A stretch of 43,017 nt of DNA from Crenarchaeota archaeon 13_1_40CM_3_52_10 (GTDB lineage Archaea; Thermoproteota; Bathyarchaeia; 40CM-2-53-6): assembly GCA_001918765.1 (NCBI GenBank), contig MNGO01000011.1, forward strand, positions 1 to 43,017. The letters are read 5' to 3'. Positions 1-43,017 of this stretch are shown here, piece by piece (positions within the stretch are counted from its first letter, which is position 1; the number at the start of each line of letters is the position of its first letter). The position numbers and the translations under genes were made by a program. The notes beneath the pieces were generated by a model that searched no databases, was not told the origin of the DNA, and worked only from the letters and a program-made list of their open reading frames with translations.

Positions 1-410
1 TACGAGATGAGATGCTGGAAAGCGTACACCTACGCTTTGATGGAATAATCGGATGGCTTACCTACTGTGGGCTCAAGGCGATGGAGAAAAAGAAGCTGGA
101 TAAGAAGATAATCGACGAAGCTGCTGAGAAAGCTACTCGGCTAGTTGCACTGGAGTTCAAGAACTTTCTCAGGCTTTACAAATCAAACAGGTACAGTGTA
201 GTGATGCGAAATCTAGCTAAAGGGAACACTAGATGGGCAGACCTGAAGAGAGCCGTGGAGTCAAGAGAGGGCGTCACGATAGGCCAGGGCGAGATCACCA
301 AACTGCTTTCTAATCTCGAGGACGCAGGTTTCGTAGCGAAAGGAAACGATGGCACCTACTTCATCGCAGATCCCATGGTCATTGAAGGGGCGTCAAAGGG
401 GGTAATCTAG
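1..410 (+). CDS. C-terminal part of an archaeal AAA-family ATPase with winged-helix domain (5' truncated by window edge)
   Basis: FDGIIGWLTY motif followed by an HTH-like 'WADLKRAVE...LSNLEDAGFV..Y.IADP' segment, typical of archaeal ATPase C-termini. Confidence 0.7.
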   Translation, partial: RDEMLESVHLRFDGIIGWLTYCGLKAMEKKKLDKKIIDEAAEKATRLVALEFKNFLRLYKSNRYSVVMRNLAKGNTRWADLKRAVESREGVTIGQGEITKLLSNLEDAGFVAKGNDGTYFIADPMVIEGASKGVI

Positions 411-640
411 GCGGTGGTTAGTATATGGATATGTACTTAGTATATCTCCCTGCGAGGCTCGTGCGCCAAATTGACTAGAATCCACCCTCTTAAGCCGCTG
501 CACCGTGTGGCGCACTAACCTTCAGGCTAGAATCGTAACCTGCTTTCTACTATCTTCTGTTCGCAGCCCCCGAGATGAATCGTCTATGTGGCGAATTACG
601 ACGTAGAGGGCGGTCATTACCGATTCATGTGCTAGCAAAA

Positions 641-734
641 TGGTGCGGGGGTGGGATTTGAACAGAAGAATCCGTCCTTAGAATACAATCAAGACGAGGT
701 CTCATTCCCGGCGCCTGATTGACCCACGCTCGAG
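641..734 (-). pseudogene. Degraded tRNA-Leu copy / att-like 3' remnant
   Basis: Minus strand ends GTTCAAATCCCACCCCCGCACCA, near-identical to the 3' end of tRNA-Leu at 2729. Upstream has D-arm-like CGAGCGTGGGTCAA..AGGCGCCGG but no 5' acceptor strand or intact anticodon stem. Confidence 0.65.
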
Positions 735-776
735 GTTCATCTTGAATACTGCACGATTTCCCTGTCTCTGCCAGAG

Positions 777-2033
777 CTAGGCTATGTGAAATTCACTCTC
801 GAGGAATCTTGCGAGACCGTCTTTGGTGGAGTCCCACACAATCAGGAATCCCTCTCGTGGCAGTGGTTGAAGCAAAGCCTGAGGAAATTTCTGGCTGACC
901 CAGTCAAGTACATGAATCGATTCTGCCATCTTCTGACTTAGGAAACTTGCGTAGTTGGAGCGAAGAGCCTCGGGAGGAAACTTTTCCTCCTTCAGAATCG
1001 AAAACAATAAGCCTTCTTCCTCTGGAGCCAAGATGCCTTCGGCGAAAGCAAAATCCGACCACAAACGCTTCCCTAATTCTAGAAAATCATCGACAAATGA
1101 CTTGCGTTCGTCCAAGGACAGCATACGGAGCTCCTTGTTATCAAAACCCAACACAACCCAATATTGGTTCAGTCCATGATGCGTGTTTGCCGCGAGTGTT
1201 ACTTGTTTGCCTGAGGGCCTTGTCCACTCGACCCAATCTAGAGTCGAACTTCCTTTCTTTAATGCCACACTCAGTTCTGCTAGCTTTCCCCTAAGGTCGT
1301 CTAGCGTTATCTCTTCAGTGCTCAGAAATGTGAGGTCAACTGTTTGTCCGAATCCTCCGTATCTAGTCGTACTCGACTCTTTACTGGTTGCAAACACTAA
1401 TCTCTGCACGTTCTTTCCCGAGGAATCTGAGACCGTGATGTCGATTGAAGGAGTCAACGAACAAAACTCCTTGAGTAGGCTCAGGAGCTGTTGCAGTTTT
1501 CTTCCGCGGAGCTTGCTGAGGAAAGTGTGCAATTCGCCGGATTTCATAGTGATCGTGGTTAGAGTTGGTTGAACAGTCACTCTGGAAATGTCAGCCCTAT
1601 CCAGAATAATGTCTGAACGTAATCTCTGGAGCTCCTCGATTGTGGTGATCGTGACACGTTCTATCCGGTTTGAAGCTTGTTTGGGGCTCCAGTAGACGAG
1701 AAGTATCAAGTCTACGACAGCCAAGCCCATCACAAAAGGTAAGGGAGGTAACTCTTGGGCGCCTGTTAGCTTCGCATACACAACGAGAAGAATGAGAGAG
1801 ATGATCCAAATGATGAAAATCATCATTGCTGGACGATAAGCCTTGGAAGCTATCTTGGTATATGAGACGCCTATGAAGCGATGGTCGGTCAGATAGATTC
1901 CGTAGCCCACTGGACCGCCAGTCTGTATGTAAGACCTAGACTTGAAGCTGCGAGTTGTCCGGGTCATGCCCGCGCTTGCAATTCCTCCAATGAATTGTTC
2001 CCCCTCCAATGGACGCGTGGTCAACTCAGCCAA
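777..2033 (-). CDS. Hypothetical membrane protein, probable two-domain fusion (PH-like domain with TM hairpin plus an unknown C-terminal domain)
   Basis: 418-aa ORF with two hydrophobic segments. N-terminal GEQFIGGIAS...GYGIYLTDHRFIGV resembles the ORF at 38767. Confidence 0.7.
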   Translation of the reverse strand: MAELTTRPLEGEQFIGGIASAGMTRTTRSFKSRSYIQTGGPVGYGIYLTDHRFIGVSYTKIASKAYRPAMMIFIIWIISLILLVVYAKLTGAQELPPLPFVMGLAVVDLILLVYWSPKQASNRIERVTITTIEELQRLRSDIILDRADISRVTVQPTLTTITMKSGELHTFLSKLRGRKLQQLLSLLKEFCSLTPSIDITVSDSSGKNVQRLVFATSKESSTTRYGGFGQTVDLTFLSTEEITLDDLRGKLAELSVALKKGSSTLDWVEWTRPSGKQVTLAANTHHGLNQYWVVLGFDNKELRMLSLDERKSFVDDFLELGKRLWSDFAFAEGILAPEEEGLLFSILKEEKFPPEALRSNYASFLSQKMAESIHVLDWVSQKFPQALLQPLPREGFLIVWDSTKDGLARFLESEFHIA

Positions 2034-2551
2034 TTCTCCAGTATCATGAGATTTCGTTGCTGCTCTTGGAAAAATCGGTTATGGTAGAGTTCTTTGTTTA
2101 GACGAAGAAACATGTCACTTAACTGTTTGGAAACAGATACAATGGCTTCAATCCACTCCTTCGATGAAACTGCTCCAACTTGAACGGTCTGGGGCCAGGT
2201 CACTCCCTGCGTGGGACCAGCGGAATTGACTGCTATGTAGATGCTGAGACTGTCGCCGTTCCTTTTGAGCTTGAAGCCGAACCCTGTGCCATACATCCAA
2301 AAGTTATACTCTGCATCGCTCTTTGGATTCTCCTTGAAGTCCTCAACGATGTCGAGAGTTTCATTGATCCATTGCTCCCTCGAATGCATGATTACAGTGT
2401 GCCTCGCACCTTCGACTCCAACAGAACGGAACACGTTTCTCCCGTCGATTTCAAGAGCCACAGTTGCTTCAAGAATCGAGTAGCCTTCTTCATCAGTTAC
2501 TCGCTTCTCATCCATATCAAAAAGTATGAATTGACATGCCATGGGTCCCAC
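2021..2551 (-). CDS. Hypothetical protein
   Basis: 176-aa ORF, acidic/aromatic composition, overlaps the start of the downstream ORF. Confidence 0.7.
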   Translation of the reverse strand: MGPMACQFILFDMDEKRVTDEEGYSILEATVALEIDGRNVFRSVGVEGARHTVIMHSREQWINETLDIVEDFKENPKSDAEYNFWMYGTGFGFKLKRNGDSLSIYIAVNSAGPTQGVTWPQTVQVGAVSSKEWIEAIVSVSKQLSDMFLRLNKELYHNRFFQEQQRNLMILENWLS

Positions 2552-2728
2552 GGTTCGCGGTAAATTGTTCTCCTACTTCTAAGCTAAGAAAATAGTGAGC
2601 TTCACGGAAGTTCTCGTCACGCAGGGACCTCGTCTGGAGGGATCTCCAGTTATTCAGTTGTAAGGTTACATCAGGCAACTATTCAAGGCTGTTTCACCGG
2701 AATGAGTTCAGAAATCGCCACATCTGGT

Positions 2729-2909
2729 TGGTGCGGGGGGTGGGATTCGAACCCACGAAGGCCTACGCCACGGGATAGCACACCCGCGTTTTGCTTAGGC
2801 ATCAATCGAATCGATGCCTTTCGCCATATTGGGTCTTGAGTGTAGCGCGCGCGTGCTAGGCGCGACCCGCCCATCTGGTCAGATATTGACCTGACTCTGG
2901 TACCCCCGC
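2729..2909 (-). tRNA. tRNA-Leu(CAA) with three introns (2875-2885 D-loop, 2842-2865 at 30/31, 2777-2834 at 37/38); CCA encoded
   Basis: Removing the three BHB/BHL-bounded inserts gives GCGGGGGTACCAGAGTCAGGTCAAATGGGCGGGACTCAAGATCCCGTGGCGTAGGCCTTCGTGGGTTCGAATCCCACCCCCCGCACCA, a canonical class II cloverleaf. Confidence 0.92.
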
Positions 2910-3062
2910 ACGAGGAAATCCCAGGTTAGTCTTCTCAAATATGCCTTAAGGCGTTTCATTCCGACGGAATCCATCGGGTCCTAATCGCTCGACTCCCTAC
3001 GGAGTTCCGCCCCAAAGATATTATTGCTCGAACAGCTTTCTTCCTCGCGTAGGGCTTTCCCG

Positions 3063-3668
3063 ATGTCTCAGACTCAGACCCGGAAACAGAAGATTCTTGG
3101 AGACGTCAAGAGAAAACGCCGCCAGAGAACACTAACAACCCTTACGATCGTAATAGTTCTCATCGCAGTAATCGTGACCGCTGTTGCCTTATTCCCTAGG
3201 TCCACGAATCTTGTGCCTCTTCCCGACTATCTGAGCCACTGTGTGTATGGCTCGGTTTACCACTCACACCCCAACTTGATCATCACAATAAACGGAGTGA
3301 ACTTCCCCTTACCACCCACACCGGGGACGGTCGACAATGGTTGCCTTCAGCCCATTCACACCCATGATGCGACAGGCGTACTCCATATCGAAACGGACCA
3401 AAATAGGGACTACACGCTGGGGGACTGGTTCCTCTTATGGGGACACTGGGCTAACAACCCCACGACGGCCATTTTCAACTCGACACAGATATTCAATCAC
3501 AAGGTAGATGGCATACACCATCTAAACATGACAGTAAATGGCAATCCTAACAACGATCCCAACACCAGTTTTCAACATCACGTCTTCCCCCATAACGCAG
3601 CTCCTTCACCAGGTCTATGCGTTATCCAGCCCTGCGTGCTCGACAACGTAGTGATAACATACGGCTAG
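3063..3668 (+). CDS. Membrane-anchored His/Cys-rich hypothetical protein (possible metal binding)
   Basis: Basic N-terminus, one TM helix, HSHPNL and C.QPIHTHDATGVLHIE motifs. Confidence 0.75.
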   Translation: MSQTQTRKQKILGDVKRKRRQRTLTTLTIVIVLIAVIVTAVALFPRSTNLVPLPDYLSHCVYGSVYHSHPNLIITINGVNFPLPPTPGTVDNGCLQPIHTHDATGVLHIETDQNRDYTLGDWFLLWGHWANNPTTAIFNSTQIFNHKVDGIHHLNMTVNGNPNNDPNTSFQHHVFPHNAAPSPGLCVIQPCVLDNVVITYG

Positions 3669-3857
3669 CAAGCAATGTCCAAAAGTTCAACCATTCCCTC
3701 CGAGTTGACTCGCCACCATTGGTCTGGACGCAGTATTGTCTTTCACTCCGGAACGATCCCGTGACAAATCTTGCGGAACGTATTGTCGATGGCTCTATTA
3801 CCGAGTCCCCTCTCACCATTATGATCCCTTACATCAAGCGGGGATTTGCTATCATTA

Positions 3858-4277
3858 TTGAGAACTAGCGAGATGGTCATCATCGCACTTGTCGCCGCTG
3901 CCCTCGCGACAGGGGGAGTGCTCGCTGTGGTGCTCACTCCTCCCCCGTCTCCTTGCTCAGGGGTCGCCGGAGCACTTCGCTCATTCACGATTATTGCAGA
4001 TTCGAATGGCTACAACGGCAGTCTGACCAAAACCGGATCTTGGCCTGTTGTCACGGTCCAACGTTGTGATAATGTGGTTTTCACCGTGATCAATAATTCT
4101 ACCGAGTCTCACGGGTTCGCGGTGGCCTATTACTCAAACGTCGGTTTGGAGTTGGTGGGAGGAGCCCACCAGACTCTAAAGTTTCAAGCTACGAGGGGCG
4201 GACAGTTCCAAATATATTGCACGATCAACTGCTCAATTCACCGCCAAATGCAGAATGGTCTACTAAACGTAGCCTAG
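3858..4277 (+). CDS. Membrane-anchored cupredoxin-domain protein
   Basis: Signal/anchor segment, HGF and YCTINCSIHRQM copper-ligand pattern. Start is either TTG 3858 or ATG 3873. Confidence 0.8.
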   Translation: MRTSEMVIIALVAAALATGGVLAVVLTPPPSPCSGVAGALRSFTIIADSNGYNGSLTKTGSWPVVTVQRCDNVVFTVINNSTESHGFAVAYYSNVGLELVGGAHQTLKFQATRGGQFQIYCTINCSIHRQMQNGLLNVA

Positions 4278-4299
4278 GCATTCATCACGGAGAACTATC

Positions 4300-5808
4300 A
4301 TGCGACTATCATATGCGATCGCACCAATCCTGTTCGTCGTTTTCTTCTCCCCACTCGTGTCCCACACCACCATACCTATCCACCTTGTCGGCCAACCCAA
4401 TGCTGCACCATTCAGCCCGCAAACATACGTAACCCTCATGGAGAAATCCACAGATTCAAGCTTCAGCCCATTGGTCCTTTATCCAACAAACACGACTGTA
4501 TGGGTTGCAGGATCCTCGGGGACGCCGCAGAATTCGCAGATTAGGGAGTACTTCATTGATAATCGAACCTCGAAACCCGTGGCTAATCTCGTAAACGTCA
4601 CGATCAACTCTTTGCTTGTTGACCCTCAAGGTAGAGTGTGGTTCACGGACAACTCAACACTCGCATATTATGACAGCCAGCACCTGACGGTGAACAAGAC
4701 AATAACCTTCCCCAACCAAAGCCTGTGGTATTTGGCGCTAGACCATCAGGGAAGAATATGGATGACAGTGTTCGGCTCGACTGGCAAGAGTAGCGTGGTA
4801 ATGTTCGATCCTTCTAACGGTTTGAACCGGACCTACTCTGTTCCGACGAGCAACGCGTTTGTTCAAGGAATCACTGTTGCTCCTGACAATGCAATCTGGT
4901 TCGCAGAGGCAGGGGCAAAGACGCTTGGTCGCATTGCCTGTGACAGCTGCGATATTGAGCAGTTTCCTGCGCCTTCTTCTCTAGGCATTGCAGCGCTTTC
5001 ACAGGCGGCGGTCGACAACTCCGGCAATGTTTGGTTCACCGTTCATGAGGGGGACAATCAGTTCGGTGTGTTCAGCCCGCCGAATACCTGGAAGGCTTTT
5101 CCAATTGGATACTGTCTCGACGCTTGTGTTTCGGGTCTTCCAAACGCTATTTTTGTGGACGCCCATAACAAGATTTGGTTTTCGGAACATATTGCCGGGA
5201 GAGTAGGAAGCTATGACCCTTCTAGTGATCTCTTAACCGAGTATGCTGTCTCTCCTGACCCCTTCCCGGCAGTCTGGTGGGCAATGCCGGGGCCGAACAA
5301 TCTGGTGTGGTTTGTCGCCAACCGACTTGGCGAAGTGGGTTACGTGAACGCCAGTTTGCCGGTTCCGGTGAACCTTGCCGGACCCTCAGGTGACATTGTC
5401 ATCCAGAAGGGATTCTATCGAAACATTCTAGTTACTGTCAACTTTCAAGGTCCTCAGACCCTATCTTTCGCTGTCTCTCCCTTAACCCAAGACCAGCAGT
5501 CCTCGACATCTCCCGCCCAACTTTACGGGTCCGGGCCTTCGAGCATCGGACCGAGCACCAGTCCTCAAACAGCTACGATCAGTGTCTCAGCTGCCTGGAG
5601 CGCGACCTCCGGAGCTCGCTACGTAGCTCTGACTGCTACCTGGAATAATGTGTCTGTGAGCATCCATGTTAGGATAATGGTTGTCGAAGCTTCCGTGCCG
5701 GTCGTTGCTTTAGGTTTCTCGTTCCTGATCCTTCTTGGATGTCCCGCGTTCTATTTGCGAAGGCCGAGGAAACCCAAGTTGCAGGTTTCGAAAAGGATTA
5801 GGAGATAA
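4300..5808 (+). CDS. Secreted Vgb (virginiamycin B lyase)-like beta-propeller with C-terminal membrane anchor
   Basis: Repeated D..G.VWFT / IWFAE / IWFSEH blades, signal peptide, C-terminal TM and basic tail. Confidence 0.8.
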   Translation: MRLSYAIAPILFVVFFSPLVSHTTIPIHLVGQPNAAPFSPQTYVTLMEKSTDSSFSPLVLYPTNTTVWVAGSSGTPQNSQIREYFIDNRTSKPVANLVNVTINSLLVDPQGRVWFTDNSTLAYYDSQHLTVNKTITFPNQSLWYLALDHQGRIWMTVFGSTGKSSVVMFDPSNGLNRTYSVPTSNAFVQGITVAPDNAIWFAEAGAKTLGRIACDSCDIEQFPAPSSLGIAALSQAAVDNSGNVWFTVHEGDNQFGVFSPPNTWKAFPIGYCLDACVSGLPNAIFVDAHNKIWFSEHIAGRVGSYDPSSDLLTEYAVSPDPFPAVWWAMPGPNNLVWFVANRLGEVGYVNASLPVPVNLAGPSGDIVIQKGFYRNILVTVNFQGPQTLSFAVSPLTQDQQSSTSPAQLYGSGPSSIGPSTSPQTATISVSAAWSATSGARYVALTATWNNVSVSIHVRIMVVEASVPVVALGFSFLILLGCPAFYLRRPRKPKLQVSKRIRR

Positions 5809-5813
5809 TCGTG

Positions 5814-6122
5814 CTAGAGCAGTTCTATTTCGATGAAAACGTCATCCGGCGCTCTTATCCTCATTAATCTCTTCAAGAATCTTTCGTTCGGATCTACGTC
5901 GATGAGGCGTTTGTGAATTCTCATCTCCCACTTGTCGAAAGTGTGCGTTCCTTGTCCCGCCGGCGATTTTCTTGATGGGACGATGAGCTTCTTGGTCGGC
6001 AGGGGTATTGGTCCTTTCAGTTTGACACCTGTCTTGTCCGCTATGTCTTTGATCTCGGTGCATATCGTGTTGATGTCCTGGGGGTCTGTGCTGGACAATC
6101 GGATTCTAGCTTTGGAAACCAT
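5814..6122 (-). CDS. rps10: 30S ribosomal protein S10 (uS10)
   Basis: [26 protein letters not shown]. Confidence 0.97.
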
Positions 6123-6614
6123 ACCAGGATACCTTCATTGTCGACCTTTTGTTGCGAAGAGTGAGGGCAGGTCCAGTGCGGTTAAAAACCTTGGTGTAAA
6201 CTGACGCGGAAACCGAGGCATTGAAACTCGTGGGTTTGAACAAGAGAGAGTGTTCTAAGACAATGAGCCGCAGTTACTGACGGGTAGCGACGCACTCAGT
6301 TGACGCTTAGCCCTGGCTTCCAGGCCCGCATCCATCTCTCTTTCCGGCTGTAAATGAGGCAGGCTAGGATGAGCAGCGTTCCGAGAGGTAATAGCGCCAG
6401 ATGTATGAGGCTTCAGGGACATTTGTCCAAAGAAAAACCTATCGGCTTCGATAATGTTAGCTGACGAAGCCCAACCCAGTCCATCCTTGAGCGGTTACCA
6501 TGGCGAATAGGTTCCAAAGACGGCTCGACCGCTAAGTATGCAAACAAGACAGCAGATCCACGGACCCTTTGTTAGAGTCCAAGAGTATCCTTGGACAGCT
6601 ATTGCAGTGTTTAG

Positions 6615-7913
6615 CTAGCCCTTCGTGAGGATCTCTTTGACAACACCGACCCCGACGGTGCTGCCCATGTCCCGGATTGCAAATCTTCCAAGCTCGGGAA
6701 TATCGGAGAACGCTTCCAAGACCATGTTGTGCAAGGGTTTCATCTTTACAAGGGCGCTGTCCCCGACCTTGAGGAAGCTGGGCTTCTCCTCGACCACCTG
6801 ACCTGTTCGCGGGTCAATCTTCTTGATGAGTTCCTCGAAAGTAACACCGACAGTAGCAGTGTGCGCATGCAATACGGGCGTGTATCCTGCGGCGATGGCA
6901 GTCGGGTGGTAGATGATAATGATCTGTCCAATAAATTCTTTCGCGATCGTCGGTGGCTTGTCGGTGTGGCCCATGACTTCTCCTCGCCCGATCTCGTTCT
7001 TTGCAACTCCTCTGATGTTGAAGCCGATGTTATCTCCGGGCTCAGCCTTCGTCATCCGTACATGATGAGTCTCGATCGACTTTACCTCGCCGAGCTTTCC
7101 GGAGGGATTGAAGATGACCTTGTCACCATCCCTCACAACACCTGTTTCGACTCGTCCCACTGGAACAGTCCCAACACCGGTGATCGTGTACACGTCCTGT
7201 ATAGGAACGCGCAGAGGCTTGTCCAACGGCTTCGGTGGAGGAATGAAATCGTTGAGCGCATCGAACACTGTAACCCCCTTGTACCACGGGGTGTTAGTGC
7301 TCCTTTTCGATAGGTTATCGCCAAGCCATCCGCTTGTCGGAACGAATGGAATCTTTGAAATGTCAAAGCCGACAGTCTTGAGCAATCCTTCGAGTTCTTT
7401 CCGGCATTCTTTGTATCGTTCCTCGGAATACTTGACCGTCTGATCGTCCATCTTGTTGACAGCAACGACCAAGTTCTTCACTCCGAGAGTCCTAGCTAGG
7501 TAGGCGTGCTCTCTCGCCTGACCGCCGGGTCCGACGGCGACTTCGAATTCGCCCTTCTTACCCGAGATGACGAGAATAGCGACGTCTGCCTGGCTGGCAC
7601 CAGTGATCATGTTCTTGATGAAGTCTCGGTGTCCGGGTGCGTCGATGATGGTGTAGAAATTCTTCGGTGTCTCAAACTTTTGGAATGAGAGATCGATGGT
7701 AACCCCTCTCTCCCTCTCTTCCTTGATCGTGTCTAGGACCCAGGCGTACTTGAAAGTATCACCGGCTCCTGTCTTTTCAGACTCTTTCGCGTACTGCTCG
7801 ATTGTCTTCTGGTCAATGTATCCTGCGTCGAACAGAAGATGACCTGTCAGCGTACTCTTTCCGTGGTCAACGTGGCCCATCACTATCAGGTTAAGATGGG
7901 GCTTTGCGGACAT
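6615..7913 (-). CDS. tuf: Translation elongation factor aEF-1alpha
   Basis: GHVDHGKST, ERERGVTID, DAPGHRDF, NKMD, LGRFAIRDMG. Confidence 0.99.
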   Translation of the reverse strand: MSAKPHLNLIVMGHVDHGKSTLTGHLLFDAGYIDQKTIEQYAKESEKTGAGDTFKYAWVLDTIKEERERGVTIDLSFQKFETPKNFYTIIDAPGHRDFIKNMITGASQADVAILVISGKKGEFEVAVGPGGQAREHAYLARTLGVKNLVVAVNKMDDQTVKYSEERYKECRKELEGLLKTVGFDISKIPFVPTSGWLGDNLSKRSTNTPWYKGVTVFDALNDFIPPPKPLDKPLRVPIQDVYTITGVGTVPVGRVETGVVRDGDKVIFNPSGKLGEVKSIETHHVRMTKAEPGDNIGFNIRGVAKNEIGRGEVMGHTDKPPTIAKEFIGQIIIIYHPTAIAAGYTPVLHAHTATVGVTFEELIKKIDPRTGQVVEEKPSFLKVGDSALVKMKPLHNMVLEAFSDIPELGRFAIRDMGSTVGVGVVKEILTKG

Positions 7914-8098
7914 TGTCTTGGTTCAAACTCCCTTCTCGAAGCGAAGAGAGCAAACGCCCGGTTTCTTTATAAAAAGGCTTGTTCCCTATTTCCACTGTTC
8001 TAATCGAAGAAAAATCTACAACCGTGATTTTCCCTGAATTATGAAGAAAGGTCTAAATGGGAACTTTCTCGCCGCTTTCCGATTCGAAGGCAGAATGA

Positions 8099-9388
8099 TT
8101 GCTAGAGACCACTTCTAAGCACGAAGCTGCTCCGTCAAGCCTCGGCATGCAGAAAACCCAGTACGACATTGCTGTAGAACAATTCCAGCGCGCCGCTGAC
8201 TTGATGAAGCTGGATCAGAACGTTCAGGAGATTCTTCGAAAGCCTCGGAGAATTCTTAGCATAAACTTCCCTGTCAAAATGGACGATGGCAGGATCCTAC
8301 TCTATCAGGGATTCAGAAGCCAGCACAACAACGCCCTAGGACCTTACAAGGGTGGAATCAGATACCACCCCAACGTCACTATCGAAGAAGTAAAGGCGTT
8401 GTCCATGTGGATGACGTGGAAGTGCGCGGTTGCAGGTATTCCATTTGGAGGTGCAAAGGGAGGCGTTACAGTTAACCCGAAACTCCTGTCCAAACACGAA
8501 CTGGAGAGGCTCTCCAGAACATTCTTCTCTCTCATAAGCGAGATTGTCGGTCCCTTCCGAGACATACCGGCTCCGGATGTCTACACCGATTCTCAAACGA
8601 TGGCATGGTTTATGGATGAATACAGCAAGACCGAAAGGAACAACGCGAACGCGGTCGTGACAGGTAAGCCGATAATAATAGGAGGCTCCCTCGGACGGGA
8701 TTCGGCCACCGGGAAGGGAGTCGCGGTCAGCGTTGAGGAAGCTGCGAGGCATCTCAAGATCGATCTGAAGAAGGCAACCTGCGCAATCCAAGGCTGGGGA
8801 AACGTAGGCTCCTTCGCCCACCAGTTCCTTGAAGAAGCCGGAGTCAAAGTTGTCGCCGTCTCCGACTCAAAGGGAGGAATTCACAAGAAAACAGGCCTAT
8901 GGTTCAACGAGGTAGCAGCCTACAAGAAGAAGAACACGAGCATGGCGAACTTAACCGGGACCGAGAACATTTCGAACGAGGAACTACTCGAACTAGACGT
9001 GGACATACTCGTACCAGCCGCGCTAGAAGACGTCATCACCGAAAATAACGCTCGAAACATCAAGGCAAAGCTAGTCGCCGAAGGCGCTAACGGGCCGACC
9101 ACACCCGAGGCCGACGACATACTCTTCAAGAAAGACATCACCCTGATCCCGGACATCCTAGCAAACTCTGGCGGGGTAAGCACAAGCTACCTTGAATGGG
9201 TACAGAATCTCCAACACCTCTGGTGGACCGCTGAAGAAGTAGACCATCGCCTAACCGCGATAATGAAGAAGGCCTTCGCCGAGGTTTGGAAGACCAGTCA
9301 GGAGCAGAATGTCGACATGCGTACCGGCGCGTACGTCTACGCTATTGGAAAGGTCCGGGACGCTATGCAGATCCGAGGCTGGGTCTAA
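8099..9388 (+). CDS. gdhA: Glutamate dehydrogenase
   Basis: GPYKGGIRYHP, GGAKGG, DIPAPD, IQGWGNVG, EGANGP. Confidence 0.96.
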   Translation: MLETTSKHEAAPSSLGMQKTQYDIAVEQFQRAADLMKLDQNVQEILRKPRRILSINFPVKMDDGRILLYQGFRSQHNNALGPYKGGIRYHPNVTIEEVKALSMWMTWKCAVAGIPFGGAKGGVTVNPKLLSKHELERLSRTFFSLISEIVGPFRDIPAPDVYTDSQTMAWFMDEYSKTERNNANAVVTGKPIIIGGSLGRDSATGKGVAVSVEEAARHLKIDLKKATCAIQGWGNVGSFAHQFLEEAGVKVVAVSDSKGGIHKKTGLWFNEVAAYKKKNTSMANLTGTENISNEELLELDVDILVPAALEDVITENNARNIKAKLVAEGANGPTTPEADDILFKKDITLIPDILANSGGVSTSYLEWVQNLQHLWWTAEEVDHRLTAIMKKAFAEVWKTSQEQNVDMRTGAYVYAIGKVRDAMQIRGWV

Positions 9389-9405
9389 ACAACTACTGCT
9401 AACAG

Positions 9406-9876
9406 CTAGTCCAACAGCGCGGTGAGCTTTCGCTCTTCACGAGCCTCATCAGCCATAGCATCCATGGCCATCTTATGAGTAACCATGTCGCTATCTCGCG
9501 TCTTGCTAGCGAGCCTCTGGTAGAATTCCAGTGACGACCTTTCAAGCTTCAAGCTCTCCTTAATCATCGCCTTCAGATCATTTCCCCTCCGCGGCGGGTC
9601 CGTGTAAGAGAAGAAAGCTTTCTTCTCCCATTCAACCGGTTTTGATACGGGCACTCCTCCGAGCTGGATGATTCTTTCCATGAATCTTGAGGCGTGGTCC
9701 CATTCTCCGTCAGCCATCTCCCTGAAGAGCTTCGAGAGGGGTAGCGAGCTTATTCCGGTGGCTATCTTGCTCAAGTACAGGTATCGGAACGCAGCCAAAG
9801 TCTCTCCGGCAAGAGCTTGGTTGAGATCATCTAGAAGCGTCGGTTCCTTCTTGACTGACAAGACTGGTCGAACCAT
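9406..9876 (-). CDS. Ferritin/Dps/bacterioferritin-like protein
   Basis: LNQALAGE..Y, EWDHA..FMERIIQLGGVP four-helix-bundle pattern. Confidence 0.85.
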   Translation of the reverse strand: MVRPVLSVKKEPTLLDDLNQALAGETLAAFRYLYLSKIATGISSLPLSKLFREMADGEWDHASRFMERIIQLGGVPVSKPVEWEKKAFFSYTDPPRRGNDLKAMIKESLKLERSSLEFYQRLASKTRDSDMVTHKMAMDAMADEAREERKLTALLD

Positions 9877-9986
9877 TGCCTAGCCTCCGGGAGTCTTTTT
9901 AGCCTTATTCCAACAGCCAGATGTTGTGGAAATCACAAAGCAAGATGCTGATGAGGGACGAGGCACTGAACGTGTCTAGCCGCGCC

Positions 9987-10838
9987 ATGTCAGCACGCCT
10001 TAGCGCGTACTCGACGCTGATACGGCCCCCAAACACCATAATGATCGGGCTTGCAGTGATCGTTGGCGAGGCAATAGCGCTCGGCAAGCTCCCAGGAGCT
10101 CCAGAAGCCATTTTCGGGTTCCTGACCGCATCATTGATGATGGCTGGCACAATGGTGGCCAATGACGTTTACGATGTAGAAATTGACAGAGTGAACAGCC
10201 CGCAGCGGCCTCTCCCGTCCGGAACCGTCAAGACCAGTGAAGCAATCGTGTTGGCGGTAGTTCTTTCCGCAGCTGCGATAGGTTTCTCCGCCCTTCTCGG
10301 TCTGGCCACGTTTCTAACTGCGCTTATTGCTCTTGTTCTGATGGTTTACTATAACATGAAGGGAAAGAAGACTGGGCTGATAGGAAATGCGGTTGTAAGC
10401 TTCAACGTCGCCTTGCCTTTCTTCTACGGAGGGCTCGCCGTGAATTCCATCAGACCGTTACTCTTCATCTTTTCCGTTATCGCGTTTCTCGCAAACTTTG
10501 GGCGAGAGGTTGCAAAGGGGATCGTTGACGTGAAAGGCGACAGCCTCCGTCAAGTCCGGACCCTTGCCGTAGTCAGGGGGACCAAGGTTGCAGCATCCGC
10601 GTCCACGGTTCTGTTTGTTATCGCGGTTCTGCTTAGCTTCCTCCCGCCGTTTCTTGAGAGTATTTCCTGGCTGTATTTTCCGCCTGTGATAGTCGCCGAT
10701 GTCGGCTTTTTGTATTCAGGTTACAGATTGGTGGGTAACCAGACGCCTGAGAACGTTCGAGCAGTCAAAGGTCATGTTCTAGTATGGATGCTGTTAGGCC
10801 TTGTGGGTTTTCTTCTGGGGGGCGCCGCTCTCCTTTGA
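9987..10838 (+). CDS. Digeranylgeranylglyceryl phosphate synthase (UbiA family)
   Basis: LIRPPN, NDVYDVEIDRVNSPQRPLPSG, REVAKGIVDVKGD. Start is uncertain (9921-9987). Confidence 0.9.
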   Translation: MSARLSAYSTLIRPPNTIMIGLAVIVGEAIALGKLPGAPEAIFGFLTASLMMAGTMVANDVYDVEIDRVNSPQRPLPSGTVKTSEAIVLAVVLSAAAIGFSALLGLATFLTALIALVLMVYYNMKGKKTGLIGNAVVSFNVALPFFYGGLAVNSIRPLLFIFSVIAFLANFGREVAKGIVDVKGDSLRQVRTLAVVRGTKVAASASTVLFVIAVLLSFLPPFLESISWLYFPPVIVADVGFLYSGYRLVGNQTPENVRAVKGHVLVWMLLGLVGFLLGGAALL

Positions 10839-12113
10839 CTTGGAACTTTCGATCAGCAATTCTCTAGCCCGGTCGAGCCGTATTTTCCGTTCGGCGACCA
10901 TCTTGTCCGCCACCAAGTCGATCAGATCACCTTGAGCGCCAGCCATAGCGGCAATATTTCTTGCGTGAAGAGACATGTGTCCCTTCTGAATCCCCTCCGC
11001 AGCCAAGGCCCGTAAAGCAGCCATGTTCTGAGCTAAGCCCACCGAGGCCATGACCTCGCCGAGTTCGCGAGCGGTCTTCACACCAAGGATCTTCAGGCAT
11101 ATTTTCGCCATTGGGTGTACAGCAGTGACTCCCCCAATTATTCCAACGGCAGCAGGGATTTCGATCGTCCCAACCAGGTTCCCTTTGGAATCCTTCTTCC
11201 ATGTCGTGAGGGGAGAGTAGTGGCCGGATCGGGCGGCGTAAGCATGGGCCCCTGCCTCGATCGCCCTGGTATCGTTCCCAGTAGCTAGGCAGACGGCGGT
11301 TACCCCGTTCATGACCCCCTTGTTGTGGGTGGCACATCTGTACGTGTCGGCGGCGGCAAACGCGTAAGCCTCCACGATCCCGTCGATAATGTCCTCGCCG
11401 CCAAGAACTTCCTTCGAAACGGTCGTTGTAGCCCTCGCGATCCTTCTATCTGCAAGATTTGAGATGATCCGCAGTCGCGCTTGACCCTTGGAGATTTTCT
11501 CAAGCATCGGTGCCACAGCCTCCGCCATTGTGTTGACAACATTTGCACCCATAGCGTCACGACAGTCAACCAGAAGCTCTACAATGACCAGTATTCCGAC
11601 TTGGCTCGGTAGGATTCTGACACGGAGGTCCTTTGCCCCTCCACTCATTGAGACTAAGGTCGGGTCCTGCTGGTTGGCTTTTTCGAGAATCTCTTTTCTC
11701 GCCAAGATGATCGCCTTCTCAGCATCTTTCGGCGAAGGACACTTCACAATCTGGATCTGACTAATCATCACAGGCTCAGTACTGGTCGCCGTGAACCCTC
11801 CAGTTGGTCTCGCCATCTTCGCCGCGTTGCTCGCAGCCGCGACAACCGACGGCTCCTCGATCGCCATTGGTACCAGGTAATCTCTTCCATTAACCAAGAA
11901 GTTCGTGGCGATTCCAAGAGGAATCGGGAACATGCTGATGACGTTCTCGATCATTCGCTGAGCGGTAGCAATGGGTATTGATGCATTGGCTAGGGTCTGA
12001 GCTTCCTCAGAGGTCAGACCCGCGAACTCTTTGACTATCCTGAGTCTCTCTTCTAAGGGAAGTTTGTAGAAAGAGGCTATGGTTGAGCTTCTGTTTAGAA
12101 CGGACGCTTCCAA
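10794..12113 (-). CDS. hmgA: HMG-CoA reductase, class II
   Basis: IENVI, EEPSVVAA, DAMGAN, ATHNKG, GIQKGHMSLHARN (class II signature). Confidence 0.93.
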   Translation of the reverse strand: MEASVLNRSSTIASFYKLPLEERLRIVKEFAGLTSEEAQTLANASIPIATAQRMIENVISMFPIPLGIATNFLVNGRDYLVPMAIEEPSVVAAASNAAKMARPTGGFTATSTEPVMISQIQIVKCPSPKDAEKAIILARKEILEKANQQDPTLVSMSGGAKDLRVRILPSQVGILVIVELLVDCRDAMGANVVNTMAEAVAPMLEKISKGQARLRIISNLADRRIARATTTVSKEVLGGEDIIDGIVEAYAFAAADTYRCATHNKGVMNGVTAVCLATGNDTRAIEAGAHAYAARSGHYSPLTTWKKDSKGNLVGTIEIPAAVGIIGGVTAVHPMAKICLKILGVKTARELGEVMASVGLAQNMAALRALAAEGIQKGHMSLHARNIAAMAGAQGDLIDLVADKMVAERKIRLDRARELLIESSKSKESGAPQKKTHKA

Positions 12114-12115
12114 AT

Positions 12116-12649
12116 CTAGGCCTCTGGTAGACCTAGGCTTTCCTTTCTTAACTTGTTAAAGGCGATCGGAAACCAAGGAGTGTATTTCTTGGGGTTCTTC
12201 TCCAAGTCTTTTTGGAGCTCGGTGAGGGTGATCCATTTCCAGTCGTCTACCTCTTCAGGATTCGGTTTCGGGTCTCTGTCGTATTGCCCGACAAAGACAT
12301 GATCGAATTCGTGTTCTGTCAAGCCGCTCTTCGGGTCGGTCGCTTTGTACACGAAGCTGAAGATTTCTTTCAGCAGGGTGTCAAAGCCCAACTCTTGCTT
12401 CAGTTTTCGGTGAACTGCAGCCTCTAGTTTCTCGCCTTTTATTGGATGACTGCAACACGGGTTGCTCCAGAGGCTCTGAAAGTGGTGCTTAGCCTTCGAT
12501 CTAAGTTGGAGAAGCGCCTCGTTCTTGGAATTGAAAATAAAGATGGAGAAGGCTCTGTGCAGCTTGCCGCCGTCGCGATGAGCGGCTAGTTTTTCCTCAT
12601 ATCCGATAGGGTTGTCTTTCTCATCGACTAGAACGATGATCTCGGGCAT
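12116..12649 (-). CDS. idi: Isopentenyl-diphosphate delta-isomerase, type 1 (Nudix fold)
   Basis: LHRAFSIFIFN, WSNPCCSHP, EHEFDHVF, YTPWF. Confidence 0.95.
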   Translation of the reverse strand: MPEIIVLVDEKDNPIGYEEKLAAHRDGGKLHRAFSIFIFNSKNEALLQLRSKAKHHFQSLWSNPCCSHPIKGEKLEAAVHRKLKQELGFDTLLKEIFSFVYKATDPKSGLTEHEFDHVFVGQYDRDPKPNPEEVDDWKWITLTELQKDLEKNPKKYTPWFPIAFNKLRKESLGLPEA

Positions 12650-12715
12650 TTTTCTTATCCGTTTATCGAGGTAGGAAACGCTCTTTTTCTGCCTTTCCGA
12701 TAGAAGACATCTCGG

Positions 12716-13708
12716 TTACTGTACTCCTTGCAGGTCAAGGGACACGTTGTAGATCGTTCCTCCCTCCCTTCGTAATCCCCTTGCAATGCTCGATCGGGCC
12801 TTATTGTCAGCGCACAGCGCTATGATACATCCTCCGCCTCCCGCGCCTGTGAGCTTGGCTCCGAGAGCTCCAGTTTTCCGAGCCGCGGCCACAAGCCCAT
12901 CCAGCCTGGGAGTTGAGACACCGATCTGACGGAGTAATTCGTGATTTCTGTTCATCAGAGACCCCAGCGCGATGTCGTCCTCGTCTCTTAGAGCCTTGAC
13001 AACCGCATTCGATAATCTAGTGATCTCCTCTAGATGTGTTTGAAACTTATCTGCTTGTGTCCGAGATCTCTTCACTACCGACCCCACCAGGGCTTTGGTT
13101 GACCTGTGAACTCCCGAGTCGCATACAAGGATCATCGGTGGTCTTTTTACTTTGATCGCGTTGATCTTTGAGGGCTTTCTGAACTGTATGATTCCGCCGT
13201 AGGTGCAAGTTGCCTGGTCCACCCCCGAAGGGTGCCCGTGGAGAAAGTTCTCTGGGATGAAAGCGAGCTTGAAAATTTCTCGTCGGTCGAGTCGAGTCCC
13301 CGTTGACTTAGCTACTGCTGAGATGGTTGCGACAGTGGTGGACGCAGAGGATCCTAGGCCCGCGCCGATCGGAATCTCGCAATTCGCATCTACAAGGACG
13401 CCTCGATCTTTGGTAGCCAGGTGGTTGAGTGTAGCGCTCGCCGCGAGGCGTAGTGGCTCTAGAAGTTCTTGATTATCCGCGGATGACGATCGTTTGTCGG
13501 CATCGCTGACTAGATGAAGCGGAATGTCAGCTGTTACTTCAATCTGGCCGCTTTGAGATGGCCTTACGTCTATCTTTGAGTAGAGATTGACAGCCATTGC
13601 AACGGCTGGCGCGCCAAGGACGACGAATTGTTCTCCTGACACGATAATCTTTCCAGGTGCTCTGGACGAGACGATCGCTAGAGAAGTTGATGGCGAGGAC
13701 GATCTCAC
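12716..13708 (-). CDS. mvk: Mevalonate kinase
   Basis: APGKIIVSGE, PIGAGLGSSAS, PSGVD, KLTGAGGGG. GTG start overlaps the MEMO stop (GTGA). Confidence 0.92.
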   Translation of the reverse strand: MRSSSPSTSLAIVSSRAPGKIIVSGEQFVVLGAPAVAMAVNLYSKIDVRPSQSGQIEVTADIPLHLVSDADKRSSSADNQELLEPLRLAASATLNHLATKDRGVLVDANCEIPIGAGLGSSASTTVATISAVAKSTGTRLDRREIFKLAFIPENFLHGHPSGVDQATCTYGGIIQFRKPSKINAIKVKRPPMILVCDSGVHRSTKALVGSVVKRSRTQADKFQTHLEEITRLSNAVVKALRDEDDIALGSLMNRNHELLRQIGVSTPRLDGLVAAARKTGALGAKLTGAGGGGCIIALCADNKARSSIARGLRREGGTIYNVSLDLQGVQ

Positions 13709-14553
13709 TTCGTAAATGCGATCCCGGCGTAACCGACCACTGAACTCTTGTCTCCCGCTGTGTCTCCGCTCGTCTGATATGATAGCAACTTGGCTTCTTT
13801 CGCGCCGAGGATCTTGGATGCGTGTATTACTGCAGTGACAGGGCCGTATCCGCACGCTGAGACACTTTTCTCTTCGATCACGTCTTGGAATTTCTTCTCG
13901 TCCATTTCGAGCACGGCCTCGATGGCTTCCATGTCCTTCTTCCTTGCCGACTCGTAGGGTTCGTAGTGTGTCCAGTCTGATGAGGCGATAAGCATCGCTC
14001 CTGTCTCTGCGGACGCCTTGGCGATAGCGTCGCCAATTTCCATACTTGTTCCAAGGTCTTGGAGCATCATACAGATCGGTACAAATTTGAAGCGTCTTGG
14101 ATAGATGAATTGCAGGAAAGGAAGTTGGACTTCTATCGAGTGTTCTCTCTTGTGAGCTTCTTCTTCGACATCGATCAGACTCGAAAATCTCGTAATCGAG
14201 AAAGCCAAGGATTTGTCTATCGGAACTTCACCGAGCGGAGTTGCCCATTGCCCGTCTGTCATTGTTGAGACGCCGCTACCGTAACCCGTATGGTTAGGCC
14301 CCAGAATTATCACAGATTCCCTCAAGCCTGACGAGGCAAGTTGAAAATAGCTGTTGGCAGCTACAGGCCCGGAGTAATCGTATCCCGCGTGTGGTACAAC
14401 TATCGCTACGAGCTGGTCGTCACGTGTGGCGGGAATGGATGGTATTGATCTTGGTCCGAGGGGATCAAGGAAGCAGTTGTGTATTTTGGTCCGGAGCGCG
14501 CCTTCAGTGTCGGGGTAGAAGGTGCCTGCTTGTGCCGGCGGGCGTGTTTTCAC
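13705..14553 (-). CDS. MEMO1/AmmeMemoRadiSam system protein B
   Basis: AGTFYP, PHAGYDYSG, GPNHTG, EHSIEVQLPFLQ, SSDWTHY. Confidence 0.93.
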   Translation of the reverse strand: MKTRPPAQAGTFYPDTEGALRTKIHNCFLDPLGPRSIPSIPATRDDQLVAIVVPHAGYDYSGPVAANSYFQLASSGLRESVIILGPNHTGYGSGVSTMTDGQWATPLGEVPIDKSLAFSITRFSSLIDVEEEAHKREHSIEVQLPFLQFIYPRRFKFVPICMMLQDLGTSMEIGDAIAKASAETGAMLIASSDWTHYEPYESARKKDMEAIEAVLEMDEKKFQDVIEEKSVSACGYGPVTAVIHASKILGAKEAKLLSYQTSGDTAGDKSSVVGYAGIAFTK

Positions 14554-15230
14554 GCCTCTCCACCGGAAGCTCGTCCCATGGGCATGGCGGCAAGCTTCGT
14601 TTCAAAATCATCCACAGTTAGAGGGATTGTTCCATCTTGGGGAAGCTCTCCTCGTTCGCGGAGCACTTGTCTGGCGAGGAGCCAATAGACCACCGCGAGA
14701 GCTCTCCTTCCTTTGTTGTTTACCGGGATGACGAAATCAACCCCGGAAAAAACGTTGTCGGTATCGCACAAAGCAATGACAGGCACGCCTACGGAAGTTG
14801 CTTCCTTGATTGCTTGCCAGTCGGCTCGGGGATCAGTGACCAGGACGACCTGTGGTTCTGCGTGGTGGGGCTGTAGGGGATTGGATATGAGTCCCGGCAT
14901 GAATCGGCCTACTATTGGAACGGTACGCGTGATCTCTGCGAACTTTTCCACAGGGGTCTTACCGTAGAGTCTCGAAGACACGGCCAGCACTCTTCCAGGA
15001 TCGAATCGGCCCATGAATCTGGCAGCGATCCTAATCTTCTCGTTTGTCTCCCCGATGTTGAGGATGAACAGGCCGTCAGGACGGACTCTGAAAATGTACT
15101 TTTCCATATCCACGGTTTTGATCCGTGTGCCAATGTGGAGTCCTGCAGCCAGGAGCTCTTCTAGAGAGAGAAGCAGGTTTTCTGCTCTCGGTATTGCTTC
15201 TCTGTCTTCGATGTCTTGGCTTTCCAACAA
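14550..15230 (-). CDS. rps2: 30S ribosomal protein S2 (uS2)
   Basis: LAAGLHIGT, GRFMPG, DPRAD.QA, PVNNKGRRAL. Confidence 0.97.
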   Translation of the reverse strand: MLESQDIEDREAIPRAENLLLSLEELLAAGLHIGTRIKTVDMEKYIFRVRPDGLFILNIGETNEKIRIAARFMGRFDPGRVLAVSSRLYGKTPVEKFAEITRTVPIVGRFMPGLISNPLQPHHAEPQVVLVTDPRADWQAIKEATSVGVPVIALCDTDNVFSGVDFVIPVNNKGRRALAVVYWLLARQVLRERGELPQDGTIPLTVDDFETKLAAMPMGRASGGEA

Positions 15231-15240
15231 GGTTCCTCGT

Positions 15241-15465
15241 CTAGATGATCTCGGCTCGTTTCTTAGCGGAGACTTGCGGGTACTTTAGGAACTCGTCGAT
15301 TATCTCGACATGAGTTATGAGCATTCTTCGGCAGCAGTATCGTCGGATCCCTAGCTCGTCTAGTACCTTGATGGGTCTATCGCCGGCTCTAACCCTAAGA
15401 TTGAAGGTTTCCCACTTGTCAGCTATCTGTTTGCCGCAGGTAAAGCATCTTACTGGGATGATCAC
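15241..15465 (-). CDS. rpoN: RNA polymerase subunit N (Rpo10)
   Basis: [10 protein letters not shown]...RYCCRRML. Confidence 0.97.
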
Positions 15466-15477
15466 TTTCTTTCTCTC

Positions 15478-15888
15478 TTACCTGTACGATTTCTGTTTTC
15501 TTCGTCGTGCGCTTGGCCCACCGAACTTCTTGGGTTCGCTTACTCGTTGATCCCCAGCTAACATTACTCTGTCGAAGGCAATGAAGTTCTTTCTCAGCTC
15601 GCTGCTCTTGGTCCACGAGGCAAGTGATCGCGCGATAGCGATTCTGGCGGCTTCAGCCTGGCCCATGAAACCTCCGCCATTGACTGATACTCGTATGTCT
15701 ACGCCTTTAGCCCTGTCTCCAGCTATTATCAGTGGTTCTTGGATCTTCATCCGGACGATCTCGGGACTAACATAGTCGAGAGCACGATCATTGAAGTAGA
15801 TTCGGCCCTTTCCAGGTCTTACAACAGCACGAGCTATTGCGGTCTTTCTCTTGCCCGTTTCGAGTACAGTCCTCTTCTTTTCGCTCAG
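15478..15888 (-). CDS. rps9: 30S ribosomal protein S9 (uS9), probable CTG start
   Basis: Frame stays open upstream of the listed ATG and encodes the conserved GKRKTAIARA. C-terminus is GGPSARRRKQKSYR. CTG overlaps the rpl13 stop. Confidence 0.93.
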   Translation of the reverse strand: MSEKKRTVLETGKRKTAIARAVVRPGKGRIYFNDRALDYVSPEIVRMKIQEPLIIAGDRAKGVDIRVSVNGGGFMGQAEAARIAIARSLASWTKSSELRKNFIAFDRVMLAGDQRVSEPKKFGGPSARRRKQKSYR

Positions 15889-16346
15889 GCGGGTATGCCC
15901 CCGATCTCTTCTGCTAGTTGAGCGACGGTGATGAAGGGAACTCTCAGCTTTGACGCGTTTGCATGGGATATAGTGTTGTAGGTTTTGCCTTCGTATTCCT
16001 TAGGAACTCCGATGTAGACCATGACTCTGTGGAAGGCCTGTTTTCCATGAGTCTTCTTCCAAGGAAGCATTCCCCTGATAACCCTCCGGACATAGTTGTC
16101 AGGCCTTCTAGGATGAGTTGGGGCTTTTTCCTGGTTGCCGAGCGTTCGCGTTTTCAGTTTTGTCTTGGCCCGGGCGACAACTCTCGCCTTTGTCCCTGAA
16201 ATAATGGCACGTTCAGCATTCAGCACGACCATCTTCTTCCCTTCGAGGGCTTGCTTCGCAACGTAGCTTGCCATTCTTCCAAGAATCAGATTTGACGCGT
16301 CAACAACCTCTTCTTCCGGTGAGAGACTTGCAACTATTTTTTTCAA
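15885..16346 (-). CDS. rpl13: 50S ribosomal protein L13 (uL13)
   Basis: DASNLILGRMASYVAK, RRVIRGMLPWK. Confidence 0.96.
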   Translation of the reverse strand: MKKIVASLSPEEEVVDASNLILGRMASYVAKQALEGKKMVVLNAERAIISGTKARVVARAKTKLKTRTLGNQEKAPTHPRRPDNYVRRVIRGMLPWKKTHGKQAFHRVMVYIGVPKEYEGKTYNTISHANASKLRVPFITVAQLAEEIGGIPA

Positions 16347-16978
16347 CTCTCGGTCATTCCTCCAAGTCCTTCGCCGAAGCCGACGGATTTCGCGTTGATT
16401 ATCCGTGCAGCCTCAAGGACGATCTTTTCGGGAGGCATCGTTCCAGTTGACTCGACAAGGAACGTGAAGGTCCGGGCCTTCTCGTCATAGTCGTACGTCG
16501 CGGCAGAGACAGATTGCCATTTCGCGTGGACGTTCCCTCTCCCGAGCCTAGCGTATGCCTCGAGCTTGATTTTCTGGCCTGCGGTGAGTTTCACGATGGG
16601 AATCTTGTCGGAGACCGGCTTAACTTCCGGGTTCTCGGGCTTAAGCTGGGAGGAATAGACTACCTCGATGGGTTCAGAAGCTTCTATTTCTAGCGAGAAT
16701 GATGCTCGGCATTTTTCGCAGCCCAGCTCACTCTTGCAGGTGCATTCTTCCGGCAGGTTGTAAGATGTGTCGGTTGTAACCGGGATCAGTCCGAGACGGT
16801 GCGCGAGGATCTCATCGTACATCACAGAGTTGTTTTCAAGAATCATGACATCGTCAATCGCCATCACCGGGACCTCTGAGATCATTATTCGGCGCAGCGC
16901 ATTGGCGAAGGCGGGTGATACGTCTGAAAGCACGAAGCGGAGCGTTTCTTGTTCCTTACTCAGGAGTTTAATGTCCAT
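16343..16978 (-). CDS. rpoD: RNA polymerase subunit D (Rpo3)
   Basis: FANALRR, DEILAHRLGLIP, HAKWQ. Confidence 0.96.
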   Translation of the reverse strand: MDIKLLSKEQETLRFVLSDVSPAFANALRRIMISEVPVMAIDDVMILENNSVMYDEILAHRLGLIPVTTDTSYNLPEECTCKSELGCEKCRASFSLEIEASEPIEVVYSSQLKPENPEVKPVSDKIPIVKLTAGQKIKLEAYARLGRGNVHAKWQSVSAATYDYDEKARTFTFLVESTGTMPPEKIVLEAARIINAKSVGFGEGLGGMTES

Positions 16979-17273
16979 CTAGCTATCATGCTTCCAGGAT
17001 GAAGTGCCCCGGGCAAGCGGTCCGGACTTTATTTAAAGCTGTTCACGAAAAACTTCGCCATCATCCGAGTTTTAGACATTTGGGTCGCTGTTAACACGAT
17101 AGTTAGCGCATGACAAGGAGTACCCTGTCTAATCGCTCAAAACGTTCCTATTTTGTCGCCGGTCGAGTCATCGGCTGAACCCTCAATCTTTCGCTTCAGT
17201 GGAACGAAGCTCAAACAGAACATACAGACGGACACATGTTTGACCTTAGTCATTCTAGGCTCACTGTTTAATC

Positions 17274-17840
17274 TCACCCGTCACCGGGCGGCCGCGCGGG
17301 GGTGTAGGTGAGCGCGACGACTCCGGATTTGAAAGACTTGGCGCCGACCAATTTCAGAGGGTGACGTGCGCTTTTGTCGATGAGTAGGGGCCGACCCTGT
17401 CCCAGGATGATGGGTTGAATGCGGATCCTATACTCGTCGACCAAACCGTCTTTCACCAGAGGAAGAACGATACTCGAGCTCCCGAGCACGACGATGTCGC
17501 TCCCCTGGTTCTGATTTAGCTTCGCCACGACTTCCTGGGGAGATCGGCTGACTACGCTCGAATTGTTCCACTCCGCCTTCTTTAGCGTCCTCGAAAACAC
17601 GATTTTTGGCAATTCGGTCAATTTGTTAGAAATGAATGGCTCTTTGTCCTTCGCCGTCGGCCAATACGCTGCCATTTCTTCGCAGGTCACGCGTCCGAAC
17701 AGAGTGGTCCCCGCCGACCGTAGGATCTCACGCGACCATTCCAGGGATTCCTCGTCGAAGAGGAACCAATCGATCTCGTTCTTGGGTCCCGCGAGATATC
17801 CGTCGAGGGAGAGAATACTATCGACCACGACTCGACCCAT
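17274..17840 (-). CDS. Dihydrofolate reductase / RibD C-terminal family protein
   Basis: SLDGYLAGP, LFGRVT, KIVFSRTL, GLVDEY..PIILGQG. Confidence 0.88.
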   Translation of the reverse strand: MGRVVVDSILSLDGYLAGPKNEIDWFLFDEESLEWSREILRSAGTTLFGRVTCEEMAAYWPTAKDKEPFISNKLTELPKIVFSRTLKKAEWNNSSVVSRSPQEVVAKLNQNQGSDIVVLGSSSIVLPLVKDGLVDEYRIRIQPIILGQGRPLLIDKSARHPLKLVGAKSFKSGVVALTYTPARPPGDG

Positions 17841-17963
17841 GGCGGTGCATCAATGTTGCCGACTATTAAGCCGCAAGGAACCGGATTTCCCTTCGCTGGA
17901 GCTATTCATCCGGCGAAACATCTCTGTAGACTGGCCTCCCTACACTGGATCGGCCATGAGTTG

Positions 17964-18503
17964 CTATATTGTGAAGAATAGGATTCCGAAGTAGATATTG
18001 ACCAGCCCGATGGCGATAGCGATTGGTGGGAAGGCTAGCACTGAGCCTATGAATTCAAAGAGGTCTTCAACGAATCTCAGCAGGGTGTAGATTGCAAGAG
18101 TTGCGATGAGGAAGACAACCACGAGAACTGTGGTGCTTGTAAAAAGGGATGGGAGAAATGTTCTTAGAAAGTACGCTATGAGCAAGCCCAACGCAAGGGA
18201 GATGAGGGAGGCCCAGCGAACGTTTCGAATGGGGCGGGAGATAAGCAGAATCCCGAGTAGAATCATGGCCGGTAGGAAATACTTCAGATAAGGCGAAGTC
18301 GTCGATGCGACACTGGCAGAAATCTCGCCTGAGAGAAATCCAAGGCTGAGGGCATAATCAACTGCGACTATGAGCACCACTATACCGAGGAGGAACCCGA
18401 GAATGGATAGCGCGCGTCCAAGCGCCTGCGAAATGCGTTTGAAGAGAGGCGCGCAGGCACAGAGTCCTCCTGCAATGAGAATTATACCTGCGGAGATAAC
18501 CAT
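17964..18503 (-). CDS. Hypothetical polytopic membrane protein
   Basis: 179-aa ORF with about 6 hydrophobic segments. Confidence 0.75.
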   Translation of the reverse strand: MVISAGIILIAGGLCACAPLFKRISQALGRALSILGFLLGIVVLIVAVDYALSLGFLSGEISASVASTTSPYLKYFLPAMILLGILLISRPIRNVRWASLISLALGLLIAYFLRTFLPSLFTSTTVLVVVFLIATLAIYTLLRFVEDLFEFIGSVLAFPPIAIAIGLVNIYFGILFFTI

Positions 18504-18551
18504 GAAGTGCCCAGGTCTCGAATGAAGGACGGGTTTAGTTTAAGTGGCTTG

Positions 18552-19241
18552 TTACTTTTTCTCTGCTTCGGGCTCAGCCGCCAGTTCTTCCTCAGGCTCG
18601 ACCAGCTCCAAGGGTTGTTCCGCCGCAACCTCTTCCTTGATCTCAGGTGAAACTACCGGGAGCGCAGGCATCGCGGGTGCCACGGCTACCGGCGCTTCTT
18701 CAATGACCCTAGCGAGTCTCTTGCCCCCGGGCGCTGCTCGCGCAGGATGCTGAGCATTGGTTAGTGGGCTTCTCTGATCGAAGGCGATTCTTGACTCCTC
18801 ATCGCGTTTGACAATGTAGCTTGGCACTGACACGATCTCGTTCGCGATGCTGATGTGACCATGACTGACGAACTGGCGTGCTTGGTGAATGCTCCTTGCC
18901 AATCCCGACCTGAAAACGATAGTCTGTAGGCGTCTTTCCATCAAGTCTTTGACGTTGAGATCGAGAATGTTGTCGACGCTGGCAGATTCGGGAAGGATTC
19001 CAAGCCGTGCAAGACGCTTAAGATATTGACTTTCAATCTGGGACTTTTGATCTTCTGACCCACCGAGAAGAGTTCTTGCTATCCCTCGTATCTTTGACAG
19101 CATCGTCTCGTGACGTCTTAGTTCCCGCTTGTTTCTGAGACCATACTCGCCGAGAAGATGGAGCTCGGCTTCAAGCTGTTCCTTCCGCCATGGATGGCGA
19201 GGAGTCTGGTATGTCTTTCTCGGCTTTCTAGGGTCTCCCAA
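18552..19241 (-). CDS. rps4: 30S ribosomal protein S4 (uS4)
   Basis: MGDPRKPRK..PRHPW, YGLRNKRE, ERRLQT, QARQFVSHGHI; acidic C-terminal extension. Confidence 0.97.
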   Translation of the reverse strand: MGDPRKPRKTYQTPRHPWRKEQLEAELHLLGEYGLRNKRELRRHETMLSKIRGIARTLLGGSEDQKSQIESQYLKRLARLGILPESASVDNILDLNVKDLMERRLQTIVFRSGLARSIHQARQFVSHGHISIANEIVSVPSYIVKRDEESRIAFDQRSPLTNAQHPARAAPGGKRLARVIEEAPVAVAPAMPALPVVSPEIKEEVAAEQPLELVEPEEELAAEPEAEKK

Positions 19242-19244
19242 AGA

Positions 19245-19745
19245 CTACTCCTTCTTCTCTTCCTTCTTCCCTGACGCCGCAGCGCGTGCTGCTTCCATGA
19301 GCACCTTCTTCTTGACTCCTACAGCTTTTCCTGAGCGACCTGTGGTTCTAGTGCGCTGGCCTCTCACTTTCAGTCCAAGCGAGTGTCGGATTCCCTTCCA
19401 GCTTTTGATGTCCTTCATCAGATCAATATCGGCCTTGTTTCTGAGCGCGAGATCTGGCCCAATGAGGTGCATATCTCGTCCACTCTCGATATCCTTTCGC
19501 CGATTGAACAGTCGTGAGGGTATTCCGTGCTTTGCAGGATCCTTGATGATGTCTTCTAATCGTGAAATCTCCGCCTCGCTGAGGCTTCCTATTCTCGCTT
19601 CTGGGCTGATCCGGGCTACTTTCACGACGGCTTGGGCGAAATTTGGCCCAACTCCTCGTATCCTGCTCAGCCCGAACGGTACTTTCTTGGTCCCATCGAC
19701 GTCCGCTCCGAGTACGCGGAGGATGAGCCTGAACTCTCTTGACAT
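19245..19745 (-). CDS. rps13: 30S ribosomal protein S13 (uS13)
   Basis: IRGVG, NRRKD, GLKVRGQRTRTTGR. Confidence 0.97.
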   Translation of the reverse strand: MSREFRLILRVLGADVDGTKKVPFGLSRIRGVGPNFAQAVVKVARISPEARIGSLSEAEISRLEDIIKDPAKHGIPSRLFNRRKDIESGRDMHLIGPDLALRNKADIDLMKDIKSWKGIRHSLGLKVRGQRTRTTGRSGKAVGVKKKVLMEAARAAASGKKEEKKE

Positions 19746-19907
19746 CGCGCTTACACGAGGAAGAGGAAGCCCACCTTATCGCTTAATTTAACGTTTCGAC
19801 TTTGCGACAGCTTTGCGCCTCATGATACAGGCACTTAGCAGGTTCGTGTCTGATCTGTTTTGGATCTCGCTGACTGTAACTCGTTCAATCCCCTGGAAAT
19901 TTCTGAT

Positions 19908-19999
19908 TTGGTTGCAAAATTTTTTTCGGTGAAAAAGTTCGTGCAACAAATATTTTCTACGACTGCGGATTTTTTTCTCACCGGAAAAAAATTTACCAA
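19908..19999. repeat. Imperfect ~29-bp AT-rich inverted repeat between the divergent rps13 and speD genes
   Basis: TTGGTTGCAAAATTTTTTTCGGTGAAAAA versus the reverse complement of the right arm, TTGGTAAATTTTTTTCCGGTGAGAAAAAA. Confidence 0.7.
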
Positions 20000-20097
20000 C
20001 GAACTCGGTTGTTGTGTAAACAATTCTTAAATACGCCACGCGCCTTGTTGGCCATTCATCCGAAAAATATTCGTAAAAAGAGAAATCAACTCCAGAA

Positions 20098-20520
20098 ATG
20101 TTCGGACCACATCTTACACTGGATTTGTCGGAGTGTAATCCTGAAAAGCTCTCCGACCTTACTTACATCTACGATCTCCTAGACGAGCTTCCGGACGTGA
20201 TCCACATGCATAAGATCACGGCGCCATATGTATTCGTCTACAAACCTAAGGAGAATCCCACGGAGTGGGGGATCAGTGGCTTTGTGATCATTGCCGAGAG
20301 CCACATCAGTATTCACACCTTCCCCGACAACAAGCACGCTTTCATGGACATTTTCAGCTGCAAACAATTCGACATTCACAAGGCTGTCAACTACATCACA
20401 TCGAAGCTTGAGGCCCAGAGGGCCGACAAGAGACTCTCCGGAAGAGGCAAGGAGTATCCACGTCAAGTCATGGCCGCCAGAGAGATCGTGGCAAGATCGA
20501 GACCAACACTAAAACACTAG
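20098..20520 (+). CDS. speD: S-adenosylmethionine decarboxylase proenzyme (pyruvoyl; the arginine decarboxylase paralog cannot be excluded)
   Basis: GPHLTLD, GISGFVIIAESHISIHTFP cleavage motif, DIFSC. Confidence 0.88.
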   Translation: MFGPHLTLDLSECNPEKLSDLTYIYDLLDELPDVIHMHKITAPYVFVYKPKENPTEWGISGFVIIAESHISIHTFPDNKHAFMDIFSCKQFDIHKAVNYITSKLEAQRADKRLSGRGKEYPRQVMAAREIVARSRPTLKH

Positions 20521-20639
20521 ACCCCGAGAACCGCTTTTTCTCCCAAGACACGACTGGATCTGCTTCCCCAGCGCGTACTACAACGAAACCTTAAATGACG
20601 AATTCCATCGACCGATGATCAAGCTATAGAGGTGAGACT

Positions 20640-20936
20640 GTGCCAACCATCGAAGTCGGACGCGTCTGCGTCAAACTCAATGGCAGAGAAGCCGGACGCA
20701 AGTGCGTCATAGTCGACGTTATCGACAAGAACTTCGTTCTAATCACCGGACCCAAGAAAGTGAATGGGGTCCGCCGCCGTCGAACCAACGTCAAACACGT
20801 CGAACCGACACCGGAGACAATAGAGATCAAGAAGGGCGCAGCCGACGAGGACGTCGCCAAAGTAGCTGAAAAGGCGAAAAAGACAAACTACCTGAAAGAG
20901 ATCGTCACAATCAAAGAGATCAGCGTAGCAGCCTAG
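20640..20936 (+). CDS. rpl14e: 50S ribosomal protein L14e
   Basis: IEVGRVCVKLNGREAGRKCVIVDVID. SD GAGGTGA precedes the GTG; TATA CTTAAAT lies upstream. Confidence 0.96.
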   Translation: MPTIEVGRVCVKLNGREAGRKCVIVDVIDKNFVLITGPKKVNGVRRRRTNVKHVEPTPETIEIKKGAADEDVAKVAEKAKKTNYLKEIVTIKEISVAA

Positions 20937-21051
20937 ACAAGGCAAGACTAGGTTCTGCCCGTCCCAGTCCAAGTTCTACGAACGGACAGGCACGTTACTA
21001 TCACAGTTTAAGAACAAGAAAATGCTCCACCACTGGTGGAGAAAAAATCGA

Positions 21052-22094
21052 TTGTCACAGCAAGCTCCCTGGAATAAGTCACAGAAGTTGCTCACCAAGA
21101 TCGACGAGGAAACAGACCCAGCCTTAGGCTGTCCACCCGAAAAGAGGACGATTGATCAACACATCAGATTCGGCTTGATCAACCTAGACAAGCCCTCCGG
21201 GCCCTCAAGTCACGAGGTCGTAGCCTGGGTCAAACGTCTAATGCGGCTGCATCATGCTGGCCATGGTGGAACTCTAGAGGTCCAGCTTAGGGCCGGAGTA
21301 ATCCAATGGTCACGGGCGTGCTCCCGCTAGCTCTGGAAGACGCTACCAAAACTATCCAGGCATTCCTCCTCACTGGGAAGGAGTACGTCTGCCTCATGAC
21401 AATGCACGGTGACGTTGACGAGACCAGACTCCGCGGAGTATTGCAGGAATTTGTCGGCGAAATTTTTCAGAAACCTCCGGTGAGGGCTGCGGTGAAGAGG
21501 GAAGTCCGGAAAAGAACAATCTATTCCATCGATGATGTAGAGATTGACGGACGCCAAGTTCTGTTGCGTGTCGCCTGTCAAGCAGGAACTTACATCCGCA
21601 AACTAGTCTACGATGTAGGGGAAGTCCTTGAAGTGGGAGCTCACATGCGAGAGCTTCGGAGGACGAGATCAGGATCCTTCACTGAAAAAGACATACACTC
21701 CCTCTACGACGTCCTCAAACTCTCTCAGGCTTCCCCAGACGAAAGAGAAGGGATGGTGCGTCAGATCGTGAGACCAATGGAGGACGCTTTTGAATATGTT
21801 CCGCGGATCTACATTCGTGATTCGGCGGTTAGTTCAATATGTCATGGTGCGGATCTTGCTGTTCCTGGGATAGTCAAGCTAAGCGAGGGCATACGTCCCA
21901 AGACCTCACTTGCGCTCTTCACTCTCAAAGGAGAACTCGTCGCGTTATCAAGAGCCCTCATGGGAACCGAACAGATGATGAAGGATGAACGTGGGCTGGC
22001 TGCGAAGACCGTTAGGGTGATCATGCCGACCGACACTTATCCAAAGCTGTGGAAGCCAAAGCATGCTCGTACAGTAGTGAAGCAATTCAATTGA
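21052..22094 (+). CDS. cbf5: H/ACA pseudouridine synthase Cbf5, interrupted by an intron at 21278-21300
   Basis: Exon 1 LDKPSGPSSHEV..GHGGTL; exon 2 DPMVTGVLP, KEYVC, AGTYIR, MRELRRTRSG and PUA domain. Splicing restores GTLDP. Confidence 0.95.
21278..21300 (+). other. 23-nt mRNA intron with bulge-helix-bulge motif
   Basis: CTCT-AG^A-GGTCC..GGGCC-GGAG-TA^A; removal joins CTA G|AT CCA in frame. Confidence 0.92.
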
Positions 22095-22270
22095 CAAGCT
22101 TGAGCGAGAACAAGGTTACTTTTGTCTGCAACTGCGGGGACGAGATCACAGTCGAGGTCAACCCTGATCAGGAAAATGAGGTTGTATGTTCGAAGTGTGG
22201 CCAGGAATACCGGTTCTTTGGACAAAGCGTGTTGAGATTCAGGAGCAACTCAGAAAACACGGAGCACTGA
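22091..22270 (+). CDS. Small zinc-ribbon protein
   Basis: CNCG...CSKCG; TTG start overlaps the cbf5 stop. Confidence 0.7.
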   Translation: MTSLSENKVTFVCNCGDEITVEVNPDQENEVVCSKCGQEYRFFGQSVLRFRSNSENTEH

Positions 22271-23095
22271 GATCGCGACCGCTATCCACAGTGGAATCGC
22301 AACTGCCGCCCAGACTCTTCGGTCCCAGGTGAAGACCTTCTGCCCATCTAGGATGAAGAAGGGAATCATGTTGAATGCACCTAGGACGAGGTTGATTTGG
22401 ATGCCCTCTTGAAGAAAATAGAAGCTATGACCGATTACGATGTCTCCGAAACCGAGAGCTGTGGAGGCCACTAGGGCGAGCCCGAATATTGCCGCGGCTC
22501 CTATGTTGACGAGGGGTCCGACGAGCGATATTATTCCGTTGGCCCTCCGGTCGATTCCTTCGCCGAAGTAGCTTGACCGGGAAGCGATGTAGACCGCGCC
22601 TGGAGCAGCGAAGATGAAGGTGCCCTGGGAAATTACGGCGAATAGTAGAGCCATGATCGCTCCCACGGTCCAGAGCTTGAATTCTGCCCAGCACCCGAAT
22701 TGTTGAGCGCTGAACTTGTGCGCAAGCTCATGTCCGAGGAACCCTGTCCCTATCACCAGGATAGTGAGAATGAAGACTTCTAGAAGCTCAAGTGGTCTCA
22801 GGCCGCCGAACACGAATCTCATCGAGAAACTGAGGCCTAGGACAAGTAGAGCCGCGGTCAGCGCGTAGAGTTCTCGGCTTGATATCGAGGATAGCTTTGG
22901 GGCTCTTATCAGTCTCAGGTTTGTCCCGGATGATCGTCGCTCGACTCGGATGATGGGTTTCGGAGCTCGCGCCTGCTGGATGTTGGGGCATTCGTGGTTT
23001 TCGGGTAGTCGGTGGTAGACGCAGTGGACGCGGCCGCAGTATCTGCACACGTAGGGGATGAATTCTTCCGCCCCGCAAACGGCGCAGCGTTCCAT
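22250..23095 (-). CDS. AN1-type zinc finger fused to M50 (site-2) membrane metallopeptidase
   Basis: C..CG...CRYCG..HC..HRLPENHEC; HELAH, GPLVN, FNMIPFFILDG. Confidence 0.9.
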   Translation of the reverse strand: MERCAVCGAEEFIPYVCRYCGRVHCVYHRLPENHECPNIQQARAPKPIIRVERRSSGTNLRLIRAPKLSSISSRELYALTAALLVLGLSFSMRFVFGGLRPLELLEVFILTILVIGTGFLGHELAHKFSAQQFGCWAEFKLWTVGAIMALLFAVISQGTFIFAAPGAVYIASRSSYFGEGIDRRANGIISLVGPLVNIGAAAIFGLALVASTALGFGDIVIGHSFYFLQEGIQINLVLGAFNMIPFFILDGQKVFTWDRRVWAAVAIPLWIAVAISVLRVF

Positions 23096-23227
23096 GAGCG
23101 TCGCGTGAGTACTTGCTATTGCCCACTTAAAATCGTGCCTACAAGAGGGATATTTCGTAGTAACGATTGTGCGTGTTGGTTGGTTACGCGAGGCTTAGAA
23201 TCGCATCTAGCGACTTAGCCGATTCAA

Positions 23228-23304
23228 GGGTGGCGTCCCCCGGATGCGGACACTGCCATTCGCCCGTTAAGGGTTGACGGCTGGCCCGCACCCACCGCCA
23301 CTCT
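23228..23304 (-). ncRNA. Candidate structured RNA (long hairpin), function unknown
   Basis: Minus-strand stems GTGGCG/CGCCAC, GGGTGCGGGC/GTCCGCATCC, GCCGT/ATGGC and CCC/GGG, with G-U pairs giving strand polarity. Confidence 0.5.
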
Positions 23305-23395
23305 ATTTCCTATTTCTCGACCGATCAATGTCTGTCTCGTCTTCTCGCATCATCCCAAAGGGGAAAATACTGCTACTGTCAATGGGCGAGACTGG

Positions 23396-23524
23396 GCCGG
23401 GATTCCTGAGCCTGGTACAGGGCAGTCCACTCGAAGAATGTGGGCCTAGGCCTGGAAAAAATAGGCTCCTGTCAGCCTGTGGTCCTTGCGGGCCGCGTGG
23501 GTTCAAATCCCACTCCCGGCGCCA
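23396..23524 (+). tRNA. tRNA-Ser(GGA) with two introns (23426-23449 at 29/30; 23458-23473 at 37/38); CCA encoded
   Basis: Acceptor GCCGGGA/TCCCGGC, G73 and long variable arm. Spliced anticodon arm is CAGGC-CTGGAAA-GCCTG. Confidence 0.92.
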
Positions 23525-23620
23525 AAAACAACCACTCACGGATCGGGGCAGCTGAGCAGTATTCACCGTTCTCTATGGTGGAAATAGTAGGTCAGGGTAT
23601 TTCTCCGGTTGGTCTCCTAC

Positions 23621-23959
23621 ATGTCGGACCCTCCCTCCGAGGTTGAGATCGGTGACTATCCGTTGATGGCCAAGTGGCGCACGTCAGAAAGGGCCCAGAT
23701 GATTGAGGCGATTCGAGAGATGATCCAAGAGGCTAGGAGGATGGCGATGTCTAAGCGTACTTCGTCAAAGGAAAGGATCAGGTGGACGCGACTTGCAGGT
23801 CAGCTGATTTGGTACAAGGACTCGAACTTGAGGAGCATGACCTACGAGTCGATGGAGAGGGAACTCACAAAATTGAAGGACACGATCTTCGAAAGACGCG
23901 CAAAGCTCGGGCCTCCACGTGGATACGATTTCCGAGCAGATAATCCCTCCAGCGGATGA
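23621..23959 (+). CDS. Hypothetical helical basic protein
   Basis: ORF directly after tRNA-Ser; no recognised motif. Confidence 0.6.
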   Translation: MSDPPSEVEIGDYPLMAKWRTSERAQMIEAIREMIQEARRMAMSKRTSSKERIRWTRLAGQLIWYKDSNLRSMTYESMERELTKLKDTIFERRAKLGPPRGYDFRADNPSSG

Positions 23960-24385
23960 AGCCTCGGCTCGGTAGCGCCATCGGGCAGATCATGTTCGCC
24001 CACCTAGCAGCGATCCATGATAGGTAACCCCTCCGAATCACAAGCAACATAGGCACTGGAGTAATCTCGAATTCCAGGGCAAATCAGTCAAGACGGGGCT
24101 GGAATCAACCCAGATCACGATTCCAACCCGGTCAATTTGAACCCCGCGGTTTTCACGCCCATCGCTAGGGGATTCAACGGGGATCGAGAACCCTAGGACC
24201 AGCCCATTACACGCCCGTTTACGGAAAACAAGCCAAGAAACCTGCGCAGACAGAAAGACCTCTCAGAAGAAAATGGATCCATTGAGGGTCTCATGCGCCA
24301 GAGTAGTGGAAAAGCCCGAGATCAAGGATGTTGCTCCGAATACTTTCGCAATACGGGTGAGCTGGCCTTCAGTGATTTTCTTGGT

Positions 24386-24423
24386 TGGTGCGGGAGGTGG
24401 GATTCGAACCCACGAACCCCTAC
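24386..24423 (-). repeat. att direct repeat (tRNA-Leu 3' end), identical to 28159-28196
   Basis: 38-bp exact match TGGTGCGGGAGGTGGGATTCGAACCCACGAACCCCTAC. Confidence 0.92.
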
Positions 24424-24695
24424 CCCTTCGGGGAGGAGCTTTTCATTTTCGGTTTTTGACAAAGTTTCTCACTCTAACTACACATCGGCAGGCCAAAAGG
24501 GTTTTGGTAGGAACGAGTGAAGACGGGATTATGAAACCTCAAGCAGAGTCCGCGGTATCCTCGACTTTCTCCACCTTTTTCCGGGTAATGGTCTGGCCGC
24601 TCAGTCGGACCATCCATCCCAGACTGAATCCGATGCCGAAGACTGCGGCACATAGAAGAAAAAGGGTGGTTAGAGAAATGTCTGGCACGTGTCAC

Positions 24696-25355
24696 CTACA
24701 TCCACTGTATTGTGAAAGCACCGAGGCCTATAGTTGCGGTTGTAGTTGGAGGATTTGCATATTCGAGACAATAGTTCCAGTTCTGGAACGTGCTGAAGGT
24801 TTGTAGGCTGCCAAGCGGAATGGCCACCATATACAAGCCACTGTTGGCGGTATTGACATCGCAAGTCTTGTCAGCTACACAGTCATCATTCGCAGAAGTG
24901 CACGGAGCACCGACTTCCTGACCTGCTGGGTAGATGCAAAAGCGGTTTTGGAAGTACTGGACCGGGCCTGTGTAAATTTTGGACATTCCGTCCACCCCTG
25001 TGCACCCGGAGTATCCATTCAAACTTCCAGAGAAAAGAGTAGCGGTCAATTGCGTTGTACCAGCGACCGAGAACGCGGGAGTTGCGCCGAAGTCGGTTTG
25101 GCTACAATCAAAGAAAATAGAAAACCGCGGCATGGGTCCTCCGCCTACGGCGGGATAGAAGGGATTACCGGCCGAATTTGGAGGGGGAAGAACCCCAGCT
25201 CTATTCGAAGTCAGACTGCTACAATTGCTAGTTAGCCCCTTCACTGGCACGTCTGGAGCACTCTGTTTGAATTGGATCCCTATCGCATAGGCGGTTCCTG
25301 CAAGAGAAATCATCAGAAGTGCTAGGGGTGGGAGGTATTTCTTTCCAATTTTCAT
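24696..25355 (-). CDS. Secreted Cys-rich hypothetical protein
   Basis: Signal peptide, SD GGAGGTGA, several Cys. Confidence 0.75.
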   Translation of the reverse strand: MKIGKKYLPPLALLMISLAGTAYAIGIQFKQSAPDVPVKGLTSNCSSLTSNRAGVLPPPNSAGNPFYPAVGGGPMPRFSIFFDCSQTDFGATPAFSVAGTTQLTATLFSGSLNGYSGCTGVDGMSKIYTGPVQYFQNRFCIYPAGQEVGAPCTSANDDCVADKTCDVNTANSGLYMVAIPLGSLQTFSTFQNWNYCLEYANPPTTTATIGLGAFTIQWM

Positions 25356-25479
25356 ATCTATCTTTCACCTCCTTAGGATAACGTTTGGCAATCACCTTGC
25401 AATTTACTGAGGAATATGTTGCAAGAAGCCGATTGCCGAATGATACCTCTGGAAATTTAACACTTTAGATATCTCGGGC

Positions 25480-26829
25480 ATGCCGGTCAAACTTTCAAGA
25501 ACGTTTATCGGGAGCACAAAGAAAAAGCAAGACCCTGTGCTCTTCCTGAAATCTGCACGGTCATTGCTGATTCTGACCCTGTTGATGGTCGTTTCGCTAT
25601 TTGCAGGCGGCGTTGTTCCAGCGAGAGCTTCCAATTTCCAGCCTCACGCACCCATTCTTATTGACGGTAATGGTGGTTTCACCACAGCCAATGGAGTAAC
25701 AGGGGGTAGCGGAACAGCCACGGACCCCTACGTCATTGCGGGCTGGGAGATTGCTTTGGCTCCGTATTTTGGGATACGAATCCAAGGAACCAGTGCCCAT
25801 TTTGTCATCCGGAACGTGTACGTGCATGACGGTGCTCCATCCTCGTATGTTGGGGACTCGGAGGTTTTCGGGGGAATATCCTTAGACGGGGCCCCAAACG
25901 GGGTGGTGGAAAGTGTGACAATCTCGAAGACCAAGAATGCAATTACAGTGTTTCATTCTGAGGACGTGATAGTTAGGAACAACCTTGTAGTGTCCAACCG
26001 CGATGGTATTGGCGTTTTTGGTTCGGGTCATTTGGGTCATATTCATATTCAAATTGTTGGGAACAACGTCTCCTCGAACGGCTTGGGCATTTGGTGTTCA
26101 TTCGCGGCTTGCGTTATTTCGGGCAACAATATCGACCATAACGGCAGTGGCATTGTAGAATACAACGCAGGCGTTGCCATTACGGGCAATATGATATCCA
26201 ACAATGGCGGCGGAGTGTTCGAAGTGAATAGCGCCTTCCCCTTCCACAATAATTTCATCAACAATAAAGTTCGGGGCCAAGCAGATTGTGGTCACATCGG
26301 TAATTGTCATCACACGTGGGATGATGGCTATCCAAACGGAGGCAATTACTGGTCAGACCTTGTCACTGTCGATAATTGCACCGGACCGAACCAAGACATA
26401 TGCACCGGCCCCGACGGAATCGCGGACAAACCCCTCGACATGGGGATTGGGGACTTTATTGACCGATATCCTCTGACCAAACCTTTCGCTCCACTCGTAT
26501 CGGGAAAAGTCAGGTTTGAACCCACTTCGATAACATCCCAAGATACTGGAACGTACTTGACGGCCTTTGTTAAACTCCCTAAGGGATTCGTGAGATCCGA
26601 CTTTGTGTCGTCGAGCATCAGCCTAAACGGGACAATATCGGTAGCAGGTGGCGCCTCTGTAAGCCATTCAAGTGGGGCAGGGGTCTTGGTCGTAAGGTTC
26701 AACATGACACAAGTCAGAGCCTTAATGTCTAAACCTGGTACCTACACTCTGCAAGTTAGCGGGAACCTCCTCACAAACACGAATTTCAGACCATTCGAAG
26801 CTGTTGCAACGGTCCAATTGAGCTTCTAA
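25480..26829 (+). CDS. Secreted NosD/CASH right-handed beta-helix protein
   Basis: HAPILIDGN, GSGTATDPYVI, NNFINN, WDDGYPNGGNYWSD, DRYPL. Start may be downstream. Confidence 0.85.
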   Translation: MPVKLSRTFIGSTKKKQDPVLFLKSARSLLILTLLMVVSLFAGGVVPARASNFQPHAPILIDGNGGFTTANGVTGGSGTATDPYVIAGWEIALAPYFGIRIQGTSAHFVIRNVYVHDGAPSSYVGDSEVFGGISLDGAPNGVVESVTISKTKNAITVFHSEDVIVRNNLVVSNRDGIGVFGSGHLGHIHIQIVGNNVSSNGLGIWCSFAACVISGNNIDHNGSGIVEYNAGVAITGNMISNNGGGVFEVNSAFPFHNNFINNKVRGQADCGHIGNCHHTWDDGYPNGGNYWSDLVTVDNCTGPNQDICTGPDGIADKPLDMGIGDFIDRYPLTKPFAPLVSGKVRFEPTSITSQDTGTYLTAFVKLPKGFVRSDFVSSSISLNGTISVAGGASVSHSSGAGVLVVRFNMTQVRALMSKPGTYTLQVSGNLLTNTNFRPFEAVATVQLSF

Positions 26830-27046
26830 CCCCGTCCGCAGGCTTCAAACAGGATGGGTCCCCTCAATGGGTTCTCTTGGGTTCAATGGGGTGATTGAGC
26901 ACTTTGATGAGCATAAGCGCCAAGATTTGCGCTGGCCAATGACCTTGTTTGGTTGGTCCGGTTTCGATAATGTGATACGGGCATATAGTCAATTATCGGG
27001 ATGATCGGTCAAAGGCAGTTTTGGCCGTGTCGAGGCAGGTAGGCGG

Positions 27047-27184
27047 GTGAGGGACGGTGTCCGTGAAGCGACCGGAACGGTCATTGAGGAAACCGCGGGG
27101 GCGGTTGTCCTTGAAACACGCAACGGACACCGTTTGAAAATTCGCCTCACGGATATCATTCGTCGGAAGACTCTCCGCAATTGA
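27047..27184 (+). CDS. Possible small beta-barrel protein (45 aa)
   Basis: VRDGVREATGTVIEETAGAVVLETRNGHRLKIRLTDII; purine-rich SD-like sequence before the GTG. Confidence 0.35.
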   Translation: MRDGVREATGTVIEETAGAVVLETRNGHRLKIRLTDIIRRKTLRN

Positions 27185-27358
27185 CTCGAACCGTAAATCT
27201 TGGACTTTGCTACTGACCCAAGCGTCTTTTCGCTACTTTCTTGGGTATCCATCTCAGCCAGTGTCCACAGTTGGAACAGTATTCGCCTTTGTGGGGGCCT
27301 CTTGTTCGTATCTCAATGGCGGCTCGCTTATCGCAGAATCTACACTTAGACGAGCGAC

Positions 27359-28096
27359 TCAAAGTTCCTTCGGTCTCTCGAAATAGTAGCTACGCAGGAG
27401 TTCCTCATCTCGCCAGCTATCTCCAACCTTACGCTTGATCTGACCAAGTTCTTTGTTCGTCTTCGAAATGAATTCCTCATGTTCTGCAACGAACCCAACA
27501 AATCTCTCTCGTGCCACATTGTAGTCGGCCCGATAGGTTGGAACAGTCTTCCCCGTACCGGAATCCAATAAGGTTCTGATCTGAACAATTGGTCTTGCTA
27601 CAAGCACATCACGGTAGAACCGAATCATGCTCGATAGCAAGTCAGCAACCCAAACGAAAGCGTTCAGGCTGGGTTTGAGGGTTCTCACTCCGTTCTGCAA
27701 ATCATATGCCAGCATATTCGCATAGTGCGGCTCAACAACCAGCACTGAGTCAAACCCTGGGTTGTTCCTAATGTTGCCAATCACGTACTGAGGATTGTTC
27801 GTCATGTTGTATTCGGTGAACGCTCGGAATCTCTCACAGAATCTCGCAAGCTGGGGGTAGCTTCTGCGGGAATTCCGATTTCTCCGCCATTCTTCATTCC
27901 ATCTTCGAAGTGGCCGATACCAAACCCAGACTACGAAGAGGATGGCTGATGTTCCAACAATCAGAGCCGAGGCAATTTGGACTTCTATCGAAAGATTCTG
28001 TCTTGCACTGAAGAATTGGAGAACGAGCCCAGCCAAGAGAAGAGAGCCGCCGAAGCACTCGGACGGACCGGTCAATACTCGACTCTCGATATCCAT
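27359..28096 (-). CDS. Hypothetical membrane protein (start uncertain; overlaps the integrase remnant)
   Basis: 245-aa ORF with two N-terminal TM segments. Confidence 0.6.
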   Translation of the reverse strand: MDIESRVLTGPSECFGGSLLLAGLVLQFFSARQNLSIEVQIASALIVGTSAILFVVWVWYRPLRRWNEEWRRNRNSRRSYPQLARFCERFRAFTEYNMTNNPQYVIGNIRNNPGFDSVLVVEPHYANMLAYDLQNGVRTLKPSLNAFVWVADLLSSMIRFYRDVLVARPIVQIRTLLDSGTGKTVPTYRADYNVARERFVGFVAEHEEFISKTNKELGQIKRKVGDSWRDEELLRSYYFERPKEL

Positions 28097-28158
28097 TCTT
28101 CCTTAGGTGGAACCCGTATTCCACAACCTTTCCGATAGAAAGTTCGTAGGTTGGGGAA
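27894..28158 (-). pseudogene. Truncated tyrosine integrase N-terminal fragment
   Basis: VVEYGFHLRKNGYRESSIDRSVRVLRRL resembles integrase core-binding helices. The frame is open through the tRNA att site; no catalytic domain follows. Confidence 0.55.
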
Positions 28159-28210
28159 TGGTGCGGGAGGTGGGATTCGAACCCACGAACCCCTACGGGA
28201 CAACTCCCGC
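28159..28210 (-). pseudogene. tRNA-Leu-derived 52-nt minihelix (acceptor, variable and T arms; no D or anticodon arm)
   Basis: GCGGGAG-TTG-TCCCGTAGGGGTTC-GTGGG-TTCGAAT-CCCAC-CTCCCGC-ACCA. Confidence 0.75.
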
Positions 28211-28397
28211 ATACCAAGTCTCTTCCCGTGTCACAGCCCCGCTGATGCAAGGCCCTAATTGGCTTTCCCCGGTCTAGCCAAACCGCGTCTGGATCGACAG
28301 TACTGGAAAAACGTTTAATTCCGCCGCGACCGGTCCCACCGAACACTCAGACTAGAGCATGCTCTAGCAGCCAAATTCATACATGTGAACCTAGCCC

Positions 28398-28844
28398 ATG
28401 ACAACAGCGAAGAGAAAGACCCGGAAGCTCAGAGGATCTAGATGCCACGGCTGGGGACGTTCCGGCCAGCACCGAGATTCAGGAATGCTCGGCGGACATG
28501 GCAACGCGGGCTGGAAACGCCACAAGTGGTCCGCGGTCATACGGTACGACTTGCAGATGGGAAGCAGAGGCTTCCACCCGGTCCGACAAAAGATCACAAA
28601 CGCGATCAACGTAAGCGACCTGGTCCTACAACTAGACCGGCTGATAGAAGAGGGCTCCGCGAAACAAGCGGGCAGCATGGTCGAGGTTGACCTTGGAAAA
28701 GCAGGTTACCAGAAGCTGCTGGGAAATGGCGTGATAAGCCAGCCGCTAAGAATAATTGTTGCGAAGACCTCCGAACGTGCCCAAGAGAAAATTGGAAGGG
28801 CTGGCGGAGAAATCGTCCTCCCAACAAAGAACAAACAGGACTGA
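28398..28844 (+). CDS. rpl15: 50S ribosomal protein L15 (uL15)
   Basis: RKLRGSRCHGWG, GGHGNAG, KLLGNG. Confidence 0.96.
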   Translation: MTTAKRKTRKLRGSRCHGWGRSGQHRDSGMLGGHGNAGWKRHKWSAVIRYDLQMGSRGFHPVRQKITNAINVSDLVLQLDRLIEEGSAKQAGSMVEVDLGKAGYQKLLGNGVISQPLRIIVAKTSERAQEKIGRAGGEIVLPTKNKQD

Positions 28845-28847
28845 TCA

Positions 28848-30347
28848 CTAACGGTCAGGTTCATAGAACTATTCCAACCCCTGACCAGAATCCTTCCAGG
28901 AGTCAGATCACCAACTAGAGACGTTGGTTTCACAGAGAAGCTGATCTGGACCGCCATCACGCTCGTCGTCTATCTGATAATGGCCGAGACACCCATCTAC
29001 GGAATCACACACACGGGGAACATTAACGACCAGTTTGGACCCCTACGAGTCATCTTCGCATCCAACCGCGGAACACTAGTCGAGCTCGGAATCGGGCCAA
29101 TAGTCACAGCCGGACTGATACTCCAAGTGCTCTCTGGCTCCAAGATGATCAACGTCGACTTCACAAACCCAGCGGACAGAGCATTGTTCACTGGCGCGAG
29201 TAAGGTACTGTCGGTGTTCATGACCGTCTTCGAGGGAATAGCCTTCTTGATAGGAGGAGCATACAACGTCACGAACAGTGCGGGACAGCTTATCACGCCA
29301 AGCCTGCAAGCTCAATTCCTAATCCTCACCCAGCTCGTAGTCGCAGGAGTCGTCATCATCCTCCTGGACGAGATGCTCCAGAAAAAATGGGGCTTCGGCA
29401 GCGGAATCAGCCTCTTCATAGCCGCAGGAGTCTGCCTTTCCATAGTATGGAGCACCATCGGGCCAATATCACCAGTCGCAGATGGGAAATATTTTGGCGC
29501 GATTTTCGCCTTCGTCCAATCGATCGGACCCGTCCTCTCGAACCCCGGAAGCTTCTCTTCATGGCAGAGCGCGCTCTATAGAGGAGGGAGCGGTCTTCCG
29601 GACATGGTCGGACTGTTCACGACCATAGGCGTGTTCATCCTCATAATCTACCTCAACGGGCTGCGCGTCGAGGTCCCGGTCTCATACGCGAGATACAGAG
29701 GTTTCAGGGGACGCTTTCCGATCAAGTTCTTCTACGTATCCAACATACCCGTCATCTTCGCTGCCGCCCTCTTCGGAAACATCTTTTTCATCGGGCAACT
29801 GCTCTTCCAAAGATACAACCCCACATGTTCCAGCACAGGCCTAAACTTCTGGCTCAGCCTCTTCCCCGGCTGCTTCGTACCTACCAGCTCGACAAACGCA
29901 CAACTCGTTCCCAGCAAAGGACTTGCATACTACACGTTCGCGCCTAGATCCATCACCGTCGTCCTTCAAGACCCCATTAGAGCCGCAGTCTACATGGGCA
30001 TCTTCGTCCTCGCATGCGTTTTCTTCGCGGTGACATGGGTAGAGGTCGGTGGAATGGACTCGAAGACGGTCGCAAAACAGCTGATAGACTCCGGGATGCA
30101 AGTAGAAGGATTCAGACGTTCCGGCACCACCATCAGACAGATCCTTGACCGCTACATACCCACGGTCACAATCATGGGAGGAATCGTAATAGGCACCATA
30201 GCGGCCGGGGCCGATTTCCTGGGCGCCTTCGGCACGGGAACAGGGATTCTACTGACAGTAGGCATCATCGAACAATACTATGAGATACTGGTCAAGGAGA
30301 GAATTACCGAAATATACCCTGGAGTCAAGGGATTCCTCGGACAGTGA
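28848..30347 (+). CDS. secY: Preprotein translocase SecY (start at CTA 28848 or ACG 28851, non-canonical)
   Basis: Conserved N-terminus RFIELFQP..LPGVRSP..FTEKLIWT lies upstream of the first ATG; ELGIGPIVTAG, GSGISLFI, NIPVI. Confidence 0.96.
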   Translation, partial: LTVRFIELFQPLTRILPGVRSPTRDVGFTEKLIWTAITLVVYLIMAETPIYGITHTGNINDQFGPLRVIFASNRGTLVELGIGPIVTAGLILQVLSGSKMINVDFTNPADRALFTGASKVLSVFMTVFEGIAFLIGGAYNVTNSAGQLITPSLQAQFLILTQLVVAGVVIILLDEMLQKKWGFGSGISLFIAAGVCLSIVWSTIGPISPVADGKYFGAIFAFVQSIGPVLSNPGSFSSWQSALYRGGSGLPDMVGLFTTIGVFILIIYLNGLRVEVPVSYARYRGFRGRFPIKFFYVSNIPVIFAAALFGNIFFIGQLLFQRYNPTCSSTGLNFWLSLFPGCFVPTSSTNAQLVPSKGLAYYTFAPRSITVVLQDPIRAAVYMGIFVLACVFFAVTWVEVGGMDSKTVAKQLIDSGMQVEGFRRSGTTIRQILDRYIPTVTIMGGIVIGTIAAGADFLGAFGTGTGILLTVGIIEQYYEILVKERITEIYPGVKGFLGQ

Positions 30348-30357
30348 CCCCGAGAAC

Positions 30358-30948
30358 TTGTCCCGCACTATCATAGTGGCCGGCATACCAGGGGTCGGCA
30401 AAACCACGGTTCTTCAAGAACTGGAGAGCGTCGCTCGGGAAAAGAACGTTCCATTGAAGATAGTGAACTTTGGAAATGTAATGAACGAGCTATTCAAGAA
30501 ACGTGGAAAAACTGTTCATCGGGACCATATGCGCCGCCAAGACCTCGAACTCCAGGCTAAAGTCCAGGAACAAGCCGCACGCGAGATCGGAAAGACAGGC
30601 GGCAAATCAGCACTGGTCGTCGACACTCACATGTTCGTACGGACCAAGGATGGAATCTGGCCCGGAACGCCCCGAAGAGTTCTAGAACAGCTTGACCCTG
30701 GCCTCATCATTTTGATCGAAGCTGATCCCGAGGACATTGCGAGGAGAAGGAATGCGGATAGAACGCGTGAGAGAGACAGTAAGACCGTTGACGAGGCTCG
30801 CACGGACCTTGAATGGTCAAGATACATGGCAAGCGCCAATGCTGTTCTGGCCGGCGCGCCAATCCAGATAGTTCTGAACCCAGATGGACATCAACGACGA
30901 GCAGCAGAGGACCTATTAGCGCTAATCCAGAAGCGGACCCTACAATGA
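30358..30948 (+). CDS. adk: Archaeal adenylate kinase
   Basis: GIPGVGKTT, VNFG, RDHMR, DTH; lies directly after secY. Confidence 0.93.
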   Translation: MSRTIIVAGIPGVGKTTVLQELESVAREKNVPLKIVNFGNVMNELFKKRGKTVHRDHMRRQDLELQAKVQEQAAREIGKTGGKSALVVDTHMFVRTKDGIWPGTPRRVLEQLDPGLIILIEADPEDIARRRNADRTRERDSKTVDEARTDLEWSRYMASANAVLAGAPIQIVLNPDGHQRRAAEDLLALIQKRTLQ

Positions 30949-31496
30949 GTTTCATAGACGATATCCTGAACACATTAGCCGCGCCTCTCCATCAATACAG
31001 TCATCCACCCTCTGCAACGCTCCTGGTGCTGGGCGCAGCGATCGTCCTCTCACTCATTACCATGTCCGCTAACAGGTTCCTCGTGAACTACAAGATGATC
31101 GCAAACTCCAGACGCGAGTACATGGCCTGGACAAGCGCGGTGAGGAAGGCCAAGAAAGATGGTGACGAGAAAGCGCTTGAGAAGCTCATGAGACGTCAGT
31201 CGGCGATGATGAAGATGAGTTCGCGATCGACCTTCGAGCAGTTTAAGACATACCCGATTACGATCGTACCTTTTCTCTTGATCTACTACACGGTGGTCAG
31301 GGCGATCGGCTCGATCCCGGTAGCATATGCACCGCTCGTCCTGCCCTTTACTACGGCGACGACTAACGGGATGTTTTCCGTGCTGTCCTTGTTTTACTGG
31401 TATCTTATCTGCTCGTTTACTCTGAGCATTCCATTGTCAAGGTTGTTTGGAGTCCAATCTTCGTTCTCAATGACCCCATCGGGAGATTCTAAATGA
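30945..31496 (+). CDS. EMC3/TMCO1 (DUF106, Oxa1 superfamily) membrane protein
   Basis: TM, coiled coil, TM, then WYLICS motif; conserved position after adk. Confidence 0.88.
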   Translation: MSFIDDILNTLAAPLHQYSHPPSATLLVLGAAIVLSLITMSANRFLVNYKMIANSRREYMAWTSAVRKAKKDGDEKALEKLMRRQSAMMKMSSRSTFEQFKTYPITIVPFLLIYYTVVRAIGSIPVAYAPLVLPFTTATTNGMFSVLSLFYWYLICSFTLSIPLSRLFGVQSSFSMTPSGDSK

Positions 31497-31765
31497 CTCG
31501 TCCATCGCAGAGGACGAGTGGACGCCGGAAGAAGGTGCTTACTCTGCCGTCTGGTGTTCGGACTATCCATTTTGCTGCCAAGGCGCACAGGAGTGCTCAA
31601 TGTTCCCGATGTGGGGCGGAGTTGCATGGAGTGGTGACAGGTAGGCCGGTCGGAGTGGCAAAGAGTTCTCGTGTTCCCTCTCGTCCGTTTGCTGGAGTGC
31701 TGTGTGGCAACTGTCTGGCGTTTGAGATTAGACGTGTTGCTCGCGCCTCAGGTTCTATCGATTGA
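31493..31765 (+). CDS. rpl34e: 50S ribosomal protein L34e
   Basis: CSRCG.ELHGV, KSSRVPSRPFAGVLCGNC. Confidence 0.93.
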   Translation: MTRPSQRTSGRRKKVLTLPSGVRTIHFAAKAHRSAQCSRCGAELHGVVTGRPVGVAKSSRVPSRPFAGVLCGNCLAFEIRRVARASGSID

Positions 31766-32358
31766 TTGTGACAGTTAGCGGGCCTCATGGGTCCGGCAAG
31801 TCTACCTACGCGGCGAAGCTCGCCGGATCGCTTGGTCTCCGTCATGTGTCAGCTGGGCTAATGTTCAGAAAACTAGCCGATGAGAGGAAGGTTTCGCTGG
31901 AAAAATTTCAGGAGTTGGCTGCCACTGAACCGAGTATTGACCGGTTGGTAGATGAGAGGACAATGACAGAGGCGGAGAGAGGTGATGTGGTGGTTGATGG
32001 ACAGCTTGCGGGGTGGGTTTTGAAAGAGGTTTCTGACCTGAGGGTTCTGTTGACCGCCCCGTTGGTGGTGCGGCTGGAGAGGATTGCTTCAAGAGACCAC
32101 ATTAGTCTGGAGGAGGCCAGGAGGCAGACACTGCACAGAGAAGGAGTGCAAGCTGAGAGATATCGCAAACATTACGGGTTCAGCGTGGATGATTGGTCCA
32201 TATACCAACTAATCCTCGATACGAGTTTCGGCTCGATTGAAGATACCGCAGAGATCCTGCTTGCTGCGGCTCTTACGGCGAAGAACGCGAAGATTGGGAA
32301 TATTCGAGAGAAGAACCCTAGAGTTCAGCCTATCCCAGCGAACACCGTTCACCCATAA
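31762..32358 (+). CDS. cmk: Cytidylate kinase
   Basis: SGPHGSGKST, SAGLMFR, ERYRKHYG. Confidence 0.92.
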   Translation: MIVTVSGPHGSGKSTYAAKLAGSLGLRHVSAGLMFRKLADERKVSLEKFQELAATEPSIDRLVDERTMTEAERGDVVVDGQLAGWVLKEVSDLRVLLTAPLVVRLERIASRDHISLEEARRQTLHREGVQAERYRKHYGFSVDDWSIYQLILDTSFGSIEDTAEILLAAALTAKNAKIGNIREKNPRVQPIPANTVHP

Positions 32359-32512
32359 CACACCCACGGACCGCGACAGAGTTGTGGCTAGGGTACATGC
32401 TATCCGGATAGCCACAGCACTGATTCTCTATCGGAACCATCGTCCAGTAACAACATCCTCATTCCAGAGAATCTGGTCATAGTCGTGCATGTCCCTCCGG
32501 GGTTGACCTCTC

Positions 32513-33145
32513 CTGGCAGTACAGAGCACAGAGCTAGTAGTTCAAGAGACAGGCAGTCGTAGTGCTGAACTAGTCTTCGGCTCCATAGATGGCCTGTTTT
32601 CTGTCCTCGGCATCATTTCAGCAGCAGGCTCAGCGGCACTCATACCAGTCCAGATCTTCGCAACAGGTGTGGGAGGAGCGGTCGCGGGTGCACTCTCCGT
32701 TTTTGCTGCAACCTACCTAGCCGAGACACACGAAAAGAAAACTCGGCTACTGGAAGCGATAACACGGACAAACCGCCAGAGGTCACGACAAACCAATGGC
32801 AACAAGAAAAAACCAGCTCCCCTCACAACGGAACATCCGAAGATCCATCGATTGTTAGGAAAAATCAATCGAAGAGCGTTAGGCTCCGGAATAGTCACCG
32901 CCATCACATCGGCTCTCGCATCTTTGGTTCTACTTTTGCCCCTGGTCCTATTCCCCGACACATACGCTGTAACCGCATCAATCGTCATAGGAGTCCTATT
33001 GCTCTTCTTGCTAGGAGCATTCCGAGGAGTCACTCTGAAACAGTCAGCCGCGAAATCCGCCCTGAAAATGGTCATTTTAGGAATTCTCGTAATATTGGCG
33101 AGTAAAGTCCTCGGTTCCTACGTTCTGAAGCTCGTAACCCAGTAG
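32513..33145 (+). CDS. VIT1/CCC1 family transporter, probable CTG start
   Basis: ELVFGSIDG motif is in frame upstream of the listed start; AGALSVFAATYLAE. Confidence 0.82.
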   Translation: MAVQSTELVVQETGSRSAELVFGSIDGLFSVLGIISAAGSAALIPVQIFATGVGGAVAGALSVFAATYLAETHEKKTRLLEAITRTNRQRSRQTNGNKKKPAPLTTEHPKIHRLLGKINRRALGSGIVTAITSALASLVLLLPLVLFPDTYAVTASIVIGVLLLFLLGAFRGVTLKQSAAKSALKMVILGILVILASKVLGSYVLKLVTQ

Positions 33146-34129
33146 CTACGGAATACCACCGGCAAGAATCTTCACCAACTTTGAAGAATCAATATTTCCG
33201 CCGGACACAATGCAGACAATTTTCCCTGACCCAGCCCTGCCCGTCGTAGCCGCAGCGACAGATGCTGCTCCAGCACCTTCGGCGACAATCCTGTTGCGCT
33301 CTATCAAGAGCTTGATGGCAGCGGCGATCTCTGAGAGAGAAACGACCAGGGGCAGAAGCAGGGTCCGAGCGCGCTCCCACATTTCGGGGAGAACACTTTT
33401 TCCACCGATACCATCGACGAAACTAGGGGTTCTATTGATCTCCTGGGCTGAACCAGCGGCGAAGGACGCGGACAGTGGCGCTGCGGTTTCCGGCTCGACA
33501 GCGTAGATTCGAGTCTGAGGACTTTTCGCGCGGATTGCTGATGCGATGCCTACGGATAGTCCTCCGCCTCCAAATGGTATGACAACTGACTCCGCGTCGG
33601 GTAAGTCTTCGAGGACTTCCAGGCCCGCGGTTCCGTTTCCTGCCATCATTCGAATATCTGCGAAAGGATGAACGAACACGGAGCCGTCAAGGGGAGGATA
33701 TCGATGAGTGACGACGACCTTCCAGACTTCGTCAAACGAGGCTTGGATGATTTTTGCGCCGAACCTTCTGATCGCTTCTAGCTTTGTCTCTGGAGCATTG
33801 TCAGGAACGATTACTGTACACGGAATTTTGTTTTGACGCGCTTGCCAGGCGAGAGCTTGGGCCATGTTTCCCGCGCTGCAGGTGTATACTCCACGCTTTC
33901 TTGCGTCTGGACCCGCGAGGGCGATCGCGTTGCTGGCGCCTCGGACTTTGAAGGAGCCGGTTGGCTGTAGATTCTCCAATTTCAGAAAGATATCCGCCGG
34001 CCCATCGACGTTCAAACGGACGAGTGGAGTTCGCAGAACTTTGCCCTTGATGCGTTCTCTGGCTTCTTCGATAAATTTCAGGGGTATTGGGCCACGTATT
34101 TCCGAGCCTCGAACGGCTTTTTCCAGCAC
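33146..34129 (-). CDS. ilvA: Threonine/serine dehydratase (PLP-dependent)
   Basis: KLENLQPTGSFKVRGA, SAGN, PFGGGGL, SGGN. Confidence 0.88.
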   Translation of the reverse strand: MLEKAVRGSEIRGPIPLKFIEEARERIKGKVLRTPLVRLNVDGPADIFLKLENLQPTGSFKVRGASNAIALAGPDARKRGVYTCSAGNMAQALAWQARQNKIPCTVIVPDNAPETKLEAIRRFGAKIIQASFDEVWKVVVTHRYPPLDGSVFVHPFADIRMMAGNGTAGLEVLEDLPDAESVVIPFGGGGLSVGIASAIRAKSPQTRIYAVEPETAAPLSASFAAGSAQEINRTPSFVDGIGGKSVLPEMWERARTLLLPLVVSLSEIAAAIKLLIERNRIVAEGAGAASVAAATTGRAGSGKIVCIVSGGNIDSSKLVKILAGGIP

Positions 34130-34201
34130 TACTGATCAGCCGACCGATACGGGTTCTCAACTCTTAAACACCAATGGAGCAATGCCGACCAGCGGGGTCT
34201 C

Positions 34202-34594
34202 ATGCGAAAGGAAGCTGTGAAAACTGGTCCCGCGCCTTTGGGTCTTCCATTTTCGCCGGCTGTAAAGTTTGGAGATCTATTGTTCGTTTCCGGGCAAGGA
34301 CCAATCGACAAAACCGGGAAAGTAATTCCTGGCGACATCCGAACACAAACAAACGCTACTTTGGAGAATTTCAAGAGAATCATGGAAGCCGCAGGGTCCA
34401 GTATGGACTGCGTCCTCCAGACTACAGTCTACCTCAAGGATGTCGCTGATTATTCTGCGATGAACGAGACCTACTCCAGTTTCTTCAATGACCCGAAGCC
34501 GGCGAGGACGACTGTCCAGGCGGGCGACCTGCTCTTCGGGATGAAGGTAGAGATTCAGGGCATCGCTTATGTCCCTGACAGACAGAGAAAGTAG
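34202..34594 (+). CDS. ridA: RidA family imine/enamine deaminase
   Basis: FVSGQ, MNETY, PARTTV, VEI. Confidence 0.92.
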   Translation: MRKEAVKTGPAPLGLPFSPAVKFGDLLFVSGQGPIDKTGKVIPGDIRTQTNATLENFKRIMEAAGSSMDCVLQTTVYLKDVADYSAMNETYSSFFNDPKPARTTVQAGDLLFGMKVEIQGIAYVPDRQRK

Positions 34595-34964
34595 CATCAG
34601 TAATCCTTCTCAGAGAGGGTCGTCCCTGAAGCACAGCAAACACCAGTTCCTCTATCTCACTACCGAAGGGTGGAAGACCAAGACACCGCATCGAATAGAA
34701 ATCTGGTACATCCGACACCAAGAGCGATTCTACCTCATCTCACAGTATCGTGACGAGGGTCACTGGGTACAGAACATCAAGAACCATCCGCGAGTCACGT
34801 TTGAAGTAGACAGTGACAAGTATGTCGGATTAGGCCGAGTCGTCGATGCTGACGATGAGCCGGAACTGGCCAAGAAGATAACGGAACTCATGGAAGCCAA
34901 GTACCAATGGAGCGACGGACTGATCATAGAACTCAGACCGGAACCAGGCACCGAGCAGAAATAA
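34569..34964 (+). CDS. Deazaflavin(F420)-dependent oxidoreductase / split-barrel family protein
   Basis: YLTTEGWKT..HRIEIW, WVQNIKNHPRV. Confidence 0.78.
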   Translation: MSLTDRESSISNPSQRGSSLKHSKHQFLYLTTEGWKTKTPHRIEIWYIRHQERFYLISQYRDEGHWVQNIKNHPRVTFEVDSDKYVGLGRVVDADDEPELAKKITELMEAKYQWSDGLIIELRPEPGTEQK

Positions 34965-35103
34965 CAATGGTGACCAGTGGCGGGGACCAAAGCTTCGGCT
35001 CGGAACCTGCATTCAAGGAGTTTACTCTTATATTGAGCATCCAACTTTGCTTTCTCGAGGAGTGTCGTCGACGGTTTCAAGCCAGCTTTCTGTTGACAAG
35101 GTC

Positions 35104-35538
35104 GTGGAGGTCGTCGAATTTCAAGACCTGAAGGACTTGTCGGATACTGGCGCGGTTGAAGCTCTTGCGAAAGAATTTGGCATTGTATATGTTACCGCGA
35201 TCACACGGGATGGCTGTTCAGGTTGCATGGAGCAGAAGCCCTTGTTCCGAGAGCTTGCCCAAAAAATGAAAACGGATCTTGGCAAAAGGGTTCATTTCGC
35301 GAACGTTCATGTTCGCTATACGGAGGACGATCGGCAAGAGTCTTGGAATAGCAAGAAGGTCTTTCGACACGCCGCGTATCCAACGTATCTTGTTCATGTG
35401 AGATCCAAGAACGGCGTCCTAGAAGTCTACAGGGCGATTTATCCCAATATGGAGGAGCTGGAGAAACAGACGCGAGAATCCTTAGACCTTGCGGCATTCT
35501 ACAAGGATGCAGTCTGGGAGAAGCTAGAAAACGTCTAG
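35104..35538 (+). CDS. Thioredoxin-fold protein
   Basis: CSGC..QKP and YPT cis-Pro motif; start uncertain. Confidence 0.7.
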   Translation: MEVVEFQDLKDLSDTGAVEALAKEFGIVYVTAITRDGCSGCMEQKPLFRELAQKMKTDLGKRVHFANVHVRYTEDDRQESWNSKKVFRHAAYPTYLVHVRSKNGVLEVYRAIYPNMEELEKQTRESLDLAAFYKDAVWEKLENV

Positions 35539-35750
35539 CTCGCTGTGGCTTCGAGATCGTAGAGGCCAGCGAGAGCGCCATGTATAGGATGGTTGTCGAA
35601 CAACCGGAAGAATCCGCCTAGGACGAGGAATAGGCCTCCGAGCTGTAGGCTGAGGACTGCATGCTGGTAGCCGAGTGTCCGGGAACCTAGGAGGAGAGAC
35701 GAGAGCGTTAGGGTGAGGCCGAGGAAGGCGACTATCTTGGTCTTGAGCAT
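35535..35750 (-). CDS. Small membrane protein
   Basis: 71 aa with two hydrophobic helices. Confidence 0.5.
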   Translation of the reverse strand: MLKTKIVAFLGLTLTLSSLLLGSRTLGYQHAVLSLQLGGLFLVLGGFFRLFDNHPIHGALAGLYDLEATAS

Positions 35751-36556
35751 GCGGGCACTACAGCATCAATCACAAGATATGGAATGGAAGATGAAGCTAT
35801 AATGCTGACCCAACCTTCTCACGGAACAATAGTAAAAACAAGGAACGGAGAAAGCACTTATGCGCCGCCAGGTTACTTGAAACATACCTCCTTTTTCGTT
35901 AAGGCGGCCCGCTGTCCTGCGTTGATCCTGGGCGATCCTGTAGGGGTTTGAAAGAGACGATTGGCATCGGCCTAGCACTTTCGCAGTGGTCCGGGGAGAC
36001 CATTCATGCGTCGTGAGAGCGTTGACACATATCCCCTTTTTCCAGAGTCACCTGCCAGTCCGGTGTAGATTCGGGCGAGTCTGGCGATTCAAGCCCTGGT
36101 CTGGGCTTTGATGAGACGAGAAAAATCGCGGTTATATCCGTGAATCCCAAATGATTCCGGGGCGAAATCTTGGGGATGCCGCAGATTCAATATCAGGGTT
36201 GATAATGGGCGATTTTCTAATCCGGAAGTTTCCCGTCAACCACTCTTGCGACGCGAGACTCGGTCGCTAAGACCCCCTATTTTCTAGAAACCATTTCCTG
36301 TCTGGCACCGATGACACGCGAGTCCGGGTGATCAGGGCACAATTCTGGTTCGGATGACCTAGCAAAGAAGACGACAATCCCGAACGAATTTCGGGAGAGT
36401 TCCATGAGGTGTCCCAGATTCGGGATCAGGGCTGATTCTGAGCGAGTTTTTCCATGCCCTAGGCGACTTCTTGCATTTCTTGTAGAGGGTTCTGTACAAT
36501 TGCCCTTGGCATGAGAGCGCGTCAAAGAAGGCCTGGGGGGTTTCTACAGGTATGTC

Positions 36557-37111
36557 TTACCTGAACTTGTCTGGAAACTGTTTGACGATGCCCTTGTAGA
36601 GCGCGTCCGCGAGAGTCAGTATCTCAGTGTAAATATCGTCGAAGGCGAAGATTGCGTCCTTCCATTTCTTGCCGAGTACTGCTACAACCTCCTTCTTCGT
36701 CAGATCAAGATGTTGCTTCAACAAGTCGGAAACGTCGCGCCTGGGCCAGTTAGGGTTCGCACCGCTTAGGAACTTGGCAATCTCTTCGGCATTATCAGAC
36801 CATTGCTTGTCTTCTTCCCGGAATTTCTGCTGGTTTCCATTCTTAGCAGCTCCAACTAGCTCAACAGCGATCTTGATGTGCTGTTTCAGTAAGCCAGTGA
36901 GCTTGTTTCCGGCATCCTTTCCATAGTACTGGGAGACGGCGTCGCCTATGTGTTCCTGATTCTTGAGCAATCTCTCCGCAGCTGCATCAGCGTTTGACAT
37001 ACTGAGTCCAGCAGCAATGATGTACTCGCGGGTATAGAACACATGGTCAGACCAGAGTTTCCGCATCCCGACTGCAAGCGAATGCTCTTTTTCATTCATC
37101 GTGGTCTGCAT
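36557..37111 (-). CDS. Conserved helical hypothetical protein (MRKLWSDH family)
   Basis: MRKLWSDHVFYTR, RLLKNQ, LLKQHI/LLKQHL internal repeat, ANPNW. Confidence 0.8.
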   Translation of the reverse strand: MQTTMNEKEHSLAVGMRKLWSDHVFYTREYIIAAGLSMSNADAAAERLLKNQEHIGDAVSQYYGKDAGNKLTGLLKQHIKIAVELVGAAKNGNQQKFREEDKQWSDNAEEIAKFLSGANPNWPRRDVSDLLKQHLDLTKKEVVAVLGKKWKDAIFAFDDIYTEILTLADALYKGIVKQFPDKFR

Positions 37112-37266
37112 TTTCAGATCGGTTTCCGAATTTCATAATCCCGCGTATTTAAGCGCGCAACTTACCAGAATCCGAAGTTGTCCGTGCAAGCCCTGCCATG
37201 CGTTCTGAGAACCAGAGACCGCTCTTCTATAGACTTAAACCCGACAAGACGCGTTTTATTCCCATA

Positions 37267-37644
37267 ATGTCGAAACCTATTTTGACTATCGAGCTGAAGG
37301 CGTTACAGGATCGAGTGAGCGAAGCAACTCAGTTCCTGAAATCAAGGGTCGAGGGGAAAATGAAAACTAAGGGAACGCAGCTTCAGATCGAAGGCGCGAA
37401 AACCAAAGAAGTCAAACTACTGCTCCACAAGTTCCTTCACCATCAAGGCCTAAACCATTACAGAGTCCTAAGCCAGAGCGGGGTCCTGGAGGTTACGCCG
37501 CCAGAGAAACATGTAGTGCATGAACCGGAACGCGTAGGGTCTCCACCAACGGCACCTCAAACGACCCCATACTATTTCCCGCAAACACCAGTCCTAACCC
37601 CGGAGAAAAAGAAGAAGGCCAGACCCAAACACAAGCACGAATAA
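37267..37644 (+). CDS. Ribosomal protein eL22-like protein with Pro/Lys-rich tail
   Basis: QFLKSRV..VKLLLHKFLHHQGLNHYRVL resembles the eL22 motif YLKYLTKKYLKK..LRD.LRVV. Confidence 0.6.
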   Translation: MSKPILTIELKALQDRVSEATQFLKSRVEGKMKTKGTQLQIEGAKTKEVKLLLHKFLHHQGLNHYRVLSQSGVLEVTPPEKHVVHEPERVGSPPTAPQTTPYYFPQTPVLTPEKKKKARPKHKHE

Positions 37645-37654
37645 CCCCGGAGCA

Positions 37655-38035
37655 CTAGTCGCCTTTTGCAGGCTCGCCTGCTTTCAAGGGACCCACAATC
37701 TCCACCACGTACCCTTCAGGATCTTTGAACCCAGCGGACCGCGTCCCCCAGGGACGGTTCGTCGGAGGATCGTCGAACTTCACACCCCTAGACTTGAGAG
37801 AAGAATAAACTTCATCGACATCATTAACCTCCAAATGTACCTCTACCGTTGAACGGGAGAGAGGCGGGGCCTTGGTGAGCCTATGAAACGCTAGCCGCGA
37901 CCCTTTGGTGTCGAACATGATGAAGTTCTCGTTCTCCTCGGCAACCGGAAGACCGAGAGCATCCTTGTAGAGCTTCTTCACCTGATCGAAATGGACTACC
38001 CAAAGTGTCAGGTAAGATAGCTTGCTAAGCCTCAT
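37655..38035 (-). CDS. VOC/glyoxalase family protein
   Basis: YKDALGL, VNDVDEVY, PWGTRSAGFKDPEGYVVEI. Confidence 0.9.
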   Translation of the reverse strand: MRLSKLSYLTLWVVHFDQVKKLYKDALGLPVAEENENFIMFDTKGSRLAFHRLTKAPPLSRSTVEVHLEVNDVDEVYSSLKSRGVKFDDPPTNRPWGTRSAGFKDPEGYVVEIVGPLKAGEPAKGD

Positions 38036-38150
38036 GAAACGAGTCGCAACTTGCCTCGCGAGATTGCGATTATTAGCATATTCGGGAGCTTATCGAGGAT
38101 TCCAGAACATGACTCTATTAGGAGCGGCGACAGTGGTAGGTGGTATTAGT

Positions 38151-38330
38151 TTGACAAAATTTATGATGTCGCTTCGCGACGAGAACTATCGCGCCCTAAC
38201 CGGCGCTGCAATCGACCGAGGGATTTCCGTTCAAGAGCTTCTCCGAGCCGTGATCATACCCGACTGGGTCAAGGAGACCCCTCGAGGAATAGTCTCCAAC
38301 AACTGGCCTTCTATCAGACCACGTCGCTAG
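38151..38330 (+). CDS. Small ribbon-helix-helix DNA-binding protein
   Basis: KFMMSLRDENY..L...A.DRGISVQELLRAVIIPDW. Confidence 0.7.
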   Translation: MTKFMMSLRDENYRALTGAAIDRGISVQELLRAVIIPDWVKETPRGIVSNNWPSIRPRR

Positions 38331-38409
38331 ACCAACGCAACGCCGACAACTCGGTTTTCCTCATTACCATCTTATTAGGGACGACTACGAACGAGCCGGG
38401 CGAGTAAAC

Positions 38410-38577
38410 ATGGCGAAACAAGTAACTTGCGACTGTGGTTTCATGCTACGCACACCATCTGACGATGAACTGGTGAAACATGTCCAACTTCACGCAAAAG
38501 ACACTCACAGTTTGGATCTCACTCGGGAACAAGCCCTAGCACGGGCCGTCTCAGTAGAGGCAACGATACGAGCCTAA
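38410..38577 (+). CDS. DUF1059-like small metal-binding protein (absent from ORF track)
   Basis: MAKQVTCDCGFMLRTPSDDELVKHVQLHAKDTH. Confidence 0.8.
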   Translation: MAKQVTCDCGFMLRTPSDDELVKHVQLHAKDTHSLDLTREQALARAVSVEATIRA

Positions 38578-38766
38578 AAGTTCGGGGAACCTCGCCGGAA
38601 ACCTCCTTCTTTATTTCACGTGTTCAGCTAGCGACCCGACCTCTAAGACATCACGTTAGCCAGAAGATCTTGGACTTGGCCCCAGTTTCTAAGTTGGTTC
38701 TAGACCCGGTCAGGGAACGATTTTCTTATCAGCGAGAATCTGCAGACTTGATTGAGGGCTAAGGGC

Positions 38767-39195
38767 GTGGCAAATGGTGAATCGTTTCTCGGCGGATTCG
38801 CGAGCGGATTTCTCGCGAGAGGCCTCACCCATATCGGATATGGAATTTACTTTACAACGAGCAGACTGATCGGCGTAGACCTAGGCGCGAACGGCGGTGG
38901 TGCCTTGGGAGGCACAATGGCCGGCTTCATCCATGGCGAGCTCATGCCACAGCTCTCTCCGGAAGAGAGCGCCAAGACCATAACGGATCTCGAACGGATG
39001 AAAGAGTTCGAGATGGAAAAGGAACAGATAAGCCGAATAGAATTTAAGAAACCGGGAATGTTCGGAACTGGCCATATCGTAATCACACCGAAAGAAGGGA
39101 AGCCGGAGAAGATTATTCTGCGGCACCGGATAGCCTACGATAGGCTGATGACTCTCACGAAGGCCTTCAGTCCTGAACTACCTCGCTCGTTTTAG
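38767..39195 (+). CDS. Hypothetical PH-like domain protein
   Basis: GYGIYFTTSRLIGV ... ISRIEFKKPG; paralogous to the N-terminus of 777-2033. Confidence 0.7.
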   Translation: MANGESFLGGFASGFLARGLTHIGYGIYFTTSRLIGVDLGANGGGALGGTMAGFIHGELMPQLSPEESAKTITDLERMKEFEMEKEQISRIEFKKPGMFGTGHIVITPKEGKPEKIILRHRIAYDRLMTLTKAFSPELPRSF

Positions 39196-39275
39196 GAGAC
39201 TTGTTCCAGCAACGGGATGGTCAGCAACTCCTAGTAAGTCTTAAAACTGCGCCATCTTGCTCGTTGAAATCAATA

Positions 39276-39333
39276 GGCGCGTGAGTGGTGCCTTCCACCC
39301 GTTGCGCCATACAAACCCCGGAGTAGGGAGGCA
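39276..39333 (+). promoter_or_regulatory. Candidate riboswitch (pseudoknotted leader) upstream of queT
   Basis: GGCGCG/TGCGCC stem; loop TGCCTTCC complementary to SD GGGAGGCA; CCC/GGG hairpin; TATA CTTAAAA about 35 nt upstream. Confidence 0.6.
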
Positions 39334-39334
39334 A

Positions 39335-39931
39335 ATGAGAAGAGAAACCAACGATAGAGTTACGGTATCCCGTTCTAGAAACCTCGCTCTAGCAGCCCTC
39401 TTTGGAGCACTCTATGCAGCACTGGTCATCGGATTCGCTCCAATCAGCAATCTCCCAATACAGGTGAGGGTAGCTGATGCTCTCATGCCTCTCACCATCC
39501 TCTTCGGATGGCCAGCGATCCTCGGGCTGGGAATTGGAACGGTGGTTGGTAATTCCGCCGCCGATTCGTTAACCGGTTTCCCATCAGCTTCGATCGGATT
39601 AGACATTGTGGGCGGAAGTCTTGTCAATCTTCTTGCCGGATTCTTGGCATGGAAGATTGGCCAAAGAAGTTGGAGGATACGGAACTGGAACGCGAGCTGG
39701 TTCATCGCGACACTTGTTGAAACTGCCCTGACATCGGTGGTAGTGGGTGGCTACCTGAGCGTAGTTTTCTCCATTCCATTGGGCCTTTCGATCTTGGGAA
39801 TCCTCGTGGGAGAGATTATCGCGATAAATATCGGTGGCTTCGTGCTTCTCAACATCATTGGAACATCTGGGGGCTTAGACCTTCTCAGATCGTGGGGTCT
39901 GCAAATTTACGGAACTGATCGGGACCACTAG
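39335..39931 (+). CDS. queT: QueT (COG4708) ECF S-component, predicted queuosine/7-deazaguanine precursor transporter
   Basis: ALAALFGALYAAL..APIS..IQVRVADAL..GLGIG..N; GE motif in the last TM. Confidence 0.85.
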   Translation: MRRETNDRVTVSRSRNLALAALFGALYAALVIGFAPISNLPIQVRVADALMPLTILFGWPAILGLGIGTVVGNSAADSLTGFPSASIGLDIVGGSLVNLLAGFLAWKIGQRSWRIRNWNASWFIATLVETALTSVVVGGYLSVVFSIPLGLSILGILVGEIIAINIGGFVLLNIIGTSGGLDLLRSWGLQIYGTDRDH

Positions 39932-39935
39932 ATTT

Positions 39936-41018
39936 TCAGGCGAGTTTTACCTGCTTACCTTCCGCAGGTTTTAGATCAGATAACTTAACTCCGACCAACC
40001 TCATCTTCCGTCGGTCTTTCTCGAACTCTCTGAAAAGCAACTTCACATATTCCCGGATGACTCCCAAGTCATCTACATATCCAGTATGAGTTTTTTCCCG
40101 AGTAAACGTTACGAACCCTTCGAACCGGACCTTGATCCCAACAGTCCGATACCACAAACCTTCACCCAAGAGTCTGTCGTGAACCTCGTGACTCAGAGAC
40201 TCTAACGCGTCACGAACCATAGTCTTGTTCTGAATATCTCTCTCAAAAGTTTGCTCAACACTAATCGATTTCCGCAGACCCCTTTCTTCCACCGGTGTCT
40301 CCTCGATTCCGTTCGCTATGGCCCAGAGCCATACACCGCCTTTTCCAAACCAGTCTGTGAGCTTCTTCGCCTCTACCTCGCGCAATTGACCTACAGTTTC
40401 AATCCCCTTTTCATGGAGAAATTCAGTTGTCTTCTTGCCCACGCCGCTGATCCTGTTGACTGGTAGCGGTTCTAGAAATTTGTCGACCTCTTCTGGCTGA
40501 ACGGCCGTGAGCCCGTCCGGCTTCTGCATGTCCGAGGCCATCTTCGAAATGGACTTGCTTGGAGATATCCCGACACTGACGGTGAGACCTTCTCGTTCTT
40601 TCAAGGCCTCTTTGAGTTTGGAAGCCAGAAGTTTCGCGTCATCGTAGGTCTTGCATTTCTTGCTGACATCCATGTAGGCTTCGTCGATGCTTGTCTGTTC
40701 GAAAATATCCGCAAAATCCCGCATGATATTCATCACTCTCTCCGAGGTTTCGCCATAGAGTTCGAAGTCGGGCGGGACATAGATTCCTTGAGGGCATAGC
40801 TTCCAGGCCATGCTGATCGGCATACCGGATCGAACCCCAAACTTTCGGGCCTCGTAGGAACAAGAGGTTACGACGCCGCGGCCCTTGCCATTTTTTGGAT
40901 CTGCGCCCACGATCAATGGCTTACCCTTCAACGAAGGGTCCCGATGGATCTCGCAAGACGGATAGAAAGCGTCCAGATCACAGTGAAGAATTATTCTGGA
41001 CCTTGAGCTCGTCGACAT
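39936..41018 (-). CDS. dinB: DNA polymerase IV (Y family)
   Basis: HCDLDAFY, SYEARKFGVRSGM, SIDEAY, KMASDMQKPDG. Confidence 0.96.
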   Translation of the reverse strand: MSTSSRSRIILHCDLDAFYPSCEIHRDPSLKGKPLIVGADPKNGKGRGVVTSCSYEARKFGVRSGMPISMAWKLCPQGIYVPPDFELYGETSERVMNIMRDFADIFEQTSIDEAYMDVSKKCKTYDDAKLLASKLKEALKEREGLTVSVGISPSKSISKMASDMQKPDGLTAVQPEEVDKFLEPLPVNRISGVGKKTTEFLHEKGIETVGQLREVEAKKLTDWFGKGGVWLWAIANGIEETPVEERGLRKSISVEQTFERDIQNKTMVRDALESLSHEVHDRLLGEGLWYRTVGIKVRFEGFVTFTREKTHTGYVDDLGVIREYVKLLFREFEKDRRKMRLVGVKLSDLKPAEGKQVKLA

Positions 41019-41021
41019 TTT

Positions 41022-41393
41022 CTAGCTTTCGAAGTTATAGGCAAAACCCGGGTGTCTCGTTGGCTCCAACAAGCCAGATTCCGAATCCACTTTGAGTCCA
41101 AAATCTTCGAGGACCTTCGCCCCCAAAATGGGAAGGGCACCGGCGTAGGTCGTGGCTAGAGTTACGCTCTCGCGGCCATGAGCTGCGATTATGACCGAGT
41201 ATATTGGAGCCTCAACATTGCTACCATCTTCCAGTTCCAACCGCGCCTTCAGGGACTCTGAAGAAGCACCAACCTCGAACAGGATTTCAGCGGGGAGAGT
41301 TGTGAAGAAGACTGATGGATCAATCAAGACTCTTGAGATATCCTTCCGGCCTTTCTCGCCTTTGATTGAAGCCACCGTGAAAGCCGCGGACAT
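41022..41393 (-). CDS. Clan AA aspartic protease-like protein, divergent active site
   Basis: VLIDPS replaces the usual LVDTG; ILGAKVLEDFGLKVD. Confidence 0.6.
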   Translation of the reverse strand: MSAAFTVASIKGEKGRKDISRVLIDPSVFFTTLPAEILFEVGASSESLKARLELEDGSNVEAPIYSVIIAAHGRESVTLATTYAGALPILGAKVLEDFGLKVDSESGLLEPTRHPGFAYNFES

Positions 41394-41505
41394 AACTCTA
41401 ACCGCGAAATGGTAATGGTTGTCCTGCCAGATAAGCTTCAGAGCAGGCCGTTCTCGGGAACGGTCAATTCGTGTTTCTGTTCTACAAATCTGAGATTGGG
41501 CCCGG

Positions 41506-41979
41506 TTATCTCACAATGGTCGTGCCAACATAAGCGTAGGTTTCGGCGATGCCCATTTCCTGCAGCGTTGAGTGACGACAGTAGCCGTCAACAAGGAGGT
41601 TGTCTTCCCTCAACAGAACTACCGGCCAGATAACTACTCCACGCGCCTCCAACGCCTTTCGCAGCTCCAATCGACGCTCTGTCAGTCGCTCCGCGAACTT
41701 TCGACCAGTCTTGACGTCAGAAGAGTTCAGGATCAGAGGATTCAGTCGCACATCGTTGATGCTGACAACTTCCAGCCTCCACTTCCGTTTTGGCAGCGAG
41801 TTAAGCAAGAGGTCGTCACGTGGGTCCCGCCCCATGCTCTCCAGATCTGCTTCGAGTTCCCTCCGGACCTCCGTGTTGATGAGGTCATGGATATCATCTG
41901 AATCCTCAAACACCCGATACTCGATGCTTCGAAGTCGACGCACCGTCGTCAGGTTCTCCGTTGTAGGACGAACTATCAT
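41506..41979 (-). CDS. ParB/Srx N-terminal-like domain protein
   Basis: WPVVL...LVDGYCRH. Confidence 0.65.
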   Translation of the reverse strand: MIVRPTTENLTTVRRLRSIEYRVFEDSDDIHDLINTEVRRELEADLESMGRDPRDDLLLNSLPKRKWRLEVVSINDVRLNPLILNSSDVKTGRKFAERLTERRLELRKALEARGVVIWPVVLLREDNLLVDGYCRHSTLQEMGIAETYAYVGTTIVR

Positions 41980-42166
41980 AGTGTCGAGGCGCCTTCGACA
42001 GGCGAACAGTCGGCCATTGTCGCATCTCCAACTGCTCCGGTCCCACTCTTAAGACTCGCTCCTCAGACAAACTACGCGATCGCGTAGCCTAGAGACGGTT
42101 TCGGTCGTCTCAACAAGAAATTGACCATTAACCCTTTTACAGTAGCCGGCGGTCGAAGGTTCTGTC

Positions 42167-43017
42167 GTGCAAGTTCTCGAGAACCGGCCCATCCAGGTCT
42201 ATTCGAAGAAGATCGAGGATGAATACAATCGGCAGTACCTAATCGCGTCAGAGGCCCGGTCCAAAGGACTCGACCCCTCATGGAAGGTCGAATCACAGAC
42301 AACCTATGATCTTGCTGAGCGTGTAGAGAAATCAGTCGGGCCAACCGGAGTCGCCGCTCGAATCCGAGAATTGAGCAAACTAATCTCCCGTGAAGAAACC
42401 GCGCTCAAGATTAGCGAAGACATCGTTCTAGGCCACTTCGGAAGCCTTGAACCTGAAGACGCCGCCGAACAAGCAATTCGTACAGCGCTAGCGGTGTTAG
42501 ATGAAGCTGTGACGGTGGCCCCAATACAAGGAATCCACGACGTCAAGATCCGAACAAACGTGGATGGATCAAAGCACCTAGCCGTCTACTTTGCAGGCCC
42601 AATGCGGGCGGCCGGCGGGACGGAGATGGGCTTGACCATGATCGTCGCCGACTACGTACGTCGACAACTGAACATTCCACCTTATCATGCCTCAGAACAG
42701 GAAGCAATGAGATTCGTCGAAGAACTACGTTTGTACGAGCGATCTATCGCCCGTTTCCAGTATCGGAACCCCGATAGCGTGCTCAAAGACGCGATCATGC
42801 GTCTAACCGTCGAGCCAAACGGAGTGGAAACAGACCCCGTCGAGGTGACGGTCAACCGGAACCTGATGAGGATAGAGACAAACAGGGTCAGAGGCGGAAC
42901 ACTGCGAGTGGTAAATGATGGGCTACTTGGAAGATCAACCAAAGTTCTGAAGATCGTTGAGAAGCTAGGCTTGGAAGGCTGGGGATGGCTGGCCATGATG
43001 AAAACCTCGTCTTCAGA
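42167..43017 (+). CDS. polC: DNA polymerase D large subunit DP2 (3' truncated by window edge)
   Basis: ARSKGLDP, DLAERVE, VAPIQGI, YFAGPMRAAGGTE, RIETNRVRGG. Confidence 0.96.
   Translation, partial: MQVLENRPIQVYSKKIEDEYNRQYLIASEARSKGLDPSWKVESQTTYDLAERVEKSVGPTGVAARIRELSKLISREETALKISEDIVLGHFGSLEPEDAAEQAIRTALAVLDEAVTVAPIQGIHDVKIRTNVDGSKHLAVYFAGPMRAAGGTEMGLTMIVADYVRRQLNIPPYHASEQEAMRFVEELRLYERSIARFQYRNPDSVLKDAIMRLTVEPNGVETDPVEVTVNRNLMRIETNRVRGGTLRVVNDGLLGRSTKVLKIVEKLGLEGWGWLAMMKTSSS

Follow-up and report, generated by a model that had tools for sequence, protein, structure and literature searches.

The cbf5 gene in the window (the whole 43,017-nt stretch of DNA that we analysed) is interrupted within the codon of its catalytic Asp by 23 nt at positions 21278-21300 of the + strand, and we consider it probable, at about 0.85, that these 23 nt are an archaeal BHB intron of the cbf5 pre-mRNA that is cut by EndA and whose exons are joined by RtcB. 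Introns in archaeal protein-coding genes are very rare. In the proposed mechanism, the transcript from approximately position 21267 to 21305 would fold into a slightly relaxed BHB, the tRNA-splicing endonuclease EndA would cut it behind G21277 and A21300, each being the second nucleotide of its bulge, and the RNA ligase RtcB would join the exons, producing a GAU codon for the catalytic Asp and with it a complete Cbf5. An mRNA that stays unspliced would give rise only to a 102-aa N-terminal fragment without the active site.

The cbf5 gene and its split Asp codon

An earlier sequence-only reading of this DNA had noticed an apparent frameshift between 2 overlapping + strand ORFs in different frames (21022-21330 and 21306-22094) and had assigned both to cbf5. 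The same 2 ORFs are present in the ORF list, and Pfam detects a DKCLD domain in the first (E 5e-20) and TruB_N, TruB_C_2, and PUA domains in the second. Together, the pair shows the domain arrangement of archaeal Cbf5, which is the catalytic subunit of the H/ACA pseudouridylation guide RNPs. Matches to solved Cbf5 chains confirmed the assignment. Exon 1 (21022..21277, + strand), which runs from the Met through GHGGTL (85 codons) and ends with the G that opens the catalytic Asp codon, aligned with residues 17-81 of the chains 2ey4_A and 3lwo_A (E 1.2e-22), and its match ended at chain residue 81 of 2ey4_A and 2hvy_A. Exon 2 (21301..22094, + strand), which consists of the AT of the Asp codon, 263 codons from PMVTG to the final N, and the stop codon, aligned from PMVTG onward, and up to the C-terminus, with residues 83-334 of 2aus_C (E 3.6e-81). 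The alignments of the 2 exons to the solved chains leave a gap of a single residue, 81 being followed by 83.

Excising the 23-nt element (21278..21300, + strand), the borders of which were read from the sequence and computed, joins G21277 to the AT at 21301-21302 and gives GAT (Asp), followed by CCA ATG GTC (PMV). The motif then reads GHGGTL-D-PMVTG, which bears out the proposal of the sequence-only reading that the 23 nt split the catalytic Asp codon and supplies the one residue missing between the exons. The spliced Cbf5 would be 349 aa long (85 + 1 + 263). Placing the intron at 21279-21301 gives an identical product, since the intron and exon 2 both start with A.

The insert in related genomes

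To survey cbf5 in related genomes, a check that had been suggested together with the initial proposal, we used a Cbf5 alignment to scan one genome of each GTDB species; the scan returned at least 601 stretches and at least 583 confirmed relatives. The best 80 loci, i.e., those most similar to the window, were kept, and in each of them a script measured the sequence that separates the GTL motif from the P.VTG motif. In 48 of these 80 loci (the best 80 of at least 583 relatives), an insert follows the first base of the Asp codon, in the phase seen in the window. Including the window, 49 of 81 genes thus carry the insert, and in the other 32 (among the best 80 loci and the window) GTLDP is unbroken. 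The inserts of the 49 genes are 16 to 32 nt long: 16 nt in 3 genes, 17 in 7, 18 in 1, 19 in 11, 20 in 8, 21 in 1, 22 in 4, 23 in 8, 25 in 1, 27 in 2, and 29, 31, and 32 nt in 1 gene each.

The nearest 5 of the best 80 loci (L001-L005), all from MAGs, show 92% to 94% amino-acid identity and are collinear with the window at approximately 18.3-23.5 kb, with 83% to 88% nucleotide identity. Each of them has a 23-nt insert at the matching place, in which 18 to 20 of the 23 nt are identical to those of the window and the others either lie in the loop or are offset by compensatory changes; their loops comprise 4 distinct sequences, one of which is shared by L002 and L003. That the 23 nt are an assembly or sequencing artefact, the error by which the initial proposal might have failed, is hardly conceivable, since 5 separately deposited MAG records hold the insert in the same place with differing loops and with conserved or compensated stems, and since it recurs so widely among the best 80 of at least 583 relatives.

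Comparison with the same 5 loci gave dN/dS values of 0.03-0.14 for exon 1 and 0.03-0.07 for exon 2, with dS values of 0.58-0.99. Judging by these ratios, both exons are under purifying selection and cbf5 is not a pseudogene. We weighed these values against the possibility that the gene is split or decaying, i.e., that the 2 ORFs are never joined at the RNA level and either form a pseudogene or are translated separately into halves that assemble non-covalently, with Glu replacing the Asp. The residue that follows the Leu in the unspliced frame is indeed Glu in 46 of the 49 insert-bearing genes, and in the subgroup to which the window belongs exon 2 begins near a Met (PM, 18 of 49), which is why gene callers output a 262-aa protein. 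However, the Pro of exon 2 is followed by another residue in the remaining 31 of the 49 genes (PK in 18, PP in 7, PI in 5, and PQ in 1), and exon 2 therefore has no start codon there, so that a separately initiated C-terminal half is no general solution. The strong purifying selection on both exons also speaks against a decaying gene. To our knowledge, the catalytic Asp is invariant in TruB-family enzymes. We therefore regard a split or decaying gene as very unlikely.

Reading through the insert does not yield a Cbf5 protein in any of these genes: translation of the unspliced sequence stops 2 to 46 codons past the Leu in all 49, and each of the 4 inserts whose length is divisible by 3 has a stop codon in frame. 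Translational recoding, in which the ribosome would frameshift or hop over the 23 nt and no RNA would be cut, has a precedent in the translational bypass of phage T4 gene 60, and hairpins occur at known bypass sites. The shortness of the insert and its stable hairpin would suit such a mechanism. However, the insert divides the Asp codon 1+2, and no hop can thus decode Asp; in the window, the codon that precedes the Pro in the exon-2 frame of the unspliced sequence is AAT (Asn), not Asp. Moreover, the 16- to 32-nt inserts fall into all 3 length classes modulo 3, so that no single frameshift rule fits them, and what is conserved is the geometry of a BHB rather than a pair of matched take-off and landing codons. 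Recoding is thus highly improbable, and removal of the 23 nt from the RNA as an intron is the reading that we pursue below.

The insert has also left its mark on protein predictions. Among the 120 best listed relatives of exon 2 (73% to 94% identity), 110 are 260 to 266 aa long and thus correspond to exon 2 alone, and none of the 120 is as long as the approximately 349 aa expected. Some of these relatives of approximately 262 aa are named H/ACA subunit 4 or tRNA pseudouridine55 synthase. Of 21 exon 2 relatives that we aligned, 7 are longer predictions with N-terminal extensions that do not contain GHGGTL, and 5 of these 7 contain a PWW[D/N]SR or PWRNSR stretch, which represents exon 1 translated out of frame through the insert.

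The predicted BHB and its conservation

We folded positions 21255-21320 of the window and obtained a minimum free energy (MFE) structure of -25.8 kcal/mol (z = -2.0), with 8 of 200 shuffled sequences folding equally well. Since a single-sequence fold of this kind is only modestly above chance, it is the comparative data that argue for an element that did not arise by chance. In the fold, a central helix of 4 bp is formed between an exonic 5' strand (21272..21275, + strand) and an intronic 3' strand (21295..21298, + strand), with pair probabilities of 0.965-0.993. The exonic strand takes in the third base of the Thr codon with the base that precedes it and the first 2 bases of the Leu codon. 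The central helix is followed by the 3-nt 5' bulge AGA (21276..21278, + strand), which is unpaired in the MFE fold and has its predicted cut after G21277, and by the intron-side hairpin h' (21279..21294, + strand), which has a 5-bp stem (21279-21283/21290-21294; pair probabilities of at least 0.998) and a 6-nt loop (21284-21289, + strand). The 3' bulge UAA (21299..21301, + strand), with its predicted cut after A21300, leads to the exon-side helix h, in which 21267..21270 pairs with 21302..21305 (both + strand) in the MFE fold; the pair A21270:U21302 has a probability of 0.81. The 9 core pairs, i.e., those of the central helix and h', have probabilities of 0.965-1.0. The model favours an extra A21271:U21299 pair (probability 0.91), which would extend the central helix to 5 bp and leave a 2-nt 3' bulge (21300-21301); the conformer with a 3-nt 3' bulge, in which A21271 is unpaired opposite, is 1.4 kcal/mol costlier (-22.6 versus -24.0 kcal/mol).

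According to this model, the 5' splice site is canonical, with the central helix, a 3-nt bulge, and a closing helix, and the 3' bulge and exon-side helix are loose. A strict hBHBh' motif requires that both bulges be 3 nt long and that each outer helix contain at least 2 Watson-Crick pairs, as defined in the relevant part of Schwarz 2020 (PMC7714728). Because the exon-side helix is weak in the window, the predicted BHB appears to be slightly relaxed rather than strict, and its 3' half falls within the "unconventional BHB" described for most crenarchaeal species in Yokobori 2009 (PMC2738675). The sequence-only reading had described flanks with BHB features: the central helix and the bulges are present, and the GGTCC/GGGCC pairing, which it had called the outer helix, turned out to be the intron-side h'. 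If each bulge is cut behind its second nucleotide, as predicted, the cuts fall exactly on the exon borders that the reading frame demands.

To analyze the conservation of this motif, we scored the pairing in 46 distinct junction sequences. The reading frame fixes the cut sites and therefore the register, so that pairing can be scored without any freedom of alignment. The central helix was paired in 180 of 184 cells of these 46 junctions, versus 75 to 122 of 184 when the 3' partner was slid by 1 to 3 nt, and the first 3 pairs of h' were formed in 129 of 138 cells, versus 15 to 64 of 138 with a partner slid in the same manner. All 4 central pairs are formed in 44 of the 49 insert-bearing genes, and 3 of the 4 in the other 5. 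The 5' bulge is AGA in 42 of the 46 distinct junctions; the 3' bulge varies across the family and is rich in A. Of the 46 junctions, 28 have C:G, 17 have U:A, and 1 has U:G at the second central pair. The 5' base of this pair occupies the silent third position of the Thr codon, so that a synonymous site of the exon changes in step with a base of the intron.

The same was found in an alignment (A2) of 47 junction rows made with MAFFT. When the proposed BHB was placed on A2, 84.0% of the cells were paired (34.7% to 58.9% when it was slid), and the covariation score was 0.350, compared to 0.070-0.125 in the slid registers, a value that none of 500 shuffles reached. Pairing was highest in the central helix (97.3%), followed by h' (86.2%) and the exon-side helix h (68.1%). 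Changes on both sides of a pair occurred at 4 of the 5 pairs of h' and at the second central pair, which is C:G in 29 rows of A2 and U:A in 17. RNAalifold recovered h' unaided from A2, with 11, 20, and 17 sequences changed on both sides. On the 47 junctions, it did not predict the central helix, returning only h' and a small alternative GG/CC hairpin. Altogether, the motif is conserved in structure and carries compensatory changes, which suggests that the helices are maintained by selection on pairing.

The codons on the exon side of the junction differ between genes with and without the insert. The Leu codon is CTA in 47 of the 49 genes with the insert versus 6 of the 32 without it, and the Thr codon is ACT or ACC in 49 of 49 versus 18 of 32. 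These exon codons are thus under constraint only in genes that carry the insert. Compensatory changes and constrained synonymous neighbours are not expected of a dead spacer and add to the case against ORFs that are never joined. Splicing of the cbf5 mRNA is inferred from the conserved BHB.

The enzymes that would carry out the reaction, EndA and RtcB, we infer from the same motif. Removal of the 23 nt from the RNA by another route, through a different endonuclease or independently of the BHB, could be invoked to account for the relaxed 3' half of the motif. We nevertheless hold this to be unlikely: the conserved 4-bp central helix, the 3-nt 5' bulge, and cuts at the second nucleotide define EndA substrates, and the crenarchaeal counterparts are cut by EndA (Yokobori 2009, PMC2738675). 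The part of Hirata 2019 (PMC6379350) that deals with relaxed motifs states that these are cut efficiently only by the (alpha-beta)2 and epsilon2 forms of EndA; no endA gene lies inside the 43,017-nt window.

Searches with Rfam at gathering scores detected no RNA family in the window, and default ARAGORN gave no hit there, so that neither search offered a further EndA substrate to compare. A self-splicing group I or group II intron was rejected, as introns of these groups have a ribozyme core of hundreds of nucleotides and 23 nt are far too short, in line with the lack of an Rfam match in the window. Separately, an interrupted tRNA-like gene lies at 23396-23524, for which ARAGORN, when run with introns, reported Pro(agg) with a 34-nt intron at position 32/33. 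This call is doubtful because of a long variable arm and an odd anticodon loop, which makes 23396-23524 a doubtful candidate for a second BHB substrate.

Distribution and relation to known cbf5 introns

The gene content of the window is archaeal, with other genes that encode the C-terminus of MCM, EF-1alpha, SecY, many ribosomal proteins, and enzymes of the mevalonate pathway. The claim that the host belongs to a PolD-encoding lineage proved correct: positions 42167..43015 (+ strand; PolC_DP2_N, E 2.6e-94) encode the first 283 residues of DP2, the large subunit of PolD, in a gene that runs off the end of the window. By their record titles, 4 of the 5 nearest loci belong to Candidatus Bathyarchaeota and the fifth (L005) to a Crenarchaeota archaeon.

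To place the insert on a phylogeny, we used IQ-TREE to compute a quick tree from the 81 spliced proteins (337 columns), in which 35 of the 78 inner branches are starred and 27 of the 78 are open. The window falls in a clade of 45 rows (SH-aLRT 98) together with loci titled Bathyarchaeota or Bathyarchaeia, and 41 of these 45 carry the insert. The insert is thus present across most of the sampled Bathyarchaeia-labelled relatives and is the rule rather than the exception among them. The 4 insert-free loci of this clade (L022, L025, L033, and L040) form one subclade, which is sister to 2 insert-bearing loci (support 94) and looks like the result of a single precise loss. A second insert-bearing clade comprises Candidatus Culexmicrobium and 3 Nitrososphaerota-titled MAGs (L041, L043, L047, and L065), and a third comprises 4 Desulfurococcales MAGs (L049, L061, L066, and L077) whose inserts share the phase of that in the window. 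Among the rows that lack an insert are Methanomethylicaceae/Methanosuratincola (4), Thermoproteales/Thermoprotei (2), and the Thaumarchaeota MAG L064, and further ones are Asgard, Euryarchaeota-type, and DPANN-titled loci. Because the 80 loci were chosen by similarity from at least 583 relatives, the distribution outside Bathyarchaeia is a sample and not a census.

At least 4 changes of the insert state are needed on this tree, 2 of them forced by starred branches, compared to an average of 25 with shuffled labels. Constraining all insert-bearing Cbf5 proteins to one clade, a group that was named after the tree had been seen, lowered lnL by 44.1 (p-AU 0.026). This result speaks weakly against a single gain without loss, in a quick tree with poorly resolved deep forks, and it does not discriminate between a single old gain and multiple gains.

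The insert shares many features with the cbf5 introns known from Crenarchaeota. According to the relevant sections of Yokobori 2009 (PMC2738675), these are 16 to 44 bp long, occur in Desulfurococcales and Sulfolobales, disrupt the catalytic residue's codon, in most cases have an unconventional BHB, and are cut by EndA behind the second residue of a bulge, i.e., before the third. The sequence-only reading had likewise held that cbf5 introns at this site occur in Crenarchaeota and are cut by the tRNA splicing endonuclease, in agreement with that work. The cbf5 introns of Aeropyrum pernix and Sulfolobus spp. were described by Watanabe 2002 and Yoshinari 2006, as summarised in Yokobori 2009 (PMC2738675). 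Host gene, interruption of the catalytic Asp codon, size class (23 nt in the window, 16-32 nt in our survey), a BHB-like and often unconventional structure, and predicted cuts between the second and third bulge residues are all alike. In contrast, the known hosts are Desulfurococcales and Sulfolobales, whereas here the host encodes PolD and its nearest relatives are mostly titled Bathyarchaeota; moreover, splicing has been shown in some of the crenarchaeal species, whereas for the lineage of the window it is predicted.

The BHB introns of archaeal pre-tRNAs and the BHB sites of pre-rRNAs also have 2 bulges around a 4-bp helix and are presumed to be processed by EndA and RtcB. Unlike these, the element described here lies in a protein-coding transcript without a tRNA body, and since codons make up the exon-side half of its motif, coding and RNA structure place constraints on one another. 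The BHB intron of Haloferax volcanii HVO_1309 is likewise an EndA-processed BHB in an mRNA, but it lies in a 5' UTR leader and not inside a codon, in another gene and another phylum; the same study names as the sole additional BHB intron reported in archaea that "in the cbf5 mRNA in crenarchaeota" (Schwarz 2020, PMC7714728). Our search of the open-access literature and bioRxiv retrieved no report of a cbf5 intron outside Crenarchaeota. The evidence thus supports an EndA-type cbf5 intron of a known kind at a known site, in a Bathyarchaeia-like lineage for which we found no published report.

With regard to its age, the sections of Yokobori 2009 (PMC2738675) that treat intron distribution list no cbf5 intron in Thermoproteales, Cenarchaeum, Nitrosopumilus, or Korarchaeum and date its gain to an ancestor shared by Desulfurococcales and Sulfolobales. 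This dating is challenged by our survey, in which most of the sampled genomes labelled Bathyarchaeia, as well as a Culexmicrobium-like clade, have an intron at the very same nucleotide. We tentatively put forward, as a possibility that we hold to be rather doubtful, that there was one ancient insertion in early Thermoproteota/TACK, before the split of Bathyarchaeia, the Culexmicrobium-like lineage, and Desulfurococcales/Sulfolobales, and that the intron was lost repeatedly, in a Bathyarchaeia subclade, Methanomethylicia, Thermoproteales, and Nitrososphaeria. It would have been kept elsewhere because it tied the output of Cbf5, as rRNA/tRNA pseudouridine synthase, to the activity of the tRNA/rRNA splicing machinery. 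The alternative is repeated independent gain at one nucleotide. A regulatory role, in which Cbf5 output would depend on splicing capacity, may apply here as well; the idea was raised for the crenarchaeal intron (Yokobori 2009, PMC2738675).

The main interest of the finding is evolutionary, as regards the age and origin of the intron, and practical, as regards the annotation of cbf5. One old gain with losses and repeated gain at a hot spot could be told apart by a full genome survey with a species tree. If the single ancient insertion is true, this would be among the oldest retained introns of archaeal protein-coding genes; if repeated gain is true, the exon sequence would be a hot spot for the birth of BHB introns, which would be equally notable. 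The junction provides a clean natural case of RNA structure constraining synonymous codons. Since gene callers produce a truncated Cbf5 of approximately 262 aa without the catalytic residue, annotations, marker-gene sets, and inferences on metabolism or RNA modification go wrong at cbf5, a mis-annotation that is systematic in these abundant uncultured archaea.

Unspliced cbf5, its downstream ORF and insert-bearing genes in other bins

When the cbf5 genes are read through the predicted intron (23 nt in the window, at 21278-21300) instead of being spliced, the codon that follows Leu encodes Glu in 46 of the 49 insert-bearing genes, namely that of the window and 48 found among the best 80 of 583 confirmed relatives. 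This is because the AGA of the 5' bulge of the bulge-helix-bulge motif followed by a purine gives GAG or GAA; the bulge sequence probably produces this Glu residue as a by-product. The truncated product of an unspliced cbf5 transcript would end in ...GTLE followed by a short tail. Immediately 3' of cbf5, on the forward strand, lies a small ORF (22097-22270) with a CxxC...CxxC pattern, for which only weak zinc-ribbon matches were obtained (best E 0.005, short of the cut-offs). Three of the insert-bearing cbf5 genes, all of the Bathyarchaeia type, come from contigs binned under other names: L008 belongs to a MAG titled Candidatus Dormiibacterota, L018 to one titled Terriglobia and L012 to one titled Candidatus Thorarchaeota. 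Their proteins were placed within the Bathyarchaeia clade of the Cbf5 tree, and the contigs that encode them are probably mis-binned.

An interrupted tRNA-like gene near cbf5

At 23396-23524 on the forward strand we identified an interrupted tRNA-like gene. The two strands of its 7-bp acceptor stem are separated by approximately 120 nt, and it also has a T-arm, a long hairpin as variable arm and an encoded CCA. This gene was not detected by ARAGORN at default settings or by Rfam, and the match of the tmRNA model to it comprises the T-arm only (E 5.7e-4). When introns were permitted, ARAGORN assigned it as Pro(agg) and placed a 34-nt intron at position 32/33, which is non-canonical; we consider this call doubtful, and the gene may contain more than one intron. 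Its last position, 23524, is exactly where collinearity of the window with 3 of the nearest relative loci (L001, L003 and L005) ends.

A repeat-bounded stretch and further tRNA-like candidates

Two identical copies of a 38-nt direct repeat are present at 24386-24423 and 28159-28196 (spacing 3773 nt), and the reverse complement of the repeat resembles a tRNA 3' end, comprising T-arm, acceptor strand and CCA. The relative loci L002-L004 contain a single copy of a 44-nt segment matching the repeat, which runs straight into the counterpart of the window sequence after 28201, and no match to the stretch between the copies (24424-28158) was found in these loci. This stretch has the appearance of an integrated element with a tRNA gene as its insertion site; a Pfam search of its ORFs for an integrase returned none. 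On the reverse strand, a sub-threshold Rfam tRNA match (28162-28210; 27.1 bits versus a cut-off of 29) is limited to the acceptor stem and T-arm, and the D and anticodon arms are nearly missing. The relaxed ARAGORN call here is Thr(tgt) at c[28159,28242], and the sequence could represent a tRNA that is truncated, split or interrupted by an intron. Another reverse-strand candidate, at 2729-2909, was proposed by relaxed ARAGORN when introns were permitted; its acceptor stem and T-arm are good, it has an 81-nt insert at an atypical position, and the region contains no ORF of at least 110 amino acids. At default settings no tRNA genes were found in the whole 43,017-nt window. Together with the features described above (23396-23524, the repeat, 28162-28210 and 2729-2909), this fits a genome in which unusual tRNA introns are abundant.

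Follow-up and report, generated by a model that had tools for sequence, protein, structure and literature searches.

A conserved pseudoknot upstream of archaeal queT genes as a candidate 7-deazaguanine riboswitch

The smallest aptamer of preQ1-I riboswitches (RF00522 in Rfam) measures about 34 nt and has characteristic conserved loop bases; these riboswitches also bind preQ0. In the preQ1-II class (RF01054) the SD sequence forms one strand of a pseudoknot, translation is controlled without a terminator, and a conserved hairpin sits within the 3′ loop, ahead of the SD strand. PreQ1-III riboswitches (RF02680) are associated with the same ligand family and the same gene family, and are about 100 nt long, with an HLout pseudoknot and a ribosome-binding site that occupies a helix of its own further downstream. 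In SAM-II, SAM-V and guanidine-III riboswitches the ligand stabilizes a pseudoknot in which the SD is buried. To our knowledge riboswitches are rare in archaea, and the known ones, the fluoride and TPP riboswitches that provide a precedent, belong to bacterial classes shared with archaea. PreQ0 (7-cyano-7-deazaguanine) is the base that archaeal tRNA-guanine transglycosylase (TGT) inserts into tRNA. Bacterial queT genes are under preQ1 riboswitch control (PMC5372724), and preQ1-I controls queT in some bacteria (PMC10018353).

The locus described here lies in a stretch of 43,017 nt from Crenarchaeota archaeon 13_1_40CM_3_52_10, hereafter the window. A preliminary description of this DNA had noted a TATA box, a structured leader of about 60 nt and a loop segment complementary to the SD of a putative queT gene, and had read the leader as a new or divergent 7-deazaguanine-sensing translational switch. 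All of its coordinates (TATA-like box, stems, linker, anti-SD, SD and ATG) agree with the sequence. The leader is a strongly conserved pseudoknot that is widespread in archaea, and positions 39276-39333 probably represent a new archaeal riboswitch class for a 7-deazaguanine, likeliest preQ0, that would act by blocking translation. The elements of the locus are as follows.

39234..39247, + strand: promoter-like element, with an A-rich stretch and then the TATA-like box CTTAAAA (39240-39246); presumed promoter function
39268..39272, + strand: predicted transcription start, placed from the position of the TATA-like box
39276..39281, + strand: 5′ strand of P1, GGCGCG; partner 39303-39308
39282..39284, + strand: joining bases TGA, which link P1 to the inner stem; (nearly) invariant across the 140 aligned sequences
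39285..39288, + strand: 5′ strand of P2 (the inner stem), GTGG; partner 39295-39298; competes with the SD for the anti-SD
39289..39296, + strand: anti-SD TGCCTTCC, 5′ strand of the pseudoknot; partner 39326-39333; its last two bases also belong to P2
39295..39298, + strand: 3′ strand of P2, CCAC; partner 39285-39288
39299..39302, + strand: joining bases CCGT, within CCGTT; invariant, being fixed by the retrieval pattern
39303..39308, + strand: 3′ strand of P1, TGCGCC; partner 39276-39281
39309..39325, + strand: long 3′ loop, made up of ATAC, the invariant AAACCCCGG (39313-39321) and AGTA
39326..39333, + strand: SD GGGAGG plus CA (GGGAGGCA), located 3 nt ahead of the ATG; 3′ strand of the pseudoknot
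39335..39931, + strand: queT coding sequence, 198 aa, the putative regulated gene; Pfam QueT PF06177, E 1.7e-21

The core of the leader (39276-39333) is 58 nt long. In the window, P1 is built from five G-C/C-G pairs and one G-U pair, and TGCCTTCC (39289-39296) pairs with GGGAGGCA (39326-39333) at 8 of 8 positions, one of them G-U. The linker ATACAAA occupies 39309-39315, and CCC at 39317-39319 is able to pair with GGG at 39326-39328. The loop-SD pairing had been described as mutually exclusive with two small hairpins, and the shared bases bear this out: the exclusivity is real because C39295 and C39296 take part in both P2 and the pseudoknot, and G39326 to G39328 in both the small CCC/GGG hairpin and the pseudoknot. 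The naming of the downstream gene was also correct, as the ORF at 39335-39931 matches PF06177. Its start (ATG, 39335-39337) is fixed by a related locus, L005, whose reading frame begins no more than 9 nt ahead of this ATG.

By itself, the fold of the window's leader is unremarkable (minimum free energy of -22.3 kcal/mol, shuffles -19.9 +/- 3.0, z -0.81), with 44 of 200 shuffles folding as well; a clear case for more than chance comes from comparison across hundreds of genomes. A leader of ~62 nt is near-invariant in eight loci of the same genus, including two where QueT is just 48-52% identical and the flanks are unalignable. The same leader of ~60 nt is found upstream of QueT genes at 29 of the 30 loci of the window's order, the exception (L014) having only a degenerate copy of 17 bits. 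A pattern scan returned at least 119 matches in named genomes, with at least 118 real copies besides the window. Among the matches listed, labels beginning with Bathyarchae account for 103, followed by Nitrososphaerota (five), Methanomethylic- and Promethearchae- (two each), Nitrososphaeria, Methanocella and "uncultured archaeon" (one each), and three MAGs with bacterial labels. The pattern match in Ferrovibrio (L061) has no anti-SD/SD logic and was dropped from the alignment as a chance match; alignment A1 leaves out both L061 and L008, the latter because it contains N. Within the class, a covariance model (R1) matches 94 of 151 genomes, and 71 of the 94 that are of high quality. It also matches 15 of the ~131 genomes outside the class in a phylum sample, and in all 15 of these a QueT-like ORF lies behind the motif. 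To judge by isolate names, the motif-bearing genomes come from soils, hot springs and sediments. The window's own genome carries one copy; a second, weak model match (C27:5689-5738, E 0.48) was taken as chance. Comparison of orthologous queT leaders had been proposed as a check on the preliminary description: across these leaders the pseudoknot is conserved and covaries, and the lack of both that had been named as counter-evidence was not observed.

Compensatory changes in relatives back both P1 and the loop-SD pseudoknot. In P1, columns 10 and 38 hold G-C in 108 and C-G in 32 of the 140 sequences and are unpaired in none, although the retrieval pattern let the two positions vary independently; columns 6 and 42 show compensatory changes too. 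The P1 pair tops an unbiased mutual-information scan, in which pseudoknot pairs are also among the top. The pseudoknot region was unconstrained by the pattern and is 96% paired. Two-sided changes affect 7 of its 8 pairs and none of 500 shuffles reaches the observed score, a significance that is overstated, just as "invariant" positions are partly so by construction, because the sequences share ancestry, come largely from one class and were in part selected by a pattern fixing P1 and the joining bases. The exchanges are extensive: columns 27/79 are U-A in 78 sequences and C-G in 54, columns 28/78 C-G in 72, U-A in 53 and U-G in 11, columns 25/81 C-G in 79, A-U in 21 and G-U in 20, and columns 30/75 C-G in 125 and U-A in eight. 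When the partner is slid by 1-3 columns, pairing falls to 48-65%. In a replication on 52 model-retrieved sequences, 40 of them absent from the first set, the pseudoknot is 93% paired. Divergent copies stay complementary (GTCTC:GAGAC, TCCGAC:GTCGGA, GCCCCC:GGGGGC, GCCCTCC:GGAGGGC and TTGCCTCC:GGGGGGCAA), and a C-run one base shorter is matched by a G-run one base shorter in both partners (columns 19/27). Each leader's own anti-SD:SD duplex has a mean energy of -13.6 kcal/mol; all 20 of 20 partner permutations are weaker (-12.3 to -12.8).

The inner stem P2 covaries modestly, and the argument for it draws mostly on conservation and a handful of variants. It is paired in 96.8% of cells, and compensatory changes are few (7 of 559 cells); one pair is U-A in 123 sequences, G-C in four and C-G in one, and variants include GGAGG/CCTCC and GGGT/ACCC. 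In the main type, 2-3 bases serve both the 3′ strand of P2 and the 5′ strand of the pseudoknot, and this overlap is retained in variants with a wholly different pseudoknot (UCCGAC:GUCGGA). The structure drawn in the preliminary description therefore stands in its outer stem, inner stem and pseudoknot, all found in relatives, whereas its small CCC/GGG hairpin was rejected as a conserved element: it shows no covariation and is 82% paired, with the third pair unpaired in 57 of 140 sequences.

Conservation extends to bases outside the helices. Since the retrieval pattern fixed GAG, the model-retrieved set alone is free of that constraint; there, most rows retain TGA, with changes in the divergent variants, and CCGTT is kept in 46 of 52 rows (read by eye). 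AAAYCCCGG is invariant in the 140-sequence alignment, where the pattern fixed it. In the model-retrieved set the sole changes to AAACCCCGG are AAAACCCGG and, in one family, AAACCCC followed by AAAA. Mutual information across the alignment revealed no pairing partner for AAACCCCGG. Inspection by eye suggests that TGG might pair with CCG, and in one family TTG with CAA, on the basis of very few variants.

The gene context points to 7-deazaguanine metabolism. A QueT-like ORF, scored with an HMM built from 74 downstream ORFs, lies within 900 nt of 109 of the 119 copies among the matches listed, and Pfam QueT matches confirm the assignment in the window, L116 and L125. In three loci (L047, L084 and L088) a radical-SAM QueE-like gene and then QueC stand directly behind the motif. 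Of the 40 QueC-bearing genomes of the class, 29 have QueC on the same strand as the motif and 0.3-2.4 kb further downstream, and the arrangement motif-queT-queC is found in 29 genomes. Behind some copies there is instead a second membrane protein of about 230 aa without a Pfam family. The proposed link to 7-deazaguanines is much strengthened by the position of the motif before QueT and by the queT-queC and QueE-like/QueC operons. The window's genome encodes TGT (E 2.5e-72). QueC had no convincing match in this genome, which is 68.6% complete, and was found in none of six genomes of the window's genus, which has the motif and QueT. Among five high-quality genomes with queT-queC operons, QueD/PTPS was found in none, and radical-SAM matches to a QueE-like query were only weak. 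General features of riboswitches are thus present in the motif: a conserved 5′-leader structure, covarying helices, conserved unpaired bases and association with several genes of one pathway.

Upstream of the leader, the promoter-like stretch at 39234-39247 is shared by the six closest loci. Anchoring 158 distinct upstream regions on P1 gives an A+T content of 80-92% at -34 to -28 and an A-rich stretch at -40 to -36; the A/T-rich box occupies the positions 34 to 27 nt ahead of P1. The TATA-like box noted earlier thus keeps a conserved distance to P1 in these regions, and is presumably a promoter element. In archaea the centre of the TATA box falls about 26-27 nt ahead of the start, and the fixed distance seen here would fit a transcript whose 5′ end lies a few bases ahead of P1. 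A run search located the leader in 18 DNA-library and two RNA-library runs, in contigs throughout. In the two RNA-library runs, contigs of relatives (mostly 90-95% alike) cover the leader and part of queT, possibly from DNA; two RNA-library contigs begin at 39279, a position that says nothing of start, strand or level, which contigs cannot show.

We propose that the leader combines an aptamer and an expression platform in two mutually exclusive folds. In the open fold, P1 would carry P2, which holds the 3′ end of the anti-SD; queT would be translated in this state because P2 occupies the anti-SD and leaves the SD GGGAGG and the ATG free. In the closed fold, P2 would open and the anti-SD (39289-39296) would pair with the SD (39326-39333), giving an H-type pseudoknot atop P1, with the A-rich and C-rich 3′ loop (39309-39325) crossing P1. 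A small molecule may bind at the junction of P1 and the pseudoknot, a putative site that would be lined by the conserved TGA, CCGTT and AAACCCCGG. The ligand would favour and lock the closed fold and therefore block ribosome loading, so that import (QueT) or synthesis (QueE, QueC) would be shut off once the base is sufficient. This direction, off with ligand, is proposed by analogy with known switches. The ligand is assigned from gene context as a 7-deazaguanine, most likely preQ0.

Several other explanations of the leader were weighed against this proposal. A 224-aa ORF opens at TTG 39257 and runs through the leader, so the conservation could reflect an N-terminal extension of QueT, or chance, with no RNA element involved; we give this practically no credence. 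The frame of L005 has no opening further than 9 nt from the ATG, the element varies internally in length by single bases, the three codon positions are equally conserved, and the paired columns covary, contrary to a coding or chance reading; the L005 frame, the length differences and the covariation refute the coding reading. Alternatively, the leader could sequester the SD without a metabolite, as a protein, tRNA or small-RNA site or as an RNA thermometer. SD/anti-SD hairpins can by themselves be thermometers, and the folding energy of the window's single sequence is unremarkable. Yet long unpaired stretches (TGA, CCGTT and AAACCCCGG) are conserved under several archaeal phylum labels, the motif is linked to a single pathway by three kinds of first gene (QueT, QueE-like and the second membrane protein), and no conserved protein gene was found to accompany the motif. 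A single temperature set-point is also improbable because the genomes span soils, hot springs and sediments, and we regard a leader of this kind as unlikely.

Equally unlikely, in our estimate, is a switch with the same RNA and the same folds that responds to another ligand: 7-carboxy-7-deazaguanine (CDG), preQ1, queuine, archaeosine base or guanine. The queT-queC operons in genomes without QueD suggest that CDG is imported and then converted by QueC, in keeping with the 29 motif-queT-queC genomes, the missing QueD/PTPS and the weak QueE-like matches. However, CDG would be useless in the window's genus, where QueC was not found in the six genomes or convincingly in the window's own, while motif and QueT are present. 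PreQ1 riboswitches govern bacterial queT (PMC5372724). PreQ0, on the other hand, stands at the end of the QueE-QueC operons and is the sole compound common to all three contexts. Against preQ1 itself, archaea are not known to make it. With the same ligand as in our proposal, the switch could also act in the ON direction, if the internal loop of the P1-P2 stem-loop were bound and the SD freed. TGA and CCGT do oppose each other there in the hairpin fold and could form a pocket. Such a switch would illogically raise import and synthesis just when product abounds. As far as is known, moreover, preQ1 riboswitches of every class and the remaining H-type pseudoknot riboswitches turn expression off by burying the SD (PMC10018353), and the ON direction is distinctly improbable. 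More doubtful still is a far-diverged member of a known preQ1 class. The motif does share with these classes queT, the logic of an SD in a pseudoknot and the preQ1-I-like H-type topology with an A-rich 3′ loop. Its core of about 58 nt nevertheless compares with about 34 for preQ1-I, its conserved bases differ, and an embedded 3′ hairpin like that of preQ1-II is unconserved. A permissive cmscan with all 4227 families of Rfam 15 gave no match at E <= 10 on positions 39100-39450 of the window (351 nt), and on 20 diverse copies (40 kb) no riboswitch family was found, the sole match being an rRNA. The proposed check against the preQ1-I, -II and -III models accordingly returned nothing in the window or these copies, and "new" is better supported than "divergent" because there are no Rfam matches at E <= 10. 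A literature search covering few subscription journals found no archaeal queT, preQ0 or preQ1 riboswitch, and an earlier description may exist.

A new class sensing preQ0 would place the supply of the archaeosine precursor under RNA-level feedback in archaea. We judge it an even chance that this is the first archaea-native 7-deazaguanine riboswitch class, with its own fold and tuned to preQ0, and that its regulon marks a salvage economy that has so far gone unrecognised in Bathyarchaeia and neighbouring groups. If so, genomes with QueT alone would import preQ0, those with queT-queC and without QueD would import CDG and finish with QueC, and the unnamed membrane-protein family of ~230 aa would be a new transporter for 7-deazaguanine bases. 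A widespread class confined to archaea would itself be new. The motif offers a handle on the archaeal 7-deazaguanine regulon, with its queT-queC operons that hint at salvage of intermediates and its unnamed membrane-protein family. As an RNA of ~60 nt it is a defined object with clear binding, mutational and structural predictions, and its canonical SD and simple logic could make it a ligand-controlled translation switch for archaeal genetics.

Of the described systems, preQ1-II (the COG4708/queT motif of Streptococcaceae/Lactobacillales) likewise lies directly upstream of queT (PMC5372724). It has in common with our motif an SD-sequestering pseudoknot before queT/COG4708, and with the proposed switch a translational control that needs no terminator. 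In contrast to that Firmicute class, the motif is archaeal, has other conserved bases, no model match and no conserved counterpart of the hairpin embedded in the 3′ loop, and instead has an inner hairpin that would compete for the anti-SD. PreQ1-I resembles it in its H-type topology, with P1 first, then a loop holding the anti-SD, an A-rich 3′ loop (beginning with ATACAAA in the motif) and an SD strand. The archaeal motif is about twice as long, has the long conserved loops TGAGTGG, ACCCGT and AAACCCCGG, pairs the full SD and not merely its first bases, and shows no match to the preQ1-I model, nor to that of preQ1-III. SAM-II, SAM-V and guanidine-III riboswitches have a general mechanism like the one proposed here; their ligands, contexts and sequences differ, and their models do not match. 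Unlike the fluoride and TPP riboswitches, the motif carries archaeal labels only, barring three contigs of bacterial-labelled MAGs and one chance match.

The open reading frame at 39335-39931 of the window encodes a QueT transporter (PF06177, E 1.7e-21) and lies next to an unnamed 147-aa ORF upstream. Reading positions 38900-40100, we found every element listed in the preliminary description in its place. They are given here together with two neighbouring genes:

38410-38577, plus strand: DUF1059 protein, 55 aa, a neighbouring gene
39240-39246, plus strand: TATA-like CTTAAAA, read in the sequence
39276-39281 and 39303-39308, plus strand: outer stem P1, GGCGCG facing TGCGCC
39285-39288 and 39295-39298, plus strand: inner stem P2, GTGG facing CCAC
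39289-39296 and 39326-39333, plus strand: pseudoknot, anti-SD TGCCTTCC and SD strand GGGAGGCA, complementary with one G-U
39309-39315, plus strand: ATACAAA, read in the sequence
39317-39319 and 39326-39328, plus strand: small hairpin, CCC facing GGG
39335, plus strand: queT start ATG, read in the sequence
39936-41018, minus strand: DinB/ImpB-type translesion polymerase, 360 aa, neighbour of queT on the opposite strand

The pseudoknot ends 2 nt before the ATG, and queT is monocistronic here. Folded alone, the window leader forms P1, the inner stem and the small hairpin (-22.3 kcal/mol), no better than shuffled sequence (z -0.81), so the case must rest on comparison.

A QueT protein search of 61 related genomes yielded 30 loci. 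Eight upstream regions from the same genus are alignable only over a block of ~62 nt ending at the start codon. This block hardly varies, even in L007 and L008, two loci with QueT proteins 52% and 48% identical and unalignable flanks. Of the 30 loci, 29 have the block; the copy in L014 is degenerate. An IUPAC pattern derived from the three most conserved stretches and applied to a single genome for each bacterial and archaeal species matched at least 119 stretches. Among the matches listed, record titles assign 103 to Bathyarchaeia/-ota/-ales, five to Nitrososphaerota, two to Methanomethylicota/-aceae, two to Promethearchaeota/-ati, and one each to Nitrososphaeria, Methanocella and an "uncultured archaeon". 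Three others are MAGs with bacterial labels (L091, L098 and L099; Methylomirabilota, Acidiferrales, Krumholzibacteriaceae); the leader and gene start of L091 are close to their counterparts in L023, a locus of the window's family, which points to mis-binning, and L091 at least is probably an archaeal contig. The match in a true bacterium (L061) is without the remainder of the motif and was taken as chance.

A covariance model of P1 and P2 (R1, 77 positions) detects one copy in the window's own genome and matches in 94 of the 151 genomes sampled from the class Bathyarchaeia (71/94 for the high-quality ones), usually one per genome. In the sample of the phylum Thermoproteota, 28 of 151 genomes have matches, 15 of them outside the class and spread over four families, and large families in it have none (0/19, 0/13, 0/13). 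One weak match (L219, G236:C1:9318-9390; E 2.2e-4) differs in sequence: it contains a AAAACCCCG stretch and has an SD ahead of an ATG. No QueT follows it, and the match may be a distant relative of the motif or a chance hit.

Covariation was assessed in an alignment of 140 distinct copies (A1), retrieved in part with a pattern in which columns 10 and 38 were each free to be C or G and in which the loop and everything after CCCGG were unconstrained. The P1 columns 10/38 are G-C in 108 copies, C-G in 32 and never unpaired, and double changes occur at 6/42 and 5/43 as well. Pairing in the pseudoknot is 96% across its eight pairs, and seven vary on both sides, including 27/79 (U-A 78, C-G 54), 28/78 (C-G 72, U-A 53, U-G 11), 25/81 (C-G 79, A-U 21, G-U 20) and 30/75 (C-G 125, U-A 8). 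Its score is reached by 0/500 column shuffles, and sliding the partner by 1-3 columns lowers the pairing to 48-65%. A structure-free mutual-information scan of all column pairs ranks 10/38, 27/79, 25/81, 28/78, 6/42 and 30/75 at the top and gives no partner for the conserved 3' loop. The anti-SD pairs with its own SD at a mean of -13.6 kcal/mol, versus -12.3 to -12.8 with the SDs of other copies (20 permutations). The pseudoknot covariation, named at the outset as a test, recurs in a second alignment (A2) of 52 R1 matches aligned to the model, 40 of them absent from A1: P1 pairing is 92.6% and pseudoknot pairing 93%, the changes again fall on both sides, and 0/500 shuffles score as high.

P2 is 96.8% paired in A1 with little variation (16/31: U-A 123, G-C 4, C-G 1, U-G 3, other 9), and 90% paired in A2, where three pairs are altered on both sides. 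The small CCC/GGG hairpin has no compensatory change in A1 and its third pair is broken in 57 of 140 copies; its G's covary with the anti-SD instead. Relatives share the P1, inner stem and pseudoknot of the original proposal; the small hairpin is dropped as a conserved feature.

At the sequence level, the divergent copies are the most telling part of the structural comparison. Their pseudoknots read TCCGAC:GTCGGA or TTCCGAC:GTCGGAA (L186, L189, L213, L216), GCCCCC:GGGGGC, TCCCCC:GGGGGA or GCCCTCC:GGAGGGC (one family, L181-L185), GTCTC:GAGAC (L080, L132) and TTGCCTCC:GGGGGGCAA (L211). The P2 sequence changes to GGAGG/CCTCC (L188, L190) or GGGT/ACCC (TCCGAC group). Every one of these copies keeps an overlap of 2-3 bases between the P2 3' strand and the pseudoknot 5' strand, and among the main types a C-run shorter by one base goes with a G-run shorter by one in both partners (columns 19/27). 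The strongest argument for alternative pairings, i.e., a switch, is that this overlap is conserved; the anti-SD pairs either with the upstream G-run (P2) or with the SD. In L189 (G091:C5), two tandem QueT-like ORFs follow one motif copy and the pseudoknot strand GTCGG is not SD-like.

Anchored on P1, 158 distinct upstream regions have an A/T-rich box (80-92% A+T) at -34 to -28 and an A-rich stretch at -40 to -36; CTTAAAA, originally read as a TATA box, is the window's version of the former. With the usual archaeal spacing between promoter box and transcription start, the RNA would begin ~4 bases before P1, near 39270, giving a predicted leader of ~65 nt, the motif alone. RNA-library contigs of relatives cover the leader, and contigs cannot show a start. 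Two from the RNA-library run X20 begin at 39279, are identical to the leader (39279-39335) and continue into a different downstream gene, which places leaders of relatives in rhizosphere RNA libraries.

Using an HMM built from 74 of the downstream ORFs to score ORFs within 900 nt, we detected a QueT-like ORF behind 109 of 119 among the pattern matches listed; Pfam confirmed QueT in the window, L116 and L125. Of the ten listed without one, L061 is the match attributed to chance, and the sequence breaks off too early in L036 and L120. In L047, L084 and L088, a radical-SAM QueE-like gene directly follows the motif, then QueC. The following loci have other genes behind the motif or exemplify a motif-queT-queC operon:

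L084, 4556-7412, plus strand: QueE-like radical SAM gene, glutamine amidotransferase-QueC fusion (483 aa), DUF2848
L043, 5327-6022, minus strand: ~230-aa membrane protein
L065, 863-1549, minus strand: ~230-aa membrane protein
L071, 4165-4866, plus strand: ~230-aa membrane protein
L072, 3856-4566, plus strand: ~230-aa membrane protein
L120: ~230-aa membrane protein
G072:C17, 21820-22985: motif-queT-queC operon
G134:C1, 395347-396518: motif-queT-queC operon

DUF2848 may belong to the archaeosine/preQ0 pathway. Pfam assigned no family to the three copies of the ~230-aa membrane protein that were tested, and BLASTP detected no relation of this protein to the window's QueT. Its nearest neighbours in a language-model search are clusters named ECF transporter S component (0.94), which is a lead only. 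A conserved 66-aa zinc-ribbon-like ORF comes after each of these genes. QueC is present in 40 of the 151 class-sample genomes, and 29 of these 40 carry it on the motif's strand, 0.3-2.4 kb downstream (coordinates compared by hand). Five high-quality genomes with motif-queT-queC operons have no QueD/PTPS (0/5) and only weak radical-SAM matches to the QueE-like query; they may take up 7-carboxy-7-deazaguanine and convert it to preQ0. The sampled genomes of the window's genus have the motif in 6/6 and QueC in 0/6, and the window's genome (68.6% complete) encodes a tRNA-guanine transglycosylase (E 2.5e-72), with only weak PP-loop matches for QueC.

Start codons of the 109 QueT-like genes among the matches listed, called by a simple rule, are TTG (41), GTG (26) and ATG (22). 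One gene has no recognised SD, and 19 have no canonical start within 14 nt after it, a few of which may be rule failures; among the 19, the homologous codon is often ACG, CTG or ATA (e.g., ACG AAA TTT GAC in L074, L075, L094 and L097).

An RNA that precedes three unrelated first genes of a single pathway bears the classic hallmark of a leader that senses a metabolite. The element is a genuine structured leader, widespread in front of archaeal genes for 7-deazaguanine transport and synthesis, in which a hairpin competes with an SD-sequestering pseudoknot. The 7-deazaguanine link proposed for queT extends to QueE-like/QueC and queT-queC genes, and conservation, covariation and gene contexts together considerably strengthen the riboswitch interpretation. 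All the gene contexts have preQ0 in common, and the likeliest reading of the motif is a new class of preQ0 riboswitch; it is possible that the ligand is another 7-deazapurine, or that the leader serves as a protein sensor or temperature sensor.

In a preQ0 riboswitch, the ligand would bind the pseudoknotted fold where it meets P1, in a pocket putatively formed by the conserved TGA, CCGTT and AAACCCCGG bases, with the A-rich loop lying along P1 as in preQ1-I, and binding would shut off initiation. The opposite sign, an on-switch, is possible. Termination control is unlikely because the leader has no run of T.

In bacteria, queT is sometimes under preQ1 riboswitches, and archaea probably salvage preQ0, according to passages of PMC5372724. 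Full-text literature searches outside most subscription journals returned no archaeal queT, preQ0 or preQ1 riboswitch, and an earlier description is possible. All 4227 Rfam 15 models, were run with permissive filters on the window leader and 20 diverse copies; their sole match at E <= 10 was an rRNA fragment in L132, where the 3' end of a large-subunit rRNA gene (2016-2277, minus strand) lies ~1.7 kb from the motif copy; the comparison with preQ1-I/II/III suggested in the preliminary description is included and gave no riboswitch match. The motif shares the H-type topology of preQ1-I and, like preQ1-II, holds the whole SD in a pseudoknot before queT. It belongs to neither class when judged by score against the models, by size, by conserved bases and by the embedded hairpin.
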